Positions 1-64,000 of a DNA stretch of 64,000 nt are shown here, piece by piece. The notes beneath the pieces are model-generated. The model was not told the origin of the DNA and searched no databases. It worked only from the letters and a program-made list of their open reading frames with translations. Source of the DNA: a virus. The stretch spans positions 1 through 64,000 of the IMG/VR virus record IMGVR_UViG_3300045988_087149. One strand, given 5' to 3'. How positions within the stretch are numbered: the first letter of the stretch is position 1; the number at the start of each line of letters is the position of its first letter. The position numbers and the translations under genes are program-made.

Positions 1-16995: not shown

Positions 16996-18428
16996 TAATA
17001 TGCAACAAAAACTATGTATTGAATTGCTGGAAACCCCTAAAGCCATTCGAGCTACAACATAGTCATGAAATATGGACAAGTGTGATATGCAACGAAAGTA
17101 AAAAGAATTGAATGGATGATGTAAGGTTAAATCCTAACCATCGTTATAATGGGCAATCAGCAGCTAAGACCCGAACAGGGTAAAGTTCAACGACTATCCC
17201 GCAAGGGAGTACACTGCAAGCGATTGGCAGTGGAAGTGGTACATTCTTTGATTCAACAAATAACTTGACAATTAAAAAATAAATCTAGAAAGGAGGTTAA
17301 CATATGTTAATACCGGGACAATATACCAAGATGAGATGGCACGCGAGGAACAAATATTATTATATGGAGCGTGGGTATGAGTTTACTAAGATGGGTGATG
17401 AATTTGATGTGAAAGTTGAAGATTTGCCATCTGAGTCTCATGTATATGTAAAGGTGCAGTGTGATTTTTGTGGAGAAATAATTGACGTAAAGTATCAAAA
17501 TTATACTCATCGAGGACTGAAGTCAGATGGATACGCTTGTACAAAATGCAAGTACAAAAAAATACATAATGTAATGCAAGAGGTATATGGCGTTGACGCG
17601 CCGTCACAGATCGATGGATTTTATGAAAAATTTAAAGCAACTTGTCAAGAGAAATATGGAGTAGACCATTATGCCTCAACACAAGAATGCAAAGATAAAA
17701 TTGCTTCAACTTGCATGAAACGATATGAATCTACAAACTATTCATCATCAGATATTGGCAAAGAGCGTATGACGAATATATTTTCAGAAAAGTTTGGAAC
17801 TCCATATCCGTTTGGAAACGAAGAAGTAACAAGAAAACTTGTTGAAACACAAGTCGAAAAATACGGCGGTGTTGGTATGGCGTCTCCATTATTAAGAAAG
17901 AAAATAGAACAAACATGTTTAGATAAGTACGGAACAACAAATTTAGCTCAAGTTCCAGAAATAAATGAGAAGCGAAGAACGACATTATATAAGAATGGAA
18001 CAGCACCATCATCCAAACCGCAGGTTTTATTAAATGATAAATTAAAAGAAATATATGGTAATGCCGAGTTAAACTACCCGTGTGGCAATCTCTCTTTGGA
18101 CTCCATGGTAATTGTTGATGGATGTAAGATAGACGTAGAATACGATTGTTGGTATTGGCATAAAAATAAAAAGAAGCAAGATTATCAACGAGATTGGGTT
18201 GTTAGACAAGCGGGATATAAGGTGCTTAGAGTTAAAGGTTATACAAAAATACCATCAGACGAGCAAATAAAAGAAGCGATTGATTATTTAGTCAAGGATA
18301 ATCATGAGTTTAGTAGAATAATTGTTGAATCAGAGAAAAAGATATAGTCTATACTTATAAGAAATTATAAGATGTCATATAATTTATATGACTGACAAGG
18401 AGGTAGCGTTTCTTGTTGAATATTTTAG
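16973..18428 (+). mobile_element. group I intron C (IA2-like) carrying a homing-endonuclease ORF
   Basis: R box GTTCAACGACTATCC (17185-17199) and S box GATATAGTCT (18341-18350) form P7 GACTA/TAGTC. A P7.1 hairpin TCCCgcaaGGGA and a P7.2 hairpin CACTGC..GCAGTG are present. The core shares extensive identical blocks with intron A. Candidate P1 is GACT (16969-16972) / GGTC (16982-16985) with a U-G wobble. The 3' boundary is uncertain (G18406, 18408 or 18428). Confidence 0.75.
17304..18347 (+). CDS. intron-encoded homing endonuclease, paralogue of 4667-5497
   Basis: 347 aa with AAAGGAGG SD and the same architecture: N-terminal W-H-x-x-N..GY.FTKMGDEF..CDFCG Zn-ribbon, more KYG repeats, and C-terminal IDVEYDCWYWH..D..RD..V..AGYKVLRV. 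Its stop codon TAG (18345-18347) lies inside the S box. Confidence 0.7.
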   Translation: MLIPGQYTKMRWHARNKYYYMERGYEFTKMGDEFDVKVEDLPSESHVYVKVQCDFCGEIIDVKYQNYTHRGLKSDGYACTKCKYKKIHNVMQEVYGVDAPSQIDGFYEKFKATCQEKYGVDHYASTQECKDKIASTCMKRYESTNYSSSDIGKERMTNIFSEKFGTPYPFGNEEVTRKLVETQVEKYGGVGMASPLLRKKIEQTCLDKYGTTNLAQVPEINEKRRTTLYKNGTAPSSKPQVLLNDKLKEIYGNAELNYPCGNLSLDSMVIVDGCKIDVEYDCWYWHKNKKKQDYQRDWVVRQAGYKVLRVKGYTKIPSDEQIKEAIDYLVKDNHEFSRIIVESEKKI

Positions 18429-18595
18429 GGAACAGTTCAGAATGGCTCTGTATCATCACAGGCAATCCTCAGACGGACTATGAATCAAATTATGGCATGG
18501 GCATTCAGCGTATGACGGCAGAATGGACACAAACAGGCGACCCCAAAGTAAAGGCTGACCTTTACGCAAATGGGCTAATCCCACGGGAGGATTAA
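18429..18595 (+). CDS. minor tail/baseplate protein, exon 2
   Basis: The frame is open from 18407. The joined product would read ...KPKMLKD-W-NSSEWLCIITGNPQ.... Caveat: an AAGGAGG at 18397-18403 plus TTG at 18413 could also allow independent translation. Confidence 0.5.
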
Positions 18596-18598
18596 CAC

Positions 18599-21220
18599 AT
18601 GATTAACATTGGCGCAGAGGATTATAACGTCCTCAAACAGCAATATATCAAAAAATATATACGGCTCGAATTGCTAGATTTTCAATACAACATCGTTGAT
18701 GAGTTGAGTGGCAATATGACCAAGTGTTCAATCAATGTGGACTCCAATAGCGATTTGCGGCGTTCATGCGATTTGGGCTTTGTGGTCACTACTAGCACAT
18801 TTGATATTAAAGCCGGTAGCAAATTATGGCTAGATAAATTTGTTCGTCCTTATGTCGGATATGAGAATATGCGTACAGGTGAGATTCAATGGTATAATCA
18901 AGGAATCTACCTAGTCAATAACCCTCAATGGTCATATAATGCGTCAACCAATGAAATATCTATGCAAGCTCTTGACCTTATGAGCAAGCTAACCGGTTTA
19001 CGTAATGGCAATCTTGAGGGTATTCCAACTAAAATCGCCAAAGATGAGAATGTACGTGAGGCGATTATCAAGACGATTGAGCTAGGTGGTTTTACCAAAT
19101 ATATCTGCGAAGAATGTAAGACTAATGATGGCACGATTGTGCCTGTACCATACGATATTGAAATCGATGTTGGCGGTACGATATATGATATTTTAACAGG
19201 ATTGCGCGATATCATGCCTAATTACCAAATCTATTTTGATATTAATGGTGTATTTCATTATGAGCCAATTCCTCTTGCATATGATGATCCAGTTCTGATT
19301 GACGATGATTTGTTTAACAACGTGCTAATCTCAGAAAATATCAATACGGACTTTGAGAGCGTCAAGAATTATGTAGAGGTGTTAGGGCATACGTGGGATG
19401 TGGACTATTATAGTCCTTCTGAAAGCACAACCGTAAGCGGTGGTACGATTACGCCTACTTTTGCAGATTTGAAGACACTAGAGGACGGGACGTCGGTTGG
19501 GATTACATTGCCTACCAATGCAACTTCTGTACAGATTTTACCAGATGGTTATACTCAACTTGAGTATATACAATCAAATGGCGGTGCGCATTATATAGAT
19601 ACTGGATTTAAACCAAATCAGAACACTGGTATTATTGCTAAATTTCAACTATTGTCTTCGACTGGTAACCAAACACCAATATTTTCAAGAACATCAAGAA
19701 ACGTTGCTTCGTTTGGTGTGTTTCTTGATAGTAATTCTAAGTGGACTGCTGACTATGGTACACTTAGATATACGAATAGTAGTATTAGCGCACAAACTTT
19801 AATAAGTTTGAACTTTAATAAAAATGTTGTAAAGTTTAATAACAATTCTTATACATTTGATGCTCAAACATTTCAGGGTTCTTCAAATTTAACAATTTTT
19901 GGTATGAACACCGGTGGTACAGTACAACATACCGCAAAAATGAAATTGTATTCGTGCGAGATATATGATAACGGTACTCTTATCCGAAATTTTATTCCTT
20001 GTAAGAATTCATCTGGAACGATTGGGTTGTATGATATTGTAAATTCACAATTCTACACTAATGTTGGCACAGGAGGTGTATTTACAGCTGGCCCAGAAGT
20101 AGAAAAATCAACTGGCATCACCATAAATTACCTAGGCAACAATAAGGTTGTAGATATTGACAATGTACAACTTCAAGAGCTATCTAAAGATACTGAATGG
20201 ATATTTCAATTTGTACCGGCCCCAAAATTACCAAGCGGATATACAGAATTAGAATACATTCAGAGTAGTGGAACCCAATATATTGATACTGGATTCAAGC
20301 CCAATCAAGATACAAGAGTTGTGACTAAATTTGATATGATACAAACAGACACAACATGGAGAAAATTATGGGGTAGTGCTAGTGGAACATATGATCTTGA
20401 TTTTGCATTATGGAATGATGGCACAACAAAACTGCAAAGTTATTATGGTACAAAAACAAATAATACAGTACCTATAACTAGCATGTCATTAAATGTTGAT
20501 GCTAATAAAAATATATGGAAGTATAGCGGCAAAACAATAACTTTTGATAAAAATAATTTCACATGTGCGTATTCGATGTATGTTTTCAATGTGAATAAAG
20601 ATGATCATCCTGAATATTTACCCGGCATGATGAAGTTATATTTGTTTAAAATATATGACAACGATGTGCTTGTTCGTGACTTCATCCCGTGTAAAAATCC
20701 ATCTGGCACAGTTGGTTTATATGATTCTGTTAATAATCAATTTTATCAAAACGCTGGTAGTGGTACTTTTATAGCTGGGCCAGAAATTCCGTCAATCGAG
20801 GACAAAGGTGGCCCATTCTGGCGTTTCATGGGACATCAGCAAGCTCAAGCAACATCTTATGATGATAACCCGTCCAGTCCATTCTATGTAGGTAATCCAA
20901 TTGGCTCTAGTTCAGTAGGCCGTATTCGTATTGTGCTATATGGTGGCGAATACGATAATATCTATTCGGATGACCTAGCACAGCAACGAGCAGATTTTGA
21001 GATATACCAGCGGTCACGGCTTAATGACAGCATATCAATGGAGACAATACCAATCCCATGGATGGACGCAAACATTGTTATATCACATAGATTTGGTCAA
21101 AAACAGGAGCCAAGCAAATATATTGTTAAATCGTTTAGTGTGGATTATGCGACAGGTGGCACTATGACGATTAACGCTATTACTTGGTATCCATATTATG
21201 AAGAAAGCGAGGTGGTTTAA
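18599..21220 (+). CDS. large tail-tip/baseplate protein with two tandem receptor-binding-like domains
   Basis: 873 aa. The N-terminal region is typical of siphophage tail-associated proteins by position. It contains an internal ~230-aa duplication (see repeat feature). Confidence 0.6.
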   Translation: MINIGAEDYNVLKQQYIKKYIRLELLDFQYNIVDELSGNMTKCSINVDSNSDLRRSCDLGFVVTTSTFDIKAGSKLWLDKFVRPYVGYENMRTGEIQWYNQGIYLVNNPQWSYNASTNEISMQALDLMSKLTGLRNGNLEGIPTKIAKDENVREAIIKTIELGGFTKYICEECKTNDGTIVPVPYDIEIDVGGTIYDILTGLRDIMPNYQIYFDINGVFHYEPIPLAYDDPVLIDDDLFNNVLISENINTDFESVKNYVEVLGHTWDVDYYSPSESTTVSGGTITPTFADLKTLEDGTSVGITLPTNATSVQILPDGYTQLEYIQSNGGAHYIDTGFKPNQNTGIIAKFQLLSSTGNQTPIFSRTSRNVASFGVFLDSNSKWTADYGTLRYTNSSISAQTLISLNFNKNVVKFNNNSYTFDAQTFQGSSNLTIFGMNTGGTVQHTAKMKLYSCEIYDNGTLIRNFIPCKNSSGTIGLYDIVNSQFYTNVGTGGVFTAGPEVEKSTGITINYLGNNKVVDIDNVQLQELSKDTEWIFQFVPAPKLPSGYTELEYIQSSGTQYIDTGFKPNQDTRVVTKFDMIQTDTTWRKLWGSASGTYDLDFALWNDGTTKLQSYYGTKTNNTVPITSMSLNVDANKNIWKYSGKTITFDKNNFTCAYSMYVFNVNKDDHPEYLPGMMKLYLFKIYDNDVLVRDFIPCKNPSGTVGLYDSVNNQFYQNAGSGTFIAGPEIPSIEDKGGPFWRFMGHQQAQATSYDDNPSSPFYVGNPIGSSSVGRIRIVLYGGEYDNIYSDDLAQQRADFEIYQRSRLNDSISMETIPIPWMDANIVISHRFGQKQEPSKYIVKSFSVDYATGGTMTINAITWYPYYEESEVV
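19538..20787 (+). repeat. tandem duplication of a ~190-aa domain inside the 873-aa tail protein (repeat units start 690 nt apart)
   Basis: Copy 1 starts LPDGYTQLEYIQSNGGAHYIDTGFKPNQNT (19538) and ends LYSCEIYDNGTLIRNFIPCKNSSGTIGLYDIVNSQFYTNVGTGGVFTAGPE. Copy 2 starts LPSGYTELEYIQSSGTQYIDTGFKPNQDT (20228) and ends LYLFKIYDNDVLVRDFIPCKNPSGTVGLYDSVNNQFYQNAGSGTFIAGPE. Confidence 0.8.
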
Positions 21221-21221
21221 G

Positions 21222-21539
21222 TTGGCTACAAATTTTCCTAACCAGACATTCCCTACTATGCAGGATATCACTGCGGCTGATGCGGCGCTAATTAAACAAT
21301 ATCAAGATTATATGCAAGCTGGTAATATCAATGCGGCACAGTCTGTATTAGCCAACATTGCTAATCACGATTCTAAGATAATCACAGCCGACCTAATCAA
21401 CTCTATCCTTGATACATGTGTGGCAATTCAGGATTATTATAATGTACGATATAGTCCTGCTTATATTGTATCTGAGACGCAACCTACTAATCAGCAACCG
21501 ACCGATTTTTGGTTTGAGGTAACAGGGGTGACGGCATGA
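21222..21539 (+). CDS. hypothetical tail-fibre-module protein
   Basis: Track ORF 21198-21539. The TTG at 21222 follows a GAGGTGG SD. It has a helical N-terminal segment similar to that of the next gene. Confidence 0.45.
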   Translation: MATNFPNQTFPTMQDITAADAALIKQYQDYMQAGNINAAQSVLANIANHDSKIITADLINSILDTCVAIQDYYNVRYSPAYIVSETQPTNQQPTDFWFEVTGVTA

Positions 21540-22000
21540 ATTACCAAGATATTCATCTTGAAGATAAGGCACTATGGAATCAGCTACAGACAGCATGGGA
21601 ACAGGGCGATTACGCTACGGCGCTGAATGTCCTGAAGAACGCCAACTTGACAGACAAGCAATTGAATGCGGCGGCCATTAACGCGCTGGCTACAGAACTG
21701 CTTAGATTGCAGAGTCAAGCAGATACGGGCTTTAAACAGGATAAGATTGTTGTCTCAGCTGAACCACCTGCTGATTTAGCTGATGGTAAGGTGTATTTCA
21801 GGTTGATTGGGCCGACCACGGGTTATACTGTGCAGAATTCCTATTTCATTGAGATTCTACAAAAAAATGGTACTTCATATGATACCCTGAATCCATATGT
21901 ATATGCAATTGATGTGCAATTGCCGGTGGATTTTCAGAGTAGTGGCCAGTTTATGTCACTAGACGCAATAATGGCTGATATGGCGGGCTTTTTTTTGTAA
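21536..22000 (+). CDS. hypothetical tail-fibre-module protein
   Basis: 154 aa with ATGA overlap. It shares the pattern ..W/YQ..Q..G.Y..A..VL.N.....K...A...N.L with 21222-21539. Confidence 0.45.
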   Translation: MNYQDIHLEDKALWNQLQTAWEQGDYATALNVLKNANLTDKQLNAAAINALATELLRLQSQADTGFKQDKIVVSAEPPADLADGKVYFRLIGPTTGYTVQNSYFIEILQKNGTSYDTLNPYVYAIDVQLPVDFQSSGQFMSLDAIMADMAGFFL

Positions 22001-22020
22001 GCTAATAAGAGGATTTATCT

Positions 22021-23130
22021 ATGGGCAAAAATATTACATTAAAACAATTAAACGAATCAAGTATATATGATGAGCTATACCCTGCTGGAGCTGTTGATTA
22101 TACCATGTTAACTGAGACTACATCTGCGGCATATGGTGTAGAGAACGGCACAGTTAAGGACGCATTAACAGGTTTATATCGATATATTCATAGTTTAGAT
22201 GTTGTAAAAATAAAAGTGGTGGACGCCAGTAATAATCCGTTGCCAAATATTACGGCTAATGGTATTACAGATAGTCCACAAAGCGGTACAGACGGAGTAA
22301 TTAAGGGTGTGGCAGATAGCAATTTTGTCACATTGGTATCATCATATGTAGATACTATTAAAACAAAAACGGTTGATGTGTCAAAGTATAAAAATACAAC
22401 TAGAACGCTAATTGTTACTATGGATAGTGTAGCTGATGGGGCGATTGTAAGATATACTAGTTCACAAAATGTTATGTTCTCAAATAGAGTTGCCAACATC
22501 GATGTGTGTTGTGTAGGTGGTGGCGGAGCTGGTGGAATTGGAACGTATAACGCTAAAGGTGAAGGGCTTGGTGGTGGTGGCGGTGGTATAACCAATCTTG
22601 TTTCTTTTGTGGTTAGTAGCACTACTACTTATCAGATAGTTGTTGGTGCAGGCGGAGCCTATACTGGAATTGTTACAAGCAATAGTGGAGGGAGCAGTTC
22701 GTTCGGTAGTTATAGCATTGCTAATGGAGGCGGCGGAACGACTATAAATTCAAGTTCGGGTGGTATGGTTCCCGGTAAAGCCGGGGGTGTAGGATGTGGT
22801 GATGGTGGCGGTATATCAGATGCTGGTTCAAATACAACTGTGTCAGAATTTAATGATGGGTTAATTTATTATTCTGGCGGCGGTGGTGCTGCGTCTGGGG
22901 TTATTTATCCATCATCATCCAATCCAAAAAATGGCGGTAAACCAAACGGCGCAAATGGCGCATGGTTTAATCGTACAACATATAAAACAGAAGATGCAAC
23001 TGTTGCCGGAATTGGCGGCGGTGGCGGTGGTGGAATAAATGCGCAATATAATTCATATGGCAGATATGGAGCAGATGGCTCCTCAGGTGGCCCCGGCTTA
23101 GTCTCTATTCGCGTTCATCTAAAATCATAA
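22021..23130 (+). CDS. glycine-rich fibre/receptor-binding-like protein, paralogue 1
   Basis: 369 aa. N-terminus ITLKQLNESSIYDELYP, central CCVGGGGAGG...GGGGGGI glycine runs, C-terminal GGPGLVSIRVHLK. Confidence 0.55.
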   Translation: MGKNITLKQLNESSIYDELYPAGAVDYTMLTETTSAAYGVENGTVKDALTGLYRYIHSLDVVKIKVVDASNNPLPNITANGITDSPQSGTDGVIKGVADSNFVTLVSSYVDTIKTKTVDVSKYKNTTRTLIVTMDSVADGAIVRYTSSQNVMFSNRVANIDVCCVGGGGAGGIGTYNAKGEGLGGGGGGITNLVSFVVSSTTTYQIVVGAGGAYTGIVTSNSGGSSSFGSYSIANGGGGTTINSSSGGMVPGKAGGVGCGDGGGISDAGSNTTVSEFNDGLIYYSGGGGAASGVIYPSSSNPKNGGKPNGANGAWFNRTTYKTEDATVAGIGGGGGGGINAQYNSYGRYGADGSSGGPGLVSIRVHLKS

Positions 23131-23141
23131 GGTGGATAATT

Positions 23142-24317
23142 ATGTCAAAAAAACATATAACAATTAAAGAATTAAATAACGAAGGAGTATATGACACATT
23201 ATACCCCAATACATCTGCAACTCAAGTTCCATTAAGTGCCGCAACGTCTCAACTATTTGGACAGACTGGTTTTAATACAGATGCGGCATTATACAAGATT
23301 ATTGAGAAGCTGCGAACTGATAAAAAAATTACTGTTAGAGTTACAGATTCAAATGGCAATCCTGTTCAAGGCGCAAAAATCAATGGATTACTAAATTCGC
23401 CTACTACAAGTGCAAATGGCACTGTAACCGGTGTTTTTGTGTCTGACCCACTTACTATCGTATCACCATATGTTGACGTACAGGATGGTACTGCCAATGG
23501 CGCAGATTATGTTGGAACTATAAATATACTAGAGGTAGTGCTACAATCTGTTGCTGAGGGGGCTGAGATACAATATACCAGTTCTACGACTGTGGCGTTT
23601 AGTTCAAATGTAGCTTCTGTTGATATTTGTTGTGTAGGAGGCGGTGGAGGTGGTTGTGCCGTAAACTCAGGAGGTGGTTATTCTATGGCGGCCCCCGGTG
23701 GAGGCGGAGGCGGAATAGTAAATTCTATTGCGACATCCGTCATCGCTGGAAACAAATATCAAGTTGTAGTTGGTAGTGGCGGAGACCATCCTAATAAGCC
23801 ATCTACTAGTTATCACGCATTTGCTGCTGGGGGTAGTGGTGGAGCTTCTAAATTTGGAAGTCTTGTTACATCCACCGGTGGTGGCGGAGGCGGTATAAAT
23901 AAAATAACATCTGGACAGTGGGTTGGTTATCCTGCTGGTGGTGTTGCTGGCTCTGTTGGGTCTGGTACTGGTGGTAATTATGAAGATGTTCGCCATGGCA
24001 GTGACACACAAGCTGACCCCCCACCTCCACCATATGGTAATAATGGTAAGGCTAATACAACGCTATCAAAGTTTAATGAAGGTCAAGTATTTTATTCTGG
24101 TGGTGGCGGTTCTGGTGCTGCATATGGTGGTTCTCCAAATGGATCAAATGGTGGCAATCTAAATCCTACTACACCCAACTACGGCGGTGGAGGTGGTGGC
24201 GCATTACATTTTTGGAACACTTATAACGAATACGGAGAAACTTATATTCAAGAAGCATATTATAAAGGTTCTAAGGGTGGCCCCGGTCTAGTAGTTATCC
24301 GCATCCATCTAAAATAA
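23142..24317 (+). CDS. glycine-rich fibre/receptor-binding-like protein, paralogue 2
   Basis: 391 aa. Colinear with paralogue 1 (ITIKELNNEGVYDTLYP ... CCVGGGGGGC ... GGPGLVVIRIHLK) but with a divergent middle. Confidence 0.55.
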   Translation: MSKKHITIKELNNEGVYDTLYPNTSATQVPLSAATSQLFGQTGFNTDAALYKIIEKLRTDKKITVRVTDSNGNPVQGAKINGLLNSPTTSANGTVTGVFVSDPLTIVSPYVDVQDGTANGADYVGTINILEVVLQSVAEGAEIQYTSSTTVAFSSNVASVDICCVGGGGGGCAVNSGGGYSMAAPGGGGGGIVNSIATSVIAGNKYQVVVGSGGDHPNKPSTSYHAFAAGGSGGASKFGSLVTSTGGGGGGINKITSGQWVGYPAGGVAGSVGSGTGGNYEDVRHGSDTQADPPPPPYGNNGKANTTLSKFNEGQVFYSGGGGSGAAYGGSPNGSNGGNLNPTTPNYGGGGGGALHFWNTYNEYGETYIQEAYYKGSKGGPGLVVIRIHLK

Positions 24318-24334
24318 AATGAGGTAAACAAAAT

Positions 24335-24553
24335 ATGAATTATTGTATTGTAGACGAAAATGGCATTATTACTAATATCATCATTTGTGAAGATGATGAA
24401 ACAGCTAAGAGTCTAGGTGCAGTGGCCGGTTATCCAAGCGCGACGATTGGCTCACAATATGACCCATATAATTATTATGCCCTAGACGAGTTAAAGAAAA
24501 AGGTAAATGAACAGGAAATTCTAATTAACACCCTAACCGGTGTAACTGAATAA
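24335..24553 (+). CDS. hypothetical small protein
   Basis: 72 aa with GAGGTAAA SD; lies between the fibre genes and the holin. Confidence 0.4.
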   Translation: MNYCIVDENGIITNIIICEDDETAKSLGAVAGYPSATIGSQYDPYNYYALDELKKKVNEQEILINTLTGVTE

Positions 24554-24566
24554 GGAGGAATAATAA

Positions 24567-24896
24567 ATGAGCGCAGAACAGATTATCAATGTTATCGTAG
24601 CAGTATTGGCAGGGCTGGCAACTTGTATCCCACTAGTGCTAAAGTTAGTACAGTATGTTAAGAAGGCGACCCAAGAAAAGAATTGGGGCGGCTTGCTTGA
24701 CCTAGTTATGCAGCTAATGGAACAGGCTGAAAAGAAATTTGCTGATGGCGCGACCCGTAAAGAATGGGTAATGGCTATGGTGCAGACTAGCGCTGAATAC
24801 GTACAGTATCCAATGGACGTTCAGGCTCTTAGCGAAATGATTGACCAACTGACCAATCTGACTAAGAACGTCAACGTAAAGAAGGAGACTAAGTAA
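24567..24896 (+). CDS. putative holin (LL-H-like: one N-terminal TM helix plus a charged helical tail)
   Basis: TM segment IINVIVAVLAGLATCIPLVLKLV, AAGGAGGA SD, immediately upstream of the endolysin with ATGA-type overlap. Confidence 0.5.
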   Translation: MSAEQIINVIVAVLAGLATCIPLVLKLVQYVKKATQEKNWGGLLDLVMQLMEQAEKKFADGATRKEWVMAMVQTSAEYVQYPMDVQALSEMIDQLTNLTKNVNVKKETK

Positions 24897-25588
24897 TGGG
24901 CATTATGACCAATCTTGAACTTGCAAAGAAGCATGAGGAAGTAGCTAAGAAATATAAGACGATTTATGCTTGGGGCTGTTTTGGTATGCCATGTACTCAG
25001 CAGATTCTAAATGAGAAAAAAGCGCAATATCCAGATTGGTACACTAGCCGTTGGAATATGTATCAACAGAAAGTTGGCACAGGTACGTTTCTATTCGATT
25101 GTGTAAATCTCACCAAAGGAATTCTATGGGGTTGGAACGGCAACAAGAACGCCTATTATGGTGGCGCAAAATATGCCGCAAATGGTGTGCCTGATGTAAG
25201 CGCCGATGGCATGATTGCTAAGTGCAAAAACGTGTCTAGCGCAAATTGGGACAAAATGGCTATTGGTGAAGGACTATGGTTACCGGGGCATTGGGGTCTA
25301 TATATTGGCAATGGTCTAGCGGTAGAATGTACGCCAGCATGGAACAACTGCGTTCAAATTACGGCTGTTGGTAATATTGGCGCAAAAGCCGGTTATCCGA
25401 CTAGAAAATGGCAGAAGCACGGTAAACTACCATGGGTCGATTATGTTGAATCCGAAGATGATAAGGAACATGCAGCGAATAAAGCCAAGGTAAAGTCCCG
25501 ATTTGGATTTGACGATAAGACAATCGAGTTCCTAGATGGTTATAAATGGAATAAGGCGCTAATGGAAAAATTAGCGACCAAGCCATGA
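24896..25588 (+). CDS. endolysin, NlpC/P60-like cysteine peptidase
   Basis: FLFDCVNLTKGILWGW (catalytic Cys context) and LPGHWGLYIGNGLAVE (His context); lies next to the holin. Confidence 0.6.
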   Translation: MGIMTNLELAKKHEEVAKKYKTIYAWGCFGMPCTQQILNEKKAQYPDWYTSRWNMYQQKVGTGTFLFDCVNLTKGILWGWNGNKNAYYGGAKYAANGVPDVSADGMIAKCKNVSSANWDKMAIGEGLWLPGHWGLYIGNGLAVECTPAWNNCVQITAVGNIGAKAGYPTRKWQKHGKLPWVDYVESEDDKEHAANKAKVKSRFGFDDKTIEFLDGYKWNKALMEKLATKP

Positions 25589-25848
25589 TGCGGCTTAGCT
25601 ATAAGCGAAGATGGCGTAAATCTGAGATGGCGCGGACATTGGTAATTTACTGTGTTCGCGCCATTACTTTAATTGCAATATGGGCAGCTTGCCTAAAGAC
25701 ATATGCTGTTATACGTTGGGGTGAGACGACTGGATGTGACCTTAGCGACGTATTGATATTTGTGGCTACAGCATTTGGTGGTGAATTGCTCTTACTAGCA
25801 TTTAAGCGCGTCTTTGCTAAAAAGAATGAAAATCCAGATATAGAATAG
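25585..25848 (+). CDS. two-TM membrane protein (holin/antiholin-like accessory?)
   Basis: 87 aa with a basic N-terminus and two hydrophobic segments (LVIYCVRAITLIAIWAACL, VLIFVATAFGGELLLLAF); overlaps the endolysin stop. Confidence 0.4.
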   Translation: MMRLSYKRRWRKSEMARTLVIYCVRAITLIAIWAACLKTYAVIRWGETTGCDLSDVLIFVATAFGGELLLLAFKRVFAKKNENPDIE

Positions 25849-25860
25849 AAAGGATAATAT

Positions 25861-26049
25861 ATGATAACCCTATATCGCCCAGCAGGATATGATAATCCAA
25901 GAGCGCCAGAATTTACAGGGCGCTCAATAGATACCAAACCGACTAATGTAGAAAACGGCGCAAGCTACATTGAGCTAGATACTGGACGTGTGTATCGTTA
26001 TGACAAAGAAAACAATAGGTGGATTGAAGGAAAGGAACAGCGCCAATGA
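25861..26049 (+). CDS. stand-alone copy of the N-terminal domain of the downstream fibre protein
   Basis: 62 aa, MITLYRPAGYD..R....G....D.KPT...NG..Y.ELDTG..YRY......WIE. It aligns with residues 1-60 of 26046-27938 and has an ATGA overlap with it. Confidence 0.5.
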   Translation: MITLYRPAGYDNPRAPEFTGRSIDTKPTNVENGASYIELDTGRVYRYDKENNRWIEGKEQRQ

Positions 26050-27938
26050 TTACATTAACTAGACCAGCATATTATGACAAACACAGATATGCCCAATATT
26101 GTGGATTAGAGAAAGATGACAAATCAACAATATCAGCAAACAATGGCGACGAATATTATGAAATAGATACAGCTAAATTTTATAGATATAATGAAGCAAG
26201 CCATGAATGGATAGAGCAACCAAGCGATGCCGCACCTATTGATACTGGCTTACCGCCTATGACCAGTGAGACAGTAGGGCATTTTCTTAGCAATGATGGC
26301 TCTGTGACAAAATGGCAACCAATAGCATCTAAGAATTTTGTAATACAGCTGACTAAGCAAAATGATGATGGAACATATGTAGCAGATAAGACGTTTGTAC
26401 AAATTAAGACTGCATATGACGAGGCACAAAATATTGTCATTCGCTATGATAGCGCTCAGATGTCACTAATGAGTGCACAATTTGCAACGAATGGAGATGC
26501 TGTATTTCTATTTGGTCATGTTGAGGTACAAACTGGTGGTCAGCGAATTGTTAGTAGGGCGATTCAATATACACATAGTGGAGCAAGTGATACTTGGACG
26601 GATTACGACAAAGAAGCCGATTTGTCTACATATTTGTCACTAGATGGCGGTGCTATGAATGGTGCATTGACATTAGCTGGTGAACCAACCAATGAAAATC
26701 ATGCGGCGAACAAGAAATATGTAGATAGTCGTAATCTTGAGGTGAGATTTAGACAAGACGCTACTGTTGGAATTACAACATCTACTGAAATTCGTGAAAT
26801 CACACAGGCGGTCATTGCAAACCGTACTGTAACTGCCACTCTTGATGGTGATACATATATGCTCATGTCGGCATCTGCCGCAGATGCATCATTTGTTAAT
26901 GTGAATGGGAATAAAGTATCTATATTGAGATATGATATTGATAGTCGTACTTGGGCTAAAGAGCAAACCACGTTATTAGAGTTAAAAGGCGGTACAATGA
27001 CTGGTAATATCAATATGGGTAGCAACGTCATTACTCATGTTCAAAAAATTTATGTAGACGGTCAAGCCAATCTATATCTCGGCTCAGTTGTTGAAAAAGC
27101 TGGGACAAGCGGCGTTCGTTTAACTGGCACTACATCTAATGAAGCCGCATTTGTAAAACCAACAAGCCAAAATGAATATGTTCCTGTTTTAGTTGGGAAT
27201 CCTACTGCTCCATATCATGCTGTCAATCTTAGGCATCTAACCGAGCCTATTCTAGCAGACGCTCCAGCTTCAGATGGTTGTATATCCAACAAGAAATATG
27301 TTGATGACCAAGTAGCTACAAGAGTACCCCTGCAAACAGCTAATCAAGGACAAATCAAGGCGTATGTGCAAAATGGTGATAAACCTGATGTGTGCTTGGT
27401 ATCAGATGGCGGTATGGCCCTATGTATGGCTCGATATACAGCAAAAGGACACCTCATTGACCAAACTGCGCCTACAGAGAATAATCACTTGACTAATAAG
27501 CAGTATGTAGACACAAAGGTGGCTCAGACAGGTGGCAACATATCTGGTGACTTGATGGTTGGCGGCTCATTAACAATCAATGGAACTGGCTCAGTATTGG
27601 GCACTCCCACACAGAATGTCGACATTGTAAATAAGGGTTATTTGGATTCATCTATAAGTGATGTTATCAGAAAGTTAAGCGTTACAGTTGGCTCAAACTC
27701 TAGTGTAAATGTGCCGCTATCAAATGGCGCATATTTACTTACTGTATCAGATGATATGCATGGTGGTCTAGTATTTGTATCAGTTTATCCTTCAGGCGAA
27801 ACAATAAATGGTCTAGTTAATTTGAATAATTGGAAATGTGAAAGAATTAGTAGTGGTAGTGGTGTGACATTAACAAATAGCGCCACATCCGATATGACAG
27901 TATATATTACCTCTATTGGAGAAGGAACATATAGATGA
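26046..27938 (+). CDS. tail-fibre-like protein located after the lysis cassette
   Basis: 630 aa with repeated fibre motifs (LSLDGGAMNGALTLAG..ENHAANKKYVDS, LELKGGTMTGNINMG, ISNKKYVDDQV, HLTNKQYVDTKV, IVNKGYLDSSI). Confidence 0.6.
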   Translation: MITLTRPAYYDKHRYAQYCGLEKDDKSTISANNGDEYYEIDTAKFYRYNEASHEWIEQPSDAAPIDTGLPPMTSETVGHFLSNDGSVTKWQPIASKNFVIQLTKQNDDGTYVADKTFVQIKTAYDEAQNIVIRYDSAQMSLMSAQFATNGDAVFLFGHVEVQTGGQRIVSRAIQYTHSGASDTWTDYDKEADLSTYLSLDGGAMNGALTLAGEPTNENHAANKKYVDSRNLEVRFRQDATVGITTSTEIREITQAVIANRTVTATLDGDTYMLMSASAADASFVNVNGNKVSILRYDIDSRTWAKEQTTLLELKGGTMTGNINMGSNVITHVQKIYVDGQANLYLGSVVEKAGTSGVRLTGTTSNEAAFVKPTSQNEYVPVLVGNPTAPYHAVNLRHLTEPILADAPASDGCISNKKYVDDQVATRVPLQTANQGQIKAYVQNGDKPDVCLVSDGGMALCMARYTAKGHLIDQTAPTENNHLTNKQYVDTKVAQTGGNISGDLMVGGSLTINGTGSVLGTPTQNVDIVNKGYLDSSISDVIRKLSVTVGSNSSVNVPLSNGAYLLTVSDDMHGGLVFVSVYPSGETINGLVNLNNWKCERISSGSGVTLTNSATSDMTVYITSIGEGTYR

Positions 27939-28029
27939 AAGGAATTAGTTTATAACAACGATTCAGTTGATAATAGAAAGATTTAAGTAGTATAAATGAT
28001 ACAGTGACATGGATTGTTAAAATATTTAC

Positions 28030-28058
28030 TTGACAAAGGATTAAAACCGTGATATAAT
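28030..28058 (+). promoter_or_regulatory. consensus sigma-70-type promoter for the HNH-AP2 gene
   Basis: TTGACA (28030-28035), 17-nt spacer, TGa-TATAAT (28053-28058). Confidence 0.75.
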
Positions 28059-28166
28059 ATTAAAAGAGGTTAAAGGTGGTTGCAAACATCTTTATTTGGG
28101 GGATAGTAACCTATTCTTGCTATCTCCACTCTATATTATTAAAAATCTTAGAATAGGAGAGATTTT
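28059..28166 (+). promoter_or_regulatory. structured 5' leader conserved with the leader of the HNH gene at 52174-52266 (- strand)
   Basis: Hairpin GGGGATAG (28099-28106) / CTATCTCC (28120-27). Its loop CCTATTCT (28110-28117) is complementary to AGAATAGG (28150-28157), which overlaps the SD AGGAGA. Both pairings recur with compensatory changes in the second copy. Confidence 0.55.
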
Positions 28167-28874
28167 ATGGGTAATTTTATTGATTTAACTGGGAAAACGT
28201 TTGGACGGCTGACTGTAATTAAAAGAGTTGAAAATAGAGGTAAAAGATTATACTGGCTATGCGAATGTTCTTGCGGGAATGAAAAAATTGTATGTGGCAC
28301 AGATTTGCGCGGCGGAGTAACAAAATCATGTGGTTGTCTACAAACAGAAGCAAGATACCTTAAAAGAAAAGGCAATAGATATAATCTTGATGGTGAATAT
28401 GGCGTTGGTTATGATTGCAATGACAAAGAGTTTTATTTTGACTTAGAAGACTATGATAAAATAAAAGGATATACATGGCACATTAACAATTATGGCTATC
28501 CTAGAGCATTAGTAAATGGCGTATCAGTTGGGTTACATTCGTTTCTTATACCACATGAAGGAAAAACTTGGATAGACCATATAGATGGAAATAGAGCTGA
28601 TTGCAGAAAGAAAAATTTGCGAGTGGCAACATATGCCCAAAACGGAATGAACAAGGCGTATATGAGTACAAACACCTCTGGAATTATTGGGGTTCATTTT
28701 GATAAAAGGGTTAACTTTTGGTATGCTCAAATATCAATCAACAATAAGACGGTATATGTGGGGTGTTCAAAAAATAAAGACGAAGCGATTCGATATAGAC
28801 TCTTAGCCGAAAAGCAATATTATAAAGATTTTGCGCCTCAACGGCATTTATTTGAAAAATACAATATTATCTAA
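28167..28874 (+). CDS. free-standing HNH homing endonuclease with AP2 DNA-binding domain
   Basis: WIDHIDGNRADCRKKNLRVATYAQNGMN (HNH) and SGIIGVHFDKRVNFWYAQISINNKTVYVGCSKNKDEAIRYR (AP2-like). It has its own promoter and terminator. Confidence 0.8.
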   Translation: MGNFIDLTGKTFGRLTVIKRVENRGKRLYWLCECSCGNEKIVCGTDLRGGVTKSCGCLQTEARYLKRKGNRYNLDGEYGVGYDCNDKEFYFDLEDYDKIKGYTWHINNYGYPRALVNGVSVGLHSFLIPHEGKTWIDHIDGNRADCRKKNLRVATYAQNGMNKAYMSTNTSGIIGVHFDKRVNFWYAQISINNKTVYVGCSKNKDEAIRYRLLAEKQYYKDFAPQRHLFEKYNII

Positions 28875-28876
28875 TT

Positions 28877-28912
28877 TTATTCACCGGTAAATACCGGTGA
28901 ATAAAATTTTTT
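28877..28912 (+). terminator. rho-independent terminator after the HNH-AP2 gene
   Basis: TTATTCACCGGT / ACCGGTGAATAA perfect stem followed by a T run. Confidence 0.7.
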
Positions 28913-28931
28913 ACTACATGGAGGGATTTTT

Positions 28932-29465
28932 ATGAACAATTTTTGTGGCGGCATAAGACTAGATTCAACCACACTCAAGATTATTAACGGGGTGATTTGT
29001 GATGCAAATGCAACAACTGTTGATAGAAGTAAGGCAGTATCTACTTGCGGTCAGCTCTGGGATGGCGCATTATTTACCGTGGTTAAAGTTGGCGGCGCTG
29101 GTTATATCACTTTACATGGTTCGGAAGGCGAAGAAATTGGTGCGCCTGTTATGGGTCGTGGTAATTGTGGTGTTGGTCTTGATGGGCGCTTTTTCAAGGT
29201 AGTAAAGGGCGCTGTTACTCTACAAGAGGGATTCTTACTTACTGTTGATGTAACGCCAAAGGAAGCTATCATCACTGTGACTGATGTTGATGGCGAGACG
29301 ATTGACCCAGTGAGTGGCAATGCAAAGCAGTTCCTACTAAGCGGCATTGGCGATACATATACTGTCACAGCTACTAAGACAGGATATACTACTGAGGCTA
29401 AACAGGTCAAGAATACAGGCGACCAGACGTTTACTATTGTAATGCAAGCATCTGCTGGCGGCTAA
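28932..29465 (+). CDS. hypothetical protein with a C-terminal PEGA/CarboxypepD_reg-like beta domain
   Basis: 177 aa with GGAGGGA SD. The C-terminus ...LTVDVTPKEAIITVTDVDGETI...YTVTATKTGYTTEAKQV resembles PEGA-type domains. Confidence 0.45.
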   Translation: MNNFCGGIRLDSTTLKIINGVICDANATTVDRSKAVSTCGQLWDGALFTVVKVGGAGYITLHGSEGEEIGAPVMGRGNCGVGLDGRFFKVVKGAVTLQEGFLLTVDVTPKEAIITVTDVDGETIDPVSGNAKQFLLSGIGDTYTVTATKTGYTTEAKQVKNTGDQTFTIVMQASAGG

Positions 29466-29476
29466 TATAAATTTAT

Positions 29477-29526
29477 GGGGAACATGGGATAGATTATTAT
29501 ATCTACCATGTTCCCCATTTTTTTTA
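29477..29526. terminator. bidirectional terminator between the convergent late (+) and early (-) arms
   Basis: GGGGAACATGG (29477-29487) / CCATGTTCCCC (29506-29516) stem, then a T8 run on the + strand; A/T-rich on the other side. Confidence 0.75.
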
Positions 29527-29913
29527 CTATGTTAATTTATCTTCACAAGCAATAGCATCCATTAAGCCGCATCTGTATCCATTATCCCAACCGTCTGTAT
29601 ATCCTTTGTTATAACCGTTTGCGTATCCTTTGTTATAGTCGTCTTTAGCGGCTGTGTATCCATCCTCATAACCAGCGTCATATCGTTCTTGAGCGGCTTC
29701 TTCCTTACCATCTTCAAGACCATTCAAATATGCTTCGTCGCAACTGACAATATTAACATCTAACCCATCGTATTTAGCAATTTCGGCATTATGCCTATTG
29801 CATAAATCCTCTAATGTGGCGACCATAATAGAATCGAGCCGTTTACATAGATATAATGTTTCTGCGCCATCTAGCAATTCATAATAATCCCCAATGCGTC
29901 TAAATTTCCACAT
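29527..29913 (-). CDS. hypothetical protein with a (D/N)xGY repeat tail
   Basis: 128 aa; C-terminal YDAGYEDGYTAAKDDYNKGYANGYNKGYTDGWDNGY. Confidence 0.45.
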   Translation of the reverse strand: MWKFRRIGDYYELLDGAETLYLCKRLDSIMVATLEDLCNRHNAEIAKYDGLDVNIVSCDEAYLNGLEDGKEEAAQERYDAGYEDGYTAAKDDYNKGYANGYNKGYTDGWDNGYRCGLMDAIACEDKLT

Positions 29914-30136
29914 CTAGTCCTCCTCCTTCCTCAAAATCTTGAATTGCGTTATCATATCCTGCGCTGTATCCATTGTCATATGCTTCAAGCACTGTGGTCA
30001 ATAGCTCAAAGAATAGCTCTACAGTATCATCATTTGTTTCCATTTGACAGATGGCATATGATTTATGTGGATAAGCAGGGTCAACTAGGTGGATACAGGC
30101 TTCATCGCCGTCAATGTGTAGAGTAGGGATAATCAT
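29900..30136 (-). CDS. hypothetical protein (shares the NGYSAGYDN motif with its neighbour)
   Basis: 78 aa; overlaps both neighbours. Confidence 0.4.
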   Translation of the reverse strand: MIIPTLHIDGDEACIHLVDPAYPHKSYAICQMETNDDTVELFFELLTTVLEAYDNGYSAGYDNAIQDFEEGGGLDVEI

Positions 30137-30627
30137 ACGCCAGTAGAGCCAAATCCTGCTAGGCCGCGCTCTGTTTTATCTAGCTCATCAACTAGCTCAA
30201 ATTCAGCATGATAATAATGACGTAGAGCCATTTGAGCAACACGATCTCCATTGCTGATGCGAATAGGTTTATCGCTTGTATTAAGTATGATTACCACAAT
30301 CTCTCCAGTGTAGTCCTCATCTACAATACCACCAACACAAATTAAGCCTTTACTAGCTAAACCTGAGCGCTGTAGCAGTTGTAGCATATACCCCTGTTCG
30401 GGCTGGAATGCCCATCCCGTAGGAATCTTTACGGTTTCATGTGGACTGACATATACCTGCTCAAAATGGTCTGTATTGACTTCCATATGCTTAAAATCCG
30501 CATCCGGATTTAACTCAATACATTTATCTACACGCAAATCACAATAAATATCCGCACAAGCCGCCTTTTCACTACCATAAGTGGGTAGCTTGGCTGTATC
30601 TGATAGTCGCTTTGCTTTAATCTTCAA
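30133..30627 (-). CDS. dut: dUTP diphosphatase (trimeric dUTPase family)
   Basis: GGIVDEDYTGEIVVIILN, NGDRVAQM, ERGLAGFGSTG motifs. Confidence 0.85.
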   Translation of the reverse strand: MKIKAKRLSDTAKLPTYGSEKAACADIYCDLRVDKCIELNPDADFKHMEVNTDHFEQVYVSPHETVKIPTGWAFQPEQGYMLQLLQRSGLASKGLICVGGIVDEDYTGEIVVIILNTSDKPIRISNGDRVAQMALRHYYHAEFELVDELDKTERGLAGFGSTGV

Positions 30628-30947
30628 TCAATTAAGTCCTCCTCATACATAGTATCAATACCATATTCAAGAGCGCAATCATGTTCAATCTGACATCCTC
30701 TAGCTGTCTGCCAACCATTACAAAAGAATACAATATCAGCTTCGCTCATTAGCTTAATTGATTCACCTAGATACCATAGGGGTTTAGTGCCATGCGGCGC
30801 GTCTTTAAAGAATGAATAAATAATGTCAATATATTCGTTTTCTCTGGCAAACTGTGTTGCTAGTTTATCAATGATATCATTGCGCTTATCTTCAATTTCT
30901 TCATTTGTCTTGCCGTTCATTGGCTGAGAGATAAAAATTTTACTCAT
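30624..30947 (-). CDS. DUF4406 / nucleoside 2-deoxyribosyltransferase-like protein
   Basis: IFISQPMNGKT..EEI ... ADIVFFCNGWQTARGCQIEHDCALEYGI pattern. The start was moved to the ATG at 30947 (ATGAGTAA overlap with the upstream stop). Confidence 0.4.
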   Translation of the reverse strand: MSKIFISQPMNGKTNEEIEDKRNDIIDKLATQFARENEYIDIIYSFFKDAPHGTKPLWYLGESIKLMSEADIVFFCNGWQTARGCQIEHDCALEYGIDTMYEEDLID

Positions 30948-31557
30948 TTGGTTCATATCCTCTCTGTGTTAATTCTAGGAATCGCGGAAGGGTTTCAATC
31001 CAATCGCAGAATATTTGCCAGTCAGGTAGTGGATGAGGACGGCGCTGTTGCAAGATTGTCTTAAGTTGTAGATAGCTAGTGGTCATAGCGGCTGTTAGCT
31101 CGAAACCACTAGGAATGTTATATAGCATCTCAAGCCGCGCTTCTTTTAGCGTATCATCTGTGACGGCAATACCCTCTTTTCGCACTTTAACTAGGCGGTT
31201 ATATTCGTCAATTTTTTCTTGTAGAACATCAATTACTCTTGGGTCGACATAGCGATTGCAACAATCCTTGGGCTTCATGGCCTGTAACTTATGCATTGTA
31301 GAGCAAGAAGATACGAAGTCAAGCCAATGGTAACGTTGAGCTTCAGGCCATGCCTTCTCACTAAGTGTCAAATCAAACTGAACAATAATGCCCTTGAGAA
31401 AACTATCATGACCTGTACCAGTAGGGCAAGTAGAGCAAGCCTTAATACCATTAGTAAGCTCGGCGGTCAAGCCGTCAAGCTCAACCGCCTTTGGATACTT
31501 AGCCGCTCTAATCGCCTCATCTAGTCCATATACACGAACATTAGATACATTAGGCAA
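30940..31557 (-). CDS. divergent ThyX-like (flavin-dependent thymidylate synthase-like) protein
   Basis: GHDSFLKGIIVQFDLT resembles the ThyX GH-S-lEH..-tF-i block, but the RHR..S signature is replaced by QRYHW...SSCS. Weak call. Confidence 0.35.
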   Translation of the reverse strand: MPNVSNVRVYGLDEAIRAAKYPKAVELDGLTAELTNGIKACSTCPTGTGHDSFLKGIIVQFDLTLSEKAWPEAQRYHWLDFVSSCSTMHKLQAMKPKDCCNRYVDPRVIDVLQEKIDEYNRLVKVRKEGIAVTDDTLKEARLEMLYNIPSGFELTAAMTTSYLQLKTILQQRRPHPLPDWQIFCDWIETLPRFLELTQRGYEPNE

Positions 31558-31821
31558 TTAGTAGTCCTCCTCATCATCATCATATTGAGCTAGAACATCT
31601 TCTGTAATATCATGACATTCAATATCTACTAGGTATAGCTTGTCGCCATCATAGCAATCAGGGGAATATGTCACCATATCAACCTCTACACAGGTGTTAT
31701 CATCGACCCATACGCGCTCACCAATACGTGGGATAATCATACGCGCGGCATGGGTATATGACCATACACGCCCTTCACAGTCCTCATTGCCATCAATAAA
31801 ATATCTTAGTAGAAATTCCAT
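31558..31821 (-). CDS. hypothetical protein
   Basis: Track ORF 31558-31881; the internal ATG at 31821 (MEFLLRYF...) follows the upstream stop and a GGAGGA SD. Confidence 0.4.
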   Translation of the reverse strand: MEFLLRYFIDGNEDCEGRVWSYTHAARMIIPRIGERVWVDDNTCVEVDMVTYSPDCYDGDKLYLVDIECHDITEDVLAQYDDDEEDY

Positions 31822-31825
31822 TCGT

Positions 31826-32050
31826 TCAATCCTCCCAATTATATGGCTTGCAGAAATAGCTAATTTCATTTGGCGCAACATATTTCTGTAGCACTACATA
31901 CATTTCTTGCTCATCTTCTTCAGCATTGATCGGCAGATATACCAAATCACCATTATTTGGTTCGCCCATTAAATCCAGTTCATCACATGAGCAAATCCAG
32001 TCCTCATTGCCTAGTCTGCCTAGATAGAAATTGATACGATTTTCTGTCAT
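31826..32050 (-). CDS. hypothetical protein
   Basis: 74-aa ORF in the operon. Confidence 0.4.
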   Translation of the reverse strand: MTENRINFYLGRLGNEDWICSCDELDLMGEPNNGDLVYLPINAEEDEQEMYVVLQKYVAPNEISYFCKPYNWED

Positions 32051-32051
32051 T

Positions 32052-32477
32052 TTAGTTTACTCCTTCTCTAGTTTGTTCTACTTCATTCATTAACTGTTTA
32101 ATCATATCATCGAGATCGGACTTATTTGCACCTAGCTCAAGAGATAGCAAGATTTCATCTTTTTTCTGTTGCTTTAATTTATTTCTTTCTCGTATGTCTG
32201 CATCAGCTTGACGATATAACGCCGTATCGTAACTTGAAAATTCTGCATGGTGAATACCGTGCTTTGTATGAAAATTAAAATCATCTGGAATATTATATTT
32301 AGTTTTGATTTCTGATAGAATAGAATCTGCATATTCCTCAACCATCTTATTAAATTCTGTCAAGGCATCATTCGCTTTGCTACGTTGTTCGTTTAGTAAT
32401 TTTTCGCTTTCTGGCTTAGGATAACAAGCGTCAACTGTTTTTTCTACGTATTCACAAATTAGCTTAGTTACTTTCAT
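32052..32477 (-). CDS. hypothetical protein
   Basis: 141-aa ORF; its start abuts the nrdD stop. Confidence 0.45.
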   Translation of the reverse strand: MKVTKLICEYVEKTVDACYPKPESEKLLNEQRSKANDALTEFNKMVEEYADSILSEIKTKYNIPDDFNFHTKHGIHHAEFSSYDTALYRQADADIRERNKLKQQKKDEILLSLELGANKSDLDDMIKQLMNEVEQTREGVN

Positions 32478-34703
32478 TTAGTCCTCCTTGTTAAATCTTT
32501 CATGCTTTACACGCATTTCGACTTCTTGCTGTTTGCCCTTATTAAATGCTGTCTTATAGTCATTAGTAAGATATCCAGTGACACGACGCAGACGCTTAAT
32601 ATCCCTACTGTTGCACATTGGGCAAACGTCACCCATCTGGTCACAATAGCCGCAATTCATGCACTGGTCATTTGGCACATTGATAGCAAAGTAAGGAATA
32701 TCCTTATCCATGGCATAATTGACAATGCCCTCTAGTGCATCAATGTTATATTTTGCCGCAGCATCTAGCTCAACATATGTGATACAACCGGCGTTGCTAT
32801 ATCCTGTCAGTTGAGATTCAATATCAATCTTCTCAAATGGATTAACATTAATCCAAACAGGAACGTGCATCGAATTGGTAAAAAACTCCTTGTCAGAGAC
32901 ATTAGGAATCACGCCATACTTTGCCTTAAATTTCTGCATTGATGTATAGCATAGATTCTCAGCAGGAGTCATATATACACCAAAATTGAGGTGGTACTGC
33001 TCCTTGAACTCGGCACATCTTGCCTTGAATAGTTGCTCAATGCGCTTGGCTAATTCCATGCCCTCTGGTTTAGTATGGTCACAACCAATTAGAATCTGTA
33101 GCGTCTCAGCAAGTCCAATCTGTCCAATAACAATCGTACCATGCTTTAGAGCCGAACGGATGCCTTCTTCTGGTACATATCCATACATGACATTATTCTC
33201 ATACATGAATTTAGCCGCTTCTGGGGATTGACTACAAATCCATTCAAATCGCTCTAGTAGCATATCCTTGGCTTCATGGATTTTCTGGTCAAGTAGCTTC
33301 ATGAAATGATTGATAAATTCTTCTTTGGAGTGGTACTCGCCATCGCACAAATCTTCTTGTGCTTCCATAGCCAAAGTGGGCATAATGATAGTTACAGGAC
33401 AAATATTGCCACGACCGTCTTTCATCTGTCCAAATCCGTTAATATCCATACCATTAGCAGTGCGACAACCCATTGTGCTAAAATATGTGCGCGGGTCATT
33501 GACATCATATCCTGCATTATTTGACCAGTCTACGTTGGCATAATTAGGATATAGACGTAGAGACGTGGATTTAAGAGCAAGTCTGAATAGGTCATAGTTT
33601 GGTTCGCCCGGATGACGATTTACGCCATTCATACACTGGAAGATGCCACACGGGAAGATACTGGTACGATGTAGCTTTCCAATACCATTGATTGATACGT
33701 CAAGCAGTGCCTTGGTAACAAGCCGTCCTTCAGGCAATGTGCAAGTACCGTAGTTGATACTAGTGAAAGGTAGTTGATTCCCTGACCGAGATTGTAGCGT
33801 ATTTAGGTTATGATACATGCCTTCAACAGCTTGATAGCATTCCTTAGTAGTCATATCCATCGCATACTGATATGCTCTTGAATCTCTTGACTTATAAAAT
33901 TCAGACTCGATTGGCTCTTCATTTCCTAATGGAGCATGATAGGTAATTTCTTCACCAACACAATATTTCATGCCATCATACCAGTGTTTAGAAAAGCTCT
34001 TTCTCACATAAGGAACCATTGTCCAATCAAGATGTGTAGCGCTTACCCCACCAAACTGCTGTAGGGACTGAAGCTGAAAAATAACTGCTACAAGCTGGAA
34101 TGCAGTGTTAATGCTCTGAGCAGGACGCACATCTGTCTGGCGTGTATTAAACCCATTTGCAAGCAAATCATCAAATGGAATAGACAGACAGTTGTGATTG
34201 CCTACAGCATAGTTGTCTAGGTCATGAATATAGATTTCATTATTTTCATGGTTTGCTCGTGCCATTGGTGAGATAAGATATTCAAGAGCAAACTGCTTCG
34301 TGACAATTCTAGTGGCTTCACCAATGCGCCCACCAAAGCTATGTTCATCTACATTGGCGTTCTGATTCTCAATGTTTTTACCAGACAGCTTTTCGCCAAC
34401 AGCATCCATAAGAGCGGCATACTGACTTCGAGCCATTTCATGTAGATGCTTATATTCTACATAAGCTGTAGCCACCTCTTTATACTTGCTTGCCATGAGC
34501 TTTTTAATAACAATATTCTGAATATCCTCAACAGACATATCGCTATTCTTTTCAGCAACATCATCTGCAATACGCTGTGCAAATGAGGTCATTTCGTCTG
34601 TTAAATTATTAGAATATACGCTATTAAATGCTCGGATAACAGCATTTGCGATTTTACTGCTATCAAATTCTACCTTTCTACCATCACGCTTAATTACAAA
34701 CAA
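32478..34703 (-). CDS. nrdD: anaerobic ribonucleoside-triphosphate reductase (class III RNR)
   Basis: N-terminal ATP-cone (VIKRDGRKVEFDSSKIANAV), C-terminal Zn site CMNCGY..CPMCNS, and glycyl-radical motif RRVTGY. TTG start after a GGAGGA SD. Confidence 0.9.
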   Translation of the reverse strand: MFVIKRDGRKVEFDSSKIANAVIRAFNSVYSNNLTDEMTSFAQRIADDVAEKNSDMSVEDIQNIVIKKLMASKYKEVATAYVEYKHLHEMARSQYAALMDAVGEKLSGKNIENQNANVDEHSFGGRIGEATRIVTKQFALEYLISPMARANHENNEIYIHDLDNYAVGNHNCLSIPFDDLLANGFNTRQTDVRPAQSINTAFQLVAVIFQLQSLQQFGGVSATHLDWTMVPYVRKSFSKHWYDGMKYCVGEEITYHAPLGNEEPIESEFYKSRDSRAYQYAMDMTTKECYQAVEGMYHNLNTLQSRSGNQLPFTSINYGTCTLPEGRLVTKALLDVSINGIGKLHRTSIFPCGIFQCMNGVNRHPGEPNYDLFRLALKSTSLRLYPNYANVDWSNNAGYDVNDPRTYFSTMGCRTANGMDINGFGQMKDGRGNICPVTIIMPTLAMEAQEDLCDGEYHSKEEFINHFMKLLDQKIHEAKDMLLERFEWICSQSPEAAKFMYENNVMYGYVPEEGIRSALKHGTIVIGQIGLAETLQILIGCDHTKPEGMELAKRIEQLFKARCAEFKEQYHLNFGVYMTPAENLCYTSMQKFKAKYGVIPNVSDKEFFTNSMHVPVWINVNPFEKIDIESQLTGYSNAGCITYVELDAAAKYNIDALEGIVNYAMDKDIPYFAINVPNDQCMNCGYCDQMGDVCPMCNSRDIKRLRRVTGYLTNDYKTAFNKGKQQEVEMRVKHERFNKED

Positions 34704-34718
34704 TAAATCGTCCTCCTT

Positions 34719-34898
34719 TTAATTCTCCTTAACATGGATAACAATATTTGGCTTATTGGTATCCATATCAATTACTGTGCCAATGTGGTCAACATCATAT
34801 AGCTGGTTTCCAATGTGGATGCGCACTCTACTTTCAATGTTACAATGATTCATAAGTGACAGTTCAACCATCGAATCAATAGCATCCATTACAAACAT
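34719..34898 (-). CDS. small hypothetical protein (59 aa, below the track cutoff), first gene of the nrdD transcription unit
   Basis: ATG at 34898 preceded by a GGAGGTAATGTA SD and about 15 nt downstream of the predicted TSS of promoter 34920-34948. Translation: MFVMDAIDSMVELSLMNHCNIESRVRIHIGNQLYDVDHIGTVIDMDTNKPNIVIHVKEN. Confidence 0.35.
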   Translation of the reverse strand: MFVMDAIDSMVELSLMNHCNIESRVRIHIGNQLYDVDHIGTVIDMDTNKPNIVIHVKEN

Positions 34899-34919
34899 TA
34901 CATTACCTCCTTGTCATAT

Positions 34920-34948
34920 ATATTATCACGATTCTGTTGATTTGTCAA
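34920..34948 (-). promoter_or_regulatory. sigma-70-type promoter (nrdD unit), embedded in the 3' end of ORF 34926-35132
   Basis: - strand TTGACA (34948-34943), 17 nt, TGa-TAATAT (34925-34920). Confidence 0.6.
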
Positions 34949-35132
34949 GCAATTTCTTTAATCTCTTTAAACATTCTGGACAAAGCCAAAATTTAGCTTT
35001 ACTATCATACGCGATTGCAGAGTTAAACTCATATGCACCGCATACTGAGCATATTCTTGCTGGCGCACCACAAATCTCGCTTACTGGAACAGACGATTTG
35101 AAAGTACATTCTTTTAGTTCATGGTGGTTCAT
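34926..35132 (-). CDS. hypothetical Zn-ribbon protein
   Basis: 68 aa; CGAP..CSVCG and CPEC cysteine pairs. Confidence 0.45.
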   Translation of the reverse strand: MNHHELKECTFKSSVPVSEICGAPARICSVCGAYEFNSAIAYDSKAKFWLCPECLKRLKKLLDKSTES

Positions 35133-35482
35133 TTTTCATCCTCCTTCTCCATCAATTTATTCACAGCATCAACAAGTTCGTTGATTTTATTCAAAATATC
35201 GTCGCTTACTGTTCGCACAAGATGATTGTCCGATTTGATTGCATTGGCAAAAATATGCCTGTTGCAATCACTGATTGGCTCAATCTTCTTCTTTTCTTTC
35301 TTAGTGAAATCATATGCACCAATACGAACAAAATATCTATCTTCTTGTGGCAAATAATAGCCACAGCTATTATTGTTCTTATCGACAATTACAATATAGT
35401 TATTATCTTTAATGTCAGAAATCCAACCAACAAAGCCACCTACTGTCTCAACATAATCTCCTACATGAAATTCATAATTCAT
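35129..35482 (-). CDS. hypothetical protein
   Basis: 117-aa ORF overlapping its neighbours. Confidence 0.45.
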   Translation of the reverse strand: MNYEFHVGDYVETVGGFVGWISDIKDNNYIVIVDKNNNSCGYYLPQEDRYFVRIGAYDFTKKEKKKIEPISDCNRHIFANAIKSDNHLVRTVSDDILNKINELVDAVNKLMEKEDEK

Positions 35483-35803
35483 TTAGTCATCGTCCTCCTT
35501 TTCACATCTTTCACCAAGACCACCTAAAATCATAGCATAAATTTCTAAGAATTTATTGGTAATACCAGTGGTAATATTAGCCATATTAGCCATTGTTCCA
35601 TCATCTTTTGACCAATCCCAACCATGCCATGCACATTCACTCTGCCAGTAATCAAGATAGAAAATCTTGTCATCATATAGCTTTTCGATGATTGGCTTTA
35701 GATCAAGTAGATTATCTCGCACACCTGTCATAGTAACAGGCTTATAACCATTATCGTCAATCAGCTTGTTAATTTTGTCAGCAGAATAAGCAAATGGGTT
35801 CAT
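35483..35803 (-). CDS. hypothetical protein
   Basis: 106-aa ORF. Confidence 0.45.
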   Translation of the reverse strand: MNPFAYSADKINKLIDDNGYKPVTMTGVRDNLLDLKPIIEKLYDDKIFYLDYWQSECAWHGWDWSKDDGTMANMANITTGITNKFLEIYAMILGGLGERCEKEDDD

Positions 35804-37953
35804 TTAATTAACATCTCCTTTAATTCAGTTAATCTATTTTTCTCCTCTTGCACCTTTAATCCCTCTTGAATAGCCGCCTCATCTCCAATCAATATTAGTC
35901 GCTCTTGTGCGCGTGATACCGCTGTATAGCACAAATTACGGCTTAGCATCTTCACATGGCTTCTATCAATCACCACAATTACAGCCTTTGCTTGGCTACC
36001 TTGGCAGCTATGAATAGAAATTGCATATGCCAGCAACGTGTTTTTGATATGCGCCTTGTCAACGATGCAATCGCCGCAATCATATCGCACAATCATATAT
36101 GGCTCTTTTTCATCAGGCACAATTTCCATCACTGTGCCAATATCACCATTTGCTACAAAAGCCGTATTATCATCAACAAGCGGCATAGCATAGTCATTCT
36201 TTTTATTGATTACCTTATCGCCCACCTTGAAATAGATAGGCGTATCATTGACAGTATGCCCAACCTTGCTTAATTCATTTGAATTGAATTTGGCTTGAAT
36301 CGCCGCATTGATAGCCAATGAGCCAACATCGCCCTTATTGAATGGTGATAGAATCAGCACATTATCCTTACTATATCCATCTGCTAATAGCCGCGCATAC
36401 TCTTGTTCAATTTGCTTGATTACTAATGTATCAGTTTCAACGAACTTATAATCTGTGAAAGTATCTGTAAGATGGTCATTTACTCCATTTCGTACATCAG
36501 TAGCTATGGTAATAATGCCAGATGTGTTATATCTGAACACCTTAGTCAAGTTACATACAGGAACGATGCCGCTATCAAGCATATCTTCAACAATGTTGCC
36601 ACAAGCAATAGATGCAAGCTGAGATGGGTCGGCTATGAAGATAATCTTTGTGCGATCAGTTACTTGGTCAAATAACATTGATAGCAAATGGACGCTAACC
36701 ATGCCCATCTCATCAATTAGCACATAATCGCCTAGATTATCGCCACAAGTCAAGAACATATGAATCGTGCTTGCTTCACGACCCGTTGCTTCTCTTAGTC
36801 TCTTTGCCGCAATTCCAGTTGGGGATAAGAGGGTATAAGTATAATTATTGGCTTCTAGCATCTCAATGATTGCCTTGGTTGTAGCCGATTTGCCCGACCC
36901 GGCGCTCCCCGTTAACATCATTACATCCTGCTTACAAGCCATCTCAAGAATCTGCGCTTGTTCATCAGTCAGCTCTAAGCCGTCTACATTTGTAAACTTC
37001 TGCCAATCCATAGGATAATAATGTGGATTGGCTATTTTTTTCTTGATAACATCAGCAATATGCTGTTCAGCACTATATGTGGCTTGTAGAGACGTATTTT
37101 GGCTAGACGCGTCATAGTGTACTTGTGCCGCTTTCGTCACAACATCGAGGAGATGATGGACGCATTGAGGGGCTTTGCGCTTGACCATATCAAACAGCAT
37201 TTTGGCTTGCATCCTTGTATTGCCGTCTAGCTCATTATGCTTTAGGGCAGATATAGTAGCCGCCTCACATCGTTCATAGCTATCTAGCCATTGACACGTC
37301 TTTTTGGTTATGGCTCTATCAGCCCTATCAAATGACCACTCAAGCAAGTTAATCATAACAGCATATGGATTGGCGTTTATATCCTTGCTAAACCCATATA
37401 CATTTTTATATGTCGCGGCGATTTTGTTTATGTCCTCATCATGCTCAATGCCCCAAGCATATGTTTCGCCCATAAATTCAACACGCTTATTGATTGTCTT
37501 GATTTTATCAATATATCGGGGCAATAGCACTTTGCCTACGCCACGAATTTTTTTATAGTCCAGCTTGTCGGCTTCACCATTTAGCACCATACTGACAAAA
37601 TGAGAATATGCGGCATGACATGATTCAGCTTGCCCATTGGTCATTAAGCTGCGTAATGTCTGCAATTCTGCTTTTTCTGTCAGGTTGAATTTTCCATCTT
37701 TAGCTACAAATCCAGCAAAGCCAATGAATTTATAGCTATATTTGTATTTATCATCCACACATGGCTCTATGATACAATCAATAGATTGCCCCATTTTCAG
37801 ATCGGCAATACCAGTTCCTTTTAGGCTGATTGTACCATATTTAGGATGGGTTTCTATTGTTTCGTCCTTAGTGCTGCATGATATAATCGAGAAATTGGAT
37901 TCAGGATTATTGAATATCATGCGCATTGGGGTTAATTTTACTGTTTGCATCAA
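35800..37953 (-). CDS. RecD-like (RecD2/SF1B) DNA helicase
   Basis: Walker A LTGSAGSGKSATT, Walker B YVLIDEMGM, SIHSCQGSQAKAVIVV, TAVSRAQERL. Confidence 0.8.
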   Translation of the reverse strand: MMQTVKLTPMRMIFNNPESNFSIISCSTKDETIETHPKYGTISLKGTGIADLKMGQSIDCIIEPCVDDKYKYSYKFIGFAGFVAKDGKFNLTEKAELQTLRSLMTNGQAESCHAAYSHFVSMVLNGEADKLDYKKIRGVGKVLLPRYIDKIKTINKRVEFMGETYAWGIEHDEDINKIAATYKNVYGFSKDINANPYAVMINLLEWSFDRADRAITKKTCQWLDSYERCEAATISALKHNELDGNTRMQAKMLFDMVKRKAPQCVHHLLDVVTKAAQVHYDASSQNTSLQATYSAEQHIADVIKKKIANPHYYPMDWQKFTNVDGLELTDEQAQILEMACKQDVMMLTGSAGSGKSATTKAIIEMLEANNYTYTLLSPTGIAAKRLREATGREASTIHMFLTCGDNLGDYVLIDEMGMVSVHLLSMLFDQVTDRTKIIFIADPSQLASIACGNIVEDMLDSGIVPVCNLTKVFRYNTSGIITIATDVRNGVNDHLTDTFTDYKFVETDTLVIKQIEQEYARLLADGYSKDNVLILSPFNKGDVGSLAINAAIQAKFNSNELSKVGHTVNDTPIYFKVGDKVINKKNDYAMPLVDDNTAFVANGDIGTVMEIVPDEKEPYMIVRYDCGDCIVDKAHIKNTLLAYAISIHSCQGSQAKAVIVVIDRSHVKMLSRNLCYTAVSRAQERLILIGDEAAIQEGLKVQEEKNRLTELKEMLIK

Positions 37954-38210
37954 TCCTGTTCCTCAACGAGCAGTTGTTCCCATCTATCAATAATAATCTC
38001 TATCAGCTTAGTTGCACCAAATGCTGGTTCCCAGCCCTCATTATACATTGCTTCAAACCCAGTGCAATCGACAAATGTAATCCAACGATATTTGCTTGTT
38101 GCCACCTTAAATTCACTACTACCTGTTACGCTTACATTTGCTTTTAGCAAGCTATTACAGATATAACATACAGCATCAAGCCATGCCTCATAGGTCAATA
38201 CGTCTTGCAT
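37950..38210 (-). CDS. hypothetical protein
   Basis: 86-aa ORF. Confidence 0.4.
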   Translation of the reverse strand: MQDVLTYEAWLDAVCYICNSLLKANVSVTGSSEFKVATSKYRWITFVDCTGFEAMYNEGWEPAFGATKLIEIIIDRWEQLLVEEQD

Positions 38211-38459
38211 TTATGATTCCCTCCAAGCGTCATAGATTTCAATGGCCGGTTCATAGCCTTCAGTGCTGATAATAAGCTCCTGATGAAGGTCGAGACTCAA
38301 ATTGACAAGTTGCTTCAAAGAATTGATATGAATATACGTTCTGATATTTCTGCACTTATCTTGCTTTTCATCCAATTCATATTCATTGAGCACGGGATAA
38401 TTCTTTCTAAGATCATTAAGCGTGGGATAAGATTCAGTTTGATGAATCCAGATTTTCAT
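38211..38459 (-). CDS. hypothetical early protein (IEIYDxYRE C-terminal motif family)
   Basis: 82 aa; first gene after promoter 38493-38521; paralogue of 58729-59013. Confidence 0.45.
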   Translation of the reverse strand: MKIWIHQTESYPTLNDLRKNYPVLNEYELDEKQDKCRNIRTYIHINSLKQLVNLSLDLHQELIISTEGYEPAIEIYDAWRES

Positions 38460-38492
38460 AATTAAAACAACCTCCTGTTCTTTGATAAATCA

Positions 38493-38521
38493 AGTATATC
38501 ATAGAATTAGGAGGTTGTCAA
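38493..38521 (-). promoter_or_regulatory. consensus sigma-70-type promoter
   Basis: - strand TTGACA (38521-38516), 17 nt, TGa-TATACT (38498-38493). Confidence 0.7.
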
Positions 38522-38541
38522 TACCCTATTTTAATTATTTT

Positions 38542-39354
38542 TTATTTCCAATTCGTGCCAATTTTCCCGTCTGGATGAATGATAATATTTGAATATCCGT
38601 CTCCATATTCGTTGTGTCGTTGTTGCCACATATCACCTAATGTAACCCTTGCGTGTTTTCCATTATAGTCAAATGTTGCATATACAAAGAAATCACCAAT
38701 GCGGAACGTATGTATGTCAATATCGTCATCGTTTTGTAAGTCGTTCCAAATCTCTATTGGATAATCTTTCTTTTCCAAGCCACTTAGGAAACGGAATGAG
38801 AAATTATTTGCATCCATTTTCATATATTCTTTGATACTTGTAATTGTTGGGTTGTCCATTATAGTCTGCACTGTGCATCCGGGGAATTTTGATGGGTTGC
38901 TTGACACATAATCATTTCGAGATAGGTTGATATGCGCCAGTCCGTTCAAATCAGCATTAAATCCAGCGGTGTTAATCGAACAAAATGTATTATTGCTATT
39001 TTCGGCATATATTTTTACTACATTTTCAATGTGTTCTGGGTAAAGACCGGGTTCGCCACCAGTTATTGTCAATCTTGCATTGGGATGTTCTGCTAATACT
39101 TGTTTTAGCGCTTCGATTTGCGCATTAAAATCATTGTTCCCAGACATTGGATTTTGTCGCTCTAAACAAAACGGGCAATGGAACGGACATTCTTGCGTTA
39201 CAATCATTTGGACGTTGATTCGATAATATAGCGGGATTCCCAGTAATGTACGCGCAGTTCTAGTTGCAATCCGATATTGTAAATCATCGTTCATTTCAGT
39301 TCTGATGTCATCATAAGAAAATATGCGCGGAATATAGCTTAATTTTCTACTCAT
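38542..39354 (-). CDS. radical SAM protein (NrdG-like activase or other modification enzyme; atypically long)
   Basis: CPFHCPFC (CxxxCxxC) cluster motif and TITGGEP. It has a ~130-aa C-terminal extension with no motif recognised. ATG at 39354 after a GGTGA SD (the track uses the TTG at 39360). Confidence 0.7.
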   Translation of the reverse strand: MSRKLSYIPRIFSYDDIRTEMNDDLQYRIATRTARTLLGIPLYYRINVQMIVTQECPFHCPFCLERQNPMSGNNDFNAQIEALKQVLAEHPNARLTITGGEPGLYPEHIENVVKIYAENSNNTFCSINTAGFNADLNGLAHINLSRNDYVSSNPSKFPGCTVQTIMDNPTITSIKEYMKMDANNFSFRFLSGLEKKDYPIEIWNDLQNDDDIDIHTFRIGDFFVYATFDYNGKHARVTLGDMWQQRHNEYGDGYSNIIIHPDGKIGTNWK

Positions 39355-39398
39355 ATACAATCACCACTTTCATAATTTAGTATTTTCCTCTTGATTGT

Positions 39399-39427
39399 AT
39401 TATATCACATATTGTTCTGTCTGTCAA
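39399..39427 (-). promoter_or_regulatory. consensus sigma-70-type promoter in front of the radical SAM gene
   Basis: - strand TTGACA (39427-39422), 17 nt, TGa-TATAAT (39404-39399); overlaps the 3' end of ORF 39405-39596. Confidence 0.7.
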
Positions 39428-39596
39428 TCATTTTCTTTAATTCTGCAAACAGCTCTTTACCACAAATAGGGCAAGTAGAATTTATGTCAACTATATATTT
39501 TTCATCTACCATTAAGCCGCAATTTGGGCATTTGACAGGAGCATATTTTAGGGGATGCTCAGTCCGTTTGCGACGATTTCTTTCTGCTCTGCTCAA
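39405..39596 (-). CDS. hypothetical Zn-ribbon protein
   Basis: 63 aa; CPNCG ... CPICG; overlaps the PAPS-reductase-like gene end by 38 nt. Confidence 0.4.
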   Translation of the reverse strand: MSRAERNRRKRTEHPLKYAPVKCPNCGLMVDEKYIVDINSTCPICGKELFAELKKMIDRQNNM

Positions 39597-40656
39597 TTTC
39601 TTCCTTCTCCTTATATTTTACTCTATATTCATCTCGTTTGGCTTCATCGCCATCATTCCACCATTTGACATTAATATAGTCTAACACTTTAGCCATGCCA
39701 AGTCCTTTATCAGGAATCCACATACCAGAATCATCATATTTGCCACCACGCATACAGTAGTCGTAGAGTTGAGGGTGGGTATGAGCTAATGTTTGAAATT
39801 TGTTAGGCTCTTTTTCAAGGTGACAACCGAACCCACAAAAGATACAACCTGTACGCTTTTGTTTGGTTGTAGTATATACACCATCCTTTTCTACAATATC
39901 ACCATAGATTTCTTTGACATAGGGGATATTATATTTGACGATATAATGTAATATATCTGATTTAGTCCAAAACGATAATGGATTGCTGGTTGGTCTATCC
40001 TTGTCAAATGCGTTACAACCAAACTTGAGCCAATTCGATTCACGTTGAGCGCTCTCGTCTGTCATAGTGCCGATAAATGGATGTAAACCAGTTTCATGCT
40101 CAAATCGTTTTGATGGATTTTTCTTCATTATATCGCAACATTTATCACTTACTGGAATATAACAAGATGGCTCGATAAACTTGAGCCATTTTTTAGAGAT
40201 TTTCCCACGGTTATATTTGTTCCCATTAAGCCGAATTTGCTTTAACCGTTCGCTTTTAGCTGTTCTATATTCTTGAATAAATGCAGCTTGCTCTTTACTG
40301 ATAATGGGATAACCATATTTTTCAATGACCTTAGCAAATGATACATGATGCCATATCTTCATTTTTCTATCGTAGAGCGCTGGCTTTAATACAATAACAT
40401 TTGGCTTATCCATGATGAAATCGCGTAATTCAGGATATTCAAGCCCTGTATCGCAATAGACATCTGGAACATCTGGATATAATGAATGAACAAGATGACT
40501 AAGGACGGTAGAATCAACACCACCTGAGTTTGAAATATATACATCTCCGTTCCAATGCTCATACCATTCTTTGATTCGTTGTTTAGACGCAATAATCTTT
40601 GCCTCTAGCGGCAATGCTTGCTTTTGTCGCAAATCGCCAATGGTCATTTTACTCAT
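39559..40656 (-). CDS. PAPS reductase-family (PP-loop ATPase) protein with a Cys-rich C-terminal extension
   Basis: SNSGGVDSTVL PP-loop, YCDTGLEYPEL, and C-terminal CIFCGFGCH cluster (DUF3440/IbrA-like layout from memory). Confidence 0.7.
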   Translation of the reverse strand: MSKMTIGDLRQKQALPLEAKIIASKQRIKEWYEHWNGDVYISNSGGVDSTVLSHLVHSLYPDVPDVYCDTGLEYPELRDFIMDKPNVIVLKPALYDRKMKIWHHVSFAKVIEKYGYPIISKEQAAFIQEYRTAKSERLKQIRLNGNKYNRGKISKKWLKFIEPSCYIPVSDKCCDIMKKNPSKRFEHETGLHPFIGTMTDESAQRESNWLKFGCNAFDKDRPTSNPLSFWTKSDILHYIVKYNIPYVKEIYGDIVEKDGVYTTTKQKRTGCIFCGFGCHLEKEPNKFQTLAHTHPQLYDYCMRGGKYDDSGMWIPDKGLGMAKVLDYINVKWWNDGDEAKRDEYRVKYKEKEEIEQSRKKSSQTD

Positions 40657-40662
40657 TTAGAC

Positions 40663-40788
40663 TCATCCCCTCCAACCCCAGCCATCCAAACTATTTGCCA
40701 TACAAGCAATAGCAGCTACTACGAATAGCGCCCATCTGTTGCTATAACCACGCAGAATCAGTGTGTATAGCACAACAGATGTAACCAT
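40663..40788 (-). CDS. possible small membrane protein (41 aa from the ATG; 53 aa if the TTG at 40824 is used)
   Basis: MVTSVVLYTLILRGYSNRWALFVVAAIACMANSLDGWGWRG fills the 164-nt gap between the RecJ-like and PAPS-reductase-like genes. Its stop overlaps the SD region of the next gene. Confidence 0.3.
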   Translation of the reverse strand: MVTSVVLYTLILRGYSNRWALFVVAAIACMANSLDGWGWRG

Positions 40789-40820
40789 ACTAATCGCTTT
40801 AGTCCATTTTCTCAGATTAC

Positions 40821-42302
40821 TCAATTAAAATATTCGCTCCAATCAATTTCATTTTCTTTCTTATCAATAATCTCATATCGCTCAATAATAGCTTGAGGTT
40901 TAATCTGTCCATTATATTCATTTAATCCAAGTGATACTACCACCTCTATGGATTTACCTTGAGATGATTCAAATTGGCTTGCTTCTTCATTACTAACAAA
41001 GAATTTGATGAACTCAATGCCGTCCTGAATCAGTTTAACAGTAGTTGAGCGATTACGATAAATATAGATTTGAGGGGATGACAGGACTAGATGGAATAAC
41101 GGCTTGTTTACATCCTTGCCCCATAGAATATTATTTTCCACACACACATTTGCAAGATTGTGTGTGATATTATTAGGCTCGATTTGAGCCGCTACCTCAA
41201 TATCTGGCTCTACATCCAAATCAAGCCCATCTAAAAATCGTGCAAATCGCTTGAGGTTTGATTTCTTGACGGTGATACCGGCTGCGGCATCATGCCCTTG
41301 GCATTTAGCCAATCCTGATTCATTGATAATCTCAAGCAAATCAATAGGACTACGCATCGAGCCAGACCATGTTGTGCTGTTTAGCTCTCTCAGCAGGAAT
41401 GTGGGCTTATTATATTTACCACAGAATTTATTGGCTACAAGCCCTAAATAGGATTTATTCTCAGGTTCACCAAAACCGATAATGACCTTATGAGACGTGT
41501 CAAGCCCATCTGACAACTTATCTACGACCTTCTTGACCTGATAATCCTGCTTGGACTTTACAGCTTTCATAGCCTTCACAGCGGCTTCTGGCTCAATCTT
41601 GCCAATTAGAGCATCAAAGAATAAGCGCTTAGTGGACTGGTCATCACTACGAGCCAGCGCATTAGCAAGTGGTGCAATGCCAAATGCTACACCTTCTGGA
41701 TTAACGCCGCGATTGCAACAATGCTCTAAGCAGTATTTGATAAATGGATTAGTTGGATTGGTCAAGCCATCATATACATATTTACGATTCTCAGGTGAAT
41801 GTAAGCTGCAAATATCAGATATCAAGCTAACAGCTACTAGGTCTTTGAAGGATTGATTTGAGCCAAGCGCACAAGCAAATTTTTCTACAACGCCTGTGCC
41901 GCTAATGTCTGTATTGATATTTGGCGCATTATCAGCTCGATATGGATTGATTACAACAGCGTGTTTATTCTCTTGTTCGATGATGTGATGGTCAAGAACT
42001 AAACAGGTGCATTTATACTGTTCAAGCTCTAAACAAGCGTCGTTCTCGTTAGAGCTTGAATCGGGCAAGATGAGAAAATCAATGTGAGCATCAATAATAT
42101 CTTGCATTAAGTCCTGAATCCCGTGTTGTTTTCCAGAATGGAATAGTACAATCGGCTCTTTCTTTTCAAATTCCTTACATAGCAAATATGCGATTGCCGC
42201 TGATAAGTTGCCATCCCCATCAGAATCGGTAACAATACCAATCTGAATATTATCATTAGCATACTTGAACATATCAACAGCTACATCCATATTCTTATAC
42301 AT
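40821..42302 (-). CDS. RecJ-like DHH-family phosphoesterase/exonuclease
   Basis: DHH motifs GIVTDSDGDGNLSAA and LVLDHH. An RecJ-like open frame continues 43 codons upstream of the first ATG (to 42431) without any ATG/GTG/TTG. Confidence 0.65.
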   Translation of the reverse strand: MYKNMDVAVDMFKYANDNIQIGIVTDSDGDGNLSAAIAYLLCKEFEKKEPIVLFHSGKQHGIQDLMQDIIDAHIDFLILPDSSSNENDACLELEQYKCTCLVLDHHIIEQENKHAVVINPYRADNAPNINTDISGTGVVEKFACALGSNQSFKDLVAVSLISDICSLHSPENRKYVYDGLTNPTNPFIKYCLEHCCNRGVNPEGVAFGIAPLANALARSDDQSTKRLFFDALIGKIEPEAAVKAMKAVKSKQDYQVKKVVDKLSDGLDTSHKVIIGFGEPENKSYLGLVANKFCGKYNKPTFLLRELNSTTWSGSMRSPIDLLEIINESGLAKCQGHDAAAGITVKKSNLKRFARFLDGLDLDVEPDIEVAAQIEPNNITHNLANVCVENNILWGKDVNKPLFHLVLSSPQIYIYRNRSTTVKLIQDGIEFIKFFVSNEEASQFESSQGKSIEVVVSLGLNEYNGQIKPQAIIERYEIIDKKENEIDWSEYFN

Positions 42303-42426
42303 CTCAGGCGATTGATATTCAATACTCTCAGGATTTAGATATGCGTCAACATCGGCTATGCTACAAGCAGATAAATATTCCCTTAAAAATGTGGCTTCAT
42401 TAATGGAGCCAAGTAGTGAATGAATC

Positions 42427-42699
42427 TTAATCTAAATCACCATCCTTTTCTGGCAGATTAAAATAAGCCCACCAATCGTTAGAAAAATATATTGGCCCAA
42501 TGCCGCCATATTTGCTTTGCCAAGATAGTCTTTCTTCTATTTCATCCGTACCTGTACGCGAATCATGAACCGTGACATCAACCTTTACATATCTGCTTTG
42601 CGCAATATAATCTTGCCCACTGCGCGGTTTATATGTAAGTACCCATTCACCTATTGGAGGTAAATCAGATTCATTTACGACTCTATGCCATTCAATCAT
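42427..42699 (-). CDS. hypothetical protein (DUF551-like W..V...LP pattern)
   Basis: 90-aa ORF. Confidence 0.45.
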   Translation of the reverse strand: MIEWHRVVNESDLPPIGEWVLTYKPRSGQDYIAQSRYVKVDVTVHDSRTGTDEIEERLSWQSKYGGIGPIYFSNDWWAYFNLPEKDGDLD

Positions 42700-43097
42700 T
42701 CTTTCTCTCCTCCAATCTTAAATGGCCTGCCTTTCTTAGCTCTAAGATAACCAGAGCGATATGCTAGAGCAATGGCTTTAATTACCTCGTTCTCTCGATA
42801 ACATCTTACTTTCTCCATACCATCAAATCCCATAATAACGGGCAAATTGAATTTGATACAACCATTAAATACAGAATTATCCAGTTTTGGTTTGAGCATG
42901 GTATAGATTTCATCATCTGAAACATCTGGAAGTTCTTGATATAACGCCAAGCTAACAAGACTAACGACAAAACCACTATCATAATTTGGTGGAATTTTAA
43001 CAAAAGCGCTATTATGTCCGATTGATGCAATACACCCAAAATATACATTTGGCGTATCAACAGGTGCTACTTTATCTCCTACTTTGAATTTACTCAT
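42696..43097 (-). CDS. hypothetical protein
   Basis: 133 aa; AAGGAGG SD; first gene after promoter 43131-43159. Confidence 0.45.
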   Translation of the reverse strand: MSKFKVGDKVAPVDTPNVYFGCIASIGHNSAFVKIPPNYDSGFVVSLVSLALYQELPDVSDDEIYTMLKPKLDNSVFNGCIKFNLPVIMGFDGMEKVRCYRENEVIKAIALAYRSGYLRAKKGRPFKIGGEKE

Positions 43098-43130
43098 AAT
43101 AAAATCAACCTCCTTATTGTTGATATAGCA

Positions 43131-43159
43131 ATTATATCATAAAGAGGTTGATTTGTCAA
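43131..43159 (-). promoter_or_regulatory. consensus sigma-70-type promoter
   Basis: - strand TTGACA (43159-43154), 17 nt, TGa-TATAAT (43136-43131). Confidence 0.75.
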
Positions 43160-43168
43160 GTATTAAAT

Positions 43169-43483
43169 TTATCTGAATGTCGTGCCATCCCAAGGATTAT
43201 ATTCATAACCGCAATGAGGGCAATAATTAGCTTCAACTAATTCATAATGCCAACCACATCTAGCACATGCCCCATACCATGAACCATCTGTATTGCGTTG
43301 GTGCTTCCATTTTAGCTTTGACTCATATAACGGCTTATATGCACTGCATAATTCTCTTCCTTTATCACTACATGCGAATGGTTCTTTTACAGCCCAACAT
43401 TCATTGACTGTTATATCTCGCATTTCACCACTTGCCCATCGTCTATATATAACCTCATGTGCATACTTACATGGTGTTCTCAT
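43169..43483 (-). CDS. hypothetical Zn-ribbon protein
   Basis: 104 aa; CARCGW...CPHCG. Confidence 0.45.
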   Translation of the reverse strand: MRTPCKYAHEVIYRRWASGEMRDITVNECWAVKEPFACSDKGRELCSAYKPLYESKLKWKHQRNTDGSWYGACARCGWHYELVEANYCPHCGYEYNPWDGTTFR

Positions 43484-44532
43484 ACTCTCACCCTACTTTC
43501 CCACAATTTCATTGCTTGTTCATATGGTATATCCATCATATTGAATTTATACATATCATAGCCTTGATTGTTATATACTATAGAATAGTTGAAAAAGGGC
43601 TTTAATTTAGCTGCCAACTTCTTCATCTTGACAACAAAGAACTTAAATTCATCATCACCGACTTGCTTATAATCGTTATCCATACACAATACGACATCAT
43701 TCACGCCTAACTCTAATAATAGCTGTATATGCTGTCTACTGATGTTAGAGCCAAAGACGGCTAGAGCATTATCTATACCATATTGGGGTGACTTGAGTAC
43801 GCTTTTTTCTGATTCAAATAGCACTACTTGACGCGACTTTTCAATAGCGGCTTTATTTTGGTCATAGCCATACATGACTTGTGATGTTGCCAGCTTTAGC
43901 ACTGTCCCATCTAGCGTACATATTGGTCTATACTTGCCCTTGGCCACATCCTGTTCTCTTGTATATCGCCCCCTTACGCCTACTAGCTGTCCATTAAATA
44001 GGACAGGTATGGAAATACACGCTTGCCGTGCATACCAACCTATACCAAATTCATCAAGTATATCCGCTGAAATACCATAATCCAGCCATTCTTGCGGATA
44101 TAAATGGTCAAATAGGGATAATATGGACTTATCATATGTCAAGAGCTTATCTGGCTCTGGCTCGGCATTAGGTAGAAATCGGCGCAATTCAGCCCAATTA
44201 TCAAGTTGCTCATTCTGCTCTATTTGTCCTACTTGTAGATGCAGGACTGAGCAGATATATGACACAGCTTGATTGAAGTCAAGATGCTTGACGTGCTGAA
44301 CTAGAGATATGGCATCGCCTGAAAAGCTGCAACTCCAACAATGGAATGAACCAGATTCTATATAATACCACAATTTGGGCTTATGTTTATCCCAATCAGC
44401 ACCCCAATGACAAATTGAGCCAAATATCAAATTGTTGCTATCAGCCTTCATCAATGGCGCACCTAGAGCATTCATTAACTCTATAATGCGGTCATCGGTT
44501 AGCTGAGATTTGAGAGATGTGATGTCAATCAT
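43480..44532 (-). CDS. dnaG: DnaG-type DNA primase
   Basis: CHC2 zinc finger (CHWG...FHCWSCSFSGDAISLVQHV) and TOPRIM (VVLFESEKSVL, CMDNDYKQVGDD). The start was moved to the ATG at 44532 (MIDITSLKS...), which has an ATGA overlap with the upstream small ORF. Confidence 0.75.
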   Translation of the reverse strand: MIDITSLKSQLTDDRIIELMNALGAPLMKADSNNLIFGSICHWGADWDKHKPKLWYYIESGSFHCWSCSFSGDAISLVQHVKHLDFNQAVSYICSVLHLQVGQIEQNEQLDNWAELRRFLPNAEPEPDKLLTYDKSILSLFDHLYPQEWLDYGISADILDEFGIGWYARQACISIPVLFNGQLVGVRGRYTREQDVAKGKYRPICTLDGTVLKLATSQVMYGYDQNKAAIEKSRQVVLFESEKSVLKSPQYGIDNALAVFGSNISRQHIQLLLELGVNDVVLCMDNDYKQVGDDEFKFFVVKMKKLAAKLKPFFNYSIVYNNQGYDMYKFNMMDIPYEQAMKLWESRVRV

Positions 44533-44702
44533 AAGACAAAAATCAATATCGCGCCGGACATCAAAGTAAACGCCAATAAGCCACAACCAATGCCACATAT
44601 GAGCAAATCGCTATATTTGTGAGTTCGCTTATATTCATTTCCTCCAAAAAGAATAGCTAAAAACGATACGCATAACGCCATTCCATAAATCACCCATGTC
44701 AT
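44529..44702 (-). CDS. small two-TM membrane protein (57 aa, below the track cutoff) between dnaB and dnaG
   Basis: MTWVIYGMALCVSFLAILFGGNEYKRTHKYSDLLICGIGCGLLAFTLMSGAILIFVL, with ATGA overlaps at both ends (dnaB stop and dnaG start). Confidence 0.45.
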   Translation of the reverse strand: MTWVIYGMALCVSFLAILFGGNEYKRTHKYSDLLICGIGCGLLAFTLMSGAILIFVL

Positions 44703-46171
44703 TTAGCATACACCAACCTTGTCTTAGTTAATTGATAGGGGTTATCAAATTTTGTGGTTACAAAACAATCCTTTGTTCGACCTGTATTTAAATCAAGATT
44801 AAAATAAACCTTAATACCTTGCTCAACCTGCGAAAAGCGCATTTTATAGAGGTGTAGCACGCGATTTGGCTTTACCTTATCAGGATATTTTTCCATCATC
44901 ATATCAGCTATTTCTTGCTCTTTACGGCGCAACGGCATAATTACGCCAGCTACATCGGCCTTGTTCTGAATCGCTCTTGAGCCAGCTGCAACGCCGCTAT
45001 CCATAATTTCCTGTGTCGTAGCATTAGCATTGACCTGAGTAAATGTCAAGACGGCTATATTATATTCAACAGCTAAATCCTTGAGCTTACTTGCTATACC
45101 AGATAGCACCTGATCTGAGCGAGTAGATACGCCATTCTTTTTAGCTAAATCGCTTGATACAGATGAGGATTCAACGATATAATCATAACAGAGATAGCCT
45201 ACTTGCTTATTGACCACATAATCTTTTACATATGATTCAATTAAATCAACAGTATAATTAGGCATAGTGACGATATATAGTTTGGATTCATGCAGGATTT
45301 TAATAGCCTCATCTACACGTTCTTCTTCGCCTTCTTCATACCGCCCATTCAAGATACTAAAGCATGGTACGCCGCTAATTGTAGCCACAATCTTAGGCGT
45401 GATTTCAGTATCACCAGCCATCTCAAATTGGAGATATAAGCCAGCCTTATGCTGATAACATGGATTATCTATATATTGCTCCTTATCTACATCATAGATT
45501 CTAGGACAACATACTTGCACAAGATTAGCCAAGCCAATAGTTGATTTGCCTACACCCGAACCAACTGAATAGATGGATAGTTGCCCCGGAATCCAGCCTC
45601 TAGCCGCTGTGTTTAGATATTCACTAAAGGTCGTTGCGCCAAATAGCGGCTCTGCCTTGAAGCCCTCCTTAACTGCCTCAAATCCATCACCAGCTTTTAG
45701 CTCATCTATATCCTTGTCTTTATAGAATTGCTTCTTTATAGCTATCTGCTGTGCGTCAAAATATTGTACTATATCCTCTATAGTTGCTTTATCATCTTGC
45801 TCAAATTTGTCTACATTGTAGCCAGCATTTTTATATGAACGGAGTAAGGTGGCGCGGCGCGTGTTGTTGTAATAGACCTCAAAATTTCCTACAGTAGCAA
45901 GCTGCTTGACTGTATCAATAAAATCGTCTAGCTGATTTAGCTTGAATATATCCTCTACTTGCTTATTGTTCTTACATAGCATATATAGGTCTAGCGCCGA
46001 TATGGATTCAGCTCCACGTTTAGCCAGAGCAACACAGCCCTGCCACAATCTGAGGTGAAAATCAACCGTGAAATCGTCACGGCTTAGAGGGTACTTGTCA
46101 GAAATAGCAAGAGAGGGTTTGATTAGCAAACAGCCTAATAGCAACCTAACAGAATTTTGGTCATAGAGCAA
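44699..46171 (-). CDS. dnaB: DnaB-type replicative helicase
   Basis: DnaB N-terminal domain pattern (SVRLLLGCLLIKPSL), Walker A SVGSGVGKST, RecA-like C-terminal domain. Confidence 0.75.
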   Translation of the reverse strand: MLYDQNSVRLLLGCLLIKPSLAISDKYPLSRDDFTVDFHLRLWQGCVALAKRGAESISALDLYMLCKNNKQVEDIFKLNQLDDFIDTVKQLATVGNFEVYYNNTRRATLLRSYKNAGYNVDKFEQDDKATIEDIVQYFDAQQIAIKKQFYKDKDIDELKAGDGFEAVKEGFKAEPLFGATTFSEYLNTAARGWIPGQLSIYSVGSGVGKSTIGLANLVQVCCPRIYDVDKEQYIDNPCYQHKAGLYLQFEMAGDTEITPKIVATISGVPCFSILNGRYEEGEEERVDEAIKILHESKLYIVTMPNYTVDLIESYVKDYVVNKQVGYLCYDYIVESSSVSSDLAKKNGVSTRSDQVLSGIASKLKDLAVEYNIAVLTFTQVNANATTQEIMDSGVAAGSRAIQNKADVAGVIMPLRRKEQEIADMMMEKYPDKVKPNRVLHLYKMRFSQVEQGIKVYFNLDLNTGRTKDCFVTTKFDNPYQLTKTRLVYAK

Positions 46172-46174
46172 TGG

Positions 46175-46540
46175 TTATTCCTCCGCTATACCCTTAATTT
46201 CTTTTACCTTTTCAATATATTCTTTGAAGCTAAACCATTTGTCTTTTATTAGATGACCAATTTTATCAATCGTGTTATGCTCATCTACATGAACTCGCAC
46301 ATATTTATCCTTTAGGGCTTCCCATTTATCAACCTCAAGCGTTTTCATCAGCTCAATGATAGCACCATATCCATCGGATGAGCCATAATGTCCAGCTTCA
46401 TTACACCAATGGTCGAGACAATAGCCACCAATACCACCACCCCAACCAGCACCTTCAACATAGACATAAGCCGTTAGACAACCATGATCTTCGCCCAGCT
46501 TAGTTTCTGTAATTTTAGCGTTCAGTGTTTCATTTCGCAT
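46175..46540 (-). CDS. hypothetical protein
   Basis: 121-aa ORF. Confidence 0.45.
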   Translation of the reverse strand: MRNETLNAKITETKLGEDHGCLTAYVYVEGAGWGGGIGGYCLDHWCNEAGHYGSSDGYGAIIELMKTLEVDKWEALKDKYVRVHVDEHNTIDKIGHLIKDKWFSFKEYIEKVKEIKGIAEE

Positions 46541-46650
46541 ACTACATTATTCCTCCTTGCTCGATTCATCTAATTCACAAAATGTACCTTGCCAATGCGG
46601 ACAGTCTGTATCGGGAGCGGTGCATTTAGCGCCATCTTTATATGGGTACA

Positions 46651-46914
46651 TTACGCATCCTCCCAATCTAACAATTGTCCACAACTTCCGCAATGCGGAT
46701 AATATTTAGTAATTCCATGATGACAAATTGGACAACGATGCCAATATAACATTTTATTACTAATAAGTGTTGGTTCTGGATTCATTGGAATCTGCTTCTC
46801 TAGTGCTCTAACAATAGTGCCCATATATGGCTCAATGTCGCTCGTATCAAGCATACCACTAGTTAGAGCATCAAAAGCCTCGTCGTATTCATTGACATAT
46901 TGTTTCATCATCAA
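46651..46914 (-). CDS. hypothetical Zn-ribbon protein
   Basis: 87 aa; CPICH...CGSCG. Confidence 0.45.
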   Translation of the reverse strand: MMMKQYVNEYDEAFDALTSGMLDTSDIEPYMGTIVRALEKQIPMNPEPTLISNKMLYWHRCPICHHGITKYYPHCGSCGQLLDWEDA

Positions 46915-47132
46915 TCCTCCGGCAATTCAATATATGTCCAACGGTCAGCCACATCAATAAAGCAACAATCATAATCATTTGCTCCATAAATCCATTTATC
47001 ACCACGTTTATAGCACAGCATTGTTGCTTCTTCATTGTATTGACATTCCATATTCCAATACGCTACAAGTACACGCTTAAATTCTTGTGGAAAATCGTCA
47101 TCAAATATTTTATGCCATTGTATCATCATCAA
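46911..47132 (-). CDS. hypothetical protein (DUF551-like)
   Basis: 73-aa ORF. Confidence 0.4.
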   Translation of the reverse strand: MMMIQWHKIFDDDFPQEFKRVLVAYWNMECQYNEEATMLCYKRGDKWIYGANDYDCCFIDVADRWTYIELPED

Positions 47133-47370
47133 TTACCTTTACAACCATATTATCTTCATGTGCTCTAAAACAATGGAAATCAGGGCAACGACCACAGCTT
47201 TCAGCAATATCTTGATGCCGTTCATCCTTATGTAATCCACACCCAACTGGGCCGCCACCAACAATATCTCCTTCTTTATCAAAGAAAAAATCATGGTGAA
47301 CATAGATGCAGAAATCACAGCAAGCCAATCTCAAACATTCTTCAGAACATCCAATCATTTTATGTTTCAT
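47110..47370 (-). CDS. hypothetical Cys/His-rich protein
   Basis: 86 aa with 11 Cys. Confidence 0.4.
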   Translation of the reverse strand: MKHKMIGCSEECLRLACCDFCIYVHHDFFFDKEGDIVGGGPVGCGLHKDERHQDIAESCGRCPDFHCFRAHEDNMVVKVIDDDTMA

Positions 47371-47897
47371 CCAATCAAATCCTCCTTCTTGTTAATCCTC
47401 TCAAATACTAACTGAGATGGCAACATTTTGTGGCAGAGATAGCCACTTTGGAATGGTACTGAACTGCTTGAACAATCCGGTCTAATGTAAGATACTCTAG
47501 GACTTAACCACATCATTTCACAACCATATTTCTCAAACATATCAAATCGTGCCTTATTATCAAAAATACCCTGAAAATTTATAAGCATAGCAAATGATTT
47601 TCCAAGCTCATACAGTCTTTGAAATACCTCTGTTTTTAGAGAATATGGAGGATTAGAGATGATATACTCTGTACCAAATGGTGGTTCGCTCTCAAAGAAA
47701 TCTAACCCCATTGAAATGTGGGAATGTACAACATTGTGTCCAGCTTTATTTAGCACCTGAACGAACTGGCTCTCAGCCGTATCAAATGGACACCAGATAT
47801 TGCTATGTGGAGGCAGATATTTAAGAAGTGGTTTAACCGCATATGCCGGTGTGTAATATTCATCATTTTTATTAAATTTATATTGAATCTGTGACAT
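47367..47897 (-). CDS. N6-adenine DNA methyltransferase (small phage type)
   Basis: DEYYTP N-terminal motif and catalytic IISNPPYS (NPPY). Confidence 0.6.
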   Translation of the reverse strand: MSQIQYKFNKNDEYYTPAYAVKPLLKYLPPHSNIWCPFDTAESQFVQVLNKAGHNVVHSHISMGLDFFESEPPFGTEYIISNPPYSLKTEVFQRLYELGKSFAMLINFQGIFDNKARFDMFEKYGCEMMWLSPRVSYIRPDCSSSSVPFQSGYLCHKMLPSQLVFERINKKEDLIG

Positions 47898-48379
47898 TAC
47901 CTAAACACATCCTCCTCATCATTCTTTTTAACAATCGTCTCAACCCCATCTTCAGCTTGCCATTGCTGTATATTCTGTTTTACCTGATTTAGCCAAGTAT
48001 AATATTTTTTACATTCATCATATTTATACTTGATCAGTCCAAGTGGCGATTGAGACACATCCTTTCCAAGCTCTTTATAGATATATCTGATAGTATAAGC
48101 AATACCACCATATGTCATATCAGGATTATCTTTCATCAACTGAGAAAGCTGGATGCCTACAAGCCGCATATTAGCATCAGGCGCAATTTGGCGTATATAA
48201 TCCAGCAATTTGCGCCTATCATCTTTTAATTCTGCTTTGGGCTTGACAGTGTGAGCATTGATATAATCCTGTTTGCATTGCTCACAACAGAAATAGAATT
48301 TAGGCTTATATTCGATTGCATCTTGCTTTGGCGTTGATTTGCCGCATTGGCGACATTTAATTGTTTTTTCTTTCGTCAT
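47897..48379 (-). CDS. hypothetical protein with an N-terminal Zn-ribbon
   Basis: 160 aa; CRQCG...CCEQC. Confidence 0.45.
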   Translation of the reverse strand: MTKEKTIKCRQCGKSTPKQDAIEYKPKFYFCCEQCKQDYINAHTVKPKAELKDDRRKLLDYIRQIAPDANMRLVGIQLSQLMKDNPDMTYGGIAYTIRYIYKELGKDVSQSPLGLIKYKYDECKKYYTWLNQVKQNIQQWQAEDGVETIVKKNDEEDVFR

Positions 48380-48705
48380 CTAGAAAATGCCATCTGACGC
48401 ATATAGCTATAAGGCAACATATATTCACCATGAGTAGGTATCCAATTAAGCCACGCTTCAATATCATCGCCCTTAACATTATAGTAGCCATCATCAAACA
48501 GCATACATCGAGTGCAGCTTGCGTCAAACATAATACTGGTATCATCTGTAAAATTGATATAGCCAGTTTCATCACCAGAGCAAATCCTTACATCAATAGA
48601 TTCAATTTGTTTATCATCTGGAATCTTGATTTCTTTGACTTTATCGTCATAGTCATAGATTTTTACTTTCACTGTGCTCCTCCTGTTCATGATATTTAAT
48701 TGCAT
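48376..48705 (-). CDS. hypothetical protein
   Basis: 109-aa ORF; start uncertain. Confidence 0.4.
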   Translation of the reverse strand: MQLNIMNRRSTVKVKIYDYDDKVKEIKIPDDKQIESIDVRICSGDETGYINFTDDTSIMFDASCTRCMLFDDGYYNVKGDDIEAWLNWIPTHGEYMLPYSYMRQMAFSR

Positions 48706-48710
48706 GTGAC

Positions 48711-49136
48711 TTAGGCATTAGCTTTACCTACAGCCTTAAAATCAACGACTTCACCATCAATCATCTTGTGATAGTATAGCTTATCGCAATAAGAGATGAG
48801 CCGAATACGGATTGCGTTGCGCTGACCAAATTCAGTAGCAGTCTTGCCAAATGCATCGTCTGTAATTACCCAACCATATCTCAGAACATTTCCAGAATTT
48901 GCTTCAGGCATAAGTTCCACATCTGTCTTAAAGCACCACCACATATCATCGCTGGACGTTGTACCGTGCGGCCACTGTACACAGATTTCGCCACCTTCGA
49001 CTTCAAGTACAATACCAAACGTGCCAACAACAGGGTAATAGTAGGGTGCCATTTTATGCGATACATCGCTAGTAAATTTTACATATCTATTAGTCCACAC
49101 TTCATTGTTCAACATTGTTTTATTCTCCTTGCTCAC
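48711..49136 (-). CDS. hypothetical protein
   Basis: 141-aa ORF. Confidence 0.45.
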   Translation of the reverse strand: MSKENKTMLNNEVWTNRYVKFTSDVSHKMAPYYYPVVGTFGIVLEVEGGEICVQWPHGTTSSDDMWWCFKTDVELMPEANSGNVLRYGWVITDDAFGKTATEFGQRNAIRIRLISYCDKLYYHKMIDGEVVDFKAVGKANA

Positions 49137-49163
49137 AGCAGAAATAGAATTTAGACTTATGTT

Positions 49164-49349
49164 TTACCAAATATAGTCACAAAGAATCTTAACACCAGTT
49201 TCGTAGTCAGACTTGCTCATTGGCATCCAAGCAACATACCATTTTCCATCATTAAAGAATAAGTCCGTCTTAAGTCTAGCTTCAATCATTTCCTTGCGAC
49301 ACAACTCAGCAATATCCTTGAATTGAAAAGCAGTATTGATCCATTTCAT
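49164..49349 (-). CDS. hypothetical early protein
   Basis: Track ORF 49164-49370. The ATG at 49349 (MKWINTAF...) has an AGGAGGA SD. The ATG at 49370 would lie about 5 nt from the predicted TSS. Confidence 0.4.
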   Translation of the reverse strand: MKWINTAFQFKDIAELCRKEMIEARLKTDLFFNDGKWYVAWMPMSKSDYETGVKILCDYIW

Positions 49350-49381
49350 TTTATTGTCCTCCTGTTTCATTTGTTGGCTTA

Positions 49382-49410
49382 ATTATAGCATATAAATAGG
49401 AGGTTGTCAA
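49382..49410 (-). promoter_or_regulatory. consensus sigma-70-type promoter
   Basis: - strand TTGACA (49410-49405), 17 nt, TGc-TATAAT (49387-49382). Confidence 0.7.
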
Positions 49411-49418
49411 GAGGAAAT

Positions 49419-50111
49419 TTACAGGTTTTCAATATAACTGCCCCATTGATCTGCCATAGCTTGTGCGATGCCCTCAAATGTCTTGCTTCGATTCTTTGCT
49501 CTATTTGTAGTAAACATACCTCTATGCTTTTCATTATGCTTATGACTATAGCTACCAGATGGACACCAAGTGGCGATTGGGCTTACAGGGTTTACAGGTT
49601 GCAACATCGGGACATTCTTTTCCCATAAACAAGTTCTTTTACTGTATGGATGCCACTCTCCATAATATTCATATGGTTGAATGGTTTGAGTATAGGATGG
49701 CAATTCATATACCTTAGATGGAATTGGGTTTTCAACAACAATATGTTCACACTTGGCATTGATAAACTGCATAAAGAACTCCTTTGCCTCAAGTCCTTTG
49801 CTATATCGCTCTTGATTTAGCACATGATTTTTCCATAGATGACGAGCACCAGCATTACTTAGATAAGTGCAAGGCGGATGACAAATCAGTAAATCCCATT
49901 CTCCCTTAATAATATGATGTTCACCATCAACTGTATCAAATTCACAGTCGCCATTGATTAAAGGTAGCACATCTTATTGAATATGCCACTCAGGATGACC
50001 ACCAGAGCAAGGCTCAATATCACAACTATATGCCTCCCAGCCACGCTCACGAAAAGCAGTACAAACACGCTGAGATTCTTCACAACAAATAAGTAACTTA
50101 AATTTCTTCAT
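49419..50111 (-). pseudogene. C5-cytosine DNA methyltransferase interrupted by one in-frame TAA (49974-49976)
   Basis: The ATG at 50111 (ATGAAGAAATTTAAG overlaps the upstream stop) gives MKKFKLLICCEESQRVCTAFRERGWEAYSCDIEPCSGGHPEWHIQ, then TAA. The same frame continues DVLPLING...WDLLICHPPCTYLS (PC motif IV) ...VVENP (motif VI). Confidence 0.6.
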
Positions 50112-50733
50112 TCACTATACTCCATTCTAACACCCACTTATCAATTTCTTCTTGGCTCATAGCCACATCTGTTCTCTTGCAATCAACCACCCTAAGACCG
50201 CTAGGATGCGTTATGACCCGATTTTGCTCTATGCTATATCCTGCATCATATTCAAGCCGCAATCGGCATATACAGCCATCACAGCCGTCAGAACGCTTGA
50301 TATTAAATACTCTAGGCGAATCGCCGCATATATTCAAGAATTGGCTCGAATCCAGCCATTGCCCATCCATTTCTATATTCATGCTATCAGCCGCATTATC
50401 TTCAACTATGCGGCAATATTGTACGTTATAATACAATGATTTTTTCCATTCGTTGATATTGCCTGATACCAATAACATAGTAGGCGTATCAGATTTTTTC
50501 ATTGTATAATAATGTTTGTTTTTGACATATATATAGCTATCTATTCGTGGATGGATATATTGCGCCATATTGAGCCATGATTTGATTTGCTCCTCATTCC
50601 ATTTGCGGCTTAATGTTTGGCTCATGGTGAGGCATTGATTATTGGCGATGACACTGAATCTGGCTTTCATATGGGTCTGATATAAGTCAATTCGCAGCTC
50701 TTGTAGTTGAGCTACACATAGAAATCTATTCAA
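50098..50733 (-). CDS. hypothetical protein
   Basis: 211 aa; TTG start after a GAGGTG SD; first gene after promoter 50753-50781. Confidence 0.45.
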   Translation of the reverse strand: MNRFLCVAQLQELRIDLYQTHMKARFSVIANNQCLTMSQTLSRKWNEEQIKSWLNMAQYIHPRIDSYIYVKNKHYYTMKKSDTPTMLLVSGNINEWKKSLYYNVQYCRIVEDNAADSMNIEMDGQWLDSSQFLNICGDSPRVFNIKRSDGCDGCICRLRLEYDAGYSIEQNRVITHPSGLRVVDCKRTDVAMSQEEIDKWVLEWSIVNEEI

Positions 50734-50752
50734 GCATCATCACCTCACATCT

Positions 50753-50789
50753 ATTATATAATAAAAAGGCGGGATTGTCAAGCCCCGCC
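50753..50789 (-). promoter_or_regulatory. consensus promoter whose -35 box lies in the loop of a terminator hairpin
   Basis: - strand GGCGGGG-cTTGACAat-CCCGCC-TTTTT. TTGACA (50781-50776), 17 nt, TATAAT (50758-50753). Confidence 0.65.
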
Positions 50790-50799
50790 TTTAATATTT

Positions 50800-50955
50800 T
50801 TAAGTCTCTTCGCCATCGCTTACTTCAATAGAAGTATAGCCTTCTCTGGCTAATTCCATGCCAAGCCGAATTGCGTCTAAATAATCATCGACATTAAACA
50901 AGTCACGATCAATCGTTGCATCCTCAATAAGATTGACGTGTAGAATTTTATCCAT
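50800..50955 (-). CDS. small acidic hypothetical protein (51 aa, below the track cutoff)
   Basis: ATG at 50955 after a GAGGT SD. Translation MDKILHVNLIEDATIDRDLFNVDDYLDAIRLGMELAREGYTSIEVSDGEET. Followed by the terminator at 50768-50789. Confidence 0.4.
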   Translation of the reverse strand: MDKILHVNLIEDATIDRDLFNVDDYLDAIRLGMELAREGYTSIEVSDGEET

Positions 50956-50963
50956 AATTAACC

Positions 50964-51584
50964 TCAACCAAATGGATTCTCGTCAGAATCATCCCAAGGA
51001 TTTTCTGATTCAGCAGGAGTCGATGTATCAGTAGGAGTAGTATTGAACACATCGCCAAAATCAGGAATTGGGTCATTAGCAGGAGCAGTTGTAGTCTTGG
51101 TGGTGGTTAGCTCCTTGAGCGCGGGAATTTCATATTCGCCCTTTTCAATAGTTTCAACAGAGCGAACAGCCGCGACATAGTTACGGACACGAACCTGACC
51201 CTTCTGATTCTGATACTGCTCATCTGCAATGATTAGACCAACGACCTTATTAACAAGCGTCTTTTCGTCAAAATCCCACTTATAGCCCTTATTGGACTTC
51301 TCAACTGCGTTTGTAAAGCCCTTGAACATAGATGCTGCAGAATCCTTATAAGAACGGATGAATGTACCAGCATTGGGCCACTTGCGTTCCTTACGTGTAT
51401 CACCGTCATACTGCTTCTTGAAATAGCCCTTATCGTCGCCCTTTACGATGTCAAAATAAATCTTTAGATATTCTTTCTCAGGATGATCTTCTACCTTGAG
51501 AATCTTAGCAATATAGCCATTTGGCGTTAGACGCTTAAAAGATGTGCTTTCAACGATAGAGTCCCAATTTTCAATTCTTTTCAA
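50964..51584 (-). CDS. DUF669-type ssDNA-binding-like protein
   Basis: 206 aa. The acidic C-terminal tail WDDSDENPFG is like SSB tips. It lies next to a Sak4-like ATPase, which is the typical pairing. Confidence 0.5.
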   Translation of the reverse strand: MKRIENWDSIVESTSFKRLTPNGYIAKILKVEDHPEKEYLKIYFDIVKGDDKGYFKKQYDGDTRKERKWPNAGTFIRSYKDSAASMFKGFTNAVEKSNKGYKWDFDEKTLVNKVVGLIIADEQYQNQKGQVRVRNYVAAVRSVETIEKGEYEIPALKELTTTKTTTAPANDPIPDFGDVFNTTPTDTSTPAESENPWDDSDENPFG

Positions 51585-51594
51585 TTTGATTACC

Positions 51595-52173
51595 TCACTT
51601 TAATGTTTTTGTGTTAAATGCTTTTTCTATAGGCCATTTATATGCCTTTATTCTAGCTCTTAAAGTTGTATATTTTATACCTAATTCAGTTGCCCAATCA
51701 GATAATATTTGAGATTTCCCATTGTATTCATATAATTCTTCTTCATTATATGTGATAGCTTTTGCAACATCCCAACCATATTTATTTATACGTGCCCAAG
51801 ATGTTGCTGAAGGAACTCCATAAATTTCTTCCCACTCTTTTAATGTTTTTTCTTCGCCATTATATTTATATCTTACGTTATTTCGTCTATTTCTACATTG
51901 TTCAGTCAATGTTATCCACCTACAATTAGCTGGGCAATATCCTCCATTCGTATCAATTCTATCTAATGTCAAATCATCATTATATCCAGCACTGATTGCC
52001 CAATTATAGAAATTTTCGAATGAATCCTTCCATTCCTCACACATTGTTATACCACGTTTGCCATAATATTTATAATTATCATTGCCAACGTAATAACATC
52101 TTGTCTTAACATCACTCCAAATTCGATATATTCTCGTATTTGACATATTATGAGTTTTGTGCATCTTTATCAA
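51595..52173 (-). CDS. free-standing HNH-type homing endonuclease with two C-terminal HTH-like repeats
   Basis: TRIYRIWSDVKTRC...YGKRGITMCEEW...LTLDRIDTNGGYCPANCRWITLTEQCRNR, and a repeated ..L.EW....G....T...RI.KYGW...KA.. Confidence 0.7.
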   Translation of the reverse strand: MIKMHKTHNMSNTRIYRIWSDVKTRCYYVGNDNYKYYGKRGITMCEEWKDSFENFYNWAISAGYNDDLTLDRIDTNGGYCPANCRWITLTEQCRNRRNNVRYKYNGEEKTLKEWEEIYGVPSATSWARINKYGWDVAKAITYNEEELYEYNGKSQILSDWATELGIKYTTLRARIKAYKWPIEKAFNTKTLK

Positions 52174-52266
52174 TCTCCCTATATAAGATTTATTTAGAGT
52201 AGAGGGTTGATATAGGCAACCCCCTCAAACTAAGCCAGTTTGCAACCCAGCTTTGACCTCTATTAT
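52174..52266 (-). promoter_or_regulatory. structured 5' leader homologous to 28059-28166
   Basis: - strand hairpin GGGGGTTG / CAACCCTC (plus-strand coordinates 52202-52224), with loop CCTATAT complementary to ATATAGG just upstream of the SD GGGAGA. It shares the blocks AGAGGT.AAAG, TGG(G)TTGCAAAC, ACTCTA and ATCTTA.A.TAGG.GAGATT with the 28-kb copy. Confidence 0.55.
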
Positions 52267-52295
52267 ATTATATCACATTACCATATATTTGTCAA
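52267..52295 (-). promoter_or_regulatory. consensus sigma-70-type promoter for the HNH gene
   Basis: - strand TTGACA (52295-52290), 17 nt, TGa-TATAAT (52272-52267). Confidence 0.75.
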
Positions 52296-52304
52296 GTATT
52301 ATTT

Positions 52305-52934
52305 TTAATAATCCTTCAATGCGTCAATTACCAACATCACATCGTTTGGAATTTCGTCTGTATCAAACGCACCCTTTGGTGTTTTTGCAGTAGAATTTTT
52401 TGCACGTGTTTCAAACACATATTTACCATCTTCAGCCTTTGCAAGTAGTACAGTAGTCATCTTGCTTTCAAGACAAATCTTATTGAGCTTGCGCCCATTG
52501 GTGAGCATACAAGTAAAGCCATCATCACTGGTCTGAGTATGACCAATAAGAATCACAGTCAAATCATCTCGCATCTTATTCGCATAATCCACAATATTAT
52601 AGACACTTGTTGCAAGATCAAGCCACTTGTCATAACCCTTATCCTTACTACGTCTAAACTCATCTGCTACCATGCAGCCATTTAGCGTGTCAATTACAAG
52701 ATACTTAATCTGCTTCTGCTTATCATTGATTTGCTGCATCAGACTATAAATGGAATTAGGGTCATCACAGACAAAATAATTCTTATTTGCTTTATTGTAC
52801 TGATTTCGCCATCCCTTCCAGCTTAGTCCCTTACCATCTGCATCAATGTAGAATGTCAACTTTGGGTCAAGATGCTCTAAGCTAGTTGTCTTACCAGAAC
52901 CGCTTGGCCCAATAATCATAATTGCTTTACTCAT
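52305..52934 (-). CDS. Sak4-like / AAA_24 RecA-fold ATPase
   Basis: Walker A IIGPSGSGKTT, Walker B YLVIDTL, C-terminal ...AKTPKGAFDTDEIPNDV pattern. Confidence 0.6.
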   Translation of the reverse strand: MSKAIMIIGPSGSGKTTSLEHLDPKLTFYIDADGKGLSWKGWRNQYNKANKNYFVCDDPNSIYSLMQQINDKQKQIKYLVIDTLNGCMVADEFRRSKDKGYDKWLDLATSVYNIVDYANKMRDDLTVILIGHTQTSDDGFTCMLTNGRKLNKICLESKMTTVLLAKAEDGKYVFETRAKNSTAKTPKGAFDTDEIPNDVMLVIDALKDY

Positions 52935-52958
52935 TTACTTACTTAATCCTCCTTAATC

Positions 52959-53291
52959 TCATTCAATTTCTTTCAGCCAAAAATCACGCTTACATTTATC
53001 ACAATTTCTTTCGCTTCTGACACACTCTGCAACAGCCTTTGTGTCTGCTTGAGATGGGCAGATGACAAGAGTACCATTATACCCAACAGACGCATTAGGA
53101 AACATCTTCAAAAATTCACTCTGTCTTGTTTTGACAGGATGTTCTTTTGCCCATTGCTCTACAATGGGAACCATCTGTGATATTTTTATAAGAGATGCAC
53201 ACCCCATAACTTTATTTGCGAGACATTTATCACAGCTGCCATAATAACTACACATTCTTTCACGTTGCTTTACATATTCAACAGCATCCAT
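52959..53291 (-). CDS. hypothetical Cys-rich protein
   Basis: 110-aa ORF. Confidence 0.45.
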   Translation of the reverse strand: MDAVEYVKQRERMCSYYGSCDKCLANKVMGCASLIKISQMVPIVEQWAKEHPVKTRQSEFLKMFPNASVGYNGTLVICPSQADTKAVAECVRSERNCDKCKRDFWLKEIE

Positions 53292-53294
53292 TAT

Positions 53295-53507
53295 TTACAC
53301 CTCCTTGGGATTACCAAATATTCCACAACAAAAATCTTCATAATCTTTTACAACAGCATCCGCCACATCATTCCAAAATTTGATAAGATATTCAGATGAT
53401 TCATTTGGGAAATACAATAGCAGCGTATTTACAACATTATTCCCAGCTGTGAGCCTACCTTGAATCCCATCGAGCAATTTTTCTCGTTTTACTCCAACTT
53501 CTTCCAT
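53295..53507 (-). CDS. hypothetical protein
   Basis: Track ORF 53295-53546; the ATG at 53507 (MEEVGVK...) has an AGGAGA SD and overlaps the dnaE end by 19 nt. Confidence 0.4.
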   Translation of the reverse strand: MEEVGVKREKLLDGIQGRLTAGNNVVNTLLLYFPNESSEYLIKFWNDVADAVVKDYEDFCCGIFGNPKEV

Positions 53508-56500
53508 ACTTTCATCTCCTGATACGTTTCTGATAATGTTACCCATTCACCATTTTCATCCTTCTTCATTTTATTTTTTTCTTGCAATACCACCCTTGCT
53601 ACATCACCTTTTGATAATTGATGATTCGTCCAGAATTTCTTATTGACTCTATATGTGCGTTCTGCGCCATAACATAGGTTATATAGTGTACAATAAACCG
53701 TACCATATCCTGTTGTCTTTACATCTAGCACTAGCCAATCATTAGGGTCTGAATTTGGGTCATTTACCGTACAATATCCTAGATACTCAAGCTGCCATTT
53801 AATGCGATCAACAATAGTAGCTGGCTTAATATTAGCTTGCTTAATTAAAGCCGTTATCAATGCTTTATTGTCAATCTCTCTAAATTGCTTCTCGGTTTCT
53901 TTACCACAACACGGCCTAATTGCATCTATCATTATATCATCAAATGATGATTTTGTCAATACCTTTGCTGAAATATATTTTTGATAAATCTCATATTCAG
54001 TAATGAGCCGATTTGGTTGAGCAAATTTATCAAAATATCCAAGGCAAAATAGGATTTCAATGGCTTTCTTGTTGATTCTAGGGTCGTCCATAAGTGCTTG
54101 GTATAGAGCAGCGCGATTCTTTATATCAGACTTTCCAAGCTCATATAGTGCCTCTGGTGCGCTCTTAGGCATATCCTTGATAGATGCCATAGTCTGTACA
54201 ATACAGTTGTTAGCACGGTCTATATTGAACGCTCTGTTGTCATCTCCAAATTGAATATCCTTGAGCTTATAGCCGCGCTTTAACATTTCCTGCTTAATGA
54301 GCGCAACCTTATCTTTTTCGCCCTTATCGGTAAATCGCTGGAGTACGCACTTATAAAATTCAAGTGGATAATGCGCCTTGAGATAAGCAATCGTTACACT
54401 ATCAATAGCCATACAATAAGCATGGGCTGAATTGAAGCCATATGCGGCGCTATTCTCAATGATTGTCCATACCTTATCAGCAAGCTCATGTGCCTTGTTA
54501 TCATCATCCGTCTCGCCCGTATCAAGAATAGCTTGAGCAAAATTCTTGATAAATTTAGGCTTTGCGTCTTTGATGATATAATCCTTTTTCTTGCTGATTG
54601 CCTTGATAATAGTATATGTTTCAGACATAGGGAAGCCAGCAAAGCCAAGGACTTTCATTAGAGATTCCTGATATAGAATGAATGACGATGAACAGTATTC
54701 GTCTTGAAGCAAGTCATCAAGCGCCTTGATGCCATAATCAAAATGCTGCCGTTGCTCAAATGTCTGATACATAGATTGGAAAGACGGCCTGATTGCAGCT
54801 ATGAACTGGGTCAACTCAGCAATATTCTTTGGCTTATATCGCATTACTTTTTGAGTTGACTTTGGCTGTTCACACTGATTGACGCATTGTGTATAACCAT
54901 CGGCGTAAATCTGCCATGTTGCATCATCATGTGCAATTTTTTCAAGAAGCTGGTTGACAGTGAACGGCTCGATTCCAGCCTCTTTATAAATATCATATGT
55001 CAAGCCGATTGAATCAACAATAAGATAATCTTGCTTGAGATAGCCAAAAGCATCAATCGTGCCTGATTCGATATTAGCTACAAGCACCTCTTTACCGGTT
55101 GCTTCGGATTTGCACAGGCTGATGCCAATATCAGATTCAATGTCTCCCTCATAGCATAAGCATCCACAGGGATGACCCTTTGCAGTATCATAAATGCCTA
55201 GATATTTCTTACATCCATCTACAAGCTCTTGATATTTCGGCTCGATATATTTATGAATATCAACCGTTTCACCATCTTCAGCGTGTTTCTTGGCTGTTTC
55301 ATAGCGGTCAATCTGCTTACTTACTTCATTGGCTGTATCAGGCTTGACATTATATGCTCTTGCATACATCTTCCATGCGGCCTTGAATTTAAGTGTACCA
55401 AGAGCCAATAGGTCATATGTACCAAGTTCGCCTACTAGGTCGCGCTGTGCTTGAATGAATGGCTGACGGTCACTGACGTTGTTATCAATATCAGGCGGCG
55501 TATGGCTATCTAAGACGCGCTCTTTAGTCAAAAATCGTTCTGAATACATAAGGACGGTGCTATTGACCTTATCAACCTTAGTAAGCCTCAAGAGCTTATT
55601 GAGATACATAGAGACAGCAGAGCCACGCCCTGATGGGGTCAAGATACCGCCATATTTCTCTTGTCCGCGCTTCATTACCATATATGACAAGATGAAATAA
55701 TCCGCCATATTACAAGCCTCTATCTCACCTATATCATGCTTGATCTCTTGATAATACTGTTGCAGTTTATCCTTGTTAATATCGGCTTTTTGCAAGAACC
55801 ATTCATCTTTAAGAATCTGCTCAAAGATATGATTACGTTCTTCTTGTGTCTTATTACGCAGCTCTTTTATAACAGGCACTTTCAATGAGCGGTCGAGCTT
55901 TATGTCCTCAAATTCAAACAGCACATTGGTATTATTGATAGCGGCTTTAATCTGACTGTCTGTCAATACGCCTTGTTGCTTAAATCGCTCAAATAGCACA
56001 TCATATGTTGGATAGTCCATATACCATCCATCTTCATCTTCATAATGGATATTACCTGATTTGAGCAATTCATCTCTATCAAGCATTTGTGATTCAGTGA
56101 TAACATGACTATCACAACCGGCAATGATCGGTATGCCATAAAATTTAGGTAATAGCAAATGCTCATTTAATTGTTTCTGCGCTAATGTATCATGAGCTTG
56201 CACTTCAAGATAGAAGTGCGGGAACTTATGTGCCAACTGAATAACAATATCGTCTATGTCATCGTATTTATTCCAGAAGGCGATGCAAGCCGTTGTAATC
56301 ATCACATCATCTATTGGCAACTGGTCAATCAATTCAAGGTCGATACGAGGACGCGCATAATATCCATCCTTGTTTGCAATAGATAGAATTTTATTGATTG
56401 CTTTACGTCCTTTATCAGTTCGCGCTAATAACACAATATGACAGTTGCTTCTATCAGATTCATGTCGGTCTTTTACCCAGTATGCTTCAGCGCCATATAT

Positions 56501-56731
56501 CCATCTAATATTTGTGCCGTTCTTCTTATTAAATTTTTCTAGGTCATCATATTGTTTGAAATAATTACCAGCCCATCCATGCTCTACTGTAGTATAGATA
56601 CACGGTTTATCACCATATCGTGCTTTTAGCTCATTCCAATAATCTATTGGCAAAAGCGGGCTGTCTTTTAACCATTTATTACTTAGAGATGTATGCTTAT
56701 GGTAATTTACCCAAATTGGTTCATTCATCAC
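53489..56731 (-). CDS. dnaE: DNA polymerase III alpha subunit (DnaE-type, with N-terminal PHP domain)
   Basis: 1080 aa. PHP-like N-terminus (VNYHKHTSLS), polymerase core GRGSAVSMYLNKLLRLTKVD, and FNSAHAYCMA in the fingers region. Confidence 0.8.
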   Translation of the reverse strand: MMNEPIWVNYHKHTSLSNKWLKDSPLLPIDYWNELKARYGDKPCIYTTVEHGWAGNYFKQYDDLEKFNKKNGTNIRWIYGAEAYWVKDRHESDRSNCHIVLLARTDKGRKAINKILSIANKDGYYARPRIDLELIDQLPIDDVMITTACIAFWNKYDDIDDIVIQLAHKFPHFYLEVQAHDTLAQKQLNEHLLLPKFYGIPIIAGCDSHVITESQMLDRDELLKSGNIHYEDEDGWYMDYPTYDVLFERFKQQGVLTDSQIKAAINNTNVLFEFEDIKLDRSLKVPVIKELRNKTQEERNHIFEQILKDEWFLQKADINKDKLQQYYQEIKHDIGEIEACNMADYFILSYMVMKRGQEKYGGILTPSGRGSAVSMYLNKLLRLTKVDKVNSTVLMYSERFLTKERVLDSHTPPDIDNNVSDRQPFIQAQRDLVGELGTYDLLALGTLKFKAAWKMYARAYNVKPDTANEVSKQIDRYETAKKHAEDGETVDIHKYIEPKYQELVDGCKKYLGIYDTAKGHPCGCLCYEGDIESDIGISLCKSEATGKEVLVANIESGTIDAFGYLKQDYLIVDSIGLTYDIYKEAGIEPFTVNQLLEKIAHDDATWQIYADGYTQCVNQCEQPKSTQKVMRYKPKNIAELTQFIAAIRPSFQSMYQTFEQRQHFDYGIKALDDLLQDEYCSSSFILYQESLMKVLGFAGFPMSETYTIIKAISKKKDYIIKDAKPKFIKNFAQAILDTGETDDDNKAHELADKVWTIIENSAAYGFNSAHAYCMAIDSVTIAYLKAHYPLEFYKCVLQRFTDKGEKDKVALIKQEMLKRGYKLKDIQFGDDNRAFNIDRANNCIVQTMASIKDMPKSAPEALYELGKSDIKNRAALYQALMDDPRINKKAIEILFCLGYFDKFAQPNRLITEYEIYQKYISAKVLTKSSFDDIMIDAIRPCCGKETEKQFREIDNKALITALIKQANIKPATIVDRIKWQLEYLGYCTVNDPNSDPNDWLVLDVKTTGYGTVYCTLYNLCYGAERTYRVNKKFWTNHQLSKGDVARVVLQEKNKMKKDENGEWVTLSETYQEMKVWKKLE
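53931..53959 (-). promoter_or_regulatory. perfect consensus promoter sequence internal to dnaE
   Basis: - strand TTGACA (53959-53954), 17 nt, TGa-TATAAT (53936-53931), about 440 nt before the dnaE stop. Function unproven. Confidence 0.5.
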
Positions 56732-57066
56732 TTCATCAACTCAAATACATCTTCTTTTTCTTCATACTGAACAATCTGTCCAAGATAATATTCAACCTCA
56801 TCATTACAAGTATCAAGCCAGCATACAATGATTTTACCTGTATCATTGGATTCTTCGCGGCTTGTCATGGTAATAATATATTCTCCATAATCTCTGTGGT
56901 GTACTTCAAGCCGCATTTTTCCTCCAAATAGCATATCATCAGCAGAGCCTCTAATAGCATCCATTGTTGGAATCTTACTCTTAATCTCAACCTGAAATAC
57001 ACCGGCTTCATTCTTGAACTTGATGATGTCTCTAATTTTGTATTCCATCTTTTTATTACTCCTCAT
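56728..57066 (-). CDS. hypothetical protein
   Basis: 112-aa ORF. Confidence 0.45.
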   Translation of the reverse strand: MRSNKKMEYKIRDIIKFKNEAGVFQVEIKSKIPTMDAIRGSADDMLFGGKMRLEVHHRDYGEYIITMTSREESNDTGKIIVCWLDTCNDEVEYYLGQIVQYEEKEDVFELMK

Positions 57067-57601
57067 ATTTCTTTTTTAATCTATCAAGTTCCGCTAATTC
57101 CTTCTGTTTTAACGTTTCTGCTTTTCTCGCAGCTTCTCTTGCTCTTTGTGGCGCAGCAAGCATCCAATTAAATTCTTTCTGTGCGTTTTTGGCTGTTTCG
57201 CGCATCTCAAGGTACTGATATAACAAATCTTGGGCAATTTTTTCTGCCTTCTTACGATCAAATCTGTCCTGATTTACCGTTACTTTAATCCATTGCCACC
57301 AACCACCACAATCAATGTAGTTTGACTGGACATCTCCAGAATATACAGAATATCTATCAGGCTCATTCATCATGTCCCACGAGCCATTGTTATACCTGAA
57401 CATGACTTCATGGCTGTATAGAGGATGAACATCCGAGACGTCATCTTTTCCGTCAAAACAATTTACAGGTAAAACATATGGTTCATAGTGTTTATCTTTT
57501 TTTAAGATGCACCATTTTTCTGCCTCGTCCTTATTCGTGAAATAACCTAAAATATCCCAATCACTATAATATCCTTGAACTACCAAATAAATTTCGGGCA
57601 T
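57056..57601 (-). CDS. hypothetical protein
   Basis: 181-aa ORF. Confidence 0.45.
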   Translation of the reverse strand: MPEIYLVVQGYYSDWDILGYFTNKDEAEKWCILKKDKHYEPYVLPVNCFDGKDDVSDVHPLYSHEVMFRYNNGSWDMMNEPDRYSVYSGDVQSNYIDCGGWWQWIKVTVNQDRFDRKKAEKIAQDLLYQYLEMRETAKNAQKEFNWMLAAPQRAREAARKAETLKQKELAELDRLKKKYEE

Positions 57602-57616
57602 ATTTTTTATTCCTCC

Positions 57617-57877
57617 TTATTCTACTTCCGTACACATCCCAATACATTGTGGTGTTTCATTATATGTTTTGCCATCAAATGTATCGGTGCAAATATAATA
57701 CGTCGGACACCATCCAATACGATTATCATCACATAGATATTTGATACTTAAATCGAATTTATGAATACCCCATTCTCTTGCGACATACTCAAACACGTCT
57801 GTCAATGAATCAAATTCGCGACATTCTTTCATTGATTCTTTAAGTGTGCCTCTATGTGGTCGATATTTCCAAGGCAT
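57617..57877 (-). CDS. hypothetical protein
   Basis: 86-aa ORF with GGAGGAATAAAA SD. Confidence 0.45.
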   Translation of the reverse strand: MPWKYRPHRGTLKESMKECREFDSLTDVFEYVAREWGIHKFDLSIKYLCDDNRIGWCPTYYICTDTFDGKTYNETPQCIGMCTEVE

Positions 57878-57892
57878 CTTTTTTATTCCTCC

Positions 57893-58534
57893 TTATTTAT
57901 GATACACCGGACATACACACCCATCACCATTTTCAGCCTTCAAATAAATGGGGCTGATTCTATTTGCTGCATACGCCTTACAATCAGGCAGACATTCCAT
58001 AGCATTAAGTAGATACTGCGGATTGACCCAAAAATCCAATTCATCATCAAGCAGGTAATCTTCTACTTTCTTAGGATTATTCTTTTCCTTGATTTTATGC
58101 GTCTTGATATAGACCTTTAATTTGTCAATATCAGGCAGGGTAATTTCCTTAGAGTCGTATATTGGTCTAACAATCTGCTCGAGCTGCATTTCCTGTCCAT
58201 GCCATTTTTCATCAATCTCAGGCAGAAGCAACTTTTTATTGAATCTAATAGCTACAAAGCCATCACATACACAATACAGCGTTGAGCCATCTTTTGTCTG
58301 ATTGGTAAACATGCCAATCAACACCTCTTTACCAGTGGATTCAGCGTTCTTGATAATGCGATTCGCCGCAGTCATAATCGACTTAGTACCGGATTTCTTT
58401 GACTGCTCAACAAGCATATCGGCTTCAAGTTGCTTCAGTGTGGTATCCATATCCTTAGCAACTAAATACAGTCCGGCAGTATCGCATGAATCGCGCCATC
58501 CTTTGATAATATCGTACAGTTTTTCAGTAGTCAT
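57893..58534 (-). CDS. hypothetical protein; the C-terminus resembles the last domain of a bacterial beta sliding clamp
   Basis: 213 aa. DFWVNPQYLLNAMECL......SPIYLKAENGDGCVCPV parallels the DnaN pattern FN..YLLD.L..L......S......(V)MP. Weak, from memory. Confidence 0.3.
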   Translation of the reverse strand: MTTEKLYDIIKGWRDSCDTAGLYLVAKDMDTTLKQLEADMLVEQSKKSGTKSIMTAANRIIKNAESTGKEVLIGMFTNQTKDGSTLYCVCDGFVAIRFNKKLLLPEIDEKWHGQEMQLEQIVRPIYDSKEITLPDIDKLKVYIKTHKIKEKNNPKKVEDYLLDDELDFWVNPQYLLNAMECLPDCKAYAANRISPIYLKAENGDGCVCPVYHK

Positions 58535-58536
58535 AA

Positions 58537-58722
58537 TTACTTGCCTTTCACCTTTTTGTCAGTTCTAAAATCTACTGCTCTATTATTAGGGTCAAAATCC
58601 TGTGATGGTTTAGGCATGATTTCATCTATTATATCATTAAACCATTTATAGCTATGCAATCTGTTCCATAAATCTTCAAATTGTTCTTCTGTAAGAATTG
58701 GTAGTTTGAATTTTTCATCCAT
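58537..58722 (-). CDS. hypothetical protein
   Basis: 61-aa ORF. Confidence 0.4.
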   Translation of the reverse strand: MDEKFKLPILTEEQFEDLWNRLHSYKWFNDIIDEIMPKPSQDFDPNNRAVDFRTDKKVKGK

Positions 58723-58728
58723 AATTAT

Positions 58729-59013
58729 TTACTCTCTATAATCATCATAAATTTCAAGCACACAATGCTTCTCGTCTCTCCACTTTCTTGGTGGAGCAAT
58801 TATAACTTCATGTCCAGTTTCATCAATCAATTCTTTTAGTTTAGCCATAGATGAAATATCAATATATGTAATATCCCATTCGCTATTATTGATCTTATTC
58901 CGTACTCGGGTCATATACATCTTATACTTTTCATCCCCAAGACAAGGATACTTTGTAATTGCCCCAGCATAAGATGGATAACCAATCGATGTGATGTTTA
59001 AACAAAATTTCAT
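58729..59013 (-). CDS. hypothetical early protein (IEIYDxYRE family), paralogue of 38211-38459
   Basis: Start moved to the ATG at 59013 (MKFCLNIT...), because the ATG at 59034 lies about 5 nt from the predicted TSS. Ends ...HEVIIAPP....LEIYDDYRE. Confidence 0.45.
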   Translation of the reverse strand: MKFCLNITSIGYPSYAGAITKYPCLGDEKYKMYMTRVRNKINNSEWDITYIDISSMAKLKELIDETGHEVIIAPPRKWRDEKHCVLEIYDDYRE

Positions 59014-59045
59014 AACAACAACCGCCCCTTTCATTTGATACTTGG

Positions 59046-59074
59046 ATTATATCATAGATTGGAGCGGTTGTCAA
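59046..59074 (-). promoter_or_regulatory. consensus sigma-70-type promoter
   Basis: - strand TTGACA (59074-59069), 17 nt, TGa-TATAAT (59051-59046). Confidence 0.75.
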
Positions 59075-59084
59075 GATGGTTTAT

Positions 59085-59276
59085 TTAATTTTTCTTTTTT
59101 TCTGGTTCTGTTTTATTGATAGTCCAATATCGTTGGTTTAATATCGGTTCTGTAGTTGTTGTTCCTCTTAAAGAATAGCAATGATAACAATCGCCATCAC
59201 AATAAGCCCATCCTTCTCCGCATTTTCTCATCTGTATATCCATCAGAACCATACCTTCTGATCTTGCTGAGTACAT
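59085..59276 (-). CDS. hypothetical Cys-rich small protein (start probably internal, at 59252 or 59243)
   Basis: CGEGWAYCDGDCYHC; overlaps the end of the MBL gene. Confidence 0.35.
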   Translation of the reverse strand: MYSARSEGMVLMDIQMRKCGEGWAYCDGDCYHCYSLRGTTTTEPILNQRYWTINKTEPEKKKN

Positions 59277-60643
59277 ATAACCCTGCTTGATTTACCTTTT
59301 TTGATTAGATCGTCTTGTAGGGTATTGACAAATTCTACTTTGCTTGAAAATTCACTATGTACTAAGCACAATTTATCATAATTTATATTCTGATAATATT
59401 TCATTAGTTGGTTATAATTAGCATGAGATGAAAATGTATTTAAGCAATATATCTGAGCATTGTTCTGAATCAGCTCACCATCCAGCATGATTTCTTTTGC
59501 GCCATGCTTAATTTCATATGCAAGCGTATTAGGGCTAGCATATCCAGAGAATAGCACAGCATTGCGGCTATTAGGCAGGATGTATTTGAGATGCGCTAAA
59601 GCCCGTCCGGCATTAAGCATACCGCTACTAGCCACTATGATGGCTTGTTCATTTGATTGCTGAATAGCTTGGCTTTCTTCCCATGATTCAATTAGCCGCA
59701 AGTTGAGCTTATCTTCATAATCTAACTGATCTGACCATGCTCTATATATGCGGCAAGCAAGTGGCGAATCAAGATAAACAGGAATCATCTGCCCGTCAAT
59801 CTTGTGCTCTGTGGCTCGTGTACGCCATAGAACATCAAGAATATCCTCTACACGCTGTAAGCTAAAAGTTGGCATCAATATGCGATTATATTGGAATATA
59901 GCCGCATTGATAATCTGCTCATCATACCAGCGGTCTTTCTTCATGCTATAACATCTAGTCGGGTCACTATATGTACATTCACCAACCACCACGTTACATC
60001 TTGGCAATGGCTCGATTGGTGGTACAGATACGCTCTTAGCCTCTGTATTGAAATCACCTGTAAAGCCAATTCGCTTGATACTATAACCCTGTTTGATTTC
60101 CAACACAGCTTGAGCTGAATGGATGATATGACCGGCATGATAATATGTCAACTTTGCACCGCCTACAATGGTCGTAGGAACGCCAAACGGCACTTCAACA
60201 AGCCATTGCATTACCTTATCAATATCGGCCTCAGTAGCCAATGGCGGCGCTTTGATACCATGCTTATTCTGCATCTTTAGGCTATCCTGCGCCATAATTT
60301 TAATGCAATCATCCATCATTATCTTGAAGATAGGGATTGAGCCTTGAGGGATATAGATATAGGCTTGCATACCCATAGCAACAGCAGCAAGTAACCCAAG
60401 ACAATGATCGGTGTGTAGGTGGGTAATGACAACACCATGTACCGTCTTTGGCTTGATTTTCTTCATCTGGTCACGATTGGCGCGATAATCAGCCACTAGA
60501 TTATTAGTCTGAATTAGACCCATATCAACCGCTAATTTGATATTGTCGAATCGAACAATCGTACATGAACCAGTTACAGATGCGGCATTACCACCAATAA
60601 AATGCAAATATGGCTTGGATGTACCAGATGATTTAGCTGGCAT
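59243..60643 (-). CDS. metallo-beta-lactamase fold / beta-CASP nuclease (RNase J / SNM1-like)
   Basis: VITHLHTDHCLG (HxHxDH) and later beta-CASP-like motifs (TGDF, FSSHA, LVHSE). ATG at 60643 after a GAGGAGG SD. Confidence 0.65.
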   Translation of the reverse strand: MPAKSSGTSKPYLHFIGGNAASVTGSCTIVRFDNIKLAVDMGLIQTNNLVADYRANRDQMKKIKPKTVHGVVITHLHTDHCLGLLAAVAMGMQAYIYIPQGSIPIFKIMMDDCIKIMAQDSLKMQNKHGIKAPPLATEADIDKVMQWLVEVPFGVPTTIVGGAKLTYYHAGHIIHSAQAVLEIKQGYSIKRIGFTGDFNTEAKSVSVPPIEPLPRCNVVVGECTYSDPTRCYSMKKDRWYDEQIINAAIFQYNRILMPTFSLQRVEDILDVLWRTRATEHKIDGQMIPVYLDSPLACRIYRAWSDQLDYEDKLNLRLIESWEESQAIQQSNEQAIIVASSGMLNAGRALAHLKYILPNSRNAVLFSGYASPNTLAYEIKHGAKEIMLDGELIQNNAQIYCLNTFSSHANYNQLMKYYQNINYDKLCLVHSEFSSKVEFVNTLQDDLIKKGKSSRVICTQQDQKVWF

Positions 60644-60956
60644 TAGTAGCCTCCTCATCCTTTTTACCAGTTTGCATATACGCCCATGCTACTACATCAT
60701 CCCAATCACCCAGATTATCGAGATAATATGAGCTATATCCATCATATCCATCATCTAGCATACAAGTATCTTGCGATACATCACCACTTTTACCCAATAC
60801 TAGAATCTCTCTATTCTCATCTGGCAATTCACAGCTAAACATATAAAGAGGATATTCATATTCGGCCAAACCATCTTCAGCAAATCCTTCAATTTCTTCC
60901 TCAGTAGGTGGTCTAATCACAACCTTATGCCATACAATTTTTTCAATCCATTCCAT
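60633..60956 (-). CDS. hypothetical protein (DUF551-like)
   Basis: 107-aa ORF. Confidence 0.4.
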   Translation of the reverse strand: MEWIEKIVWHKVVIRPPTEEEIEGFAEDGLAEYEYPLYMFSCELPDENREILVLGKSGDVSQDTCMLDDGYDGYSSYYLDNLGDWDDVVAWAYMQTGKKDEEATNAS

Positions 60957-61153
60957 TAAGCCGACTCATCATCCTTCCTCATCTTTAGTACATTTCTCAG
61001 CACACAATCCATACAATTCAAATCTGCACCATTCCACATTTTATCTCTCTGTGCTGTCATGCGGGGGTCAATTTTTACATATTTATCACAATCAGATTGA
61101 TAATCACAGCGATTACAAGGAATTTCCCAGACATGGGATGGGCGTTTACTCAT
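60956..61153 (-). CDS. hypothetical Cys-rich protein
   Basis: Start moved to the ATG at 61153 (MSKRPSHVWEIPCNRC...), with ATGAGTAA overlap to the upstream stop. Confidence 0.4.
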   Translation of the reverse strand: MSKRPSHVWEIPCNRCDYQSDCDKYVKIDPRMTAQRDKMWNGADLNCMDCVLRNVLKMRKDDESA

Positions 61154-61412
61154 AATCATCCTCCTCATATTCAGGCTCAGACGGTAAGCTAAACACAATA
61201 GCTTGAGTAATAGCAGGGCTAGGTGCAATCTTTTCAGCGGCGGCTTCATGCTCTGCTTTGTCAAGCTCTAGCTCCATCGATATCCGATTAATTTTGACGT
61301 TGATAACTGACTGTACTAAATCCACAATCGAGCCGCACAGAGGCAACAGTGAGCTTACAAACAGGACTGCGCCTCCTGCAATCCATAGCGGTGTTAGACG
61401 GTCTTTATTCAT
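61146..61412 (-). CDS. small membrane protein
   Basis: 88 aa; TM segment LTPLWIAGGAVLFVSSLLPLCGSIV. Confidence 0.4.
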   Translation of the reverse strand: MNKDRLTPLWIAGGAVLFVSSLLPLCGSIVDLVQSVINVKINRISMELELDKAEHEAAAEKIAPSPAITQAIVFSLPSEPEYEEDDYE

Positions 61413-61484
61413 AGGCGATTATCCTTTACTTCATAAAATAATACAAGAATCCATAGAATGAGAAAGATGAATAGAATCAAACCA

Positions 61485-61739
61485 TCATCCATTATCAGCC
61501 TCATTCTCATTGTCTACTGGTGTAGACAATGCTTTCATTCTGTCCATTCTATTATCAGCCTCGCCAACCTTGGCTTTGATTAGGTCTTTAATCGCCTTAG
61601 CCGAGGTTAGAGGTGCAATCTGCTTACTAATTTCATAAATGCAAGCATCCCATCCTGTCATTAGGCCGCGATTGAAATGCTCTTTCAACTTTCCTTCAAT
61701 ACTCTCAGCGATAATTTCTTTCAGCTTATCGTCAGACAT
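61485..61739 (-). CDS. hypothetical protein
   Basis: 84-aa ORF. Confidence 0.4.
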   Translation of the reverse strand: MSDDKLKEIIAESIEGKLKEHFNRGLMTGWDACIYEISKQIAPLTSAKAIKDLIKAKVGEADNRMDRMKALSTPVDNENEADNG

Positions 61740-62025
61740 AATTCCCTCCTACTCTAATGTCGCATTTTGGGCAATACACTTCTGTAACTGGTTCATAACA
61801 TGGCGGATCATCTACTTCACTATGATAAACCAGATGTGTGTATAATTCTAGCTTAGAGCCACATTCAGGGCATCTATTCATTGCTTCTAGCTCTCTAGTT
61901 GCTGCATATGCTAGGCGCATATCCTTGAGTGATGCTAGATATAATAGGCAATCCACGGCAATATCTTGGTTGCTATCATAATAACCTAGAACAGCCTCTA
62001 CAACCTCATCGTGCATATCAGTCAT
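61732..62025 (-). CDS. hypothetical Zn-ribbon protein
   Basis: CPECG ... CPKC. Confidence 0.4.
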   Translation of the reverse strand: MTDMHDEVVEAVLGYYDSNQDIAVDCLLYLASLKDMRLAYAATRELEAMNRCPECGSKLELYTHLVYHSEVDDPPCYEPVTEVYCPKCDIRVGGNYV

Positions 62026-62579
62026 TCTACTAGCTCCAGATTATCGTAGTCAACAACATACGCACATAATGTGATGTTGCTCTTAATCAAAGTACACTTC
62101 TTACTACTATTAGCGGATAAATTCCCAACATACAAAACTTGATATTTATTATAGATAGACGGACGCCCCATGCCAGAACTGGACTGAACAGCACAAACAA
62201 TATGCTCTACAGGGATATTGTTTTCTTTAAAAAAGCTCGTTGCCTCCATACTATTGCATTGCTGGCTCGTCTTTACCTTAACAATGTCTCCAACCTTAAT
62301 TTCTCTTGGCTTCTTTGCTTCAGACATTCTTTCCTTCAGCTCATCAATGCCAACCTGTAGCCGCCAATCATCGTCAGGATGGCATCGAGCCTCAACCTTC
62401 TTGCCGTCCTTGCTTGTCATCACTATGCGATTACCCTCAATATGCAGGTCATAATCGCCCTCTAGCCACTTAGGTGCTACATTCTTTTCGTAGAATTTGT
62501 ATTCTAGCTTCATGTCTTTCTTTTCCCTTTCTTTCATAATTTCATCATATAGACTATTAAATACATCGTCCCACATCAT
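62022..62579 (-). CDS. hypothetical protein
   Basis: 185-aa ORF with GAGGAGGA SD. Confidence 0.45.
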   Translation of the reverse strand: MMWDDVFNSLYDEIMKEREKKDMKLEYKFYEKNVAPKWLEGDYDLHIEGNRIVMTSKDGKKVEARCHPDDDWRLQVGIDELKERMSEAKKPREIKVGDIVKVKTSQQCNSMEATSFFKENNIPVEHIVCAVQSSSGMGRPSIYNKYQVLYVGNLSANSSKKCTLIKSNITLCAYVVDYDNLELVE

Positions 62580-62596
62580 TATTTTGTCCTCCTCAA

Positions 62597-63436
62597 TTAA
62601 AAATTAACAACGCTCATTGCATTTACTGCACGCTGCTCAGTGCGCTTGATATATCTATTTGCTGTGATAGCAACTGAGCTATGCCCCATTGCCTTACTAA
62701 TGACCTCAATAGGCACATCGGCTTCAGACATCATAGTAGCAAATGTACGGCGCATGGTATGATTACTGATATGCAATTCCTCCCAATTCTCAATACCGGC
62801 TTTTCTCGCACATACTTTGAGCATTGCACTGGTATTCTTGCCATCCATTTTATTGCCACGATTGCCAACAAACAGATATTCACAGCCATCTTTGCGCTCA
62901 TTGGCAATATAGCTATCAATCAGCTTAATTGTCTCATCAGCCAAACCAACCAATCTATCCTTATCGCCCTTACCGCGAATGACCAGAACATTATTGCTAC
63001 GAGATTCGTACTGTTCAAGCGTAATATTGGCAAGCTCATGGATACGCAAGCCAGTCTGAGCAAGCATCATAATGATCGCCTTATTACGCTTATTAGTAGC
63101 CGCATTGACCATTGCCCTGACCTGTTCGCCATTAAGAGCCGATTGCTCACGATTCTTAATCTGTGGCGCTTCAAGCATCTCAGCCGGATTGCGGCTAATG
63201 AACTCGTTCCTATAAAGGAATTTGAAATATTCACGAACCGCAGACGTTCTCTGAGCAACAGATGCAGAGCTAAGATTACTCATGCTGGACTGCCACAGCT
63301 CAAGGTCAATCGGCTTGATTTCGATTTCAGGTTTATTGACATATGTCATGCAATTCTCAATCGCCTTAGTGTATTCTCTAATCGTTCCCTCACTACGGTG
63401 CTTTGCCTTGAGGCTCATAACAAACAGTTCATTCAT
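62597..63436 (-). CDS. tyrosine recombinase, short XerC/XerD-like type
   Basis: 279 aa. SAM-like N-domain. Catalytic residues in context: TGLRIHEL (Arg), HTMRRTFAT (His-x-x-Arg), GHSSVAITANRYI (His...Tyr). Confidence 0.8.
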   Translation of the reverse strand: MNELFVMSLKAKHRSEGTIREYTKAIENCMTYVNKPEIEIKPIDLELWQSSMSNLSSASVAQRTSAVREYFKFLYRNEFISRNPAEMLEAPQIKNREQSALNGEQVRAMVNAATNKRNKAIIMMLAQTGLRIHELANITLEQYESRSNNVLVIRGKGDKDRLVGLADETIKLIDSYIANERKDGCEYLFVGNRGNKMDGKNTSAMLKVCARKAGIENWEELHISNHTMRRTFATMMSEADVPIEVISKAMGHSSVAITANRYIKRTEQRAVNAMSVVNF

Positions 63437-63438
63437 GT

Positions 63439-64000: not shown

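What the first reader, a model, noticed from the sequence alone, without database searches (positions are those of the whole stretch)
28030..28166. Conserved promoter plus structured leader RNA shared by two unrelated HNH endonuclease genes (copy 1)
The ~135 nt upstream of the HNH-AP2 gene (28167, + strand) are homologous to the ~120 nt upstream of the different HNH gene at 52173 (- strand). Shared elements are acTTGACAAA..-17-gTGATATAAT, then AGAGGT(T/C)AAAG, TGG(G)TTGCAAAC, TTTG.GGGG, CTC.ACTCTA and ATCTTA.A.TAGG.GAGATT. The two proteins have unrelated N-termini.

Two RNA pairings are preserved by compensatory changes.

- An 8-bp hairpin reads GGGGATAG/CTATCTCC here and GGGGGTTG/CAACCCTC there. 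Three consecutive pairs are swapped, and the G-U wobble sits at the same position in both.
- The hairpin loop (CCTATTCT here, CCTATAT there) is complementary to the sequence abutting the SD (AGAATAGG-AGA here, ATATAGG-GAG there).

This suggests a pseudoknot or anti-SD device that throttles translation of the endonucleases, carried as a portable expression module. I do not recognise it as a known riboswitch or leader class.
Basis: seen in the sequence. Interest (0 to 1): 0.7.

Follow-up and report, generated by a model that had tools for sequence, protein, structure and literature searches.

The report
Kissing-loop leader RNA of homing endonucleases
A roughly 100-nt folded RNA, not in Rfam, sits between a strong promoter and the start codon of mobile HNH endonuclease genes in a group of uncultured gut phages. 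It buries the ribosome-binding site in a hairpin and a loop-loop contact, which probably keeps these selfish nucleases at a low level.

Summary
Window 28030-28166 (+) and 52295-52165 (-) share a consensus sigma-70 promoter and a homologous leader of about 100 nt (blastn E 5e-13). They precede two HNH genes with no detectable similarity to each other.

I found about 50 more copies (about 21 sequence types) in related phage contigs, always in front of HNH homing endonuclease genes.

- **Fold:** Covariation supports a three-way junction (P1, P2, P3) followed by a small hairpin, P4. P4 holds the Shine-Dalgarno (SD) sequence.
- **Loop-loop contact:** All seven P3 loop bases pair with the P4 loop. 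I saw more than 10 different complementary loop pairs.
- **Numbers:** 95.7% of cells are paired, against 40-52% in slid controls. 30 of 33 pairs show compensatory changes.
The topology is a kissing loop. P1 and P2 were missed.
- **P2 loop:** It is almost always a 6-nt palindrome (UUGCAA, UAGCUA, UGCGCA or UGUACA). This suggests RNA dimerisation or a shared trans factor.
- **Mobility:** Empty sites in relatives show that promoter, leader and gene form an inserted cassette.
- **Databases:** No match in Rfam, GenBank phages or 185,000 bacterial and archaeal genomes.
- **Function:** Translational throttling is inferred, not shown.

The parts
27946..28937 (+). Copy 1: the whole inserted cassette (upstream spacer, promoter, leader, HNH gene, terminator).
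   Evidence: L337 and L338 (97% and 86% identical tail gene) have 14 nt where the window has these 992 nt. In L346 and L347 the same cassette has a different left flank, and homology starts at about window 28012.
28030..28058 (+). Copy 1 promoter: -35 TTGACA 28030-28035, 17-nt spacer, extended -10 TG 28050-28051, TATAAT 28053-28058.
   Evidence: 12 of 12 consensus matches with TG. The same architecture is found in every homologue.
28065..28132 (+). Copy 1 three-way junction. P1: 28065-28068 with 28129-28132. P2: 28072-28078 with 28087-28093, loop GUUGCAAA 28079-28086. J2/3: 28094-28098. P3: 28099-28109 with 28117-28127, loop CCUAUUC 28110-28116.
   Evidence: Minimum-free-energy fold, RNAalifold on a MAFFT alignment and pair counts.
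28142..28166 (+). Copy 1 P4 hairpin: 28142-28149 with 28159-28166, loop 28150-28158. GAAUAGG 28151-28157 pairs with the P3 loop. SD AGGAG is 28155-28159.
   Evidence: Read from the sequence. The kissing helix is 94.8-97.9% paired, with 6 of 7 pairs changing on both sides. P4 has 3 of 5 covarying pairs.
28167..28874 (+). Copy 1 HNH homing endonuclease gene (235 aa).
   Evidence: Pfam HNH_3 2.7e-7. PHROG 374 and 99, 'HNH endonuclease'.
28873..28914 (+). Copy 1 intrinsic terminator closing the cassette.
   Evidence: 16-bp stem followed by a T run.
52267..52295 (-). Copy 2 promoter: -35 52295-52290, TG 52275-52274, -10 52272-52267.
   Evidence: It starts 10 nt after the AAA_24 stop codon.
52196..52261 (-). 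Copy 2 three-way junction. P1: 52261-52258 with 52199-52196. P2: 52253-52247 with 52238-52232, loop GUUGCAAA 52246-52239. P3: 52225-52217 with 52209-52201, loop CCUAUAU 52216-52210.
   Evidence: (106.4 bits).
52172..52190 (-). Copy 2 P4 hairpin: 52190-52185 with 52177-52172. Its loop AUAUAGG 52184-52178 pairs with the P3 loop. SD AGGGAG is 52180-52175.
51595..52164 (-). Copy 2 HNH homing endonuclease gene (189 aa, ATG 52164). It has no terminator, and its stop codon overlaps the SD of the next gene.
   Evidence: PHROG 3377, 1.8e-61..

Best explanation
Each copy is the control region of an autonomous, mobile HNH homing-endonuclease cassette.

1. Host sigma-A/sigma-70 RNA polymerase starts at a consensus extended -10 promoter. 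The transcript begins within about 1 nt of AGAGG. This step is inferred.
2. The first roughly 70 nt fold into a three-way junction. This is shown by covariation.
   - P1 pairs the 5' end with ACUCU.
   - P2 carries a palindromic 8-nt loop.
   - P3 is G+C-rich with a 7-nt loop.
3. A weak hairpin, P4, follows. It holds the 3' half of the SD in its stem and the 5' half in its loop. All seven P3 loop bases pair with the P4 loop. This is shown by covariation.
4. The SD is therefore buried in a P3-kiss-P4 stack, which limits 30S binding. Little nuclease is made from an abundant and probably stable mRNA. This step is inferred.

The kissing sequences differ between copies, so each acts only in cis. 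The P2 loop and the junction bases are shared by all copies. They are the likely handle for a common input: RNA-RNA dimerisation through the palindrome, or a trans-acting factor.
For: **Homology and copy number.**
- The two window copies are homologous.
- About 50 copies in about 21 sequence types were found by pattern scans and covariance models.

**Covariation.**
- 95.7% of 1342 cells are paired, against 40-52% when the 3' partners are slid.
- 30 of 33 pairs have changes on both sides.
- By helix: P1 4 of 4, P2 8 of 8, P3 9 of 9, kissing 6 of 7, P4 3 of 5.
- The kissing helix was not in the model, so it is an independent test.
- RNAalifold on an alignment not fitted to the structure predicts P1 to P4.

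**Energetics and strand.**
- P4 alone is only -0.4 to -3.2 kcal/mol. The loop-loop duplex adds -4 to -9 in all but one type.
- About 78 G-U cells favour the sense strand.

**Selection.** In the copy-2 subtype the leader is 97.8% identical. The promoter spacer is 65% identical and the ORF start 46%.

**Association with endonuclease genes.**
- Every downstream ORF I inspected is an HNH-type endonuclease or a decayed one.
- Cassette insertion against empty sites.

**Independent second leader.** A sequence-unrelated leader in L290 and L377 is predicted to have the same architecture and the same UUGCAA loop. Its loop AACUCC faces the SD GGAGUU. This rests on a single-sequence fold with z -1.87 and no covariation.
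Against: - There are no expression data. The transcription start site, the repression and any release mechanism are all inferred.
- No alternative 'on' fold is conserved.
- P4 is weak, so occlusion may be leaky.
- All sequences come from one phage clade, so some covariation events are shared by descent.
- Some HNH genes in the same clade lack the leader, so it is not obligatory.
- A strong promoter combined with a repressive leader looks paradoxical unless the RNA has a further role.
Confidence: 0.7

Rival explanations
1. The three-way junction is a sensor: a riboswitch aptamer or the binding site of a phage or host protein. Its occupancy makes or breaks the P3-P4 kiss. All endonuclease cassettes would then switch on together at a set stage or state of infection.
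For: Invariant unpaired bases cluster at the junction (GG after P1, the U run of J2/3, A of J3/1) and in the P2 loop. The kissing bases vary freely. The same UUGCAA loop appears in an unrelated leader.
Against: No conserved alternative pairing was found. The P2 loop itself changes between four palindromes, which is hard to reconcile with a single ligand pocket or a single protein. There is no Rfam match.
Confidence: 0.2
2. P2 is a dimerisation site. Leader RNAs pair loop-to-loop through the 6-nt palindrome, as in the HIV-1 DIS. The dimer, not the monomer, is the regulated or processed species, for example through dose-dependent repression or an RNase III substrate.
For: P2 loops are G-UUGCAA-A, G-UAGCUA-A (two independent stems, L296 and L384), G-UGCGCA-C and G-UGUACA-A. 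One type has A-GCGC-A. A scan that ignored the P2 loop found no family member with a non-palindromic loop. With the frame U....A fixed, each further palindrome has a chance probability of 1/16.
Against: The most divergent member (L367) has a loop that is not clearly palindromic. A palindromic tip can also fold back on itself as extra pairs plus a tetraloop. No dimer has been shown, and the effect on translation is unknown.
Confidence: 0.35
3. P3 acts as an intrinsic terminator or attenuator, so control is transcriptional.
For: The simple scan flags 28099-28127 as terminator-like. P3 is G+C-rich, 9-11 bp.
Against: The tail is ACUCUWAA, with 2-3 U in most types and no U tract. ACUCU pairs with the 5' end and covaries (GAGG/CCUC, AAGG/CCUU). 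The P3 loop covaries with the SD region.
Confidence: 0.05
4. A 6-codon leader peptide starts at UUG or GUG in the P2 loop, 9-10 nt after the SD-like AGAGGU, and stops in J2/3. Its translation opens the fold and couples to the endonuclease gene.
For: An in-frame UAA, UGA or UAG lies in J2/3 in about 10 of the 15 types then in hand. The GUGCGCAC variants keep a start codon and the reading frame (my reading).
Against: The UAGCUA and AGCGCA loops have no start codon. Five types have no stop at that place. With a YUURR consensus, three of four sequences are stop codons by chance. P2 covaries at all codon positions.
Confidence: 0.05
5. The similarity is only recent duplication of a promoter and UTR, or a DNA-level site such as an operator or recombination site, with no RNA function.
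For: The promoter is shared by many genes. The P2 loop palindrome could in principle be a DNA site.
Against: Compensatory changes occur in five helices. G-U pairs are strand-specific. The leader is 98% identical while the promoter spacer is 65%. The stems differ between copies within one genome.
Confidence: 0.03

Closest known systems
RBS-sequestering hairpins of T-even phage homing endonuclease genes (I-TevI, I-TevII, I-TevIII, segB, mobE; review PMC2988022, read)
   Same: A phage homing endonuclease gene whose Shine-Dalgarno sequence is buried in RNA structure, so that translation is restricted.
   Different: Those are single stable hairpins with no sequence family. A late promoter inside the hairpin bypasses them. 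Here the structure lies entirely downstream of the cassette's own promoter. It is a four-helix fold with a loop-loop contact, and it is a conserved sequence family. The bypass logic does occur elsewhere in this window, at promoters 43159 and 59074, but not in the leader.
Loop-loop kissing complexes with fully paired loops (ColE1 RNA I/RNA II, HIV-1 TAR-TAR*). From my own knowledge.
   Same: Two hairpins pair through all 6-7 loop bases and stack coaxially.
   Different: Those act in trans, as antisense control or as designed pairs. Here the kiss is intramolecular and occludes an SD.
HIV-1 dimerisation initiation site (6-nt palindromes GCGCGC or GUGCAC flanked by purines in a 9-nt loop). From my own knowledge.
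   Same: The P2 loop is a 6-nt palindrome between two flanking bases. Several alternative palindromes occur within one family.
   Different: Dimerisation has not been shown here. The context is a phage mRNA leader, not a packaged genome.
IncI-alpha/IncB plasmid repZ/repA leaders (hairpin loop pairs next to the RBS, with a leader peptide). From my own knowledge.
   Same: Long-range pairing between a hairpin loop and the RBS region sets the rate of translation.
   Different: There the pseudoknot activates translation and leaves the SD free, and it depends on translation of a leader peptide. Here the SD itself is paired, and a leader peptide is not conserved.
Guanidine-II (mini-ykkC) riboswitch. 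From my own knowledge.
   Same: Two hairpins whose loops kiss lie next to an SD.
   Different: Its loops are invariant ACGR ligand sites. Here the loops covary freely. There is no Rfam hit.
HEARO / IscB omega RNA (HNH Endonuclease-Associated RNA and ORF). From my own knowledge.
   Same: A structured RNA found directly upstream of an HNH nuclease gene.
   Different: HEARO is a roughly 300-nt guide RNA for IscB. Rfam reported no family here at all, at gathering score or at E <= 10. The proteins here are small phage homing endonucleases.

Membership tests
Any Rfam 15 family | A covariance-model match at the gathering score. | tested here: not met
   No hits at gathering on the window or on 10 loci. 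At E <= 10 there are only chance-level hits, for example rli28 at 17-19.5 bits against a gathering score of 45.
T-even type endonuclease RBS hairpin | The SD is paired within a local RNA structure. | tested here: met
   The 3' half of the SD lies in the P4 stem and the 5' half in the kissing helix.
T-even type endonuclease RBS hairpin | A promoter inside the structure gives transcripts that lack the inhibitory arm. | tested here: not met
   The only consensus promoter lies upstream of the whole fold. The -10-like TATAAT between P1 and P4 occurs in only some types.
Intramolecular kissing loop (as opposed to an H-type pseudoknot) | The partner of the P3 loop lies in the loop of a second hairpin. 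| tested here: met
   P4 is 94.6% paired with 3 of 5 pairs changing on both sides. RNAalifold also predicts it. P4 alone is weak.
DIS-like dimerisation hairpin | A self-complementary 6-nt sequence centred in the loop. | tested here: met
   Four different palindromes plus a GCGC core were seen, with one unclear exception, L367.
DIS-like dimerisation hairpin | The RNA forms loop-loop dimers. | not testable with these tools
   This needs native gels, SEC or SAXS.
Riboswitch | A conserved ligand pocket and two mutually exclusive folds. | tested here: inconclusive
   Conserved junction bases exist. No conserved alternative pairing was found: the CAAA/UUUG and GAGGUU/AAUCUU ideas fail in variant types (my reading).
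Intrinsic terminator / attenuator | A U tract directly after the G+C-rich stem. | tested here: not met
   The tail is ACUCUWAA in nearly all types.
Leader-peptide control | A conserved start codon, reading frame and stop codon. | tested here: not met
   No start codon in the UAGCUA or AGCGCA loops. The stop is absent in five types.
Free-standing homing endonuclease cassette | Presence/absence polymorphism at a fixed intergenic site, with its own expression signals. | tested here: met
   Empty and occupied sites. Own promoter and terminator. Decayed ORFs.

The most novel reading that the evidence does not exclude
The leader is more than a passive clamp. It would be a two-level riboregulator. 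A private intramolecular kiss locks each endonuclease mRNA. A public palindromic P2 loop lets leader RNAs dimerise with each other, or be recognised by one factor. All selfish nuclease cassettes of a phage would then be counted or released together. That would be a DIS-like RNA dimerisation device in a bacteriophage mRNA. It has been reinvented or retained in at least two sequence-unrelated leaders.
Probability: 0.3. Interest if true: 0.85.

Novelty: new variant of a known kind. Interest (0 to 1): 0.7.

Why it matters
- **A rule across unrelated phages.** Homing endonucleases are selfish genes that must be expressed without harming their carrier. Outside T4-like phages, little is known about how they are kept in check. 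This is a compact RNA family, well supported by covariation, that appears dedicated to that task in phages of Gram-positive-type gut bacteria. RBS occlusion may therefore be a general rule reached by different folds.
- **A testable, reusable part.** The cassette is a self-contained expression unit: consensus promoter, 100-nt attenuator, exchangeable ORF. It can be tested directly in reporters and may be useful as a part. The kissing sequences are programmable, with more than 10 natural variants.
- **A possible new behaviour for phage mRNAs.** The palindromic P2 loop raises the testable possibility of mRNA dimerisation in a phage.

Tried and rejected
- **Loose pattern.** GGTTGCAAAC..ACTCTA gave only chance hits beyond the true ones.
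- **GenBank phages.** Nothing near. Distant searches hit only the promoter.
- **GTDB genomes.** 49 pattern hits, all chance. The element is not in prophages or chromosomes of the 185,579 representative genomes.
- **More distant relatives.** Phages with AAA_24 at 61% identity or less have no copy with model R1 or R2.
- **Leader peptide in P2.** Rejected: start and stop codons are not conserved.
- **CAAAC/GUUUG hairpin.** The P2 loop pairing with J2/3 is sterically implausible and is not kept when the loop changes.
- **Alternative 'on' pairing.** The 5' GAGGUU with the P4 5' strand is not conserved in the AUUCUU class.
- **Other structural classes.** Terminator, tRNA-like and ribozyme readings have no support.
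- **Literature.** Searches for a described motif found nothing.
- **MAFFT alignment.** It misaligns copy 1 in P3 and P4. The model-based alignments still shift copy 1 and L367 by one column in the kiss. The kissing counts are therefore slightly conservative.

Full report

Yes. Reading both regions shows a perfect sigma-70 type promoter at 28030-28058 (+) and at 52295-52267 (-). Each is TTGACA, 17 nt, TGnTATAAT. Each is followed by about 100 nt that ends at the Shine-Dalgarno (SD) sequence and ATG of an HNH gene.

Within the window the two stretches match each other over about 150 nt at about 70% identity (blastn E 5e-13 and 2e-11). The other six consensus promoters share only the promoter and have short, unrelated leaders.

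The two proteins have no detectable similarity (best BLASTP E 0.66). Both match PHROG 'HNH endonuclease' families, and the 28167 protein also matches Pfam HNH_3.

Small corrections:
- The second gene most likely starts at ATG 52164, not at the TTG listed at 52173.
- In copy 1 the hairpin is 11 bp with a 7-nt loop.

**2. Relatives**

The phage has no close relative in GenBank. There is no megablast hit, and its Pol III alpha is at most 39% identical to anything there. Distant blastn with either leader finds only promoters.

Pattern scans recovered true homologues in about 20 IMG/VR contigs of 45-100 kb and 9 metagenome contigs. At least one of these is labelled human gut.

I built covariance models R1 and R2 from these sequences. 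I fetched neighbourhoods of three conserved proteins of the clade and searched them. The union is about 50 copies in about 21 sequence types. There can be three copies within 10 kb and tandem cassettes.

- The window holds exactly two copies, even with filters off: 106.4 and 66.6 bits, next best 15.7.
- More distant relatives (AAA_24 at 61% identity or less) have none.
- A scan of one genome for each of 185,579 bacterial and archaeal species found no true copy.
- Rfam 15 has nothing, even at E <= 10.
- Literature searches found no description.

**3. Anatomy**

The fold comes from the minimum-free-energy structures, from RNAalifold on a MAFFT alignment that was not fitted to any structure, and from pair counts. 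It has five helices.

| Helix | Description |
|---|---|
| P1 | The 5'-terminal AGAG pairs with the CUCU of ACUCU. |
| P2 | 7-8 bp, capped by an 8-nt loop. |
| P3 | 9-11 bp, G+C-rich, with a 7-nt loop. |
| P4 | 5-8 bp, A+U-rich. Its 3' strand is the 3' half of the SD (GGAGA). Its loop holds the 5' half of the SD plus four upstream bases. |
| Kiss | A 7-bp helix between the whole P3 loop and the P4 loop. |

On 41 distinct sequences, 95.7% of 1342 cells form standard pairs. When the 3' partners are slid by 1-3 columns the figure is 40-52%. No shuffle out of 500 reaches the observed values for four of the five measures; 2 of 500 reach the fifth (further pair types).

Thirty of 33 pairs show changes on both sides:

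| Helix | Pairs changing on both sides |
|---|---|
| P1 | 4 of 4 |
| P2 | 8 of 8 |
| P3 | 9 of 9 |
| Kiss | 6 of 7 |
| P4 | 3 of 5 |

The kissing helix was not part of the covariance model, so its 95-98% pairing is an independent test.

At least ten different kissing pairs occur:
- CCUAUUC/GAAUAGG (copy 1)
- CCUAUAU/AUAUAGG (copy 2)
- CUCGUCU/AGACGAG
- CUUACUC/GAGUAAG
- CUUAUCU/AGAUAAG
- CUUACAU/AUGUAAG
- CUUACCU/AGGUAAG
- CUUACAC/GUGUAAG
- CUUGUCU/AGACAAG
- CCAUUUC/GAAAUGG

P1 variants also compensate: GAGG/CCUC and AAGG/CCUU.

About 78 cells are G-U. These would be A-C mismatches on the other strand, so the sense RNA is what folds.

The contact is a loop-loop kiss rather than a plain pseudoknot.

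**4. Selection and mobility**

Among 15 alleles of the copy-2 subtype, mean pairwise identities are:

| Region | Identity |
|---|---|
| Leader | 97.8% |
| Promoter spacer | 65% |
| Upstream flank | 60% |
| First 60 nt of the ORF | 46% |

The ORF figure is low because the ORFs belong to different endonuclease families: NUMOD4-HNH, HNH_3 with zinc ribbons, and PHROG 3377 types.

Every downstream ORF I inspected is an HNH-type endonuclease or a decaying one. Examples are a 48-aa stub, a 97-aa stub, a frameshift, and ATG changed to ATT.

Copy 1 is a 992-nt insertion (27946-28937) relative to L337 and L338, which have 14 nt there. It ends in its own terminator. It occurs with a different left flank in two other assemblies.

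Copy 2 lies 10 nt after the stop codon of an AAA_24 gene. In eight relatives that site is empty. In a contig whose AAA_24 protein is 100% identical, the site carries a different leader type and a different endonuclease.

The unit that moves is promoter plus leader plus ORF. ORFs are also exchanged behind one leader.

**5. How it most likely works**

The fold is shown by covariation, and within it the SD is fully paired. P4 alone is marginal (-0.4 to -3.2 kcal/mol). The kiss contributes -4 to -9 kcal/mol in all but one type. Occlusion therefore depends on the loop-loop contact, which the three-way junction positions.

The following points are inferred:
- Transcription starts within a base or so of AGAGG, so P1 also sequesters the 5' end.
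- 30S binding is hindered, and little nuclease is made from a strongly transcribed mRNA.

This matches the known logic for T-even phage endonucleases, where hairpins bury the RBS (PMC2988022), with one difference. In T4 a late promoter inside the hairpin bypasses it. Here the structure is wholly downstream of the cassette's promoter, so every transcript carries it.

The T4-style bypass arrangement does exist for ordinary early genes of this same phage. At promoters 43159 and 59074, the -35/spacer segment is complementary to the downstream SD (z -6.75 and -4.95).

**6. The P2 loop**

Most types have G-UUGCAA-A. The exceptions are:
- G-UAGCUA-A, on two unrelated stems (L296 and L384)
- G-UGCGCA-C
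- G-UGUACA-A
- A-GCGC-A (one type)
- A loop that is not clearly palindromic, in the most divergent member, L367

A scan that ignored the P2 loop recovered no family member with a non-palindromic loop. With the frame fixed, each additional palindrome has a chance probability of 1/16.

A second leader, unrelated in sequence (L290:13990 and L377:2365), folds in a single-sequence prediction into the same P1/P2/P3 + P4 arrangement. This prediction has z -1.87 and no covariation behind it. Its P3 loop AACUCC is complementary to the SD GGAGUU, and its P2 tip is CUUGCAAG.

Self-complementarity of an exposed loop is what dimerisation sites such as the HIV-1 DIS show. I rate RNA dimerisation, or recognition by a common factor, as a serious but unproven layer (about 0.3-0.35).

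A leader-peptide reading of the same bases fails, because start and stop codons are not conserved. A terminator reading of P3 fails, because there is no U tract and the tail is P1.

**7. Verdict**

This is a real family of cis-acting leader RNAs, not found in Rfam 15 or the literature I searched, specific to mobile HNH endonuclease cassettes of one clade of uncultured phages. The phages are probably of Firmicutes, judging from the promoters and SD.

In kind it is a new variant of a known strategy, RBS occlusion of homing endonuclease genes. Its architecture is unusual: a three-way junction, an intramolecular 7-bp kiss and a palindromic loop.

The function is inferred from structure only. Some HNH genes of the clade lack the leader.

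Noticed in passing
window 4354-5690 (+): A 313-nt non-coding stretch is followed by a 276-aa ORF (4667-5497). The ORF matches PHROG 'homing endonuclease' and Pfam DUF7487 + DUF559/Vsr-like. There is also a sub-threshold Rfam group I intron hit at 5366-5534 (19.9 bits, E 0.024). This is probably a group I intron with an endonuclease splitting a structural gene (3694-4353 / 5696-6019). It has no copy of the HNH leader.
   Followed up: partly
window 43085-43165 (-) and 58995-59080 (-): Two consensus early promoters sit inside strong hairpins (-24.3 kcal/mol, z -6.75; -26.5 kcal/mol, z -4.95). The -35/spacer segment is complementary to the SD of the gene downstream. Read-through transcripts would hide that SD, while transcripts from the promoter itself would not. 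This is the T4-like bypass logic.
   Followed up: partly
L290:13990-14092 and L377:2365-2464: A second leader, unrelated in sequence but predicted to have the same architecture, precedes two different HNH ORFs. It has a 12-bp P1, a P2 tip CUUGCAAG, a P3 loop AACUCC complementary to the SD GGAGUU, and a P4. Models R1 and R2 do not detect it. Only two near-identical copies are in hand, so there is no covariation test.
   Followed up: partly
L212:4585-4686 / L297:10675-10776, L178:1975-2076, L120:7329-7431, L142:1099-1200: Intact leaders precede decaying endonuclease genes: a 48-aa stub, a 97-aa stub, a frameshift after 5 codons, and a start codon ATG changed to ATT. This fits the invasion-decay cycle of homing endonuclease genes.
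   Followed up: no
L371, L373-L377 (homologues of window 35800-37953, exonuclease V/Dda-like helicase): The match spans about 3150 nt instead of 2151 nt, so there is an insertion of about 1 kb in this gene in six relatives. It could be an intron, an intein or a nested endonuclease.
   Followed up: no
window 53931-53959 (-): A 12/12 consensus promoter (TTGACA-17-TGATATAAT) lies inside the Pol III alpha ORF 53489-56731.
   Followed up: no
window 28932-29465 (+): The gene just after the copy-1 cassette has a weak class II bacteriocin-like N-terminal match (Pfam E 2e-4, below the cut-off) and no PHROG match. Its RBS was rebuilt by the insertion, since empty sites use AAAGGAAT...ATG.
   Followed up: no
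L379, L382, L385, L388 (identical stretch after a consensus promoter): The sequence TTGACA-17-TATAAT-ACTATC-AGAGGTTGAGGGAAGCACAACCACTACGGGCACTGAGG... recurs in four unrelated-looking large contigs. It is not a member of this family and could be another promoter-proximal RNA.
   Followed up: no
L287:10676-12135, L286:10676-12804, L226:5766-7900: Two leader-plus-endonuclease cassettes lie in tandem at one intergenic site, with different leader types and different ORFs.
   Followed up: no
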